A DNA stretch of 64,000 nt. Origin: Podarcis erhardii (taxonomy: Eukaryota). Positions 1 to 64,000 of the stretch are shown one piece after another; position 1 is the stretch's first letter; each line of letters starts with the position of its first letter. The notes below the pieces were generated by a model, which saw only the letters and a program-made list of their open reading frames with translations, had not been told where the DNA came from and ran no database searches. The stretch lies in assembly GCA_964252035.1 (NCBI GenBank), contig OZ176201.1; one strand, 5' to 3'. Both the position numbers and the translations under genes were made by a program.

Positions 1-473
1 GATGGAAGTATTATATAATTGAGATTTTTCTCCCTTACTAGTTTGTTTCCCCCCCTGGCAAGTTTTTTTGTACCTTTCACAGCTACAGGTGGAAAATCAA
101 CAAATGCAAACCTGCACTGCTTCCGTTGTCAATGAACCTGGCATTCCAATCCCAAATTGGAGTCTGATATTCACTACAATGGAAGAGAATCATTCCGGGG
201 ACGGAGAAATGTACTTTTGTGCTTTGATTGAATGAGTCATGTACACTTTTAATGCTTATTAATGTGTTCATTCATGTATTGTATAAGAAAAGCTGGTTTG
301 TTTGTTTGTTTGTTTGTTTTTGATAACCAGGGCAGGGGATCAGACTTCAGAGATAGCATTGTAAGTTTAGGAGGGGTTAGAAAGGAGAGAGCCTGAATGA
401 GTGCAAATGTTTCTTATTTTCAACAGGCCATGTTGTGAAATACATCCTTTATTAGGGAAACTACAGGTAGATG

Positions 474-830
474 GGGACGCGGGTGGCACTGTGGGTTAAA
501 CCACAGAGCCTAGGGCTTGCCGATCAGAAGGTCGGTAGTTTGAATCCCCGCGACGGGGTGAGCTCCCGTTGCTCGGTCCCTGCTCCTGCCAACCTAGCAG
601 TTCCAAAGCACGTCAAAGTGCAAGTAGATAAATAGGTACTGCTCTGGCGGGAAGGTAAACGGTGTTTCCATGCACTGCTCTGGTTCGCCAGAAGCGGCTT
701 AGTCATGCTGGCCACATGACCCGGAAGCTGTGCGCCGGCTCCCTCGGCCAATAAAGCGAGATGAGTGCCGCAACCCCAGAGTCGGTCATGACTGGACCTA
801 ATGGTCAGGGGTCCCTCTACCTTTTACCTT
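474..830 (+). mobile_element. Sauria-type tRNA-derived SINE, full length
   Basis: GGGACGC head, A-box-like TGGCACTGTGG, degraded B-box GTTTGAATCC, (ACCTTT)n-type tail; 12-bp TSD TACAGGTAGATG at 462-473 and 831-842. Confidence 0.9.
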
Positions 831-1854
831 TACAGGTAGATGACTTGAGACCAGAGTGAGCGTTTGGAGATGATTCATCCCTATTGACACCCACCCCTTG
901 CCAGGGAGACCAGGCAACCTGACTGTGGATGGAGAACCACAGACTGCAGTTTGAGTGAACGGAAAAGAGACATCCAGAATTGAGCTTTGGGGTTTGCACA
1001 CCAACAGCATTTGGGAGGGAGGGTCTGGTTCTCTTTCTCCCTCCTGAGATCTGATATGGAAGCAGCAAATTTTAGAGTAGGTTTGCTGGAGATTATCTTA
1101 ATGGCTAGATAATGTATGATTTTTTGGGGGGTGGGGGTGGGAGCAGATTAGTTTACACAAAGGCTAAAGAACACTGTACATTTAAAGCATATTACTTCCC
1201 ACCAAAGAATCCTGGGAACGCTTAAGATTATACAACCTTCTAAAATTAGTGTATAATCTTATTCCATAATTATACAATAATAATTTAACAATGCATGGGC
1301 AAGTGATTTTGAGTGTTCCAATGTCTTCTTTCTGGGTGACTTAAGCTGTTTCTTCTTGATGTCCCATTGCAAGTTAACAGAGCTTGCACACCATTTTCCA
1401 GAAACTGAAGCATCTTATAATTCCAGGGTTCTTAAATGCTGAGCTTTGGAGCACACAGAACTGCCCCTCCTTGGTGTTCTTCCTGCACGCCTTCTTCAGA
1501 ATGACCTTAGCAGCCAATCCTCAGTGGCCAATTCACCTCCTTTCACTCTGATTAGCTTCTCAATTGCTAAAAAGCTAAAAAGCACCCCTTTCTTGCTCAT
1601 TGGGTGGCTTGCTGATGCCGGATGCAGGCTCCCTGCTGCAGAAATAATAGCAGATCTTGAACCCCAGCATCACAACTTGACCTCAGGTTGTAAGTCGCTT
1701 TTACTTTTTGCAAAAAGTACTAACGAATAAGTGCAATTAATAATAAGTCACATTTGACAGTGTCTTTGCACCCAAGGCAGATTTGGGCTGGGGGGACACA
1801 TTCACTTGGAGGTTTGGATGCGTGAGTTGGCACAGCCCAAAGCTACTGTGGGGT

Positions 1855-1855
<1 letters not shown>

Positions 1856-1897
<42 letters not shown>
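1856..1897. repeat. (CA)21 microsatellite next to the CpG island
   Basis: Read directly from the sequence. Confidence 0.97.
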
Positions 1898-1900
<3 letters not shown>

Positions 1901-1959
1901 CCTAATTTGCAATCGCGATCATCGTGTATTCATGAGCCGCCATGCATATGAATATGCAT

Positions 1960-2650
1960 AAGGCAAGCAGGGGATCTCCCTCCCTCCGCAGCTGACCAGG
2001 CCCCGACCACGCCTTCTGCGTCGCTCCTGCCCGAGACGCTGCGTAGTCCCTCCTCCGGCCGCTAGGTGTAGCCTTCCGCCTGGAGGAGAAGGGCAAGGCG
2101 AGCAGGCCGGCGGCTTCTTCTTCTGCTAGGCCCCGTGGAAGCGGGGCGGGGAGGCTTCGCCGTGGCGCCATTCGCTCCGAGCCAGCCGGGTCGAAGTGTG
2201 TCGCAGGGGGCGGGGGAGGAGGCAGGACGCAGCTGCCGCGGAGGCTGCTAAGTGAAGGTACAGTCACGGGCCGGCCGGGCTGTCCTCTGGGCGGGGGAGC
2301 GCAGCGCTTGCCGGGCTCGCTCGCTCCCTGGCTGGCTGGCTGCGTGCAAAGCCCGTGGCTGGCGGAGGAGAAGCCTCCGCCGCCGCCGCCGCGCGCAGGG
2401 GCGGGAGATGGGCGCGGCGCCGTTGGTTGGGGGGGGCGCTCCCTGTAGGGGTTGGGGAGCTCGGACGTGGGGGAGACCAGCCGGCCAGACCCGCCAGGTG
2501 GGGGGTAGGGAGAGAGATGTGGGGGTCAGAGTTGGCTAAGAGACTCTCCCGCCTCCTCTCTGCAAGGTTTTGCATCGAAGGAAGCGAGAAGCCGAGCTCG
2601 GTTGTTGCTAAGCGCCGCGCAAACCCTTCTTTGTTTACTTCAGGAATTTT
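1960..2650. promoter_or_regulatory. CpG-island promoter of ABHD14A
   Basis: Very high GC and CpG density, GC boxes (GGGGCGGGG near 2143), candidate first-exon donor at 2257/2258; boundaries approximate. Confidence 0.8.
2150..2257 (+). other. ABHD14A: Probable non-coding exon 1 of ABHD14A (start approximate)
   Basis: No ATG; ends at donor-like GAAG|GTACAG (2257/2258) inside the CpG island. Confidence 0.45.
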
Positions 2651-2922
2651 TATTCCTTTTCGTTTTAACTCAGCAGCGGCTTCACCTTAAACGGCAAAAA
2701 GCACACTCTTCCATGGCAAAGAACGCCCTCCCTTCTTCCCCAGTTCTGCTATACTGTATTTAGTTTCTTAGGCCCCCAAGACCATTGAAAATGTATACCT
2801 ATTTGTTATATCTGAGGGAGTTTTCCAAGAGGGATAGAGCAGGTGACATTTTGGGGCTCCCTGGTTTTGTTTCCTTCTTCCTTTTTAAATCTATGAGCAC
2901 CTGTGGCTGCAGCTACATGGGA

Positions 2923-3091
2923 CAGTGGCGTAGCGTGGGTTGTCAACACCCGGGGCAAGGCAAGTAATTTGCGCCCCCTAACCCATGGATTTGTGCCCCC
3001 TAACCCGTGGATTTGCGCCCCCTAACCCTAAACCCCAGATGTTGCGCCCGGTGCGGCCGGCCCCCCCTGCACCCCCCACGCTATGCCACTG
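2923..3091. mobile_element. hAT-like MITE
   Basis: TIRs CAGTGGCGTAGCGTGGG / CCCACGCTATGCCACTG; 8-bp TSD ACATGGGA/ACATGGCA (7/8); three internal 22-bp repeats. Confidence 0.8.
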
Positions 3092-3473
3092 ACATGGCAG
3101 ACTAGTTTGCTGAGTAGAACATGTGGGGGTTCTGGGATGTGGATGTTGGCATGTATATAATAATATGATTGCCATAACAACTGACAACTCAGTTTTGCAT
3201 CTCTCTGCATTCAGCAAAGTGTCCAGCAAGGGTTTCCTCATCAGCAGTGCCCGCTTTATGCTCCTTTTTGTGTCACTGAAGGAATTGAAGGAGGGGGAAA
3301 AGGGAAGGTGTGTATGCAAGTGGGAGGTTAAAAAAAAAAAAAGGCTTGTAAACAAGGGTGTGTCTTGCTATACTTAACCAGGCAGGAGCAGTGGGAAGCT
3401 GTGTGCTTGTCCCAGCAGGAATGGTCTCTGCTTTGTCTTGAGGTTGTTAATGTTTCCTCTTTGCTGAGGGGGA

Positions 3474-4301
3474 ATGGCTGGGGCTCAGAGGCACCCAAGA
3501 GATAGTAGCGCTATGCTCCTGAAAGACGGTGGAAGAATCCGTCGGGTGCACCTCTCTTCGTCTGTGGCAAATTCGATTCAAGAGCTGTTGGAGCAGATAA
3601 TATCTGAGCGGGATGCTTTAGGTCAAGCCCTGTCTTCTCTCTCGGCTGGACTGGCCAGACTGGAGAAGCACCTGGAAGAGACGGACCGTCGGGTAGAAGC
3701 TCTGGAAACAAAGGTGGTGTCCACGCAAAGCTGTGTTGTCAAACACTCCACTCTGATGAGGGAACTGGCAGTAGGGCGCCTGGTGGCTGACCGCAGGCTG
3801 GAGAGCCTAGAGAACAGAGTGCGAGCTCGGAACTTAAGGGTCACAGGTGTCCCAGCAGCTGTTGGAGATGTCAACCTCATTCCGTACCTAGAAAATCTGA
3901 TGCCAGCTGCCTTGGATTTAAATGGGAAGGAGGTTCCCATCTGCATTGAAAGTGCATACCGTCTCCCAGCAAAGCATGCCCACGAGGGTAGTGGCAGTAC
4001 AGTGCTAATAACTCTCTCAGATGTACGCCATCGGGAGAGGATACTGAACGCACCGTGGGCTTCCCAGACAACAAAGTTCAACGGACACAAGGTATCCTTC
4101 TTTCCTGACCTCAGCCCTGCCACGTACGCCAGGCGGAAGCATTTCGTTGCACTCAAGCAACAGTTCCTGAAGGCAGGAGCTCGGGCTTACGTCTTAAGCC
4201 CTGAAAAGTTAAAGGTGGTGCACCAGGGAAAAACCTACATCTTCAAGGACAGCAAATCTGCAGCCCAGCTGCTGGATAAAATCCAACAAGGTAGCTGGTG
4301 A
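3474..4301 (+). CDS. Stand-alone LINE-1 ORF1p-like protein (coiled coil + RRM + CTD; Transposase_22/L1TD1-like), 275 aa, intact
   Basis: Heptad-rich region followed by LENRVRARNLRVTGVP, IESAYRL, FFPDLSPATYARRKHF and SPEKLKVVHQGKTYIF, matching the vertebrate L1 ORF1p motif order; good Kozak context GGAATGG; no ORF2 downstream. Confidence 0.85.
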   Translation: MAGAQRHPRDSSAMLLKDGGRIRRVHLSSSVANSIQELLEQIISERDALGQALSSLSAGLARLEKHLEETDRRVEALETKVVSTQSCVVKHSTLMRELAVGRLVADRRLESLENRVRARNLRVTGVPAAVGDVNLIPYLENLMPAALDLNGKEVPICIESAYRLPAKHAHEGSGSTVLITLSDVRHRERILNAPWASQTTKFNGHKVSFFPDLSPATYARRKHFVALKQQFLKAGARAYVLSPEKLKVVHQGKTYIFKDSKSAAQLLDKIQQGSW

Positions 4302-4540
4302 AAGGTTATGGTGAATAAGGATAAATTGAAATCTGAGCCAGGAAGCTATGGCCCTTCTTTCTTATGATTGTGAATTTCACACTAGTGTGCAGCTTTGTTT
4401 TGGCTATCTCTGTCCCTTCTTTATTTTGAGTAAAAAGTAGTTAGTAACGGATACAAAGGAATGAAAACTAGCTAAGATTTACCATCACCGCAAGCCTTGT
4501 GAGGTATCCAATATCTTGGGATAGCTTCTGTGAAAGTTGT

Positions 4541-4925
4541 TTATTCCTGTGAAGAAAGGTTGCAGCGTTTGGGACTCTTTAGTTTAGAGAAAAGGCGAGT
4601 AGGAGGTGGCATTATAGAAGTATGCATAGCATGGAAAAACCGGATAGAGAAAAGTTTTCCTCCCTTTCTCATGACACTAGAACTTGTGGAGATCCAGTGA
4701 AGCTGGATGTTGAAAGATTCAGGACAGATAAAAGAAAGCACTTCTTCATGCAGTGCATAGTTAAACTACAGAAGTGGTGATGGGTACCAACTTAGATGGC
4801 TTTGAAAGAGGATTAGACAAATTCATGGAGAAGTCTAGCAGTGGCTACTTTCTATGGTGACTGTGCTGTGCCTCCACACTTTGAGGCCGTACTGCTTCTG
4901 AATACCAGTTGCTGAAAATCGTTTT
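4541..4925 (+). mobile_element. CR1 LINE 3' fragment
   Basis: Degenerate EERLQRLGLFSLEKRR ... FRTDKRKHFF typical of the CR1 ORF2 C-terminus, followed by 3'UTR-like sequence; ends approximate. Confidence 0.8.
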
Positions 4926-6957
4926 GAAACATCTTTGGAATCTGGGGTCCCTTCCCTCTTTTGCCTCCCCCTTATCAAGGTGTGTTCTGCCTCACAAAAT
5001 GTTACTGCAGTTTTCGTCATCCCTGACTGTTGGTCATTCTGGTTGGGGCTCATGGGAACAGGAATCCCACCCCTCCCTGCCCACTGTTGAGTGAGCTGCA
5101 CAGGACCTCTTGACCAGGGCTGGGGAACTGAGGGCCCACCAAATGTTAGATTCCTGCGCCTATGCTGTTTTACCAGAGCATATTGATATGACGGTTCACT
5201 CACTGACAGCTGCAATATTAGCTGTAACTACTAAACAGAACAAATATCAGTCTGCCTTCCCTGGAGAAAAGGCTCCTAAGAGTGTAGGATATCGTTTATG
5301 GTTGAATTAGCTGCTATTGTTAGAATTAAGGAAAGGGAGATTTAAGAGGCAATGCATTTACTTAAAAAATGAGCCTTTTCAATGTCTACTGGAATGCTAG
5401 GAGTTTAGGATGATGTACAGCCTTAGGCACTATAAGGCGAAGCATAAGGATAACTTTGTTTCCTATGGGAACATGTTTCCTATGGGAATAACAGCCTAGT
5501 GATAAACAAGCCAACGAAAGAGAGATACCAGCTATTCCATTTGGCTGAGAAGTTTGTATTATTTGTTACATTAGGTATATTGCATTATGCTTGTTGAACA
5601 TGTGTGTTGTGAGTCAGCAAAATAAATTTTGAAAAAACCTGGGGGGATTTGGAAAAGGTATTGGGAAGAGGCAACAGAGGGACACCTAGCAGGCTCCCTC
5701 TGGATGGGTATGAGAATGGTGGGTTGCAAATGGGGAGAGAGAAAAGAGGATTGAGTTGTCACCTTTTCACTAACAGATCTCCTGTGCATTAATAACTGTG
5801 TGAGTCGCTGCTGAATTTCTGCATTCATTAACATAGAAATCCAGTAAACTGGGGAGTGAAACGCATTTCTGAATTTCTGCCGGTTGTGTGGCTGATAAAA
5901 ACATGATAGGCCAGCCTTCTAGACGGACCTTGACCACTGTGCTGGGGAAGAGACATGGTGCAATATACATTCTTTTTATTAATGGCAGGTTGTCAGTGCC
6001 AGTTGCAGGTTTTGGAGAGCTCTCAGTCAAGTTATCATTAGTCCCCTGCCTCTTAGTCCAGGCCCAACCTTCTCATTGTTTCAAGCTGCTGCTGTACTTC
6101 TTTTCATTTTTACTATGTTCTCATCTGCCATGGCGTGAGCAAGCAGGCAGTGGTTTGCCCTGCCCTCTGTAGGTGAGGAGCACGAGTGCAGAACTCTTGG
6201 TTGGGGCCCATTAAAAGTGTGGCCCTTGTGGCCCATGCCAGCCCACCTTTTTTCTTTGCCTGGTTTAAAATCAGAGGGGCGGCTCTTCTGAGTGCCTGGG
6301 CAAACAGTGAGGGAGTGCCATTGTGCTCATGCCCAGGTTGTGGGCTTACCAGTGGCATCTAGATGGCCACTGCAGCAAATGGGACCCAGCAGAGCTGTTC
6401 CTGGAGGATGTACTGAAAATGTGTAGAAGCAGGCTTGAAGCATTAGTAGAACTTAATTGTTCCTAAGCTGCTTGGGCAATTGCAACTTTTGGCCTCAGCC
6501 TACCCAGCTCCAGCAGGTATCGTAAAGACTTGGAGAATATCACTGATGCAGAGACAAACTTGAAGTAGCTAATGTTGAGCAAGATGAGTTGGGGCATCTT
6601 GGATTCTCTGAACCTCTCAGCAAAAGGACTAGGTTTCTGTGGTACAAAATCAGAAGAGGTTTGGGGGATATATGGTTCCTACACTGAACCCGGGTCAAAG
6701 CACCACTACCCAGTGAGATCATTTTATTATTTATTTGGAGTATGCATGCTGTTACAGAGAAGGCCACATGCCCAAAGAGAGGCTACTCTGGACACAGCCT
6801 CCTTAATCTTTCCTGAGCCTTTCCTGCAATTTGTAATCCTTGTAATCCTGCAATTTGAGTTGCTGTATAGAATTCACCTGTTTCCTTGCCTGTGTTCAAA
6901 TTCTCTGATCCTAGTGGTTCTCTTCCTTCCTTTCTGTCTCAAACTCTTTCAGAAAAG

Positions 6958-7229
6958 ATGACTATGACTTTGATCCGCAACAGGCTGGGGCTGCTCGTCT
7001 TAGGAGTCCTTGTCACCTTCGTCCTCTACCTGTTGCTGCCGGCAATCCAGCATGAGAGATTCACATCCTCGGTAGACATCCCCAAGCCAAGGGCTATGGA
7101 GGAAGAAATGAATAAGGGTCAAGGCACAGGCAACATCACCATCTTGACAGGGACAGTTCTGCAAAATCCCTCTGTTTTCTTTAGAGAAGCTGTACAGGTA
7201 CAGAAAGATGGGCCACCCTTCACTGAAAG
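6958..7229 (+). CDS. ABHD14A: ABHD14A coding exon (exon 2; acceptor at 6952/6953)
   Basis: [28 protein letters not shown]...GNITIL...FFRE; donor AAG|GTAAGC. Confidence 0.9.
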
Positions 7230-10200
7230 GTAAGCCCCCCCCCGCAACTCTGACTGTAATGAGATAAAATGGCCCTTGTCACCTTAAATAATAAACAAGT
7301 TCCATGGCAGCCTGTCCATACTGACAGTTTGCAACTGCATCAGCTTAGGTTATGATTCTAGTAGTGTGTCCTCATGCAATAATCAGACTACTAGAGACAA
7401 AACAAATTTTGACAAATTGTTCTTCCTTTGATCCAGCAGAGCATTCTGTGCCTCTGCAGATACGCAAGTGCTTGTTGACTAAACCAAGATGGCTGTTATC
7501 TAAAGCATCTTTGAATTAAAACTATCTTGGTAGCTGCACTTCTGCTGCTAAAAATGATCCTTCAGCACTTGGGAGAATAAATACATTTTGGCTTTTCAGT
7601 TACTTTTCCACTCAGAGGTGCCAAAAGATGACTGTTACAATGGTGAAGTATCCAGATCTAGACTTTACCTCTGGATCAGCTGTTTCACAGATCTTTTTGT
7701 TTCTTTCCAGCAAAGTGGAGAAATGTTCAACATAGCAATAGCCTGCTGAGTCTTGCTGATGCTGAAGTTTTCCTCCTATGTTTGTTGTGCTAACCTATTG
7801 GACTTTTCAGGTGGTAGCTTTATTGTGCAAGTCCTACTACGTTATTGCAGAAGATCCAAACACCTTTTTCCTCAGCTAGCACATTTGTTGTAAAAAATCT
7901 CATTTTTTCAGCACTAAAGAGACAGACAGACAGACAGACAGACAGATACTGTATATACTCGAGCATATGCCAACTTTTTCAGCACATTTTTTATGCTGAA
8001 AAAGCCCCCCATGGCTTATACTCGAGTGAGGCAGGTAGCAGTGGCAAAGGGATGAGCGGCCCGAAAAGAGCCCTTTCTTGACGCTGGTCCCACTGCTGCT
8101 GCCCGCCTCTCGCAAGGGCAGGCACAGTGCCTCTCCCAGCTGTGGTTGGGAGAGGCACTGTGCTGTGCTGCGCCTCTCCCCACTGCAGCTCCTAGGCCTG
8201 CTCTTGCGAGCGGCAGAGGCAGCAGCAGAGGGACAAGCAGCCCGAAAGGAGCCCTTTCTTGCCGCTGGCGCCGCCGCCACCGCCCTTGTCAGACCCAAAG
8301 CAACTAGATAATTTTATGTAAAGCTGCCGGTTTCCAAAGTTTTGTAAACTATTACCTCAGATGAGGAAATTCTTTCTCTTTCCAATATTTCACTAACAAA
8401 TCCTTGCTGTTAGTCATATAATGTAATAATTTCTCACTTTCTTTGACATGAGTTCTTATTGGTGAGCGCTGGTGGCATCAGTGGTGACGATCTGCAATCC
8501 TCATTCTCAATACCCACACCTATAAAATATTTTACTTTCATTTTTCTGTGTTGGAGAACCTGAGTACTGTTTACTATGCCACTGTATCTTAAATATGTGT
8601 ATATCCTTTGCTGCAGTCCTGTGTTACTGTGTGAACTCTCTTCCTCATTTACATTTAATTCTAGGCTGTGTGCAGCTCACAAGCGCTGGAGTGTGTATAT
8701 ACCCTCCCCTTCAGAAAATCTACTGCTTTCCCACCCCCATCCAAGCTGTCATTACTTCTGTATTTGCTGTTTGTTTCTTCATTTGCAAATAGACTATACA
8801 CTGTGTTTTCTTTTCCAGGTTGGCAGTGATCTTCCTGCATGGTCAGTCCTTCAATTCCAAAAAATGGGAAGAATTGGGGACACTAGCTTTACTTTCTGAG
8901 AATGGATATCGTGCAATAGCCATTGATTTGCCTGGTGAGAATAAGCTGCAGACTTACCCATGTTGGAGCTTTATGTGCTCTTACAGTTCATCAGGGAGAA
9001 ATAACATAAAAATGTGTGTATCTAACTTCATCGCTGGCACTTTAGTTGACAGTGAGCAAAGGTATAAGAAAAAGCACCACTTACTGTGTTCACTGAACTA
9101 CTCCCACATAACTGGGGCAGGGGTAAAGGTTTGGCATGTATGGGTGTTAGAGGTAGTACAGTGGTACCTCGGGTTACAAACGCTTCGGATTACAAACTCC
9201 GCTAACTCGGAAGTAGTACCTCGGGTTGCAAACTTTGCCCCAGATGAGAACAGAAATTGCGCACCGCCAACAGGAGGCCTCATTAGCAAAATCACACCTC
9301 ATGTTAAGAACGGTTTCGTGTTAAGAACGGACCTCCAGATTGAATTAAGTTTGTAACCCGAGGTACCACTGTACCTCATGGCAGGGACGTGTCATGCTTC
9401 TCCTGGGGTAGTTTGTCTATCTTTGGTCCCCACCCCCTACTCAGCTCTCAGCTGAGGCTCCTAGAAGCTGTCAGCATGCAACAGCAGCCACAGCCCAGGA
9501 GCAGCTTTGACTGGCCTTCTAACCATGTGAGGGTAGCTGATGGGTCTCAAACCCTCAGTGAGTTTGGGGCTTTCCCTCCATACAAAGACAAGCTTTGGCG
9601 AATTGAGCAGATGAAACCAATAGTGGGTCCAACAGTCAAGAAGGCAGTTTCTGCTCAGGATGTAGAGGAAGTGAAGGGCAGACTGGGCTAGTCAGTCTGG
9701 GAAGGTAGCCCTTCTTGGACAAGGAAAACTCTGGTCCTAAACCTTTTCTGTTTTGTGGGATATCTTCTGGAGAAGAAAAGGCTAAGGAGTAAATCCCTAA
9801 TGGCGTCTTGTGTGCCTCATTCCGGCAACTCCTGCAGCCAGGCTGGTGCCAAATGTAGTGCTGTGCTGTCCTTTGGACCACATCAGTGAGGCCAAGAGGA
9901 GGGTCTTGTTGTCTGGGCAGCCCAAGACCTCCACACACACTTCCCAGGCTTGCACCCTGGGGAGGTTACTTTGGTGCTGCTAATGCAGCGGTTTGACTTC
10001 ACCCTAGAGGGCAGATGGATGCCCTCTAAGCAGATGGATGCCAACAGCAACTGGTAAAGCAGTGGTGGCCAAACGTGGCCCTCTAGCTGTTTTTGGACTA
10101 CTACTCCCATCATCCCTAGCTAACAAGACCAGTGGCCAGGGATGATGGAAATTGTAGTCCCAAAACAGCTGGCGGGCCAAGTTTGGCCACCACTGTGGTA

Positions 10201-13200
10201 AAGGGATCCTTAACTCCTTCCCAACATGAATGCCACAGAAATAAAGGACCTGCCAATATCCCTGTCCATCAATCACATTGGGGGAAAAGTGATTGAAGTA
10301 CTGTACAAAGGCAGGCAGTTTTCTTGAGTTCCCCAGCTGTTAGACTATAACTCACATCATTCTCAGACAGCTGAGTCCAATGGCCATGAATAAGCCAGTT
10401 ATACTGCTGACTGGCAAATGGCCGCCTAGAAGATCTTCCATGAGGCCACCAGATTCCAATGATACTTTCAGTGTTCTTTGATCTTAGGACCCTAGATGCT
10501 GTTGGACTACAGCACCCATCATTTCAGGGTGCTGTGAAGTCTGTGACGAGTGAGATAAGGGGAAACTGCCTACCCATCTTTCTTGGATATATTCTTCTTT
10601 CAGGCAACACTGTTCACTAGAGGGCAATGCTTGGTCCCTGCTCAGGGATTCTTTGTTATAGTTACTCATTGCCTTGGAGATGTGACAGAACTAGCCTAGA
10701 TAAGTTTGGCTTGCATTAGAGCACAAGGTGGCTGCTAATTAGCAGTAAGCAGTGACCTATGAGTTGAAGGTGCTTTTTGCTTAGTGGTGTAAATTTTAGA
10801 CAGATCGCTGCATCTTCTCCAAAGGAAGTCAGAAGTAATCGCTAGTAAGTTCAGGTTGAAAATTAGTTGGTTTAGCAGCAAAGCCATGTAGTTATCTCTC
10901 CTTGAATGTTCAGCTTCCTTGAGTCTTTGTTTCATAGGAGCTAACTCTGCATTTTGCAGCAAACCTCAGTGTTAGTGGAGTGATTTCTCCCCCCACCCCC
11001 ACTCCACACACTTAATGCTGGTGCAGGTTCTTTAAATGACAATGATGCTTAGCATTCATAATCACTGCATTTTTGAGAGAAGGAATCAAATATGTTGGTA
11101 ATTCCTACAATAGCACTGTAAGGTAATTCAATAATATTGCTCCCATAATACTGAGAGGCTGCGACTTGTAGGAGACCACCTTATAGATTACTTGGTTGAT
11201 TTGAAATGGGGGGCGCTTGGCTCATGGCTCACCCTCTTAACCACTAAGTAACTAAAGAAACCACCACTGGCAAAGATCAATTAACTCTGTCTCTGCAACC
11301 TTCCTAAGACCCTGATTGTCCACAGGATTGGACAGAGGAAAACCATGCTATCGAGGAAAGAACCTAGATCTGTGTGCTTAACAAAGTGACGACAGTGGCC
11401 TGAGCTTGTGCAAGGCATAGTTTTCTTCACTTTGGGCAATGGGGATTGGTTGGTAAAGTTAGTAGCTGGAATCAGTCTCATGTTTTTCCACCAGTGCATG
11501 TTGATTGTTGCCTCTGTGTGTCCTGGCTGTCTAATTACCCCCGTTCCTTCTGTTTCTCAACAGGCTATGGGGAGTCCCCAAGCTCCAGCACTGTTGAGAC
11601 AGCACAAGGCCGTGTTGCTTTCCTGCAGCAAGTCTTCAAGGAGTTGGGACTCCAGCAGCCTGTTTTGATAAGCTCTTCCATGAGTGGTCGCTATTCTATT
11701 CCGTTCCTTCTGGCTAGTGGGGAGCAGCTGAAGGGCTTTGTGCCCATTGCACCTGTAGGCACCAAGGACTTCACTACTCAGCAGTATCAGCAGGTCAAGG
11801 TAAGACAGAGGGAGCTGTGTCGTGGTGTCCCTTCTAATGTTGTGACCTGGAGCTCATTTGATAAAGATATCATGGGGGCAAGTCTTAGCACACGATTCTA
11901 GTGGTGGAGCGGAAAAAGTGAATGTCAGCCTAGTCTTCGTTCACAAGTGCATCTCTCATGCTTTGAAGGGAACCTGTGTAAAACCAATAATGTGTACACA
12001 CAGCAGGTACAGAATTTGGCATAACATCTGGCATCCCAGGGAAGTTGACCTTCATTGTTTAGAAGGAAGCTTTAGGCCTGCTTGACTTTTTTTGCGGGGG
12101 GTGGGGCAGGATGGAATACATACTGGATTAAGGATAAGAAATTTGAAGGAAAATAACAGAGTTCAGTAACTTTGAGCAGCTTCCAGGCTTTTCTGCCTCC
12201 TTGGGTTTTAGTTAACCATTTTTACTTAGAGTAGATCCATTGAAATCAATGCTTATGACTAACATTATTTTTAAAGGTTCTACTCTGAGTAAAAGTTAGT
12301 TTAATACAGCCTCTTGTCTCTGTTCCTGGTTAGTCATCTTTCCCACCATTCCATTCTGTCTCTGCCTTTTGCTGCCTCTGTATTAACTCTTCTGTAGAGT
12401 AGTATCTCGGGTTAAGAACTTAATTCGTTCCGGAGGTCCGTTCTTAACCTGAAACTGTTCTTAACCTGAAGCACCACTTTAGCTAATGGGGCCTCCCGCT
12501 GCTGCTGCGCCGCCGGAGCACAATTTCTGTTCTCATCCTGAAGCAAAGTTCTTAACCCGAGGTAATATTTCTGGGTTAGCAGAGTCTGTAACCTGAAGCG
12601 TATGTAACCTGAAGTGTATGTAACCCGAGGTACCACTGTATATGGAAACAGTTTCTCTAGGTATGGAAATGTATGCTCTCTTGTTTCATCCGCCTGATTC
12701 TGGGTGCAACGCTTCTGCAGAGCAGCAGGTGCACAGGACTCCACCCAGATTACAATGAGAACAGGGTTCTTCTCTCAGTTGCACTGGCCTACCTACTCCT
12801 TACAGCAAGAGGCAGCCACTGTGGTTCCTATCGGGTGTTGCAGACAACATTTCTGACTACTGGCCATGCTGACTGGAGCTTATGGGAGATGTCATCCGCA
12901 GCATCTGGAGGGCACCTCATTTGCTACTCTTGTACATCTTTCTTCTGTGCCAACATGTTTTGTACATTTAGTCCCTTTAGTCAGTTACAAATAAAGCCTT
13001 TTACAAAGCAAGTTGCTCCTCACATGATCGTGCAGTCATGTAAGTTTGTAATAATGTATTCCTTCGGGAGATACTTGGTTCCCAACATCCTCTTCTGCCT
13101 GAAGGTCTCTAGGTAGACTTTCTTCTTTGCATCTTGGCAACAGGCACACTTGTTGAATCAGATTTATTTGGTGTACATTGAAATGCATAATTAGGAAGGA

Positions 13201-13382
13201 GATGTGGAGCTTTGCAAAAGTGAAGTGATGATGAGTGTTGCCAGGCATAGCAATCACCCTGGCTTCATAATCACAAAAGAAAGAAGCTGGTGGAAATAAG
13301 CCAATCATCAGCTTGGTAGGAAGTTTGAGATTGGGATTTACAATTGCAGATGTACTATTCCCCCTCGATTCTCACCTGATGA

Positions 13383-13431
<49 letters not shown>

Positions 13432-13678
13432 TATTTATTATTTATACCCCATCCATCTGACTGGGTTTCCATAAAGCAGCAGCTCATACAATATTCCAGT
13501 CATTTGGCCATTGTGTTAGTCCAGATGATGTGTACAGCATAGTATGTAGCTGACCATATGGGACAGTAGTGCATCAAACACTGGCTGTCCTATCTCAAGT
13601 AACTTTTTCCCTATCTGAATATTGTATGAGCTGCTGCTTTATGGAAACCCAGTCAGATGGATGGGGTATAAATAATAA

Positions 13679-13721
<43 letters not shown>

Positions 13722-14310
13722 TCGTCAGGTGAGAATCGAGGGGGAATAGTACATCTGCAATTGTAAATCCCAATCTCAAACTTCCTACCAAGCTGATGAT
13801 TGGCCCCTGTAACCTTTACACTTTCAGCTAAAATGTATATTATAAGGGTGCATAGCCTTATAGTTGTTTTCAATCTGTTGCTTTTTAATGTTCTGATTTA
13901 TGTCTGCTTTTGTATGTCATCTTGAGCACTTGCTTTGGCTGGAAAGGAAGCCCAGAAATGTTACAAATAAATTTCCAGCAGAGCTTTCAAAGAAGCGCCC
14001 ACAAGTGCCCGTACATAAAAGTATGGCATTTCTTCATCCGCAGTGCTCCAGGGATTGTACTTCCCATGCTCACTTCCACCAGGCCCTTCGGAACATTACT
14101 GACGTGTTAATGTTTTGATCTTTCTAGATTCCAACGTTGATTATCTATGGAGAGCGTGATACTGGCTTGGGCACTCAGTCTCTTCAGAGCCTTCAACAGA
14201 TTCCCAAATCCAGAGTTGTCATGCTCCTTGGAGCTGGCCATGCCTGTTACCTTGATAAGCCTCAGGAGTTCCACAAAGCACTCCTGAACTTCCTTGGTGA
14301 GCTGAAGTGA
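6958..14310 (+). CDS. ABHD14A: Alpha/beta hydrolase domain-containing protein 14A; join(6958-7229,8819-8934,11564-11799,14128-14310), 268 aa
   Basis: 807-nt spliced ORF with GT-AG introns; N-terminal signal-anchor, LHGQSF, AIDLPG, SxSxS nucleophile motif SSSMSG, GERD and GHACY; adjacent to ACY1 as in mammals. Confidence 0.93.
7949..8300. mobile_element. Tc1/mariner-type MITE end with GC-rich internal sequence
   Basis: TA followed by CTGTATATACTCGAG..., with internal inverted CTCGAG motifs; second TIR not found. Confidence 0.5.
8819..8934 (+). CDS. ABHD14A: ABHD14A exon 3
   Basis: [38 protein letters not shown]; AG/GT boundaries. Confidence 0.95.
9159..9371 (+). mobile_element. Tigger/pogo-like Tc1/mariner MITE (family A)
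   Basis: 23-bp perfect TIR CAGTGGTACCTCGGGTTACAAAC, TA TSD. Confidence 0.9.
9690..10010. repeat. Probable interspersed-repeat fragment (possibly an RTE-type LINE 5' region)
   Basis: Resembles a recalled squamate repeat (GGAAAACTCTG...AAACC, GAGAAGAAAAGGCTAAGGAGTAAA); not verifiable here. Confidence 0.3.
10060..10195. mobile_element. Palindromic hAT MITE
   Basis: TIR CAGTGGTGGCCAAAC; perfect 8-bp TSD TGGTAAAG. Confidence 0.9.
11564..11799 (+). CDS. ABHD14A: ABHD14A exon 4
   Basis: YGESPSS...[15 protein letters not shown]...[11 protein letters not shown]; donor AAG|GTAAGA, phase 0. Confidence 0.95.
12397..12638 (-). mobile_element. Family A MITE, reverse orientation
   Basis: Reverse complement of the 9159-9371 type; TA TSDs. 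Confidence 0.88.
13301..13803. repeat. Near-perfect inverted duplication (arms 13301-13496 and 13617-13803) containing an L2-like tail and an (AAT)n tract
   Basis: Arms are reverse complements apart from one substitution and the microsatellite length; 120-bp spacer. Confidence 0.95.
14128..14310 (+). CDS. ABHD14A: ABHD14A terminal coding exon
   Basis: [11 protein letters not shown]...[26 protein letters not shown]. Confidence 0.95.
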   Translation: MPTLIIYGERDTGLGTQSLQSLQQIPKSRVVMLLGAGHACYLDKPQEFHKALLNFLGELK

Positions 14311-15362
14311 TTGTGGTACTCTGTATATCTGCCCTGCCCTGCCCATCTCTTCCTGGGAAAGAACTAAGGCTGAACCTTTGCCATGTCGCTGGGGTGCTGT
14401 GTGTTTGAATCTGTTTCTCCATATTTAAAAGGGCTGTAGGACTTGCTGACTGTTGACAGGGAATTGCTTCTCCCTGCTTGCTCTTGAGGCTGCTTTTGTT
14501 ACGACTGCTCCAGGCTTGACTGTCTGAATCCTGCAGAAATATTGGAACAAGGCTACATGGAGCAGAGTGACACCGTTTTCAAGCTATTTGTTGTGACTAT
14601 GCCTGGAGAACTTGATCTGCACATCACTGTCAGCCTCTTGCCCCATTTTTAAGAACTGATCCCTCTGGACAATGATGCAACTTCAGCACCAGTTTCTTCT
14701 TTCAGGAGCACAAGCAGCCCATAGTTACATCGAGGCTGCACTTCTCCATCATCAGCTGACTACTTCAACTGGTGTGTACACTCCTGTTTTAAGGATTGAG
14801 TGTTTTCTACGTGTATGTTGTTTTACTGCTCTCCTCTTTCTTGGAAGGGATCTCCTCAAACTTGCCCATCGGTGGAAGGCAACTAAGTGGGCTGCCGTGC
14901 TGAATTGTGGCACCCCAATAAGATGAAGAGAGTGTGTGTCCTTGTTTGGAAGATCTGAACAGGAACAAACCACAGCAAACACTAATATATATGAAATTGG
15001 CCAGGAGGCCTTTGAGGGACTTGGGGGAATTCTTTTTCTTTCTTTCTTTCTTTCTTTCTTTCTTTTCTTTTCTTTGGAAAAAGCACTATGTTTAAATGTC
15101 TGTTCCATTTAACTTTTGGTGATAATTGTGATGCCTTGGGAACCCAGCTGTAACAAGTTGGCTGGTTGTAGGTGATTTTGTTTTGTTAGTGTTACATAGA
15201 TGATCACCCAAGAAAGAGGAGGTGCGGGATAGAGGGGAAATGATGCTACAAGGTTTTCAGGGAATGTAGCACATATGTTAGGGTTGTGGCTGATTGCTTC
15301 TATTTGGTGTCATAAGCTGTTTAGAGATACTTTTTTTTAGTGTTGCACAACTGCTAAGGGTC

Positions 15363-15368
15363 AATAAA
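15363..15368 (+). terminator. Candidate ABHD14A polyadenylation signal
   Basis: First AATAAA noticed after the stop, followed by a GT-rich tract. Confidence 0.5.
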
Positions 15369-15460
15369 TAATTTGTACAGATCTTGTTGGGTGTATGTGT
15401 ACACACACATGCTAGGTAGAGACTGGGTGGAGCAGGAAAGCCTTGCCTTGAAGTAGCATA

Positions 15461-15693
15461 CAGTCATACCTTGGGTTGTGAACGTGATCTGTGCAGGAGG
15501 CATGTTCACAACCCGCAGTGCCACGTCTGCACACGCGTGTGACGCGCTTCAGTGCTTCTGCGCATGATGTCATTTTGTGTTTCTGCGCAAGCGCCAAAAC
15601 CCGGGAGTAACCCATTCTGGTACTTCCGGGTTCGGTGCAGTCCACAACCCGAAAACGCACAACACGCAGCGTTCGCAACCCGATGTATGACTG
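15461..15693. mobile_element. Tc1/mariner MITE (family B)
   Basis: TIRs CAGTCATACCTTGGGTTG / CAACCCGATGTATGACTG; TA TSD. Confidence 0.82.
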
Positions 15694-15741
15694 TACATGC
15701 TTATTTACTAGTTGTCATAGAAGATGGAAATTTCCCCTATA

Positions 15742-15967
15742 CAGTGGTACCTCGGGTTAGATACGCTTCAGGTTACAGACTCCGCTAACCCAGAAATAGT
15801 GCTTCAGGTTAAGAACTTTGCTTCAGGATGGGAACAGAAATCGTGCTCCGGCGGCACGGCAGCAGCAGGAGGCCCCATTAGCTAAAGTGGTGCTTCAGGT
15901 TAAGAACAGTTTCAGGTTAAGTACGGACCTCCGGAACGAATTAAGTACTTAACCCGAGGTACTACTG
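15742..15967 (+). mobile_element. Family A MITE
   Basis: CAGTGGTACCTCGGGTT ... AACCCGAGGTACTACTG; TA TSD. Confidence 0.88.
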
Positions 15968-18433
15968 TACATTCCTGTGTGTTGGGGTCAGCTTACTCTC
16001 TGCTCATCCATGTGAGCAAATGGAGCTTGATCTATTCTTAGCAGATAACAGGATCCCTCCCCCTCCAACTCAGAGGATGCTCAACCTCTGAAGACTTTTC
16101 CAAATTAAGACTAAGAGACCTCGCTGTTGCCAAAGACTTCAAAGCACCTACTACAAAGGAGCCACTGCCTTTGGCTTTATGATGCCTCACAAATTAAAAG
16201 CCTGATAACAGCTCTTGGGCATATTTGTGATACTACTACAACACAACTACTAAGCATGCCCCCCCCCCACTCTAAGAAGACTTCACATGCCTTTTTAAAG
16301 CAACATCCCACCTCAAGTATTGTAAACTTGCACTAAACGTTAATAAATTCCCCTTAAAATATGTTCAGGTGATTGCCATCCTAATTCCTTTGCACACCGA
16401 ACTGTTCAGGTTGAATTTATTTTAACTGCTGAGACGAATGAAATAAAAGCTTCTCCTTTGAGATTAAAGCAATTTAGTTGCCTACTAAGACACAGCAAAT
16501 GTATGTTCAGACATCTGTGAGTAGAATATCCTCAGTGGGGTCTGAGAGTTTTGTGGATGACGTGTCACGGTGCAGACTGTGAGTGGTTTGAAAGCTAACA
16601 GTACAAAGTAGTAGGTAGCTGTTCTTTATAGAGCAAAGGATAGATCTGTCTGGTGAGTTTCTGCTTTGAAAACTAAATTCCATTGCTGAGCCCCTGCGAA
16701 GCAGGGACACTACAGAGATAGTTCTTGCTAACTTTCAGGTCTTAAGTACTGGTGTTAGTTTAGCATGGTGTCTATCCTATCCTAGTTCTTTAAGAGCCAA
16801 TGGCCTGTCTTTGGGTCTCTCATTCATCTAGCACCTTCATGCGTTTCCAGCTGACTCCTACTCACCTTTTATGGGTGACTATTTCTGGTTGTGGTACAAG
16901 TACACATACTTGAAAAGAGATACTGATGGAGTGAATGTGCTGCACATTATGATTGGATATGCCTCACAGCCTCACTGGAAGTGGTGTGCTCTTTGAGGGA
17001 TGGTGAAATTACAATTTACTGTGAGTAAAATGGACTATTATTTAATGGCTCTAGGACTTCTTATTTGCAAAATGACATGGATGGGAATTGTCTTCTGCAC
17101 TTTGGCTCTTACTCATAGAGACAGCCTAGAACTGGAAAGAATGCCAAGATTCAAAGGAGCATGGAGCGGGGCAGGGTTAAATGGCACCAGATGCTCAAGA
17201 TAATTATTAAAATGCTAGTTAGGCAACAGTGCACAGGATTCAAAGTCCAACACTTCATTTTCTTTCCTGCACATTTGATCACTATTTTACCAAGCCAGAT
17301 TCCAGTTAGGAACATGGAATGCTAGGAGCAAAATAATGGATAGTGTGCCTGCTTTGGACATTACATGACAATATGTTTGCTGTATAAAATCAGTGCTTTT
17401 AAATGATGGCGTGTATTTGACAACATACAATGGATGCAAACTGTAGCCATTTACAGCTCATTGTCATGACCTGTGTCTACTTCATGCTTTTCTATGTTTA
17501 CTGCTGCAAGCACAATAAAATCTGGAGCCGGAAGCACATCCTGGTGGATGTGCAGTATGAATACACATGCTGACCAGCTCCACTGGCTAATTCTGTATCT
17601 CCTGCACACATGCAAATCTGTATATCTGCTACAAAAATATGATATGGTCCTTAAAAACATGACCCTTTTAGTACGTAACAGAAGTATAAATAGCTGAAGA
17701 GTATACAAGAGGTGTAAATATACCCCTTCCTACCTCCCTTTTAAGCTTCATTTTATAACTTAATTTTTTTTAGAAACTTAGAACACAACCCTTGCATAAA
17801 TGGGGAGATTCCTGTAATAAATGACATTCCTAGGATTCTTTAGGAGAAGCCACAACAGTTCACTGTTATAAAACCAACAAATACATTTCAAGAATAGTCC
17901 TAAAAGTAAGTATCCTAAGTGAGCTGCACACCTACAAAAGGCAGCAGCAAAGCCTTGCTGGAGGAAGGGGGTGGCTAGTCCTGAGAGTCCCAAACAGTGT
18001 TACAAGATTCCTGCCTCTGGCTCTCAGGAACCCTAAATAGGAGCACTCCCATTAGGGGCTGGGGATATGTATTATTATAGTTTACTGACTCGACTGGAAC
18101 GGTCATCACATTGATAGATCAAGTATCTTCACTAGGCAGATGGTTTGCATATACTAACATTGATTTTAGGAACCAACTGAAACTCTTAACTTTTAACAAC
18201 TGCTTTCATAAATTGGGATAGAAGCTTAGTGTTACTTAACTTTTGCCATCCTGCCTATGTCAGGTTCAATAATATGTAGAGACTTCAATGCCTGCAAATG
18301 GGACATGAGCCCATATTCTCTTTGTGATTAACATACGGAACAAACATCTCTGTTATTTTGGCAACCAACAAAAGTTGGAAAGAGATGGCCCTGCCTAAAA
18401 CTATTTTATCAGATACTTATCTATTTTATACTT

Positions 18434-18824
18434 ATTACCAAACTTAAAACCATGGAGAGACCTGGTCTGAACAAAGACATTGGATTCTTATCTCATTATA
18501 CATGACAAAGCCATTTTTCACCTTCTCACCCCTTGCTTTTTTCTGTAAGACCTATTGCAGTCGTTAAGAGTCATCAACAGGCTCATCACAGCTATCTGCC
18601 AATCACCCAATCCCACCACCCTTCTGAGTAATACCCCTCCCCACCTTCTCACTATATAGAAGGGTCTGGTGACTTCTGTTTCAGTGTATCTGAAGAAGTG
18701 TGCATGCACACGAAAGCTCATACCAAGAACTAACTTAGTTGGTCTTTAAGGTGCTACTGGAAGGAATTTTTTTATTTTGTTTTGACTATGGCAGACCAAC
18801 ACGGCTACCTATCTGTAACTGGAA
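18434..18824 (+). mobile_element. Penelope-like element 3' fragment
   Basis: ORF end ITKLKTMERPGLNKDIGFLSHYT* resembling a PLE C-terminus; hammerhead motif; 13-bp direct repeat CTATTTTATACTT at 18421-18433 and 18825-18837. Confidence 0.8.
18686..18723 (+). ncRNA. Minimal type I hammerhead ribozyme motif
   Basis: GTAT-CTGAAGA-A-GTGTGCATGCACAC-GAAA-GC-TC-ATAC: core CUGANGA/GAAA/UH, helix I GTAT/ATAC, palindromic helix II. Confidence 0.75.
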
Positions 18825-20094
18825 CTATTTTATACTTGTTATAGTCCTCTGCTTTGCATTGCCACTTCCTCCTCTTCAGGGCATTGCTCTTAACTAGTTC
18901 AGCATGTAACAAAGAGGAGCTGCTGGAGAGAAACTTATTCAGCAGCTTACAATAGTGCAATGTGTAAAAATGAAATAGGAGTAATTGCTCAAGAGAGCGT
19001 TGACCCTGAGCAGGGAAGATAATGGTGGTGTATTTGAATCTGAATGACAATAAGCCTTGAGTAAGGTTTTTAACATTTGAGGTGTTACTCTTCTCAATGG
19101 AAATCTGATAGAAGATAATACTACACATAAAAGGAGCACGTTGACCCTCAGAGGAATGAAAAACATAGTGTCACATTGCATACAACCTGGCTATTGAATC
19201 TGTAAATGGCTAGTTAAGAGCTAGTTAAGTGGGATCACCATTTTTATTCAGGCTTCTGAAAGAACTGTACTATATGCTTGCAATCAGTGGGAAACACCTG
19301 CCTTTTCTACACTTAGTAGCTTGCAGTGCCGGCATAGATGTGCTACATAGGATGGGTGAGAATCTATTTCTTTATCAACAGATAAAATGCGATCTTTGTT
19401 CTTGCTATGCCTGCTGCACCCAGCACTAAAAATCGTATGCTCTGTGGATATGCAATATTTGTCAGATTGGATTTGCTACATATTCTTTGTTCTACCTGGT
19501 GTTTCAAGCATCCTGAACAACATGAAATGAATGAGACTTGCAAGTAGCTGTACCCTTCCAGAGAAATAGAACTTTTAAGAGGCCTGCGCAGACCCACCCA
19601 AAGGAACTGGAAATTGGGCGCTGTGTGAACATGACTCTTTAGAACAAACACTCAGTCTTGCACACAGCGAGTATGGGATGACACTTGAAATTCAGAGCAT
19701 GGCACAGCAAGTGCTGCAGTACTGAGTGAGGACAGTGACCTCAAGAGGTTCTGGGAAACACAACATGCAACCATAATGAATTTGGGAAGCTGCCTGAGAA
19801 CTTAGGGTAATAGGATATGCACTGTCATAGCTATAGTGCCATCAAAGGACTTTGGCTGTGCAACATTCATTTGAAGATCTACTGAAGATCTGCAAGGACC
19901 TCTGCCCTTCCTGGCTGATTAAAGCCATGGTGTGGAAAGTCAGGTCCAGGGTATTACAAATGCATCATTGCATAATGTGGTGGGGCCAACCCCGCTTAAA
20001 GAGGCAGTGTTGCAGCCACTTTAAAAGTAATCCTGGAGCCAGTGATGTGTGATGACTACTAGCCAATTGCCAAAAACCTAGATCAACTTAAATC

Positions 20095-20735
20095 TGAGTT
20101 TAGATCTGGTTTCGGGACTGCGTAGGCCTTGATCACCCCAATGGATGATCTGATTAGGAGGGGGACAGGAAGTACAACCTTCTCAGTAGCTTTCGATACC
20201 ATTGACAGTTGTATCCTCTGATTGTGGGATGCGTATCGGAGGTACTGTTCTACAGTGGTTCTATTCCTACCTGCACAGTCGAGTGCAGACAGTACCATTT
20301 GGAGAGTGCTCTTCAGCTCCCTGACACCTGTGCTATGGTATTCCACAAGGCACTGTGTTGTCCCCAGGACTGCTTAACATCTATTTGAAGCTGTTAGAAG
20401 TGGTCATTAACAATTTTGGAGCACAGTTCCATAGGGATGCTGATGACATGCAGCTCTATTTGTCCATAACATCTGAATCAGGAGAGATTGTGCAAGCCCT
20501 GGACCAGTGTCTTAATGCAGTGGTGGACTGGATGAGGGCCCTGAGAAGACATAGGCTATATGGGGAGGTAGTTCCTATGTCCAGAAGATAGGCCAGCTGT
20601 CTGTTCTGGATGGGGTTGCATCCTCCCCCAAAGGAGCAGATGTATATCTTGGAGGTACTCATAGATACATTCAAGTGACCTCTGTGGCTAGGAGTACATT
20701 TTGCCAGCTTCATCTGGTACACCAGCTGCAGCCAT
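20095..20735 (+). mobile_element. Degenerate L2 LINE reverse-transcriptase fragment
   Basis: Broken frames with SVAFDTID, GTVLQWFYSYL, YGIPQGTVLSP and DADDMQLY (YADD-derived). Confidence 0.8.
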
Positions 20736-23199
20736 ATGAGAAACATGAGAACATGAGAAAATCCAGACTGAGGGAGAGGAAAGTGTGGAAAGGAAGTGTT
20801 TTAGAGAAAAACATTATATGGACAACCCATAATTAATGAAGGTATAGGAAACTTAACTATCCATGTTAAACAACAGTATGGATGAGCCCAGAGTCTAGGC
20901 ACCAATATTCCCTTCCTGCTGGTTATCTCTATGGTACAGGCAATGGTTGAAAGAACAAGGAGTACAGGAGAGCTTGCAGATTGACTGGGGTAACTGAAAG
21001 GAAGATGTGTCTAGTGCAGACATTTTGGCCGTTTTAAGTGCACCAATCTCTGCTTCATAAAGTTCAATTTATAAATAATTTAGGAGAGAGAGTTGAAGTG
21101 TCACAAGGAATTACATCTCAAAGGGTTATGTACTGTGAAAACCATTATGCATTAAATATATGCAGTAGGAGTTTATTGTGGGTTGTTGTACTCAATAAGG
21201 GTTTTGACCTGCCTTCCAGGGATATAATTGCATCTGGAAATGTATGCAGCAATACTTTTCTTTTTGTGAAGTGTTACTAGTGTAAAATTGGCTATACACA
21301 GATGAGAAGGTGGTTGATGTAGTGGCTAAAAATGTGGGCTGTGAGCCAGGAAGTTCTCAATTAAAATGTAGCATCAACCATGAGTTGGCTAGATTTTATT
21401 ACATTTGGCAAGCCAGTTAATAGCCCCTCAACCTTCATTTGCAATCAGGCAAAGTATGCTCTGAAGGAGGTGGATTTGGACAAGAAAGAGGTTTGAGGGG
21501 ACCAGTTTGACTGCTTAAAGTCCCTTAATGATCAGTGACCACCCACACCTTTTTAAAGGGGAAATTACAGGTAAAACGTTTGGAAAAGCTATGAAATAGC
21601 TGAAGATGATGGTTTATTTTTAAGCCACCATCCTCTTTCCCAGCAATGATGGGGTCTCTGTGTGTAAAGCAACAAAGAACCCAGTTTGAATTTGAGAGCA
21701 TAGGACACGTAGTCATGTATTTAAACAAGCATGCCTACTGTTTCCGCACCATTTAACACCCCCCCAATCATGGGAACTGTAGTTTATCCCTCACAGAGCT
21801 ATAGTTCACAGCACCCTTAACAAAAACTATTCAGGAGAAAAAGCAGCAAGGGCCCCCTTCTGGAATGGAGTTTTGTATCAGTTTTTGTGTGTGTGCTGAA
21901 AACTGCTACTTCCTGGCTGCTTAACTCCAAAAGTTCTGTTTATTGCAAACAATACCTGCAGGGGCAAATAGAAGTGGATGCTTTTCAGTAGAAAACCATG
22001 AGCCTGGGGCTGCTGCTACCTCAACTAGTTATGTTTATTTAAACATATGTCACATGTAGCTTGGATTGAGACAGAAAGAGAGTTGTAGTTTGGAGCTCTG
22101 GAAGGTACCGTTTGGGGATGCTCTTTGGGTAGTGATGTAAGAGCATGACTGGCTGGGGCACCCCAGCCAGATAGGCAGGTTATAAATAATAAAATTATTA
22201 TTATTGTTTAGTAAGACAATATCTGCCTTCTATCAGCCATCACCCATCTTTAGCTTGCTAATGAACTCACATGTGACAAAAATGCTGTAGGTTTCCAGTG
22301 ATTTCTCCTTCCAAAGAAATCCAGGTTCAGGTGAGTGCTGCCCTTGGAACTACTTGCCACTTGGTGCCAAACAATACTAATTTATAGGCATCTGTAAGGT
22401 TTTACAACAAAGGTAACATGTGAAGCACTTTGAATGCTCTGAAGTACTAACATGCTAAGTATTAATTTCAGGATAATGGCTTAATTTCATTATCACCACA
22501 CCCTTTGTCGGACCCTGAGTTTCTGAGCCTTAATTTTAAACTCCATATTTCTACATATTACTAATCAAACTACATATTAAAAACTCAATATAGGATATTC
22601 AGTAAACAGGCTGAGAGCCATGGCAGGTGAAGTGAGTAAAAAATATGCTGCTGTGTTGGTATTCTGCCTCCTGGTTAAGCCTAAACTTGAACCCTGCTGC
22701 TTTTCTTTTTCAGTGATTAACTGAAACTTCTACATATTTATGCAGAAGTAAGTCCCGCTGGCTTTTAACAGAACTTACTTCCCCCCAAAGGACTTGCGCC
22801 CTTAGTCACGAGCTAGAACTTTTCTCAGCAAAAGTTATCCAAAGGTCTGGTGGGAGTAATCCAATATCCTTTCTTCTGCATTTTAGGAGCCCTCAGATTG
22901 TAGGAAGTTTTCTGAAAAGGACAATAGATTGATGGGCTCCCAAAGATTCGTAGGAGCCAAATAAAATGAGAGGAGTAGGGACCCCAAAGTTAATAGGCGA
23001 TACCTTTCAAATAGTGTGTGTCAACCGCGTCATGTGATCGATTCTGCGGGGCGGGGCTTACCTGCCCCTCCCCTCCAATATTGTATTCAAGTTGGCACCT
23101 TTGCAAAAACTCTCGGTGGGAGTTAACTTTAACTTTCCCCGCCCCAATATTTTCCACCGGGGCACCCACCCACTATGCCGATTAATACCCTCACCTACC

Positions 23200-24600
23200 T
23201 CACAGGGCTGTGGCAAAAAATCGCAAGGCGATGTATGTGGAGCGTTTGAAGGCGCTCTCAAAAAGGGGCTGGGGCGACTTAAGAGTTTGGAGTTTCTTAG
23301 CTGGGCTGCGAGTTTCCGCTGGCGGCTCGCGCTGTCACCCTCTAAGCAGCCTGCGCAAGAGAAGAGCCGGCGCTGGGGAGCAGGAAGTGCTCCCTGTAGA
23401 AGGGCCCTGGACGTGCCCAAGCCTGCCGCTTAAAACCTGGCCTTTGCACGCTCTCTCTCGCTCTCTCTGGTTGGCAACCAGGATTAATTCACTCGGGCCC
23501 GGGCGACGGGAAAGGGGTGTTAAACCCCGGAACTTGGCGCCAAGGCCAGCCCTGAAGGCGAGAAGACAGGCGGGACCCCGCTGCAAAGGTGCATTGGCGC
23601 GCTCGGCTCTCCCTCCCCTCCCTCCGCAGTAACCCTAACCAGCTCCCTCCCTCCCTCCCTCCCTCTCAGGAAGTCCTGAACCAGAGGCGTCTTCTGCCTC
23701 TTTCCGAAAGCTCCCCCCCCCCCCGCCAGCTCGGCCACGTGCGCCCGAGCCCCCTCCTTCCACTCGCTCGGCTTGGGACGGAGGCAAGGCTGCCCCCCCC
23801 CCCCGTGGGATTGGCCCCGCCTGAGGCCGGCGGGCGGGCTGGAGGCAGGACTGTCCCCGCGCCCAGCCTTCCTCCGCCGCCGCCGCGAGTGCAGCAGAGC
23901 CCGGCAGCAGGAGGAGGAGGGCTGGAGGCAGGCAGTGGCTTCTGCGGCGACCGGAGAGGTGGGTGAGCGGGGCAGGGCGGGACCCGGGGAGGCTGCCCGA
24001 GAAGGTCCCCTTTGGGCGGCCCGGGCGCGGCAGCGGCAGCGCCTGGCACCGCCGGCCCTTGCGCCTGCAGGGAGGAGGGAGAGAGGTTCCTGCGGAACTA
24101 CTTGTTTACTTAGCAGCCGGGGCGGGAAGGCGCGTCCTGAGGGGGCTGGGGAGGGGCGAGCTGGCTCGGCGCCCCTCGGACGCCCCCGCTCCTGACCGCT
24201 AGCCTCACAAACGCGCCTTGTTCTTCTCCACGTTCAGCTCCGCTGTAGGACGACCCCCCTCTTCGGAATCGCCTGCGGCTTCCCAGTCCCGCTGCCTGCG
24301 TTGTGTGGCCGGCCTTTTCCCCTGTCAGGTGCAGCCTTGCTTCCACAAACGCATTCTCTTCCCCCCTGCCCTCAAATGCTTCATTTAAAAAAGAAACGAG
24401 AAACGAAAGCCGCAGCATTTTCCAGCACTGTCAATGCCCCAAACTTCCCCTGGCCAAATCTGCCTCTGCTCGTTTTCTAAAAGTTTCCCTCTCGATGCCC
24501 GCTGCCTTAAGAACTTGCTGTCCCCCAGCGCCCTGTGCCTGTTTAACACGAATCTAGCTGTGCAAAGCAAGTCCACCGAAGTTACAACCTCTCGCCAACT
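23200..24600 (+). promoter_or_regulatory. ACY1: CpG-island promoter and non-coding exon 1 of ACY1
   Basis: CpG-dense; E-box CACGTG near 23736; donor candidates GAG|GTGGGT (23958/23959) and GG|GTGAGC (23962/23963). Confidence 0.7.
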
Positions 24601-25253
24601 TTTTGGCTCGCCTACTGTAACACCCGCCTATGCCTGCCTATTTGAAGCGCCTGGTTGCACTGACTGTGGTAGATAAGCGACTCTACAAGCCTTCCTTCTT
24701 GCCACACAGGTATTGCCACACAGCAGTGTATTGTGGACTCAGTGCTGCTGATACATTCAGGTTTTTTGGGTGTGTTTTTAAAAAATGAATAGCATCAATG
24801 CTGTCCACATGAAACTGCCATCCCACGTTATTTTCCTGACTAATCAACTATGATGTGTGGATGTTATGAAATATTTCCATGCTTGAGCAGCACCTTCTTC
24901 ACAATAAATTCTGCTGGGCAGAAGTGTCTGCAGTCTTTCTTCTCATACCTTTTCTTTTAAAACAAAACAAAACAAACGCCCCAAAGAAACCCTACTTCCC
25001 ATACTTGCTCTTCTCCACTTAATGCTCTCTCTCCCAATTCTAGGCTCACCAGTTTCCTTAACACCTAATTACCAGAAATTTGTCCCGTGCTATTAATTTT
25101 ACCCACCTCCCTTCTATTCTAGTCACTGCCATGATGTCTAAAAAACCCCAATATTGAGTCTTCAATATCCTACAGCATTATTGTCTTATTAAAGTGAGAG
25201 CACAAACTCTGGACCTTTATATCATAGAGTTCCCTCAATACGGGTCTTGAACC

Positions 25254-25400
25254 CAGTGCTTTTTTTTAAAAAAAAAAAGCTTAGTGGTACTATCATTTTC
25301 CTACTTGTATTGAAATACTGCCCCTCAATGGGGCCAAACTTAGATTCACAAAATGTTTCGGGGTATGCATACCCCTGCGTCCCCCCAGAAAAAAGCACTG
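25254..25400. mobile_element. hAT MITE
   Basis: TIRs CAGTGCTTTTTT / AAAAAAGCACTG; perfect 8-bp TSD CTTGAACC. Confidence 0.88.
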
Positions 25401-26268
25401 CTTGAACCTATCTGTTAGGAGCAGCTACACATTGATAATGCAAGTTGTACCTATTTACAGCTGTCTGACTGGCAGTAATTCAATGGATGCAGCTTTCTTC
25501 ACACCTGTAGGGCATGGCTATCTATACCTGTGGAGTTTCTGTGGTGAATGCGGGACACAGTCAGCAGGGGGTGTGTGGAGGTGGCAACACTACTCCCAAT
25601 TTGTAGGTCAGTTTCGCAGCCTTCTGTGTTTCCAGCACCTTTTGCTAAGCTGCCTTTTTGAATGCTTCCATGTAGGTGTTAAGAGAACACATCACCCGTT
25701 ACTCTTGCCATTACTGTACAGTCAGTTCTCGTTTCCAGCAAAAGTTGCCTTGTGCTCTAGCCCAAGAGCTCTATACTAGACACATTACCCAGAAGAAGCT
25801 GTTGTAGAAAGTGCACATGGACATGCTCATTTTCAGATTAAACCTTGTGACCTTCATAGTAGTAGGTGTAATTGAGTTGAAAGAAAGCCTTGACTGGGAT
25901 TTTTCCCCCCACTTGGGTGCAATGATGATTTCCCTCAAGTGCTGAGCTCAGCTTTCATAGCTTTGGATGTGTGTTTTTTGAACCATTACAATTTTGGGAG
26001 CGAATCCATTTCGGGGAAGTTTTTAAATCACCAGTCAATTATTGGTGCCATCTGGCAATTTCCTCCTGTTGCTGCAGCCTCGGGAAAGCGAGAGAAGGCA
26101 CAGCAGGAATTAAATGTGGTTATACAAGTTAGTACCTGTAGCAGCGCAATTCCACTCTGAACAGTAAATAAGGGAGAATGATATTCTTGCTCTTGCTCTC
26201 TGCATTTCCTATGTATTCACTTCTTAATTTCACAGAGGAATCTAATATCCTGTGTCCAGAAGGCTAAC

Positions 26269-26386
26269 ATGCTGCCAGAGAAAGACCCTAAAAGGCAAGG
26301 GGAGAAGGACCCCCAAGAAGATCCATCAGTCACCCTCTTCCGGGAATATCTGAGAATCAAGACTGTCCAGCCAGATCCTGATTATG
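26269..26386 (+). CDS. ACY1: ACY1 first coding exon (acceptor at 26235/26236)
   Basis: MLPEKD...[21 protein letters not shown]; donor G|GTATGG. Confidence 0.93.
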
Positions 26387-28105
26387 GTATGGAGGGTGTT
26401 TTCTTTTTCCTCCTTCATTTTAAAAAGGCGAAGTTCTGCTGCTGTCTACTTGACTGGTGTCACTGCTGGAGCTTTGCAGAAACATTACATAATCAGCAAC
26501 CAATGGGAGTCCATTCGGAGGCTGGTTACTTTAGCAGCTGGAGGTAATGTTCCTGCATCATTTGCCAGAGTGAACAAAACAAATTGATTTCTAGAGTTCA
26601 TTTGAAATGGTTTTATCTCACCTGTTCTGGCTAAGATGCACTGAATGCATTTGCAACCTACAGCATAATTTAAAGAGGAAAAACCATCTAGTTGGAATTA
26701 TGCATCCCTGGATATATTTACATAGACCTCTGATTATCTGTGCTGTGATCATTTGGTCCATATGAATTATTCTGAGTACAGCTTGTAAGTATCTATCTAG
26801 AACCACCACCCCATGTTTCATATGTATTATTTTCAATATTTAGCCTTTATAATCACATAGATAAGCCTGACTTCCATTTCCCCTCAGCACTTAAACTGTG
26901 CTATAAAGAGTGAGGGGAAATATCTTTCCTCTCACTTTATAACATGCATTTCATTGCTTTCTTTTTTAAAACAACATCCCATCAGAGTTTGTCAGGACCT
27001 GATTGGTCTGCTTCTATGCCACTGTTTGTCTGGGAAGCTCAGAACAACATATTAGCTCACAAACACACCTGTGAGCAGAGATGTTTTTGGGACAATTTTT
27101 ATTAAATTGTTAATTAAAATATCCAGATAAGATATGTAAAATTGACAAGAAAATTAACCGTTATAATACAATCTAGTACATTTGCCATCTTTTCAATGCA
27201 TCATTGCATTTTCTACTTCAGAGTCAGAACATTTCTCTAGCCTCCTTTTCCAACTCAATCAAATCATAACATAAAAATACTTTCAGGGTATCTTGCAACA
27301 ATGGTAACGTGTCCCATGACATTCCCCCGTGGTTTGGTTTGCTGCCCATAGAAGACTAGAATGTAAAGAAAGTGGTTATGCTAGAACCCTTTCCGCTGAC
27401 AAAAAGTTTTATATGTGCGAGCAACATTTTTATATGCTGAAATGTTCAGCCATGTTAGCCTGCCACCATCTTCAGTCTGAGTGATTCAGACCAGACACAA
27501 ACTTACTATTTCTGTAAAAGTTCCTGAGGACTAGATGCACAAAAGTCCTTACTACGCTGAAGAACCAACATAACTTGATTGGAGACATTCTCAACATTAG
27601 GAAAATAGGGAAGCCACAACTGATATGGAGTAGGCAGATGAAAACACAATTCAACACAGTTAAATAAGGCGACAGACAGCCCTGTACTCACTTCTGTGAG
27701 AGTTAGTCCCACTGAGCCCAATGGGGCCTGTTTCACAGTGGAAGGATTCACATAGGATTGAACTATTAACCGCTTAACAGGTTTATGCATGAGTCTCTCT
27801 TTGTTGGATTATAGCCTTCTGCCAAAATCCAGAGAACAATTTTAGAAGAACACAAGGTCTTGAATGCGCCCAGTCGGACTTCTGCCCTTTCCCACTTTGA
27901 ACAGCAAATCACCATACTGTAGCACAAACAACTTTTGACACTTTCTTGAGTTTCGGAAATACTTGGCTGGAACTTTTGAAAGCTACTACTGGAGAAATGC
28001 ACACCAAAAACCCCAGTGGTCCTCAGTAGGCAGAGGAGCAGAAGAAACTTGCTAGACCAGAATGGAATGTTTCATAAAATGCAAGTCACATGGAAGCTTC
28101 AGTTT

Positions 28106-28152
<47 letters not shown>

Positions 28153-31100
28153 TTTAAAATTTCTGTTCCTTGCATGATTCAGTCTATTCCTCAAAAGATT
28201 CAAGTCACATTTCCAACCCATGTACGTTGTTTCAGCAGACTTAACCTTCCTACCTTCACCTTCCTAACCATGATTCCTTCCCAGTGCGGATGAACACAGT
28301 ATAGGCCAGGGATGAGGAACCTGTGACCCTCCCAGAGATTTTTTTGACACCAGCTCACATCAGCCCCAGCCAGCAAGGGATTGTGGGAGTTGTAATATCT
28401 GGATGACCCTAGTTTCCCCACTACTGATATAGAGTGCAGGTTGTGCCTCAGAGGACATCAGATAGGGATGTGATATCCCTTTCTCTTCCTCCGCCCCCAT
28501 TCATGACTGGTGGACAAATCCCTACATACGGCTTTTTGAGTCGCCATTTGAAAGAAATAATGTGTTCCATAGACTGTCAGATCAGAAAGTAATTTGGAGG
28601 GGTTTAATGGTGATATTTTGCACCCAAAGCTACTCAGAAGTGTGAAACAGCAGATGTTAATAGCTTATCTAAGAAACACTTTGCTGCTTTTCGAACTTTG
28701 GTGCTGAGTGAAGTCCACATTCCAGAGCTTGCTTCAGACAAGTATTGCCCCTCTGTTATCCTGAAGTATTAATGAGTCACAAAGTGAGGGGATTTAAGCC
28801 TTGTTTTCATGGCAACAGGAGTAAATCTGTATGCACTGAGCACTCAAGTGAGTTAAGCTGGAAGAGAATTTTTTGTCTGTCGTATACATTGGCTCTCATC
28901 CACTTCGTTCAGGCAGACATTGAGTTGCAGTCATGTGAACGCTTGTCCTCAGTATACTCAGCCTAAAGTTGGCAAAGTTAGCCTTTCTAAGTCACCTTGT
29001 AACTCGGGCTCCTGTTCCCATATCACATAGTTTGAAGTAAGGCCACTGAAGCCAGCAGGACTACAGTGGTACCTCTGGTTACAAACTTAATTTGTTCCGG
29101 AGGCCCGTTCTTAACCTGAAACCGTTCTTAACCTGAGGTACCACTTTAGCTAATGGGGTCTGCCGTGCTGCCACTGCACGATTTCTGTTCTCATCCTGAG
29201 GTAAAGTTCTTAACCTGAGGTACTGCTTCCGGGTTAGCGGAGTCTGTAACCCGAAGTGTTTGTAACCCAAGGTGTTTGTAACCCGAGGTACCACTGTACC
29301 CTGGAATGAGTGGCTTAAAGGCTGCAGTCCTAGCCTGCCTGGTGCATCTGAATTGCATTACATTGGCCTTTTTGAGCTAGGGTCAAAATTCACATGAGAA
29401 GTGAGATTGTGTATTTTAATTGAAAATACATTGTATGGGTGGCACCCTTGCATGTCCACCTACTGCATGGCGGCCATTGGAAAGTTGTTGAAAAGCCTCT
29501 GTGTGGTAGCCCCCTTGCCACCCAAGAGCTGGCCTTATGTACCTGCCACATGCTTGCAGCGTGTGCTGGATATACCAGAGGGAGAAATGGCTCTTGTGTA
29601 ATGCACACTGAAAATCAAATCCCAGGCATGGCAGAGGGTACACATGACAGGATTGCTATGGGCAACCTCATTCAGTCTTTTGTTCACACTGTCACCAACT
29701 GTGTGTCTGGCTGGTTCTGTGAACAGTCTAAAGAAAACTGGCCAAGTCATTTTGGGGGGAAATAAAACCAAAAAACCAATTTTATTATTGCAAACCTGCA
29801 CTGGATTACTATTTGCATTTTACTTATGTCAACTTGCTTCAGTTCAAGCAAAGCAATGGCTTACTGCTCCACTGCTTTGCCAGAAAGAACACTTACAAGA
29901 ACTTTTGTAACTAAGAATTATTGCCTTAACATGCAATCCCCCCTCCCATCTCCTGCATGCGGTGATGGCGGGGGCGGAGGGGATTGTTTAGATCATTTTT
30001 CAAAACAGCTCCTATGGCCTTTAGCCTGGCCTGGGATCCATTTGATCAGGCATAGGCAAACTCCGGCCCTCCAGATGTTTGGGACTACAATTCCCATCAT
30101 CCCTGACCACTGGTCCTGTTAGCTAGGGATGATGGGAATTGTAGTCCCAAATATCTGGAGGGCCGGAGTTTGCCTATGCCTGCACTAGATCCTGAGCTAC
30201 CCACCCACCCACTGCCATCACTTGGTGGCATTAGACGTCTGCTGCCGTCTGGCTGGGGTTAGGATTGCTCTCGCAAGTTTGCCTTTTTCCTCCTCCTTAG
30301 CAATTCATTTTCCTTCCGTTTTGTGTATTTTAAATTACAAACCTGAGGGTAGGGTCCATCTTATTACAGGCTGTTGTAAGCTGGTCTAGGAGCCTTTTTC
30401 AGCCGAAGAATAGACTGGAAAATACTTTAGGTAAAATGTCACAATCCTATTTAGCTGTATAGGATATGCAGCCTGGGATGCATCCCACTTGTGAACGTTA
30501 GTGGGAGAAAGAAAAGTGCAAGAGAGCCATAATTAGCTGTTGTGCGTTTTTCACTTACAGAAGCAGGAGAAGCCCATTTAAGTGTTGCTTGTGAAAAAGT
30601 CTCAGTGGAGAAAGTCTTGGCTTGGGTCCATGAAGAGGGCATCACCTCTTCAATGATGAAACCATTAGGTTCTTACTGGACTATCATTGTTGCACACTTT
30701 TGAGCTAGGCAGAAGGAAACTGTATGAATTGTTTCCTGTGTCCAAGGAGAGAAGGGCAATAGGAGGACTGCGCCAGAAAACTCCAGCACAAAGCCTTTGC
30801 AGGGAGAAAGATTTGTTGTTGAATTCCACCCCCCCACCACCACCCTCCCCTGTTTTGCTGGAGGGGCCCTGCAGGGAGAAGAATCCATCAAAGGGGACTT
30901 AATAAGGTCTGTTTCCTGTTTGCTTGGCCAAGTAAACTCCTGAGAGGAACCACAGAATGAAAGCAAAAGATTTTTACCCCCCCCCTCCGTTTGTTTTGCC
31001 CTACTGGGTCAAGGAGGCCCACATAGAAGGTTCTGAAATAGAGAGGGGCTGCCAGAAGGAGAGGGCAGGATTTGCAAAAAAAAACAACACTTAACGCTCT

Positions 31101-34100
31101 CTGGACACAGTCAGTAGTATGCAGTTGACCATGTAGTCCTTGCAGAAATTGATTTAATCTACAAGGAAAATAAGGCAATGCTGCTCCATGCAGGCCTACC
31201 ATCTTTAGAAAGCTTTAACTTCTCATCATGCCTTGGCTGGTCCCTGTCAAACTGGCTAGTCAACTGGGGGGGGGGGGGCAGGGAGAATGGATGGATATAA
31301 AGTGTGCAATGGGAAGCATTGGAAATTAGCAGCACTGACAAGACTTAAGAACCTTTCCAGATTAAATGACAAAATATGTCAAAATAATCCTCAGAGCAAT
31401 ATTCAGGCAGAAGAATAGCGGAAGGGGAGGACAAGACAGGCCTTTTATTTACTTGACACACTGGGCTTCAGAGAGAAAAAATGGAAAGGTGCAAGCTGCT
31501 CTTGTTGCTTCCCCCTTGCCCAACAACTGTGTCTATCTGCAAAAACCAGTGTGGAGTGAGAGATCAGCCTCTGTCCTGAAGCCTCATCTTCTGCCAATTT
31601 CAGGGTTGCATTATTGCCACTGCAATATAAGAGAGCTTTCCATATAAGCAAATGCTGGAATGACACCCAAAAATTCTGCACTTTTTTGGGAAATATTCCT
31701 TGTACATAGAAATATTAGAGGTTCGAACACCCCTTCCCAGTGATGGGAGAGCATTCCAGTGTGTTAAAAAAGGTAAAGGTAAGGGGACACCTGACCATTA
31801 GGTCCAGTCGTGGCTGACTCTGGGGTTGCGGCGCTCATCTCGCTTTACTGGCCGAGGGAGCCGGCGTACAGCTTCCGGGTCATGTGGCCAGCATGACTAA
31901 GCTGCTCCTGGCGAACCAGAGCAGTGCGCGGAAACACTGTTTACCTTCCTGCCTTCCTATTTATCTACTTGGACTTTGACATGCTTTTGAACTGCTAGGT
32001 TGGTAGGAGCAGGGACCGAGCAACAGGAGCTTACCCCGTCACAGGGATTCGAACCGCGACCTTATGATTGGCAAGCCCTAGGCTCTGTGGTTTAACCCAC
32101 ATCAGAAGGCAAAATGGGTTCACAATTTTGGACAAGAAAAAGGAGAATATATGATCCATCTGGCAGAGTGCTGGGTGGACTTCAGAGAAACAGTGTGGCG
32201 CCAGATGATTTTATGCTTTCAGCTGTGTGTCTTTCCGAATACCTCTTTCTACATCTCTTTACCCTGCCTTTTTACATGAGGTGTATGTTTTTAGGACCAT
32301 CCTTATGTCTATAATTATAAGTTTTAATATTGTGCTATGCTGTGTTTTAATGTAACCCACCTTGGGATGAAGAGCAAGTAATAAATAAGAATATAACACA
32401 GTAATGCTTTGCTATCATTCGAAACGTTCAATGGAAAATACTTAAGACAAAGAACTGCTTTAGCTAATATGAAACAGAGGGCTCAAACAAGAGGCCTTTG
32501 CGACATTTTGCAAAGAAACATGCAAAAGCCAGGGTATGCAAACAAGATGTATTCCCAAAAATATTTTAAAAGCTTGTCTGATGCTTCAACTCCATTTGCT
32601 GTCCATCTCTGGGGAAAATTCTACTGCTCATACTGCATTGGGTACAATGGATGTGCAACTTTTTGTAGAGGCTACACTGATAATTTGAGTAAGTTTTATT
32701 GAATTGCTTCATGTTGTATGCTGCCTTGGTAATTTATGGTTTTATGTATTTATTATTGCATTTCTATGTTGCCTTTCCTCCAAGGAGCTTGAGGTGGTGT
32801 GCATGTTTTCTCTTCCTCCCCATTTTATCCTTACAGCAACCCTGTGAGGTAGGCTAGGCTGAGAGTGAGTGATTGGTGCAAGGTCACCCAGTGAGCTTCA
32901 TGGCTAAGTGGGGATTTGAACCCTGGTCTCCCAATCTCCGTCCAACACTCTAACCACTACACTACACAGGCTGTCTCTTAAGGCCAATTCATAAATGCTT
33001 TTAGTAAATTCATAAGTAAAATAAATGTCATTGACTGAAAGGTGGTTAAAGCGATGTATTTCATTGATATGTGGTTTTTACAGCTGCTTCTCCTCTCTCC
33101 TTCCAGACACAGCAGTGAAATTCTTGGAGAGGATAGGCTCTGAACTTGGCCTACAGTGTCAGAAAGTGGAGGTAATTAATGAGAAAGCCATTGCCCCGTC
33201 TCAGTTCTGTCAGGATGTCTGATCACCCATCTCCAATTTACTGTTACGTAGTCTCCCAAAGCTTATGACTTGGTAAAGGAGGTGCCATTAATCTCCTGTC
33301 ATACAGGAAGCTTTGGGCTAAAGTAAATGGTTACTGGCTCTCAAGAACATTGTTCTGTTTGTTCCTTTAAAGTACTTCTAGGCCTCCCTTGACCAAGACA
33401 CATTTCAGAGCTGGGTACAATGAGCACGAATAAAACTATTCATACCAGATGCAAAAACAACAAAACATCAGTATTAATAACGAGCTAGCAAAATGAGAGG
33501 CATAAATAAAACTGTAAAACTATACTGCCTAAAGAATTATAACGCGGAGCTCTAGTTCCACCACCACAGACTCAAATTTGATAATCGCAACGGTACATGT
33601 CTTTTAAATTCCGTCTCATCTGCTTATTCTCTTAACCTCTGCAAGAGGGATATTTCTTAACATTCTTGGATTGTTGTCACTGTCAAACTTCCATCTGTTT
33701 TAAGTACCAGGAATAAGAAGATGGCGTTGGATTCACATGAGCAAAGTGTCCACAAAGCTCCTGTTAGTCATGGGTGAAATGTAGACCACAATTTTAGATT
33801 CCATAGTTGGAATCACTGCATTAAGTTTATAACACCTTATTATTTCCTTGTGGCCACAGAAATGTGCTCTTTAACACTTCTCCAGAGAAGACTTATTATT
33901 GACAGTTTGGGCCTGAGATACAGATAATCAGTCAATCCTAGTGGTGAAATAATGTTGGCATTCCTTATTTGTTAATCGTGTAAATCCTCTCTGCTGCTGG
34001 TGATAATGTTTTACACAAATGATCACCGGTTCTATTACAGTACTGGTGTCCAATACCAGCACCTGGTACGGAGGCTGGAGTGAGAGCTGCAAATTAATGA

Positions 34101-37100
34101 CCTCAAAATAGTGCCTAGCAGAGGTTCCAAAGAGACTGAGGGCCATATTCTCCTAATGAGTCCTGCTAATGCAAGGATTTCCACTTGCACAATGGGACTT
34201 CCCCCCCTCCCTGTGTGTGCCCTGAACCCTCCCCCAAATCTTTTCCAAAGGGTTGGGGGAACCCCTAGAACAGATTTAGGGGGTGTGCAGGGGAAAAAAA
34301 ACATTCTGTTGTACAAAGAGAAATCCAGAGTCTCCCCTCCTATCCAGAGTCAGAGGCACTAATGCTTCTGAATATCAGTTGCTGGAAACCATAGGAAGCT
34401 CTTGTGCTTGGGTCCTCCTTGCAGGTTTCTCACAGGCATCTGGTTGGCCACTGTGAGAGCAGGATGCTAGACTAGATGCTAGACAAGGAGGCCATGGGGA
34501 AGAAGAACTGAAGATCAAGGGAGGACTTGGGATGGAGCCAAATGGGTTTTTTGGTGGGGAAGAGAGAGGAATTCCTGAGACAGAGCTCTTCAGGACCACA
34601 TGTGTTGGCCTGACTTGAAGGGTGGAATAGAAACATAATAAATAAATGGTTTCATAGGCAGTCTTGAACAAGTTTTGATTAATTATGCCCCCTTGATTTG
34701 TGTGGTTCAAGGTAGTGGTGGTGAGGAATGTCTTCAGATTTATTCTCAGGCAATCTTCTGATTAAGCCACGCTGTGGGAAGTATTCTGATAATGCTGGTG
34801 CTCATATTGGCTGTTTTATAATTTGTTGCAGCCCTCGTGCAGCCTATAATCTCTTCATGAGCTGGCTATCCCATTAATCTCTTATTACCATGTTCTCAGG
34901 CTATTCTTGAACAGATCCAGCCTGACCTTTCCTGCATTAGGGCCTGTATTTAGACTGATTATTGTTACAAATTAATGCCATGCCAAAACGAAAACTTTTT
35001 TTTTTTAAAGGAGTGATTTGTGTTCTTTTCTCTATTCCTACGTATAGTTAAAGGCTAATTCTCCCCCAACATTTTAAAATTTAAATGGGTCAGTTTCAAA
35101 TATTGGAGTTTGCCTCTACCTCAGTCTTTATCATAATAGTCAAGGGTACTTTAAAAGGACTAGCAACCATATAAGCCTATATGAATTTCCCAGAGTCCTG
35201 TATCTGTTCCGGACTCCGTCCAGTGATCTCTGGAACTTCTCTGTGTTGGAAAGTACTGCATTTTATTATGCCGTTGGAGGACTGCAGGTATGGACTTGGA
35301 TTCTCAGAAGCAGATTGGGGCTGCCTGATTTTGCCATAAGGAGACACTGTGTTTGCCTGAATTCCGAAGCTCATTTTGATTCAGCCTGTGGCACTGTATC
35401 TCACACCTGTTTCTTTAACTCACAATGAACAGGGTTGTATCCAATGCCGGTCCTACTTAGAGTAGATCCGTTGACATTAATGGACCTGAATGGCTCAGAT
35501 TTATTAATTCCAGTAGGTCTACTCTGAGTAGAACTTGGTTGGAATACAACCCACACTATGCTCAGCCTTGCAAACAAGTCTACAGAAACTACTCACCTAT
35601 AATGCTTCCCTCGCTACCCATTTGCCCCACAAGTGGCAGTTTTAAAACGTTTTTACTGCCTCGTCACCTCGTGCTTATTTTCCCACAAGTGGCTACTGCA
35701 GAAACCTGAATTGAGACAAAGCCACCTTAAGGCTCCAGTGCGCTTGCTGTCCATCAGATTCTCGCTTAATTTAATGGAACAATTTGCAGAGAAGAAAATA
35801 AGACCCTATGGAAACTCAAAAATGACTATAAAGTCCAAGCCACAATAAGGTAGAAGAGTGTGAGCCAGAACAGGGTGCTTCTCTCTCATCATCATCATCC
35901 ATCAGCCCCTCTTGCTGCCTCTCTGGATTGCACAGAAAAACCATTTCCAAGTACTTGGGAACCATCTGTGGAGCTTTTGGTCCATACTGATCTAGTGACA
36001 GGACGAGCAACCGACAACTTGACTTGGTGTTCTGTTGCAGGTCTGCCCTGGCCGTGTGATCACCATCCTGACCTGGAAAGGCACAAACCCTCATCTCCGC
36101 TCCATACTGCTGAATTCCCATACAGACGTCGTGCCGGTGTTTGAGGTTAGAAGGGGATTCAGGTCTCTGCATCTTGCATATGATGTTGCTGTTCAGAAAG
36201 GGTGTTGGTGGTACAAATGTGCCCCCTCCTTCAGAATGTTTTGAAAGACCCAGGGAAGTGTGATAATCCTTGCTTGCTTCTTGTTTTGAATATATAGAGG
36301 ACACAGGTAACGGTGCTCATATTGGTGCGATGCGTTTTCATTTACATCAACACCTGTGCCATCCTGGGGGATTAGTGATACATACCGTAGAGTTAACACT
36401 TCTTAGGATTACAACGGTTGAGGGATGAGATGCAAGATACCTTTGAGTAAGCCCTATAATTTAAACTCAAGGAAACTCTGCCCTCTTCGTTATTCTAGTC
36501 CCCAGCTTTATACCAGCAGAGTGCCACCTACAGGGAGAAATAAAGAGCTGTAGGCATTTAGATGGTTTCTTTAATAGAGTGGTACCTTTGTTCTCAAACT
36601 TAATCTGTTCCAGACGTCTGTTCCAAAACCAAAGCGTTCCAAAACCAAGGCGCGCATTCCCATAGAAAGTAATGCAAAACAGATTAATCCGTTCCAGACT
36701 TTTAAAAACAACCCCTAAAACAGAAATTTAACATGAATTTTAATATCTTACCGAGACCACTGATCCATAAAATGAAAGCAATAAACGAGGTACCATTGTA
36801 TTTTATAGTACAGTACATTAAGTTACAAACGCTTTGGGTTACAAACACTTTGGGTTACAAACTCCGCTAAACCAGAAGTAGTACCTCGGGTTGCGAACTT
36901 TGCCCCAGGATGAGAACAGAAATCGCTCATCTGTGGCACGTCAGTAGCAGGAGGCCCCATTAGTGAACGTGTGCCTCAGGTTAAGAACAGTTTCAGGTTA
37001 AGAACGGACCTCCGGAACAAATTAAGTTCATAACCTGAGGTACCACTGTAAATAAAACAGTATTGTAGATGATAAAAATAAAAATTAATTTTTTCCTTAC

Positions 37101-37126
37101 CTGCTTTTATCCATCTCCGTAGTCAC

Positions 37127-37164
<38 letters not shown>

Positions 37165-40100
37165 GCTGAACTAGGATCCACACAGTCTCAAAAACAAATT
37201 AACTGAAAAAGCCTCAAAACAAAAAACGCAAAATAAATAGCAGAAACAAAAGCTCCAAATATCACCTCAGAACACTGCAATCGGAAACGGAAGGCTTGAA
37301 TTACAATGCGGCGGGGGGGGGGGACGCAAATTTGCAACGCAACAGGAAACACAGGGGGCTGCAAATTAGCAGCGCAACAGGAAGCACAGGGGGACTCAAA
37401 ACGGAGTACATTCGGCTTCCGAAAATAAATTTGAAAACTGGAACACCTACTTCCGCATTCGGGTTCCAAGTTGTTCATGAACTAAGCGGTTCAAAAACTG
37501 AGGTACCACTGTAGTTAGTCTCCCACAGTGTTGTTTTTTTAACTGCACTTGTATTGGCATTAGTGTTTAAAGCAGGCACACATGCCAAATCACATAGGGT
37601 GACAAAGAAGATATGGATGGATGCCACCTTCAAAAATGTTCTTGAAGGTCGAATCATAGAATCATAGAATTGACACATATGACACATATCATTGCACAGC
37701 ATGGGCTAGGCTATTTTTGGTGAAACTTTGTAGTTATGAAAAATGGACTGATTTGGACATACTATACACAGAAATGAAGCTAAGAAGCCTGCTACCAGAT
37801 GTATAATAAACAGGGAAATCTTTCTGAACTTTGAAGTGCTATAACACTTTGAGTGCCTAAGACCCTGGAAATTATGGCCAAAACATAGATTCATAATGCC
37901 ATACTGTTTTACCTATCCCACAAAAGCTATTTCAAGTGTATTACATATTTGGTAGTCAACTCATTTCGTATAACTTGATACATAGAATGTCCAGATTGGG
38001 TTGATATTTACTAAGTTACGTCTGAGTTAGGGGAGATAGCCATATTCCTTAAAGCAGTTAAATGCAATAAAAAGGGATTCCTAGTTTCAAAACCAAATCA
38101 TGTAACAGAGGTTGTTTCCTAAGAACTCCTTGCCTGAAAATGAAATATAAAAATTGCTTTCCTTGTTTTGAACCACTTGGATACCTCTGGCTGGAAAGCA
38201 ATGGGTGTTTCCTCATTTGTTTCCTTAGCTGACACATTGTGTTAGGATCACTTTCTTGGAAATGCTTGCTTGTTCTACGCTCGGGTGGGAAGATTGAGGC
38301 AGGGCCTTCATTTGGTGGCGGAGCACATGCTTTGCATGCAAAAGATTCAAGCCTCAATCTATGGCATCTCCAGATGTGACTAGAAATGAACCCCTTCTGA
38401 AACCCTGGAGAGCCACTGCCACCCAAAAATACCAAACTAGATGGCCTGACTTAGCATAAGGCAGTTCCTAACACCTGCTTCACTCTGCATTCAGCACTCA
38501 ATTGGTGCCCCTGCAACATTCAGTGGTGGAGTGTATGCCCGTGCTGCCCAGGCTGGGCACGCTCCCAAGGGGGGGGGGGCGGGGTATGGAGGGAGCCCCA
38601 CCCACCCACCAATCCTGCTTCCTTCCTCTCGCCTTCCCTTCCCCCTCCGTCATTCACTTGCCTGCCTCCTTCCTGTCCTCTCCGCTGTCTGCCTGTCTTT
38701 GAGCGTCCCGGGAGGCTTGCCGCCGCCGGCGCACCACCAGGATGCTCGCAGGCAGGCAGGCAGGGGAGAGGACGGGAAGGAGGCAGGCAAGTGAATAACG
38801 GAGGGGGAAGGGAAGGGGAGAGGAAGGAAGCGGGATCAGTGGGTGCGCACAGTGCCCGCCAAGGGTGCCAGCACCACCTGCCAGGGTACACGAGACGCCT
38901 GGCATGGGAGGAGCGCCACTGCGAAGACCCACACAGGGGGATTTTGTCACCCCCTAGAGATTGCACCCGGGGTGGACTGCTCCCCCCGCCCCCACCTTCG
39001 TCCGCCAATGGCAACATTACAGGTATCAGTTTGCTATCACAACTCAAGCTATCACAGTGGGGAAATACTCCTGTTTGCCTTTGTTATATGGAAGTGATTT
39101 GATCGAAAGATAGTACTTACCGTATTTTTCGCCCTATAGGACGCACCAGCCCATAGGACGCACCTAGTTTTTTTGAGGGGAAATAAAGGGGGGGGAATTA
39201 TTCCCCCCCCCAGCTGCGGATATCTGCCCGAAGCGCGGGGCGCTCTGCTTCGGCGCGCCCCACGCTCCGGGCAGCAGGCTGCTATCCGCAGCCTAGGGAG
39301 CCCTGCGGGAACCGACACCTCTCGCTCTCCACACTTCAGCGAAAGCCTGCATTCGCCCCATAGGATGCACACAGATTTCCCCTTCATTTTTGGAGGGGAA
39401 AAAGTGCGTCCTATAGGGCGAAAAATACGGTAAGTGTCTGACATAATATTTGAGAGTCTTTCCAGACAGGAGTTGAGGAATCAAAGATCTCATATTTGCT
39501 CCTAATATTCAAAATACATAGGATTTCCCCTGTGCTGTAATAGCCAGGATGTCACATTTTCAGTGCCTCATGTCCTCCCATCACTCCCATCTTCCTGAGG
39601 TGCTCTGTGCTGTTTTCCTTCCCACAGGAATATTGGCGCTATGATCCGTTTTCAGCCTTCAAGGATTCTGAGGGGAACATCTATGCACGTGGAGCCCAAG
39701 ATATGAAATGTGTTTCTATCCAGTAAGTCCAACCATGGTGGGGGAGAGGACACATGACTGAGAAGATTATCTCATCCTATCGTAGTTCACGTACAGTGCT
39801 CATTTCAGTTAGTGCACTTTAGAGGGTGCAGAAGTCAGTGGAAAACTTAACCCTCGTTGGCCAGTGTGCCTTGGGTTAAATGGTAATGGGTTCAGTGCCC
39901 CAAAGGTAAACAGGAATAGATAGACTGCTAATACACACAAATGCTGCCTGAATAGTATGTGGGTGGTTAAATCCTGCAAGTAGCAAAGTTTTGTATAACT
40001 TTTGTAGCCATTTTGTTTTTATTTTATTACATTATGTGCTGCTTAATTACATCGTAAGCAGTATACAAGTAACTCAACACAATAAAAATAAAAATCATCT

Positions 40101-41242
40101 AAAACCATAAAATCAGAATTCAGTTAAAATACCTGCTTGAATAAAAAAAAGTCTTCAGTAGTCATCGGAAGTCCAACAGGGAGGGGAACCCGTCTGATCT
40201 CAACTGGAAGGAAGTTCCATAAAATTAAGCTCACAGTACTGACGCATGGGCATAGCCAGGATATTTGCTGCGGGGGGAGGGGGAAGGGGTAGGACTGACA
40301 TGATTGGTCAGTTAGTTAAGTATTTCTATTGTTTTACTTGATGGGGGGGGGAGAAGCTGCACCCCTGCCCCCTCCTTGGCTATGCCCATGTACTGAATGC
40401 ACAGATCCAAGTTGTAAAGGCCTTGTAAATTAATATAAGAACCTTGAACCTCTCCCAGTAGCATATAGCCAGTCGGTGCAAGCTTTTGAGCATTGGAGTT
40501 GGGTGTTGGGTGATAGTCCATCTGCATCAACACTCTAGCTGCAGCATTTTGCACTAGCTGGAACTTCCAGAAAAGGCTCAAGAGTAGCCCCACGTAGAGC
40601 ATATTACCAATGCATGAATTACCGTGGCCAAACTATGAGAATGGCCATAGCTGGCGGACTAGCTGTAGCTGGTAAAAGGCATTCATAGCCACCAAGGCTA
40701 TCTGAGCCTCCAGCAATAAAGGAAGAACCAGGAGCACCCTCAAATTCTTATTAATGTGTGGTTAATACGAATTACTTGTCTTGCTCTGCCCTGTATGGTA
40801 TATCTTAGAAGTCAATGGACTCTGATCCAGGCTTCAGCTAGCTTCCAGTTGCCACCCCCAAAGAACCCACCCTCCCTTTCCCTCCTTTATCATTCCTGCA
40901 GCTGTGCATGATCCTGACTGGGTGTAGACCAAGCATCTCTGGGTTGTCCCAGGGGTATCATCAGCCACTAAATAAGGCTCCTTTCCTTCCAGGTACATAG
41001 AGGCCATCCGGAAACTGAAAGCCGAAGGGAGACAGTTCCCGCGTACTGTTCATATGAGTTTTGTCCCAGGTGAGTTAACCAAGGGCTTATTCTTTCCCAT
41101 TTACTTGTATTTCTTGCCCCTAATAGTTTCTCCTCCTTCCATATTTCTCTCTACCCTTGTGAATGAACTTTAAAAGGCCCAGCCCTCCTCTTTCCTTAGA
41201 TCTCCCTCCCAAAAGACAGTTGAAGTAGTGGTAGTAGTAGTG

Positions 41243-41281
<39 letters not shown>

Positions 41282-44200
41282 ATAATAATAAAATTTTATT
41301 TATACCCCGCCCTCCCCAGCCAATACCGGGCTCAGGGTGGCTAGTAGAAGTTCATGTCCCTCCCCTCTCAGCTTGTAAATTACACCAGGCAAGTCAACCC
41401 AACTTTTTAATCCCTGCCATACAAACCTTCACTGTATTGACTGTCCTCAATCCCCTCTCAATAACCAGACTCACCCAAAACAAAAGAAAAATTAGTCACC
41501 CCCATCTCCTTTGGTGGTTGTCTGTTTAAGAGATGCTATAGGAGGTGGCTGAGGAGAACCAGAATTTAATATCTGGTAGTGGCGGCGGCTGTTCCTCCTC
41601 CACTGCGGGAGGCTGTATGCCTCTGAATACCAGTTGCTGGGGATCACAAGTGGGGAGAGCGCTGTTGCACTCAAGTCTTGCTTGCAAACTTCCCAGAGGC
41701 ATCTGTTTGGCCATTGTGAGAATAATGTAAGTGGGCCCGTAGCCTGATCCAGCTGGGCTTTTCTTTATGTGGTCTTTGTAGCTGCCCCAAACAAGGTTTT
41801 TGCTTGTAGATCCTTTAATAGACAGCCATTCTTGTTCCATCCTTGGAACACTAGAGGGCACCTGCAGAGGATGCATGTACAAGGATTACATGTACATGTA
41901 CAGAGGATGCATGTACCAAGGATTTTGGGCCTGACTGGATGTAAATGGAAAGTATGTGTTCTCTCCTTATGCCCTTTTTGTGGTTAAAAGCAATCATGAT
42001 GCCTCTCAATTTGGGTTGAGACCATGCCACTGGAGGGGTGGGTGTTTACCCCTTTCCCTTCACACTACTTCCATGACTTAATCACTCCCCACATCCCCAC
42101 AAACTGCTGCTATAAACTGCAATATAGGTTCATGTCCCCCTCCCTTCTCTGCAACATATAACCACATAGGTTTAATTCAATAAAAATACATCCGAGGGGA
42201 TCCAAGCACTGTTCTCCCATGGCATTTTTCTTCTGGCTCTCTGTTGCAGCCCAGGTAACCAGATACTGATACCTGCTATTTCTGCAGCCTTTTCAGTATT
42301 AGTACAGTCTGCAGTTTCCTGGCTCTCCTGAGCAGACTGACTGGCTCCTGCTACACAGCAGGAAACAATTTGAACATCACAAATCTCTGTGTCATTGCTA
42401 AGGTGGATCATCACTGTGAGCTGAATCGCCACAAGTGAAATCTCTCCGGGTTCCCATAGGGAACTGTGAGTTGCCATAAGCTCTTGGGCCCGTTTTGACT
42501 TTCAAGTGCAGAGAGAGATGTGGTTGGTCTCTGGAGAATGAAAGCAAAGGTGTTTATGTGGTGACTGGTGATTCACTTACCTGGTCTCTTTTCCCTCCCC
42601 TGCAGATGAAGAGATCGGGGGCCACAAGGGGATGGAAATGTTTGTGAAACGTCCTGAGTTTGCAACACTTAATGTTGGCTTTGCCTTGGATGAAGGTGAG
42701 GCTCCCATCAGGGAAGCTATTTTGGACTTGAGTGTATGAGGGAACCAGCCCATACATTTTGCTTTACCCTTGCTTCAGTTTATCCTTGATGATTACCTGG
42801 GCACACTTCCTCTCTCATTGCCAGAAAGAGAGAGGGAGAGAGAGAGAATGAGATTCTGTTTGGTCACAGGCTTACTGTCAAAAAGGGGCATACAGTGGTG
42901 AAGATTCTTTGTTTTACTGGTGCAAGGCAAATGATGAACTCACTTGCATGAGATTAATGAATTCTCAGCCACTTTGACGGTCTGTTTCCTGGTCAAAAGG
43001 CGCTTCAGAAAGCCTACTGTGCCTTCTAGCTAAATGTGTTGTTTGCTAATTCCATTCTCTCTCTTCCCCCAGGCCTGGCAAACCCAACAGACACTTTCAC
43101 TGTATTCTATGGCGAAAAATGTCCGTGGTGTGAGTACAATCCGGGATTCCTTCTGTGTTTGTGTGTTTGGATTTTTGTCTCTGTTTGTGGTTCCCTCATG
43201 GCTACTTCTGGTCTTACATGATGTTTGCTTGCATTTTCAATACAGATCTGGGGAGAGATAATGTCTTTTGAAAGAAAGAATTGTTGAGCCTCTTTCACAG
43301 GGAAGTCACGAATTCTTCTGAGTAGTTTCTGGAGTTTTGCCATACCCATGTCTTCACTGTAAAATAGTCACACATGTAAAACCTTCCTAGAGCTTTCGGG
43401 GCTTTATGGAGGAGCCAGAGCAGATAATGAGACCAGCATCCTGTTGAAATTGGTTTGGGACTTCATAATTCTTAGCCACAGCTGTTTTTCACTTTCACAG
43501 TAGATTCGAATCTGTGGATTTTTAGTCACAGTTAACATCACTGGAATCAACTTGGAATTTTAAGCCTCCTTCCTCGAGTGGTTTTTTAAACCTTGGGATT
43601 TTCAGTAAGGGCTTGTAACTTGTGAATTCGGATAATTTTGCAGTGAATGTCTGAAAGTCGGCATTCACATGTGAGTGTTAACAGATCGTGTAAGTGTGAT
43701 TGCCAGCATTCCCTGCCTTATATCTGTAAAAAGGAGTAGGGATTCATATCAAGGTAACAGGATATCCACCATTTGTTGGATATACGAATGGTAACATTGC
43801 CATAAAGCTGATTTACTATAGTTTGCTGCTTTTATTCCCCTTCCTAGATGGCTTTGCCTCACATTTTCTCCCCTTCACCCATGCTTGCTTTCTGGCTCCC
43901 TCTCTTTGGGATACTGCCACAGTCCAATGTCTCATCTGCTGCCTTACTGCCATCTCCCTTGCTCTTCCTCAATATATTCCTATGGTGCTCTAGCCCATCC
44001 CTGTTGCCCTCTTAGTACGATGCCCACAAATGGGGCTCTTAAAGTATAGACTATGCCATTTCCCCATATAAGTTGAAAAACAGTGTATGCAATATGGATG
44101 CAAATTGGCTAGGTTGCAGGGGCTTTTGCAGCTAATATTCCTGCTGCTGAAGAAACAAGCCCACTATTCAACTGCAGAAGCCGTTTGACTCGTCAGCCAT

Positions 44201-47200
44201 GGGGGTCTGTACAACACTCCAATACTATTCTCTCTTCTTTGTGTATGTTGATCCTTTGGATCATGGCACTCTTCCTCTAAAATATGTGTTGAATGTGGTT
44301 TTCACTTACTGTAGGAGTTGGGCATCAAGGTGTTGCTTTGACTACCTTGCTTATCATTCATGTTTTGTGCTTCCTCTGAACACTTTGCAGGGATTAAAGT
44401 GAAGGTAGAAGGGAACCCAGGACATGGATCCAGATTCATTGAGAACACAGCTGCTGAAAAGATGGTAAGAGATTAGGAATAGGGGCGAAGTGGCGTGGGA
44501 GGCGAGGCTGCTTTTGTTTGGCAGGGGACAGAATTGTTTGCTTAGATATAAAAGCAATGCCTTCAGCCATCCGAGCTGAGCTCTGTTTTCATAGACCTTT
44601 CTTTACACAAGCCTTTGAGCCTGGTGCCATCCAGCTGCTGGGCCACCTTGAAAAACATTTGCTCATTAGAATATGTATCTATGTTTCCATATTGTTGCAT
44701 TGACTTTTCTGCTTTCTTGCCCATAGCACAGAGTGATTACTTCCTTCCTGGAGTTTAGAGAGCGTGAGAAACAAAGGTGAGGGAAAAAAGGAGCCCCTAT
44801 GACTGCGTTGGGAAGGGGTGCATCTCCTGACCTTCTCTATGGCTCACTTTTGTTTGCTATTTATTTGGCGACCATTTCTAATGTGCAAAGGCCTTTCAGT
44901 CCTTAAGTTTGTCCTCGTAACTGAGATAGAGCCCTCCCTTAGGACTGATGCTAGCATTATTCATTGGGCCACACTGATGCGTGACTCGTTGCCATCTGTG
45001 TGGGTTGAGGAACATTCAGGTTGTTGTAGACAATGAGCAGCAGTCCTGCTGGGCAAAGGCAGAGAAGCTTTATTGCAGGGAGAGGACTGACCTATGGCCC
45101 TCCAGAAGTTGTTGCACTACAACTTCCACCAGCTCCAGCCAGCATAGCCAGTGGTGAGGGATGATGGGAGTTGTAGGCCAACAACATCTGGAAGAATTCT
45201 GGTCCCCTATCCCAGCATTAGTGGCACTCATTGTTCCTGAGACAAGAGGCTTGCAGTGGAACGTGTCTATGTTTCCAAGACCACTTGTAAGCTGCTGTAT
45301 GAGTCACCTGTCATTTGGACTCCACTTCTTGTGGGTAGGAATATTAGCTGTTCTGATGATTGAAAATACCCACTGTTCCTACCAATACTTGGAACAGTGA
45401 TTTTAGCCTCCTGATTCTTCACCCTTGGGACTTAGGGAGCAGTTAAGCGCAGAGTTTCAAAGATGTGGGGTGAAAGTCTTTCTCCCTTGTTTCTTGCAGG
45501 TTGAAATCAGAGAAGCACCTTACCTTGGGTGACGTCACTTCCCTCAACCTGACCATGCTCAATGGGGGCATCTCCTTCAATGTGGTCCCTTCTGAGATGT
45601 CTGCTGCCTTTGACATCCGCATCCCTCCCACAGTAGATTTAAAGGTACAGTATCTGGCTACTGACAGAAAGGAAGGAGGTAGGGGAATGGTGACTAATTT
45701 TCAGGCTGTGGGGTATTGCCTGGAATATGCTTACTGGGAAATGGCTGGGGCGTGTATGTTTATTCTTCCTGCATTGGACTGTGTCACCTAGAGCTCTCGT
45801 TCCTAGGCTTCTTACATTAAAATTGTTTGAGACATCCTATAAAATATGAAATGTTATAAATGTTGTTGTCTTGCACTGGTTATCATTGATCACATGAAAG
45901 CACCTTGCAACTCTACCTGGTTATGATTAGGAGAATTGAAGGGGCTGATTTTTTTGTCTGTAAGGTACCTCCAAGAACCCTGCTGACTCTCCCGTTCCAC
46001 TTTCCCTCCTTGCCCTGAAGGATCGTCTCCAGTTGCAGGACCCGCCTTCAGGGGCTGCAAGAGAGGAAGGAGCCGGTTGGGGAAGCCTCTGAGGTTTGGC
46101 ATGGTTCTAAGCCAGCATGGATCCTTGGATCAGTGGTTAAGCTTAAGGAGCATTTGATTTTTTATATATATTTGTGGGGGTAAGAATGGTGGTTAACCAT
46201 GGCAGGAAGGAGTGTAGAGGATTCTGGGATGAGTTAGAAGGACTGTGGGATAAATTGAAATCAGAATCATTCTGACATCAACTAACCCCTTTTACACCCA
46301 GCTGAGAACTCCGCAGGAGAGAACCCTCTGCAGATACCGTTTCATCAGGAGGTCCTTTCTGTACAATGTACATTGCCTTTAGTGTGGCAGTACTTACCCC
46401 TTGGACCTCCTTTCTGCTACGTACAGATCAGAGAGATTCTATTTTTCCAGCACCTATTGAAGACTGTGCTTTCTTAAACAAGCCTTATAAGTTGGGTTTT
46501 TCTTTTAAAAAAAATAAAATCCGGTCTGTTATCTGTTATTACATCTGAAATGACTTTTATATGTTTTTGCTGATGATGTTTTTATTGTTAAACAGATTCA
46601 AGATGTTTCACAGGAAGCAATTCCTGGATGAAATAAATAACCATGTTGCTTTGTTTCTGCTCTGCAGGCATTTGAGGAGCAGCTCACAGCCTGGTGCCGG
46701 GCGGCTGGGGAAGGTGTTAGCTATGAGTTCCACCAGGTAACCGTGGAGACGAGGGAATATTCCAGCAGCCTGTTGCCACCCCCTTAGATCTAGGCGCCTA
46801 GCTCTGTTCCTGGCTTATGGCTACATGGCCGCCTGTGCTGCTGTAGCTGCTGCTGCCACCTCTCTCTCTCCCTCTCTCCTCCATCTCCCTCTTGGGCCTC
46901 TCCTCTCTCAATATGGCTGCCCTTCTGTTCTGCCTTGTCTCCCTCAACCTCTTGCACTCCTGCTGCCGCTTCTGCCGAGCCCTTGCCACAAGTCTCCTGC
47001 ACTGTAGGTGCCCTGTTGCCTCCTCCAAGCTTCACCCTCTACCCTTTTCTTTGGGCTAGAAATACACGGATCAGTCGGTGACCTCCACAGAGGAATCTGA
47101 CCCCTGGTGGAAGGCGTTCAGTGGCACCTGCAGGGACATGTGAGTAAGACGCCTCATTCCCCCCATTCTCACACTCACTCTTATGAAGACACCTGTGGAG

Positions 47201-47880
47201 GCTGGTGGCTGTTTTCACCTGCCGGAGGCAGAAGGAACTGTAAACACGACATCATTTTGGAGGGAGGGATGTGTGAGGGGGGGAAACCTGACATTCAAGG
47301 CATTCAGAAAAAGACTCCCCTAGGGATCAGTATGGAGAACAGGAGAGTGGCCCACTTATCCTCACCCTTCCCAACGTCTCCCATTCTGTTCATCCGAGGT
47401 CCCCTGTGCTCCATTTTTAAAAATTCTCACCATCTGAATCCCGCCTTCAGGCAGCTTGGAGCCTCCTTGGCAGGAGAAAGAAGAGCCTAGCTTAGCAATG
47501 GGAGCTCCCCTGTCATAGTATCTCTGTCTTTGTCAGGAACATGAAGCTGCAATGTGAGATCTTCCCTGCTGCCACAGACAGCCGCTATATCAGAGCGGTG
47601 AGTGCAAGTGCATTTCCTGTGTGCATTTATCTTTCAGTTGATTTCTTCCAGTACTTTGGCTGAGCTTCTCTTGTGTCCTCTTCCCCCTCCTCCTCCTCCC
47701 CCCACTGTGTTGTAGGCGGGACACCCGGCTATCGGCTTCTCCCCAATGAACCGCACCCCTGTGCTGTTGCATGACCACAACGAGTTCCTGAATGAGCAGG
47801 TCTTCCTTCGCGGGATTGAGATCTACGCCCATCTCATCTCTGCACTGGCCAGTGTCCTTCCCCTGCAAGCAGAGGCCTGA
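26269..47880 (+). CDS. ACY1: Aminoacylase-1 (M20A metallopeptidase family); 14 coding exons, 1251 nt, 416 aa
   Basis: Exon phases join into one open frame; motifs [28 protein letters not shown] and LHDHNE all intact. Confidence 0.96.
28108..28149. repeat. (GT)21 microsatellite
   Basis: Read directly from the sequence. Confidence 0.97.
29064..29296 (-). mobile_element. Family A MITE, reverse orientation
   Basis: CAGTGGTACCTC TIRs; TA TSD. Confidence 0.88.
30047..30182. mobile_element. Palindromic hAT MITE
   Basis: 58-bp arms with 1 mismatch (CAGGCATAGGCAAAC...); degraded TSD CATTTGAT/CACTAGAT. Confidence 0.85.
31769..32100 (-). mobile_element. Sauria-type SINE, 5'-truncated
   Basis: Reverse complement of the 474-830 type; intact B-box GGTTCGAATCCC, A-box lost. 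Confidence 0.88.
32745..32970 (-). mobile_element. Old tRNA-derived MIR/CORE-like SINE
   Basis: Minus-strand tRNA-like head (B-box-like GGGTTCAAATCCC) and MIR-like core ACAGCAACCCTGTGAGGTAGG. Confidence 0.65.
33107..33171 (+). CDS. ACY1: ACY1 coding exon 2
   Basis: [21 protein letters not shown], 65 nt. Confidence 0.9.
36041..36145 (+). CDS. ACY1: ACY1 coding exon 3
   Basis: [35 protein letters not shown]. Confidence 0.95.
36577..37511. mobile_element. Larger non-autonomous Tigger-like element with a nested family A MITE (36811-37048)
   Basis: Outer ends GAGTGGTACC...GAGGTACCACTG with TA flanks; inner MITE with TA flanks; (AATC)n inside. Confidence 0.75.
38302..38470 (+). mobile_element. 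Degenerate tRNA-headed SINE (Squam3-like)
   Basis: GGAGCACATGCTTTGCATGC head; GAAACCCTGGAGAGC and ATAAGGCAG body. Confidence 0.55.
38521..39010. mobile_element. hAT-type non-autonomous element with an internal inverted repeat
   Basis: CAGTGGTGGA / TCCGCCAATG termini; perfect 8-bp TSD GCAACATT. Confidence 0.85.
39120..39430. mobile_element. Tc1/mariner (Tc2-like) MITE
   Basis: 27-bp perfect TIR CCGTATTTTTCGCCCTATAGGACGCAC; TA TSD. Confidence 0.92.
39628..39722 (+). CDS. ACY1: ACY1 coding exon 4
   Basis: [31 protein letters not shown]. Confidence 0.95.
40020..40760 (-). mobile_element. L2 LINE 3' fragment interrupted by a hAT MITE (40245-40390)
   Basis: Minus-strand [12 protein letters not shown]; MITE TIR CATGGGCATAGCC with TSD TACTGACG/TACTGAAT. 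Confidence 0.75.
40993..41069 (+). CDS. ACY1: ACY1 coding exon 5
   Basis: [25 protein letters not shown]. Confidence 0.95.
41225..41345 (-). repeat. (GTA)n/(AAT)n microsatellite plus short L2 tail
   Basis: The tail resembles the 53078-53450 L2 end in reverse orientation. Confidence 0.75.
41560..41770 (+). mobile_element. CR1 3'UTR fragment
   Basis: CCTCTGAATACCAGTTGCTGGG ... GGCATCTGTTTGGCCATTGTGAG ... CTGATCCAG; shares the CTGAATACCAGTTGCTG motif with the 4541 CR1. Confidence 0.55.
42606..42695 (+). CDS. ACY1: ACY1 coding exon 6
   Basis: [29 protein letters not shown]. Confidence 0.95.
43073..43129 (+). CDS. ACY1: ACY1 coding exon 7
   Basis: [18 protein letters not shown]. Confidence 0.95.
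44391..44464 (+). CDS. ACY1: ACY1 coding exon 8
   Basis: [24 protein letters not shown]. Confidence 0.95.
44727..44776 (+). CDS. ACY1: ACY1 coding exon 9
   Basis: [16 protein letters not shown], 50 nt. Confidence 0.92.
45500..45644 (+). CDS. ACY1: ACY1 coding exon 10
   Basis: [30 protein letters not shown]...PPTVDLK. Confidence 0.95.
46668..46736 (+). CDS. ACY1: ACY1 coding exon 11
   Basis: [23 protein letters not shown]. Confidence 0.95.
47060..47139 (+). CDS. ACY1: ACY1 coding exon 12
   Basis: [26 protein letters not shown]. Confidence 0.95.
47537..47597 (+). CDS. ACY1: ACY1 coding exon 13
   Basis: [20 protein letters not shown]. Confidence 0.95.
47716..47880 (+). CDS. ACY1: ACY1 terminal coding exon
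   Basis: [37 protein letters not shown]...AEA*. Confidence 0.96.
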
Positions 47881-49385
47881 ATAGGGGCAGGCAGAGCAGA
47901 AGGCAGCAGTCCGAGGGAGAGAGAAACCAAAGAATGAGAGAGAGAGAAGCTGAAAACCTGCATTGCTTCCTATTTTAAGACGGGACCCTGCTAGAGGGGA
48001 CGTAGGCCTTAGATGTTTTGATTGAGGGCTAGGGCTTGCTGAGATCACACCCAAAGCAGACTGTTGCATTCCAGCATCCCTGAGTGGTACACAAGGGGGG
48101 CAAAGCATGTTGGAAGCAGAAATGTACACTTACACCAGTACATATAAAGTGGGGCTCTGTAGGCGTCGGCAGCTGTTTCTCTGCTCCTTACCAAAGCACT
48201 TACAGTCAAGACCCTTGTTTGCACAGTTCCTGCATCAGGTCCCAGAGCTCCAGCTCTTTATCATCACCAGCTACCCATGTTGCGTTTTAAAGGATAATCC
48301 TCAAGCACCAGGTTTGTAGGACTGAGGTTCTCACCGCTGAGATTTCTTGGGTTTTGTGGCAGAACGTTATTGCCTTGTCACTGGCTCCTTTCACCACCTT
48401 CTCCCCTTAACACCAATGCTGCACCCTTCTGCCACGTGATTCCCTTCACCATACCAAACCCAAGGCCAAAGCAACTGGAAAAGCAGGGTAAGTCCTAAAC
48501 TGCAGGATTAATCGAGCTCCCCCCTGGTTCCTTCTTCCCTTTTGTAGGTTGATGCTCTTGACAACTAGCTGGTTTTCTCTTCTACAAGGCATGCCTAGTT
48601 CTCAAAGATCCAGCAATCTCAAATTTTCAGTGGGAGTCCAGGCACCATGGAAAAGCCTCAGTTTTGCCTCCATTATATGCTGTATGGTGTTGGGCAAATC
48701 TACACACTCTGTGCCCCTCACTTGTAGAGGGGCATGAAATGTTGCCACGGGCGCTTTGCCACATGAGATCTTCCTACAGAACTTGGTGAAGATGAAGGAA
48801 AAGGCAGGTTTGCTGAGGGAGATAGTAATTAATATTGCCTTACTTGGAACCTGCCTTCCCCACACACCAAAGTAGGATTGGCGTGGGGGTGGGTATCTCT
48901 CTGGATCTTCACTCTTTGGGACTTAACAGCAGAGGTGCTGGCTGCAGCATGGTGCCTTAATTTTCTGTTGAACTGTAACGAGTTACTGCTGACACTTGCC
49001 ATTCCCATGCAGTTAAGAGCTGGGTGAACAAGATTCAGCCATAAAGGACAGCCATCTCCTCCCCGCCCCAGAACGCTCCAAGGGAACAACACTACTTTAT
49101 TATGCTTTTAGCAAAACTTGCCCTTGCTTGGAAAGATCGTTTTTCACATTATGCTACAATATAATTCCTCATCCTCAGGTTTACATGATATTTGATAACA
49201 TCATCTGGAATTGCCAGCAAATTCCCTAGAAACTATACTCACAATCACTAACATTGTAGATCAACATGTACTTAAGTAATGAGGAATACGTGCCCCCTTC
49301 ATCTCCCTGTTACCAGCATGCGGCTTGAGCAATAGATTGGATAACGGCATGATGCTTTAATTTGACATATGTCCTTGCTAGTATC

Positions 49386-49391
49386 AATAAA
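49386..49391 (+). terminator. Candidate ACY1 polyadenylation signal
   Basis: First AATAAA noticed downstream of the stop. Confidence 0.4.
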
Positions 49392-51749
49392 ATATCATCC
49401 ACTGAAGTATAATGAAAAAGAAAATGGGTTTCACTTTAAGTCTCATATCCCAAAATTCCCCGATGCCAGAGTAGCCTATAAACCAGGATACTTTTTAAAA
49501 GCCTAAAGCAAAACAAAACAAAACAAAAACCCGCAAGATGCTTGTTTTACAACTCAGTCCTAAGCATGTTTGGCAATAACTCCCACTGTTTTCAGTGAGG
49601 CTTACTCTTTGGTAAGTGTTCACCAGATTGCTGCCTTGGACAAAGAGTTGAATGGCTACCTTTATGAATGGCAATATGAAAAGTTAATGAATGACTACAA
49701 GGGAGAGGGATACATAATGTAAATATTGTGATACAATCCTCCTCTTGGCAAGTGTACATTTGCATCAGTAAACCTATGTTTCTAGAGCTGCCTTGATGTT
49801 CATCCTCATAACATCACCTCTTTATGGAGGTATATTGCCCCCTCCTCTCAAATAAGTTTAGTGAAGAAGAAGAAAAAAACAACAGCAAGTGGTTGTTTGA
49901 ATCCCAAAGGGGTGTTGCCTCTGGGATTCAAGGTGCCACATCCTACCCCCAGTAAATTTATTTGACAATTTTAAGCACTGCTTCTTTGTGGAGCGAAAAG
50001 CCTTAATAGTGGCACAGACTGCATAGTCAGCAATGCCTGCATTGCACAGGAGGAGGGGCCTTCCACACCTGCAATGTTTTTGCTCTCATTTGAGAAAGAG
50101 GTACACCCCCCCCCCCAGCCATCCTGGGAAAAGTGCAGGGGCATGCCGCTCCCTGCATTGCACAAACTGCTTCCTCTGGTGGGGAAAGGGAGGCGCTGCT
50201 TGCAAGATGGACCATCCCTGCACTCCTCCCTCTCTTAGGTTAGCAAGTAAGGTATATGGAACCTGCCAGTACAGCATATATAGTATGTCACATTGAATAA
50301 TGCTTAACTTGAAAGTGCGCAATCAACCAGTAAGTTCTCCTCTGCAAGTGCCATTAAACTTCTTGGTGGTTTGTGCTGATTGTGTCTACATCTCCCTATC
50401 GCCTCGTAAGCACACCTCTTCACAGGTAGAAACCCTAAATGTGCATAGCTTCCACCATAAGATGCATATCTCAGCATATATATTTTTTTATTCACATTGA
50501 GAAGATTAAGTACTGCAGGCCAACAGAAAGTGTAAAGGTGTGTAAGGCATGAATATGGAGATAATTAACATGATCATTGAATCCTGAGAGTTGTTCTACA
50601 TTCCCATGCGAATTATGTCTAAGGGCTTATTTGTTTGGGGTTTTAAGGATTTGACACCTGGCCCTCTGTAGTCTTAAATTATCTAATCTGCTTGCTGGCT
50701 AAACGAAAATAATAACAAGCTTGTTCCGATTTAGAAACGTTAGAAAACTTAACTTCAAATTTGCTTACAATGTTCCATGTCAAAAGGCCAGAAATATACA
50801 AACATGATTTTAAAACAAAAATAGGATGAAGGTATTAAAATATATTCAGATTTCAAAAACTCAAAATGTGTTCAGTTTTGTTGATGTTATAAAATGTTCC
50901 TTGAGGACCATAACTTCTTTGTTTTCCACCAGATGGCGCCCTACTCCTGACTATCCTCTGGCAAAGGCTGATTCCCACTTTACAGGGCACTATCTGCATT
51001 GTAGTGTTTGCTGCAGTTTGGTGCAGAAAGGGGCAATGCAAATCCCTAAGTACTTGGCTGCTGGCTGCTGCTGTTTTATCCATTTCTTTTTGGTTGCAGG
51101 AATCACGTTGGCAAACATGCTCAAATAAGAGAGTTTTTAGAGTACGTCACAAGTTTCAAAGCACACATAGTATTTATCCAGCAATTTTGAATGAATATGA
51201 AATGACTGAACTGATTAGTAGTGTGCTTACTAATAAAGGAGGAGGTTGAGGAAGAAAGGGATGCACCCACCGCAGTTATAAAGCCCTCTGTGCTGCAAAT
51301 ATGTAAGGGGTGTGGGGGAAGGCCAGAAGATGATCTGCTATACTTCCCACTTTTCCGCTGAGAAGCCCATGCAGGGAGGCATATGCCCGCTAGACTAGAG
51401 GATTGATTTGGTTATTCCTGTGTTTGCAAAACAAACAAGCAGAAAACCCTAACAGTGTGTCCTTGAATGGACATCAGTGGCCCACAAATGGATTGGGGGG
51501 GGGGGAGAGGAAATACCTTTCATCTGAAATGTTCACATTGTGAGATAGTTATGACATAAAAGAGTGTGCTGAATTGGTAACAAAAATTGGTTCCAAAGAA
51601 AGAAAAAAGCTGCCAGTGGCTGGTTTCAGTGTGAAATGTACACAGCACAGTATGCCCTGTGTTCTGCCGCATCTGTATTATGAACCTGGAAAGGGATTTG
51701 AAGGTTGGCCGAAGCATTAAGCACTGGTGCCTCTAAAGCAAACTGGAAA

Positions 51750-52120
51750 GAACTTCAGCAAAGATGTCGCAAGACTGAAAGAAGCAGGCAGTGGACATTT
51801 CACATTGGTCACTTTGGTAGCAGTGGAGAGAATCCAACTACGATTATATCAGGGGGGTGGAATACTTCTCGCTATACACATACAATATTCTTGAGATCTT
51901 CTGAATTAGTTGAAAACACTTGGAGGAAGGGGGAAAGATCCTGGAATAACTGTGGTCAGCTTGTGGGAAACATCCACTCAATTTGCTGCAGCTGTCAAAA
52001 AAGCAAAACCAAATGTTGGGAGACCACTAGGGAGGGCTTGATGGAGAACCACAGTACTCTTGTGTTGTTGCTCTGTGCTCTGTTACAGTTCCTCTGATCT
52101 ACGCATCTGGTACTGGCTAA
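51750..52120 (+). mobile_element. Very old CR1 RT-region fragment
   Basis: Frameshifted remnants ELQ..., ERDPGI, STQFAAAVKKA resembling the CR1 ORF2 C-terminal region. Confidence 0.5.
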
Positions 52121-53077
52121 AGAAACAACTGTGTCTTAGGGAGACGGCTGGTTTGACTCGGTAATGGTGTTCTTGTATATTCATTTGAATCTGCTTCTCA
52201 ATATACTGTACAGGTAGACAGGGCATGCTCAGAACCCAGTAATATCTGCTGGGGGGTGTTGTTCAAAGAATATGAAACACAGGTGTGATCAAAGCCTCCT
52301 GGAATAGACACAGCCCAGTCACATCTGGGATTTGACCTGGATCAAGTTGGGCCCCAAAGCTTGTATGTCACGCTGGGCATTTTCTCCCGCCGGATAAATC
52401 AAGCCAGGTGTGGAGTGGCATAATTCTGACTTGCACTCCTTACGCCACAGTGCAAACATCCACATGGTGCAATGAGATGTTTGGGGAAGGGCATCACATG
52501 GGAACAGCATGGTTTCCCTCTTTGGAGGGAAAGTTGTTTCCACAACAGCCTGTTGAGGTTGCGTGCAAATATTTGCAGAAGCCCCCTTACTCTGCCGCCC
52601 TGCTGTCTCCTCTCCACTCAAAACACAACAGCAAGCGGAATAACTTAAAGGCAGCCGTCAAAATTGAAATCAGATGAAATGCAAAAATATTATGCTTTGG
52701 GTCTGAACTTTCCCTCTCCTCACAAATGAGATCCACGTCTCCCAAGGCAGGGGCTCTCTCTTGGGGGCCCCAAACCTGCTCAACCTGATAGAAAATGATG
52801 AGTGAGCAATTGCGATGACAGGCACAATGGGGTGAGATGGATTAGCAGTGGGGCAGGTCTCAATAGTTCAGTTCAGTTTCTTGAAGTCAAGATCTTAACC
52901 CCTTAAGGAGATGGCACAGGGTCTATCTCCAGTCTGTTTCTTCCTATGCCAAAGATGCAGTTGGCCAATAACTAATCCCATTGCCTGATTATTGCTGGGT
53001 ATTAGGAGGCAAAATGAGAGATTTCCAGGGGGAATTCGCTGGAACTCAATTCAGGCACCTCTCAGGTGGGTGCCATT

Positions 53078-53398
53078 GGTCTAGGCTGGCCTCAACTAGA
53101 GCCAGGGCTTTTTCGGCTGCGGCTCTAACCTGGTGGAATGCTCTGTCACAAGAGGCAAGGGCCCTGCGGGACTTGACATCTTTCCGCAGGGCCTGTAAGA
53201 CAGAGCTGTTCCACCAGGCCTTTGGTCAGGGCGCAGCCTGACTCCCTCCTTTGGCAATCTTTATAGAACTTTAGTTTATGGTTGCCATCAATTTTGATTT
53301 TAATTAATTTTTATAATGTTTTTATAATGTTGCACTATTTTAGTGTTGTTAGCTGCCCTGAGCCCGGCTTCGGCTGGGGAGGGCGGGATATAAATAAA

Positions 53399-53450
<52 letters not shown>
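53078..53450 (+). mobile_element. L2 LINE 3' end with (ATT)n tail, nested in a hAT-like MITE (~53025-53517)
   Basis: RAFSAAALTWWNAL...FRRACKTELFHQAF; GCCATT on both sides. Confidence 0.85.
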
Positions 53451-56400
53451 GCCATTCTAAGAGGAGGAGGCATTCATGGTGAGTTCCAGCACCTCTTTCC
53501 CCAGAAAAATAGCACTGGAGATGAGGATTCTGGATTAGTCCTATCTCAAAAGAAGCCTGTCCTAGCTGAAAAGTTTAGTGTTTCAGCTTCCTTTTTTCTC
53601 ATTGGCAAATCTGTTATGGAATATTAATATAGAAGAATGCTATAATTTGAAGTTGAGCCAGTGGGATTTGCAATTCTCAGGGCCAAAAGCAACCATTAAT
53701 TTGATTAATAGATTTATATTTTGTGACATAGTGGTATCCAGTGAATAGAGGGGTTTATTGCATTACAAAGCATCTATTAACATTTCTTAATCCAGGCAAT
53801 GTGCTGAAGTTGGTTTCACAAAAAGAAATTATTTATCCGTATTACTGACAAAGGAAATTATTTTCGTTCAGCAGTTTAAAAATGGCACCTGTGTTCGGAG
53901 TTACTGGGAACTGGATAAAAAAGGATATAACCATATTTACTAAGGAATAAGCTGCACCAACACCTTGGGACTGACTTCTGTGCAAACAAGCATAGGATCA
54001 TATTGCATATTATTAGTTAAAAGCAAGTCAGTTTACCAACTTAAAACACCACCATTTTGTTTTTCTCAGATTAAAGATGTTCATTTGTATTTGTTATACA
54101 TATTAGTTCCAGGCATGGCAGGAGGAGGGTACCAGATGTACGTATGGAAGCATGCATGGGAGTGGGGACTGAATCCAGCTCAGTCTCTACAGCCCACTTT
54201 TGACATGTGAGTGAGGCTGCCTACCTGTCTATCACCTGGTGTCATACGAGGGCAGGTGATACTTCCTCTGCAACCCTGGTTTGAATCCAAGCTGTGTCTG
54301 CAAAGATTCCTGCTGAACGTTGGGCTTGCATTTATTGATTGATTGATTTAGCACCAAATACAAGCTCCGCTTTCAAGAGGGATTGACTCCACTGGTGAAC
54401 TTGGCTTGGGAGCCTCCAGCTGGAGCTGATCCCAGTGGGATTTACAGTTGGAGTTGGATTTAAGCAGCACCAAATGAAGCCTCGTTGCCAAAGGAGCAAT
54501 TGATGCACCTGTGCAGTCCCAGTGGTTCCTTGGCAGATGCAGCTTTACCTCTCCTGAACCTGATTAGTCAGATCATGTCAGGTAAGTGAGAGGTGGGTGT
54601 GGCCAGCTGAAAATAGCTGCACGGCATGCATAGAGTGGCGGCTTACAAGCTTCAATTGTAATCTACTTAACCACCTATCCTGCTTCTCAACTAGGTGTTG
54701 GCTCTTCTCCAAGCATGACTGGCTAGCTGACTCCTAAGGAGGCCAGAGAAACACGCAAATGTGTCTCTTTTTCAAGGGAACAGGGCAGAATTCAAGCCCT
54801 GTGGGTTGGGAGCAAACATTATCCCATTTGCCCTGAAATTAGTGAGTTTTCTTAGCCATGAAAAGCAAAAGAAGTTTTTGAAAATACAACATTAACTACA
54901 ATGCCTCTAGCTTCTCCTGTTTCATTTGGTGACCAACACTACAATAATAAACAACTTTTGAATTGCAGCAAGTAATTTATGGTGACTGCATGGACGCTAA
55001 GGAAGTCAGGCCCTTACACCTTTAATAGTTTGTAAAAGTGGAAATTTCAGCTGGTGCAGTGTTTCTTCCCCCACCCCTTGCCTGTTAAAATTGCCTCTTC
55101 TATGCAGTGATTAAAAGTACAAGCACCCTTTTAACCTGGTCTACCTAGCGGTGACTGCTGAGCCCTTTTTCATCCCCACCTCGCTTCCAGAAGTGTATGT
55201 GAAAATGGAAGGTAATCTCACATTACATTTAATACTAAATGCCTCATTGTTGCATATGAGGATTTGTTTGTTTATACTGCTGTTCTGTGCTCTCTTGCCT
55301 CATTATAGTGTTACGGCTCATCCCTGTTCCTTCGCCGTACTTAACCACAGACTGCTCTGTTTAAGCTTCCCTGTAGTGAATATAAGCCTCACTGATTGAC
55401 CAGTTCAGACCTTATTTCTTCAGCCTATTGAAATAAGGCCTCTGGGCAATAATTCTGAATGCAAGAGGTTCTAGTGTGGCTCAGCCATCTCTTTGGTATA
55501 TATTTTGCATATTAGCTTGTTTTTGGATCACAGTTGAGTATAAGGCTGATGATTGGGAGCAGGAAACATTTTGAAATATTTCATTGATTCAGCAGGGAAG
55601 AGAAACCTGAAGAAAGTTGGGGGTAGGAACCAGCTGGCTGCCAGATGACTTTACCACCAAAGCCACAGGGCCCTGCCTCTGGAATTACTAGCCAAATAAA
55701 CCTCTGGCTTAGAGCCCTGGTGATTAGCTAGGCCTAGCATTGAGAACGAGTTGTTGAGCAGTGAAAAGGGCATTCACCAAGAATAACAATTTACCAACTG
55801 GGAAGCTAACCTCTCCTAGCTAAAACTAACCGTGAGGGATTCCATGCTGTGAAGGTGGCAACTAGATTAACCGTGTAGATAATGGTTGTGTGTAGTTAAG
55901 CAATTGTAGCTCATCTCTGTGAACTGAATGAGTTTGCTCTCTCTGTACATGGAAGATAAGCTATTGTGCCGTTTGTAAACGATGATGCCTAATGTGGAAA
56001 AGGTGCACACAATTCACAAAATGTAGTAAGAAATTTAAGCAGCCTCTGTCCAAGGCGTTAACATCCCAGTTACTGCTCTCCAACAGTACCATCTAGCTGG
56101 TTCAAGAGGCCAGGGCTGGCCCAAGACATTTTGGCACCTGAGCTGAACCACCAAATGGTGTGCCCCACCCCACCCCGCAAATGAATACGGGTTGAGTGAA
56201 GATCAGAAACAAGGACTGGGGAATAAATATCTACATTGGGATGTGCTGCCCTTGTGGATCCTGCCGCCTGAGGCAGTTGCCTTACTTGGCCTCATGGGTG
56301 GGCTGGCCTGCAAGAGGCCATACCCTTCCTACTTGCTCCATGTCCCATTGCAGTACATTGCTGCTCCTTTCCACCACCTGAGTTCTGACTGATCTAGCTG

Positions 56401-56490
56401 ATGGATTTGAATGAGACTGGACTGACTGATGAGAGCAGGTAAGTGGTTGTTCTGGCAGTACTGTACAGAGATTATATTATTAGAATCTCC

Positions 56491-56755
56491 TGTTATGTAG
56501 TGAAGTTTCACCCTGGGCCAGCAGGGAGATACTGTATATAGTTTTCACTCAGGTCTGTAGATAGTTTTCCCTCAGGTCCGCGTCAGTTATTTTAGGCGGG
56601 AACTCTGGGCTGTTGTTGTTACAATGTTGACAGCCGGCTGCCTATAAAAGCAGGCCGGCTGAGCTGTTTGCAGTCAGTTCTATTCCAGCTTACGAAATAA
56701 AGAGCTACTTGGAGAAATCGCTGCGTCGTCTGCTATGTCAACCCACAACTTAACA
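56491..56755 (+). repeat. 5' LTR (265 bp)
   Basis: TGTTA...TAACA termini, TATAAAA at 56643, AATAAA at 56696, 23-bp-period U3 direct repeat at 56538-56578. Confidence 0.92.
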
Positions 56756-56756
56756 C

Positions 56757-56774
56757 TGGCGACGAGGATGGGAT
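56757..56774 (+). promoter_or_regulatory. Primer-binding site complementary to the tRNA-Ser(GCU) 3' end
   Basis: TGGCGACGAGGATGGGAT, 1 nt after the LTR; complement of the recalled vertebrate tRNA-Ser(GCU) end ATCCCATCCTCGTCGCCA. Confidence 0.8.
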
Positions 56775-56950
56775 GGATGGACATCAGAGCACAGCCAGAT
56801 GCGGCCAGCCTCTGAACTGAGCTGAATCACTGAGCTGAATCACAGAGCGAAATCACTGAGCGAAATCACTGGACAGAACCAATTCAGAGCTGACTGTTCT
56901 GGCTAGAGCACGGTGTTCCATCCATCGCCCTTCACGCCGGCATCGGAATC

Positions 56951-59900
56951 ATGGCTTCACTTGTGCCTCTACCGCCGTTTGCGCCAGCCTCTGAATCATG
57001 GGATTCCTACCTCGCTCGGTTCGACTGCTACCTCCAAGCCAACGAGCTGACAGCAGTATCAAAGGATCGTAAGCGGGGTCTATTCCTCAGCCTCTGTGGG
57101 CCTGAGGTGTTTGAGACGGCCCGAGCATTGGTTGCGCCCGAAGCAGTCCAGGCAACACCATGGGACACGATCCAAGAGAAGCTCCGCAACCACTACGCAC
57201 CAAAGCCGTCCAAGATTGCTGCCCGCCATGCGTTCTACCACCGGAACCAGGCAGAGGGGGAGTCAATCAACAACTACACCACCGCCCTGCGACAGGCTGC
57301 AATGCACTGTGAGTTCCGAGACTTAGACGATGCCCTGATGGATCGAATCGTCTGCGGGGTCCGGGACATCCATCTGCAACGGCGTCTCCTCGCCAAGCCA
57401 GACCTCACGCTGCAGAAAGCCATTGAGGAGGCTGTGGCCTCAGAAGCTGCTGAACGCTCCGCCCAGGAGATCCGAAAGTGCAGCAGCCCGCGTCTTGCTA
57501 GGGAGCCAGTTCCGGTGCATCATGAAGAGGCCAGCAGTGATGAGGCATCCTCCAGTGAAGGCGATGACGTGCACCAGACAAAGCGGGAGCACAGGAAGTT
57601 CCAACAGAAGTCCAAGGGCCAACCGGAATGTGCCGGCTGCGGAGGCAACCATTCCCGTGCCAAGTGTCGATTCAGAGACGCCATCTGTAGGAAGTGTTCC
57701 AGAAGGGGCCACATCGCTAAGGTCTGCCGATCGGCTCCGTCTGACACCCCCCCTTCATCGACTCGCAAGTCCAAGCCTTCACTCCAGTCTGCCAAGGAAA
57801 GTTGTTTCGCTCTCACCAACTGCCGCTGCCCGTCTGGAACCACGATTGGCCAAACCGACTCGCCTACGCGACGCAAGCTGAACGTCACGGTGCTCATTGA
57901 AGGAGCTCCATGTGACATGGAGATCGACACCGGGTCTGCCCTGTCCATCGTGTCATGGAGCACCATCAAAAGACTGGTACCCAGATTGTCCAAAAGGCAA
58001 CTCGACTCTCACCGCGTACACCTGAGAGACTACCAGGGAAACGACATTCCCGTGGTAGGCGTTGGCCGGTTCCGGATTGCCTTCAAGGATTTTTCGGGCC
58101 TGCTCCGGTTGGTGGTGGTCGAAGGTCAGCGGCCAAGCCTCCTAGGGCTAGACTGGTTTGATGCCCTCGGCCTGGAAGTCACCGGCATCAACTGCATCTC
58201 TAACGCAGAGATTGAGGGTCTGGTCAAAGACTTTGCCGAGGTTTTTGACGGCACCTTGGGGCAATATACAGGTACGCCCATCTCCTTTAGCCTTGATCCA
58301 CAAGTCGCCCCCATCAAGCTAAAGCCACGCCGGGTTCCCTTTGCTCTCAAGGCTAAGGTGGACGAACAACTGGACAAACTGATCGCCCAAGGAGTTTTGG
58401 AGCCGGTTGACCACGCCAAGTGGGAAACCCCCATCGTCACGCCTGTCAAGCCAGATGGGTCGGTGAGAATCTGCGCTGACTACAAGTGCACGATCAACAA
58501 GGCACTTCAGCAGCACGCTTATCCGGTTCCTGTTGTCCAACACCTGCTGCATTCCCTGGGTGAGGGTAAGGTCTTCGCTAAGCTGGACCTTGCCCAAGCC
58601 TATCAACAACTGCCAGTCGATGATGCCACTGCTGAAGCCCAGACGATCGTCACCCACCGGGGGGCATTCCGTTGCCGCCGGTTGCAGTTCGGGGTGAGTG
58701 TGGCTCCTGGCATCTTCCAAAGCCTTATGGAGCATCTCCTGCAAGGGCTTCCGGGCGTGGTACCATATTTTGATGACGTCTTGGTGTTTGCAGACTCACA
58801 CCAGCAGCTGTTCGAGCGCCTCCGTGCCGTGCTGACCAGGTTCCAAGAGGCCGGGCTCAAGGTAAAGAGGGAGAAGTGCCAGATCGCCGTTCCACAGGTA
58901 GAGTTCCTGGGCTATCTTATCGATGCCTCCGGCCTTCACCCGACCACATCCAAGATCCGCGCTATCCAGCAGGCCCCCACCCCAAAGAACAAGATGGAGT
59001 TGCAGGCGTTCCTGGGGCTGCTGAACTTTTATAACATGTTCCTGCCCCACAAAGCCACAGTGGCTGAGCCTCTTCACCGACTCCTTAGTACAAAGACGCC
59101 TTGGGCCTGGGGTCATCGGGAGACGGCGGCCTTCAACGCGGTTAAGGCTCTCCTTTCATCAGACAGTGTGCTGGTACAGTACAGTGAATCCAGGCCGCTG
59201 GTCCTTGCCTGCGACGCCTCACCTTTTGGCATCGGTGCTGTCCTTAGTCACCGTTTTCCAGATGGAAGAGAAGCACCGCTCGCCTACTTTTCCAGGACAC
59301 TATCTCTGACGGAACGGAATTACAGCCAGCTCGACAAGGAGGCATTGGCACTTGTGGCTGGAGTGAAGAGGTTCCATGAATACCTCTATGGCAGGACTTT
59401 TGACCTCATCACTGACCACAAGCCACTCCTGGGCCTCCTCGCCGGTGATCGTCCAACTCCACCGGTCCTCTCGCCACGCATGCTGCGATGGACTGTTTTC
59501 CTGGCTGCCTACCACTACCGGCTCATCCATCGCCCGGGGAAATCAATGGGCCATGCCGACGCCCTCAGCCGTTGCCCTCTTCCAGCATTTGTGGAAGACC
59601 CGGCTCCAGCTTCATCGCTCCTTCTGATTGAGGATCTTCCGGCAGCGCCTGTATCAGCTGCCACTGTGGCCTCCGCGTCTGCCCAGGATCGCACCATCAG
59701 CCGGGTGCTCAACTGGGTGTGGAGGGGGTGGCCACAAGGGCCTTTTGCATCGGAGTTCCAGCCCTTCGCAACCAGACAACATGAACTCTCAGCTCATCGC
59801 GGCTGTCTGCTGTGGGGAGACCGCGTCGTGATTCCCCAGGGACTCCGTCAGCGCGTCCTGGAGGCTCTGCACGTTGGCCACCCGGGAATTGTCAAAATGA

Positions 59901-59968
59901 AGGCGTTAACATCTCCTATGCTTTACATGGAGAGATTCCAAGTTCAGTTCTTTGACATCTCCAGTTGA
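56951..59968 (+). CDS. Gypsy Gag-protease-RT-RNase H polyprotein truncated in the integrase Zn-finger (987 element codons + 18 flank-derived)
   Basis: Two zinc knuckles, DTGS protease, LDLAQAY and YFDD RT motifs, DAS...TDHKPL RNase H, LHVGHPG integrase start. Confidence 0.93.
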   Translation: MASLVPLPPFAPASESWDSYLARFDCYLQANELTAVSKDRKRGLFLSLCGPEVFETARALVAPEAVQATPWDTIQEKLRNHYAPKPSKIAARHAFYHRNQAEGESINNYTTALRQAAMHCEFRDLDDALMDRIVCGVRDIHLQRRLLAKPDLTLQKAIEEAVASEAAERSAQEIRKCSSPRLAREPVPVHHEEASSDEASSSEGDDVHQTKREHRKFQQKSKGQPECAGCGGNHSRAKCRFRDAICRKCSRRGHIAKVCRSAPSDTPPSSTRKSKPSLQSAKESCFALTNCRCPSGTTIGQTDSPTRRKLNVTVLIEGAPCDMEIDTGSALSIVSWSTIKRLVPRLSKRQLDSHRVHLRDYQGNDIPVVGVGRFRIAFKDFSGLLRLVVVEGQRPSLLGLDWFDALGLEVTGINCISNAEIEGLVKDFAEVFDGTLGQYTGTPISFSLDPQVAPIKLKPRRVPFALKAKVDEQLDKLIAQGVLEPVDHAKWETPIVTPVKPDGSVRICADYKCTINKALQQHAYPVPVVQHLLHSLGEGKVFAKLDLAQAYQQLPVDDATAEAQTIVTHRGAFRCRRLQFGVSVAPGIFQSLMEHLLQGLPGVVPYFDDVLVFADSHQQLFERLRAVLTRFQEAGLKVKREKCQIAVPQVEFLGYLIDASGLHPTTSKIRAIQQAPTPKNKMELQAFLGLLNFYNMFLPHKATVAEPLHRLLSTKTPWAWGHRETAAFNAVKALLSSDSVLVQYSESRPLVLACDASPFGIGAVLSHRFPDGREAPLAYFSRTLSLTERNYSQLDKEALALVAGVKRFHEYLYGRTFDLITDHKPLLGLLAGDRPTPPVLSPRMLRWTVFLAAYHYRLIHRPGKSMGHADALSRCPLPAFVEDPAPASSLLLIEDLPAAPVSAATVASASAQDRTISRVLNWVWRGWPQGPFASEFQPFATRQHELSAHRGCLLWGDRVVIPQGLRQRVLEALHVGHPGIVKMKALTSPMLYMERFQVQFFDISS

Positions 59969-62900
59969 TCTTTAGTAGTAGGGACTCAGGCTGAATCGAC
60001 ACATGAGGTTGCACAATGGATTGTACCACTTCAGCCTGCAAGTGGGAGATATGCAGTAGATGATCCCCTACATATGAAGGGGTGGGAATATCTTCAAGAA
60101 GAAAATTAGCTCAGCAGGGAGGAGGTTGAGCTAAAGCTTTTCTCATTACTGTGCTAGTTTTCTACTTGCATTGAATTTCTGTACACAAGAGAGCATTCAA
60201 AAACTAATTCCCCTCCTTGCAGTCTGAAGTGGTACAGTCCACTCTACCACTTCAGGATTTTAGCACCTCATTCTGTTGCATGTTAAGATCCAGACTACGG
60301 CATAACTGACCTTAAAGTTGCCTGCAAATCTATCAGTGCAAAACTTGAGGTGAAAACAAATGGGAAAGGAATTTCCAAAGATAGAGTAGATGAAAGAGCA
60401 GCTTTTTAAAAAATGGGGTCAAACAGGCAGTGTTAAGTGTGAAACCTAACAGTGATAGTCCCCTTAGCTTGCTTCAAGTGGGGATGGTAGATTATCCACT
60501 TTGTGACCATAACATTCACTACTCTTTAAAGCATGATGTTCTAATGAAGAAACAAAGACCTTTTGTGTCAGCGTCCCCTACCTAAAGAGCTTTGTAAATA
60601 CTATGTTAAGTTGCCATGTTAGTCAGGCCCGTTCCAAGCAAAACACCAACCAGTCTTCGTTTCAGTAAAACCCAGAGCTTAATGGGATCAGAGAGAATGG
60701 AACAAGGCCTTTGATGCTAAGGAGAGTCTTTGTGTTGACCTTTGCTTCTTGGCACAGAATGGAAGCATCTATCTGAAGTACCGCAGTATTACAACTCCCA
60801 TGTCTTGAACTTCCAAGAAACATAAGGCATTGCCATAGAGGTTACACAAAGAGTACTTGGGGAAGAGTTGACTAATCCTGGGATACTGTGGAAGACTGAC
60901 TGAAAATGACAGCTTTCAGTTCCAAGAGGGAAGCTGCCTTTTATTGAACTTAAGAATGGATCAGACTGAAATGCATCTTGTCCAACATTCTGCTTTTGAT
61001 AGTCAGCAGCTTCTGGGAGTTCACAAGTAAGGCATTATCACAATGGCCTTCTGCATCATCTGGTATTCTGAGGTAAACTGCCTCTAGGTGGGCTACTATA
61101 GTGGACATCTAGTAAGACAGCTTGATGGATTAAGAGTTAAAAACCAATGGCTTGGCATGAAAGAGAAGATAGTACCTTCCCTTAGGACTAGATTTTTTGC
61201 TGACAGTTCTGTGGAATGAAATTCTACAGCTACTCAGAAAGAGACTGAGCAGAGGTATCTGAGGAGCAAGTTTCCTGATCTCCACACAAATATCCCAACA
61301 TTATTCTGGAGGAATGCCCAGTAGCATTCAGTTCCTTCATCCTTAGATAATGGGGGAAAGGTCAAGAGCCAGGGGTGGTGGGGAGAGGTGAGGAAGTGAA
61401 GGTTATCTCGGGCGAACATGACACTTTTGAACCACCAGCTATGTAGAGTTAATCTGGCTGCAACCGTCCTAGGCTAGATTCCAGCCAGAAACAAACAAAA
61501 ATAATTTAGCTCCCTGTATAATAACAAAGCCTGACTTGCGAATAGTGGGTTTTTATTATTCCCTGGCAAACTTCAGCTTTTGATTCAGTGACATTCCTAT
61601 CACTGAACTACACCAGTCCTCTCTGACTGATGCCTAACTCCAAAACCTCTTTCCCTTTAAAAGCCTCAGCTCGAACCTTGGTCACTGGTTCTTAGTGGAG
61701 CAGAAAATTCTGCCCTGGCATCTGCTTCCCACTTTCATCTCCTTTCTCTAAGGAAGCCACTGAATGGGGAGCAAGTGGATGTGGGTGAGGGAGATCTGAC
61801 CTGAGGCGTGTGTGGCGGCAAAGGCATTTTGGGCAAGCTCAACGTGCCTGGAACAATAAGGCCATTGGTAGTATTGCTTGGATGGGGGGGTGTCTCTGGA
61901 TCACTGAGTGGCAATTTTAGGCTTCGTTGGTGGGTGAGGAATGTTAATGTAAAGGGCGGGAGCCTCTGCACATGGTCAATCACCTTCCCTCCTCGAAGGA
62001 GCTGAAGCTTTCTCATTGTAACCAGAAACTGACCCTTTCTCTGCTTGTGCCTTCAGACAGTGAGAGGAAACGAGGCACCCCCTTGACAAACAAAGCTTTG
62101 CTTTCATAGCTGTGACCTCCCTTTCTCCCCCAGTTCAGTGCTGAGGTGTGACTGCTTGCCACACTATTCTGCCAACACAGTACAGACTTAAAACTGCAAT
62201 TCCCTCCCTCCCTCCTTTCTAATCTACACAACTTTTCTGGTGCCTTTCAGTTATGATCAGCAGCTGTTGCCCCTGCTCTGTCATCTGCTGGCTTGGCCAA
62301 TCTGTAGTGTCTTCAGGATGTGACCTTCCTTGCTGTGTAACTGGCTCTTGCCCATCTCACTCTTTTCTTAATAGATTGTGCAATGATGACAGATTTGTTA
62401 ACACATGTGGACCCCAAGAGTTTACATATATATCCTGAGGGTTTGCACATCCTGAGAGTTTACACACACACATATATATTTCCCACTTTATTCCTCCCAC
62501 AAGAAGTGAAGACTTGGATTTGTGAAACAGACATCACACTTTAAAATGCCACAGACAGAGCTTCCGTATTACTTGGGTGACCTGAATCCAAGCCCAACAA
62601 TTCTCAGCTGAGGCAAGGTCACATGTTCAGTTGCAAGTCACAAGTCATGAAATAACAAGAGACATCCATGCAGGTGCAAAGCTGCCCTTTATCTGCCTCA
62701 AGTAACTTGCTCTGTCAATAGATGTGGCTGGTATGTATAAGCTCATAATTCCTTTGCCATTTTAAGGCGGTGAGATTTTTCATATTCAGTCCTGTAGGAT
62801 TCATAGATGCTATCTAGGGCTATAGGTATGAACTTGAGGCTCAGGTTCTTGATGGATATTAGGACATTTTAAAATTGAGAGAGACTAGTCGGAGTTTAAA

Positions 62901-64000
62901 ATTTCATTTTGCACCCTGAGAGATAACAGTTGTACTTTCTTACAATGCATTAAGTGGAACATTGTTCACAGTGCTTAGTGAATATGCAGGCATTGTGCTC
63001 TTTGCAATCTACACCTCAAAGACCTACCAGAAATAGAATCATGCACACACTGCTGAAGAGAATCTTATTAAGAATAGCCAAGCAGCAGCATAAGGAAGAT
63101 GATAATGGTGGAACCTAAGCATCACTGTGCGTGGTCTCCCCACAACAAGGTACATGGCTACCTTTGGCTGGATTTGGCTGCACAGAAGCTGGTCAGAGTT
63201 TAGAATTCCACAACACTTTATTTGCAGCATTGCTCTTCTACCCTTGGGTATAAGGAGAGTGCAGAGTTTTCACTATCTCTAACAGCCATGAGGATGAACG
63301 GACCACTTCTATGCCAAAGCATCAGTCAAGCATCACTAGGGAGTGACAACAACCCTTCCATTTTATGTTTTTTTCAGCAGCGGGTTGGAAGCTGCCACCA
63401 TACTTTTGCACAGCATGGCCCTGGCACAGTGGCATCCATCTTTAGGGTCCTGGGTGACAGCATCTTTGGTCTGGACTGTAACAAATAGGATCTCTGCTGT
63501 TTGACTGACTCCCTGCCCCTGCAGAGCGCATCCCATTAAATCTAACAGTAGGGACCATGGCGCTCCCGCAGAGGAGATATGCGCTCAGACAATAGAGCCA
63601 ATGTGTGCTGCTTAATGAAAGCATCTGACTCCAATTACAGCTCCCTTGGATTTGCATTTCTGCTTAATTGAGGAAGTGAGAGTGAAGCTGGCATGACTCC
63701 TTGCAAACTCCAGCAGCCTTTTATCTGACTATAATGTGTGTTTAATTAGCCGGCAATGAGTTGGCTACAGTTATCCCCAGAAGGACTTAATGAAGTCATC
63801 TCCCAAGATGCATTGCCACTCCGCAGGGTCTCTGGGAATAAGTCCCAGGGTAGGTGATGGAGCACACACGATGCCCATCCTTAGGAGCTGGGGACAAGAG
63901 TCCTGGGAACGTATGGGTGGCTGGTGCATGAGTCTTGCACAGGAAAAGGATAAGGCCTGCACATTTGAAGTTCAGCTTCTAAAACAAAGAAATGTGCAAG

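Follow-up and report, generated by a model that had tools for sequence, protein, structure and literature searches.

What is an uninterrupted reading frame resembling ORF1p, the RNA-binding protein of LINE-1 (L1) retrotransposons, doing in the first intron of the host gene ABHD14A in the lizard Podarcis erhardii, and which protein, if any, does it help to make? The frame lies in a stretch of 64,000 nucleotides (contig OZ176201.1 of assembly GCA_964252035.1), hereafter the window. The original prediction, made from the letters of the window, proposed a solo gene similar to the mammalian L1TD1 that had been co-opted independently in a reptile. The explanation preferred here, to which a probability of about 0.7 is given, is that an old L1 insertion had its ORF1 kept by selection and that this ORF1 supplies ABHD14A with an alternative first coding exon.

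The locus and its reading frame

As predicted, the frame sits in sense orientation within intron 1 of ABHD14A, flanked by the donor of exon 1 (2257/2258; slashes mark exon-intron boundaries) and the acceptor of exon 2 (6952/6953). Both boundaries agree with a Podarcis lilfordi ABHD14A model (P0194) that reads through exon 1 and joins it to exon 2, and the donor that had been placed at 2257 in a CpG-island exon is thereby matched. The exon 1 region has a GC content of 0.62-0.74 and a CpG o/e of 0.78, and positions 411-509 of a gecko contig (L007) align to positions 2206-2307 of the window. The exons of the locus are listed below.

1950 to 2257, + strand: non-coding exon 1 of ABHD14A, in a CpG island (about 1950-2550), with donor AAG/GTACAG at 2257/2258
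3474 to 4290, + strand: ORF1p-derived putative coding exon (272 codons plus 1 nt), starting at the ATG and ending at the 5' splice site
6953 to 7229, + strand: exon 2 of ABHD14A, with acceptor cag/AAAAGATG and the canonical ATG at 6958; encodes the transmembrane anchor
8819 to 8934, + strand: exon 3 of ABHD14A
11564 to 11799, + strand: exon 4 of ABHD14A
14128 to 14310, + strand: last coding exon of ABHD14A, with the stop

The full open frame (3474 to 4301, + strand) begins with ATG and encodes 275 amino acids (aa) without interruption, and the description of an 828-nt frame in a good Kozak context was borne out: the ATG stands in gggggaATGG, positions -3 and +4 both being G, and is preceded by an in-frame TGA at 3465-3467. 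Only one copy of the frame occurs within the 64-kb window. Its DNA had been described as balanced and CpG-retaining, which agrees with an A content of 26% and a CpG o/e of 0.52 vs 0.18 in the downstream intron. The absence of a downstream ORF2 and of a poly(A) tail likewise held, in that none of the ten + strand ORFs between 4302 and 6950 had a Pfam match and no tail was found in the window. The AGTAAA noted at 4429 is present and is the sole signal-like hexamer in the 900 nt downstream of the frame, where AATAAA and ATTAAA are absent.

Homology to L1 ORF1p and occurrence in other reptiles

Positions 3474-4290 of the window are a domesticated derivative of L1 ORF1p. When searched against PDB with phmmer, the 275-aa ORF matched the human L1 ORF1p trimer (2ykp) over aa 68-261 (E 3e-4), and an AF2 model of the ORF (pLDDT 75) comprised a helix (aa 29-117), an RRM (aa 120-211), and a CTD (aa 215-272), the layout that had been recognized from the sequence. 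The ten best Foldseek matches of this model in PDB were all chains of the human L1 ORF1p trimer (E 4e-9). Further, a profile search yielded 2135 matches at E<=1e-3 and identified the L1 ORF1p of the coelacanth Latimeria, a distant sequence annotated as 'L1 transposable element RRM domain-containing protein' (E 1e-42), as the nearest relative outside ABHD14A. A comparison with the Transposase_22 models, suggested as a check, did not recover the family: hmmscan against Pfam-A gave no match at E<=1 to Transposase_22, Tnp_22_dsRBD, or Tnp_22_trimer, and coiled-coil noise only. Because the ORF sequence is too diverged for the Pfam Transposase_22 models, homology rests on the phmmer, Foldseek, and profile searches and, given their matches, the Pfam result is not counted against it. 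The three modules within the exon are delimited as follows.

3558 to 3824, + strand: coiled coil, aa 29-117
3825 to 4109, + strand: RRM, aa 118-212
4110 to 4289, + strand: CTD, aa 213-272

The coiled coil, RRM, and CTD fold is common to the exon and to autonomous L1 ORF1p (human 2ykp; Latimeria chalumnae), with ~20% identity to the human protein. A basic pair occupies the positions aligned to human R261/R262, and a motif that we take to be the YPAKL motif of L1 ORF1p is present in most orthologs of the exon. The lacertid copy has an S in this otherwise invariant motif, and the copy in the window also has an E. At the end of the coiled coil, RLESLE (aa 108-113) presumably represents the RhxxhE-type motif of L1 ORF1p.

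Between ABHD14A exons 1 and 2, where a synteny search had been proposed, the ORF is present in single copy in lacertids, an anguid, a monitor lizard, snakes, geckos, and turtles. In Caretta, the locus is ordered as ABHD14B (- strand), ABHD14A (+ strand) with the ORF in its intron, and then ACY1, and in Phrynosoma, P. muralis, Chelydra, and Elgaria the ORF likewise precedes ABHD14A exon 2. At least 17 species, on both sides of the squamate-turtle split, have an uninterrupted frame of ~272 codons. Searches of protein sets (alignment-based and by exhaustive profile search) detected no ortholog in birds, crocodilians, tuatara, mammals, or amphibians, whose genomes may still contain an unannotated or decayed copy.

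A conserved splice donor and fusion to ABHD14A

Two signals at the 3' end of the frame bear on the protein that it may encode.

4288 to 4296, + strand: putative 5' splice site AAG/GTAGCT, the last exon base being G4290
4299 to 4301, + strand: TGA stop of the unspliced reading (275-aa form)

The donor lies three codons before the stop and joins in frame to ABHD14A exon 2 (4290 to 6953). Its sequence, AAG/GTAG followed by C or T, does not vary among the intact species, with Caretta and Chelydra counted among them; in the Phrynosoma pseudogene the site is destroyed and reads GATAGC. The T of the donor GGT is one of only two invariant third bases among 25 invariant four-fold codons, and nucleotide conservation ends abruptly at 4290/4291. 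By consensus, the donor is moderate and has no G at +5. Joining 3474-4290 to ABHD14A exons 2 to last gives an open frame of 542 aa with GT-AG at each junction, and in all species examined the frame continues open into exon 2. The same donor and junction are used by the three annotated fusion models that were mapped to DNA (P. muralis, Chelydra, and Elgaria), and fusion models are also available for Liasis, Candoia, Pseudonaja, Thamnophis, Macrochelys, Malaclemys, Chrysemys, and Heteronotia. Altogether, an in-frame junction to exon 2 is present in database gene models of at least 10 species, where the fusion is mostly labeled "uncharacterized LOC" or else "ABHD14A isoform X1". Because the donor is conserved, conservation ends there, and gene models contain the in-frame junction, the most likely use of the exon is that of an alternative 5' coding exon giving an ORF1p-ABHD14A fusion, a reading that rests on conservation and on computed gene models, which favor long ORFs.

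Translation of such a fusion would start at 3474, and splicing from 4290/4291 to 6953 would yield a product of 542 aa. Its ORF1p module, predicted to be probably trimerizing and RNA-binding, would lie on the cytosolic side and would be followed by the signal-anchor helix of ABHD14A and then by the alpha/beta-hydrolase domain. An AF2 model of the 542-aa fusion, built from an 8-sequence alignment, was uninformative (pLDDT 47.7). Candidate roles would include membrane tethering of RNA or RNPs, oligomerization of the hydrolase, or an action on L1.

An alternative closer to the original prediction is a stand-alone domesticated ORF1p gene in which the 275-aa protein, translated from unspliced or intronically polyadenylated RNA, is the only functional product and the fusion models are annotation artefacts. 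We consider this unlikely. A stop (TGA, TAA, or TAG) is indeed kept 2-3 codons past the donor in most squamates and turtles (lacertids, Elgaria, the snake contig L002, contigs L001, L003, and L008, and turtles), whereas in geckos and Varanus the nearby stop is lost and the ORF is intact all the same; the UniProt model of Varanus is a stand-alone protein. The AGTAAA at 4429 is compatible with a transcript ending in the intron, but no AATAAA or ATTAAA occurs within 900 nt and conservation breaks off precisely at the donor instead of at a 3' UTR or poly(A) signal. No spliced fusion was found among Logan contigs, as a stand-alone gene would have it; those that cover the locus (L001-L003 and L006-L008) look genomic or unspliced, since they contain intron and CpG-island sequence, and hence lend no transcript support. 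Against an exclusive 275-aa product stand also the donor GT, which shows no variation at a four-fold site except for its loss in the pseudogene, and the open frame into exon 2. What survives of the L1TD1-like solo gene is a genuine, single-copy ORF1p derivative that is without ORF2 and under selection; the stand-alone product is not the reading best supported, given the donor and the in-frame junction. Under the fusion reading, unspliced RNA would still give a free 275-aa ORF1p-like protein, since a stop follows three codons past the donor and has been kept in most lineages; both products may be made.

Purifying selection on the three domains

The ORF1 persists in single copy as part of the host genome, with purifying selection acting on the coiled coil, RRM, and CTD. 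The maximum likelihood omega of the exon is 0.36, and omega = 1 is rejected, the fit being ~97.5 lnL units worse (2dlnL about 195). Pairwise dN/dS of the exon ranges from 0.17 to 0.36, and omega is below 1 in each domain (0.39 in the coiled coil, 0.26 in the RRM, and 0.35 in the CTD). The window differs from P. muralis by 11 synonymous and 3 non-synonymous changes in the ORF, where divergence is 1.7% vs 2.7-6.8% in the flanking intron. The dN/dS check put forward for domestication thus came out in its favor, and the ORF is regarded as domesticated because it has been maintained by purifying selection.

This pattern of substitution makes it very improbable that the locus is an old L1 relic with no function or a non-coding one only, kept as an alternative 5' UTR or as regulatory DNA with an incidentally open frame. 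Turtle models lend that idea some substance: P0167 and P0176 contain several other donors inside the exon, so that the ORF1p region may in part be a heterogeneous 5' UTR, and P0167 and P0186 use internal donors and out-of-frame readings. Decay of the ORF in Phrynosoma, sea turtles, and Mauremys mutica is also in keeping with it, but ~272 codons open in at least 17 species, an omega significantly below 1, an excess of synonymous changes between close species, and separate constraint on three domains would not be expected of an incidental frame. A small intron in the Caretta model P0011 was also considered and was rejected because the Chrysemys model does not support it.

The same losses, among them a 1-nt deletion in sea turtles, indicate that the exon is dispensable in some lineages. 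The original prediction took frameshifted orthologs with dN/dS near 1 as a sign against domestication; the orthologs are intact in most lizards, in snakes, and in several turtles, at the omega given above, although those of the lineages just named have decayed.

Age and descent of the insertion

All 17 ABHD14A-linked sequences group together in a single clade (SH-aLRT 100) with a topology that resembles the species tree. For the same species pairs, dS of the ORF1 exon matches that of the ABHD14A exons (1.25/1.23, 0.53/0.52, and 1.11/1.05). Among 5.8 billion proteins, only 12-15 protein clusters were recovered, each on one contig wherever contigs had been counted. Shared synteny, equal dS, and a single clade suggest an origin in the common ancestor of squamates and turtles, from which we infer vertical descent and an insertion age of at least about 280 Myr. 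An L1 would then have inserted, sense-oriented, into ABHD14A intron 1 of that ancestor, and ORF2, tail, and target-site duplication would since have been lost. In place of an independent co-option in one reptile, as originally proposed, the data point to an old insertion at an orthologous site common to squamates and turtles.

Active L1 ORF1 evolves under purifying selection, and lizards carry many low-copy L1 families. Even so, the notion that the frame is an ordinary copy of an active or recently active L1 family, its low dN/dS reflecting selection on the transposon lineage, retains next to no probability and is refuted by synteny and dS: the locus is orthologous in squamates and turtles, dS is that of host exons, one clade mirrors the species tree, there is no ORF2 (Pfam, + strand ORFs 4302-6950), protein clusters have one contig each where counted, and the nearest transposon ORF1p is the distant one of coelacanth. 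Autonomous L1 has ORF2, a 5' UTR, a tail, and a target-site duplication, whereas the ABHD14A exon is without all four and, unlike autonomous L1, is a single copy at a fixed locus.

A conserved region upstream of the exon

Conservation extends 5' of the ATG, where the following parts were recognized.

3195 to 3473, + strand: conserved non-coding region 5' of the ORF; alignments to distant squamates start at 3195-3340
3348 to 3364, + strand: near-invariant 17-nt block GTAAACAAGGGTGTGTC, from a multiple alignment of 12 species
3404 to 3418, + strand: candidate 3' splice site CTTGTCCCAG/CAG/, with AGs at 3414-15 and 3417-18
3453 to 3468, + strand: candidate 3' splice site with pyrimidine tract TTTCCTCTTTGCTGAG/; the exon would begin at 3469

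The region would be either a promoter and 5' UTR or the end of an intron carrying an acceptor. Transcription could start at a promoter of the exon's own, marked by the conserved block at 3348-3364. This block is kept in 12 of 12 aligned species, turtles included, with a single T/C change in turtles and differences at two positions in the Phrynosoma pseudogene, and resembles a forkhead-type core with a CACCC-type box after it. Alternatively, transcription could start at the CpG-island promoter of ABHD14A, with splicing from 2257 to an acceptor at 3415/3418 or 3468. The acceptor-like sites at 3415/3418 that had been pointed out do fall within a block conserved among squamates, which is partly present in Chelydra and absent in Caretta, and a further conserved pyrimidine tract with an AG ends at 3468. 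Of the tract at 3453-3468, TTTCCTCTTTCCTGAG is conserved in squamates; the turtle counterpart has a different sequence, likewise rich in pyrimidines, whose final AG immediately precedes the ATG. An in-frame extension upstream of the ATG in Chrysemys isoform X1 was rejected as conserved coding sequence because Chelydra has stops in that frame.

It is tempting, if rather doubtful, to combine these features into a conserved 'stop-or-splice' device, in which the 5' splice site three codons ahead of a retained stop would allow one family of transcripts to yield both a free trimeric RNA-binding ORF1p-like protein and the same module anchored in the membrane through the ABHD14A signal-anchor helix, with a luminal hydrolase. 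The anchored form might tether RNA or L1 RNPs or trimerize the enzyme, and the forkhead/KLF-like element, conserved for ~280 Myr, might drive tissue-specific use.

Comparison with known L1-derived host proteins

Host proteins derived from L1 ORF1p are very few, comprising L1TD1 and four fusion isoforms reported in 2025, namely MYL4/Lyosin, RFX5, NUP42, and USP4 (Kitao, Ichiyanagi & Nakagawa 2025, PMC12129022). The ABHD14A exon is probably a further case of this class of ORF1p-host fusion, adding an old and well-conserved one, and is apparently the first in which an entire module of coiled coil, RRM, and CTD would be attached to a membrane-anchored enzyme. ABHD14A is not named in the main text of that study, including its RefSeq screen (cut-off E<1e-10 vs Dfam ORF1p), and screens with Dfam ORF1p that are limited by divergence miss exons such as this one. 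The locus offers a tractable system for host use of the ORF1p module, with intact exons in Podarcis, geckos, snakes, and turtles, natural knock-outs in Phrynosoma, sea turtles, and Mauremys mutica, and a conserved upstream element that is open to testing as a promoter.

L1TD1 is a eutherian stand-alone gene that arose from L1 ORF1 (McLaughlin et al. 2014, PMC4161310). It is likewise an ORF1p-derived host gene with RNA-binding modules that has been repeatedly lost in some lineages, but it is a separate gene at another locus, is restricted to eutherians, and is not fused to a host protein, whereas in the ABHD14A exon a conserved splice donor precedes the stop. The two are not orthologous, given the different locus and the confinement of the relatives of the exon to squamates and turtles in protein searches. 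L1-RFX5 of catfish, NUP42-L1 of Afrotheria, and USP4-L1 of Carnivora (PMC12129022) represent the same type of event, the ORF1p-like exon being the first (RFX5) or last coding exon; these are younger and involve other clades and other host genes.

A close parallel is Lyosin, the Sauropsida L1 ORF1p-MYL4 fusion (PMC12129022), in which, as proposed here for ABHD14A, an L1 ORF1-derived alternative first coding exon is spliced in frame to downstream host exons. Both exons are at least about 280 Myr old, both are under purifying selection with independent losses, and both are too diverged to be recognized as repeats. They differ in host gene and locus, and in that Lyosin is without the CTD, whereas the ABHD14A exon has the whole coiled coil-RRM-CTD. 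The deeply conserved non-coding block upstream of the ABHD14A exon has no counterpart found for Lyosin, and omega is 0.36 in the former vs a reported 0.41-0.54 in the latter (PMC12129022). Their distributions differ as well: Lyosin persists in birds and crocodilians, in whose protein sets the ABHD14A exon was not found, while snakes have lost Lyosin and keep the ABHD14A exon intact. Finally, the partner of the ORF1p module is an EF-hand protein in Lyosin and would be a membrane-anchored hydrolase in the ABHD14A fusion.

The ORF and its setting in ABHD14A

An uninterrupted ORF of 275 codons occupies window positions 3474-4301 (+). Its ATG has G at both -3 and +4, and a TGA in the same frame lies two codons 5' of it, in agreement with the intact reading frame and good start context described in the original prediction. 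The assignment of this ORF to L1 ORF1p was also borne out: despite the failure of a Pfam scan of the ORF protein to detect Transposase_22 models, residues 68-261 matched the human L1 ORF1p trimer 2ykp (E 3e-4, phmmer against PDB sequences), and the ten best Foldseek PDB matches were all human L1 ORF1p trimer chains (E 4e-9). The family keeps motifs linked to ORF1p function, namely two basic residues that align with human R261/R262, RLESLE (RhxxhE type) where the coiled coil ends, and YPAKL, kept in most orthologues. Lacertids have S in place of the Y of YPAKL that is found in the other orthologues and in human and coelacanth L1 ORF1p, and in the window ORF the A two residues further on is also replaced, by E. 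The exon 1 donor and the position of exon 2 place the ORF in sense orientation in ABHD14A intron 1, as had been proposed.

Features of the ABHD14A locus (window positions)
donor 2257/2258, +, non-coding exon 1, inside a CpG island
4197-4205, +, altered YPAKL residues (ORF aa 242-244; S in lacertids)
6953-7229, +, coding exon (exon 2)
8819-8934, +, coding exon
11564-11799, +, coding exon
14128-14310, +, coding exon

A Podarcis lilfordi ABHD14A model includes exon 1, joined to exon 2. A (CA)n microsatellite (1858-1898) lies immediately 5' of the CpG island and exon 1.

Hallmarks of a recent transposon were absent, as anticipated. None of the ten + strand ORFs between the ORF stop and ABHD14A exon 2 contained a Pfam domain, and no downstream ORF2 was found; no canonical poly(A) signal occurs within 900 nt 3' of the ORF, where only the variant AGTAAA at 4429 was found; base composition is balanced and CpG-retaining (A 26%; CpG o/e 0.52 versus 0.18 in the downstream intron); and tblastn recovered a single copy in the 64-kb window. 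The translation of 4540-4860 (+) resembles the C-terminal end of ORF2 from a CR1-type LINE (...TDKRK.FF...). This stretch is also present in P. muralis but not in distant species; it probably inserted later, in 5'-truncated form, and independently of the ORF1p exon. In the lizard contig L001, reverse-transcriptase-like LINE ORF fragments (2961-4009, +) lie ~1.8 kb 3' of the ORF1p exon; other species have none there, so the fragments look like a species-specific insertion.

A conserved splice donor and a probable ORF1p-ABHD14A fusion

The original prediction regarded the ORF as a solo gene. Nucleotide conservation to distant squamates starts 130-280 nt 5' of the ATG and ends exactly at 4296-4305, where AAG/GTAG(C/T) is present in every intact species, turtles included, and reads GATAGC in the decayed Phrynosoma copy. 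The T of the donor GT occupies the third position of a glycine codon; of 25 four-fold codons whose amino acid never varies, this is one of only two in which the third base is invariant as well. Joining G4290 to exon 2 (cag/AAAAGATG at 6953) preserves the reading frame and yields a predicted protein of 542 aa with GT-AG at every junction, whose three differences from the P. muralis model all fall within the ORF1p part. The annotated P. muralis, Chelydra, and Elgaria proteins, when mapped to DNA, use exactly this donor and acceptor; all fusion gene models are computed predictions. The derivation from L1 ORF1p and the domestication stand. The conserved donor and in-frame junction make an ORF1p-ABHD14A fusion isoform more probable than a solo gene, but both products may be made side by side. 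In the fused protein, the ORF1p module would lie N-terminal to the ABHD14A hydrophobic anchor and, because basic residues precede that anchor, is predicted by the positive-inside rule to be cytosolic.

A free 275-aa protein from unspliced RNA may also matter, given that a stop 2-3 codons 3' of the donor (4299-4301 in the window) is retained in most lineages. Compared at homologous sites in contigs L001-L003, L008-L011, and L004 (Caretta), this stop is kept with different triplets (TGA, TAA, or TAG) across squamates and turtles, but geckos and Varanus have lost it. Alternatively, the G/GTRA formed at the stop may serve as a second donor.

As to the 5' end, a near-invariant 17-nt block (3348-3364) holds a putative forkhead-like core and a CACCC-like box, acceptor-like sites are conserved at 3415/3418 (among those noted originally) and 3468, and turtles have a GC-rich island immediately 5' of the exon. 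With these elements, the ORF1p exon may be transcribed from its own promoter or may be spliced from ABHD14A exon 1.

Distribution, orthology, and age

Word-seeded searching of 5.8 billion proteins turned up no more than 12 relatives (61-75% identity), all from squamates or turtles and each on a single contig wherever a contig count was given; several were gene models running from ORF1p-like sequence directly into ABHD14A. A second search spanning the junction, together with cluster look-ups, identified the fusion models, which when full-length comprise 520-542 aa, except for the 858-aa Thamnophis sirtalis model P0178.

Fusion gene models
Podarcis muralis, full-length, LOC114591567
Elgaria multicarinata, full-length
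Liasis olivaceus, full-length
Candoia aspera, full-length, named "ABHD14A isoform X1"
Pseudonaja textilis, full-length
Thamnophis sirtalis, P0178, LOC106546883, 858 aa, two copies of the fusion in one model (the unit about one and a half times)
Chelydra serpentina, full-length
Macrochelys suwanniensis, full-length
Malaclemys terrapin, full-length
Chrysemys picta, full-length
Heteronotia, partial

The repeated unit in P0178 reflects either tandem duplication at the locus or an error of assembly. Across 1.84 billion representatives, an exhaustive profile search recovered 2135 ORF1p-like matches with a clear score gap: ABHD14A-linked sequences scored highest, followed by Latimeria chalumnae L1 ORF1p (130-160 bits) and a continuum at ~100 bits. 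None of the searches, all of protein sets, recovered an orthologue from birds, crocodilians, tuatara, mammals, or amphibians. The Latimeria CC2D2A model P0018 (1499 aa) has an ORF1p-like segment at residues 734-932, either a further case of exonisation or an intronic L1 that gene prediction incorporated.

Co-option particular to one reptile is contradicted by the orthologous ORF at ABHD14A in both squamates and turtles. In Caretta, the gene order is ABHD14B (-), ABHD14A (+), ACY1, with the ORF1p-like sequence in the ABHD14A intron, and such sequence also lies 5' of ABHD14A exon 2 in Phrynosoma, P. muralis, Chelydra, and Elgaria. In a protein tree, all ABHD14A-linked sequences (17/17) form one clade (SH-aLRT 100) on a long stem, with the coelacanth L1 ORF1p set as sister group; within it, turtles stand apart from squamates, and geckos, lacertids, anguimorphs, and snakes each cluster. 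Further, dS in the ORF1p exon and the ABHD14A exons was equal in three species pairs (1.25 vs 1.23, 0.53 vs 0.52, and 1.11 vs 1.05), which fits a single ancestral insertion inherited with ABHD14A and would not result from repeated insertions. Being common to both groups, the insertion is older than the squamate-turtle split, ~280 Myr ago (PMC12129022).

Selective constraint and lineage-specific losses

Domestication is strongly supported. Seven intact CDS gave pairwise NG86 dN/dS values of 0.17-0.36 (bootstrap upper bounds <0.53). Across ten CDS, omega for the ORF1p exon was 0.36 (GY94+F3X4), and fixing it at 1 was ~97.5 log-likelihood units worse. Each domain was significantly below 1 (coiled coil 0.39, RRM 0.26, CTD 0.35); the ABHD14A body had an omega of 0.10-0.17 in the pairs used for the dS comparison. 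The window is ~5% diverged from the lacertid P. muralis, and their ORFs differ at 14 of 828 sites (11 synonymous, 3 non-synonymous); the resulting 1.7%, against 2.7-6.8% in flanking intron, indicates that constraint is current in lacertids.

The exon has also been lost. The Phrynosoma copy (L005 10040-12868) carries two in-frame stops, lacks its middle part (assembly gap at 11531-11630), and has AT in place of GT at the donor. Compared with Chelydra, Caretta (L004 ~10628) has lost 1 nt from the RRM, and these two decays are independent. Sea-turtle models have internal methionine starts or an out-of-frame N-terminal portion, the RRM is frameshifted and partly missing in the Mauremys mutica model, and the Anolis carolinensis ABHD14A isoform retrieved is without the ORF1p exon.

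Comparison with known ORF1p-derived genes

L1TD1 was long held to be the sole host gene derived from L1 ORF1 (PMC4161310, PMC11014241). Lyosin, an ORF1p-MYL4 fusion older than the sauropsid radiation, has since been described, and a screen of RefSeq isoforms against Dfam ORF1p (E<1e-10) yielded further ORF1p fusion isoforms of RFX5, NUP42, and USP4 (Kitao et al., 2025, PMC12129022). The main text of that paper does not mention ABHD14A, and a literature search found no paper linking ABHD14A with LINE-1 or transposon exaptation. The ORF1p-ABHD14A fusion is present in database gene models, yet apparently undescribed in the literature found. It belongs to the same class as Lyosin, as a probable first coding exon that is old, constrained, and missing in some lineages. 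It differs from Lyosin in not being seen in archosaur protein sets, in being intact in snakes, in keeping the CTD, in having a conserved upstream element, and in its partner, a membrane-anchored hydrolase.
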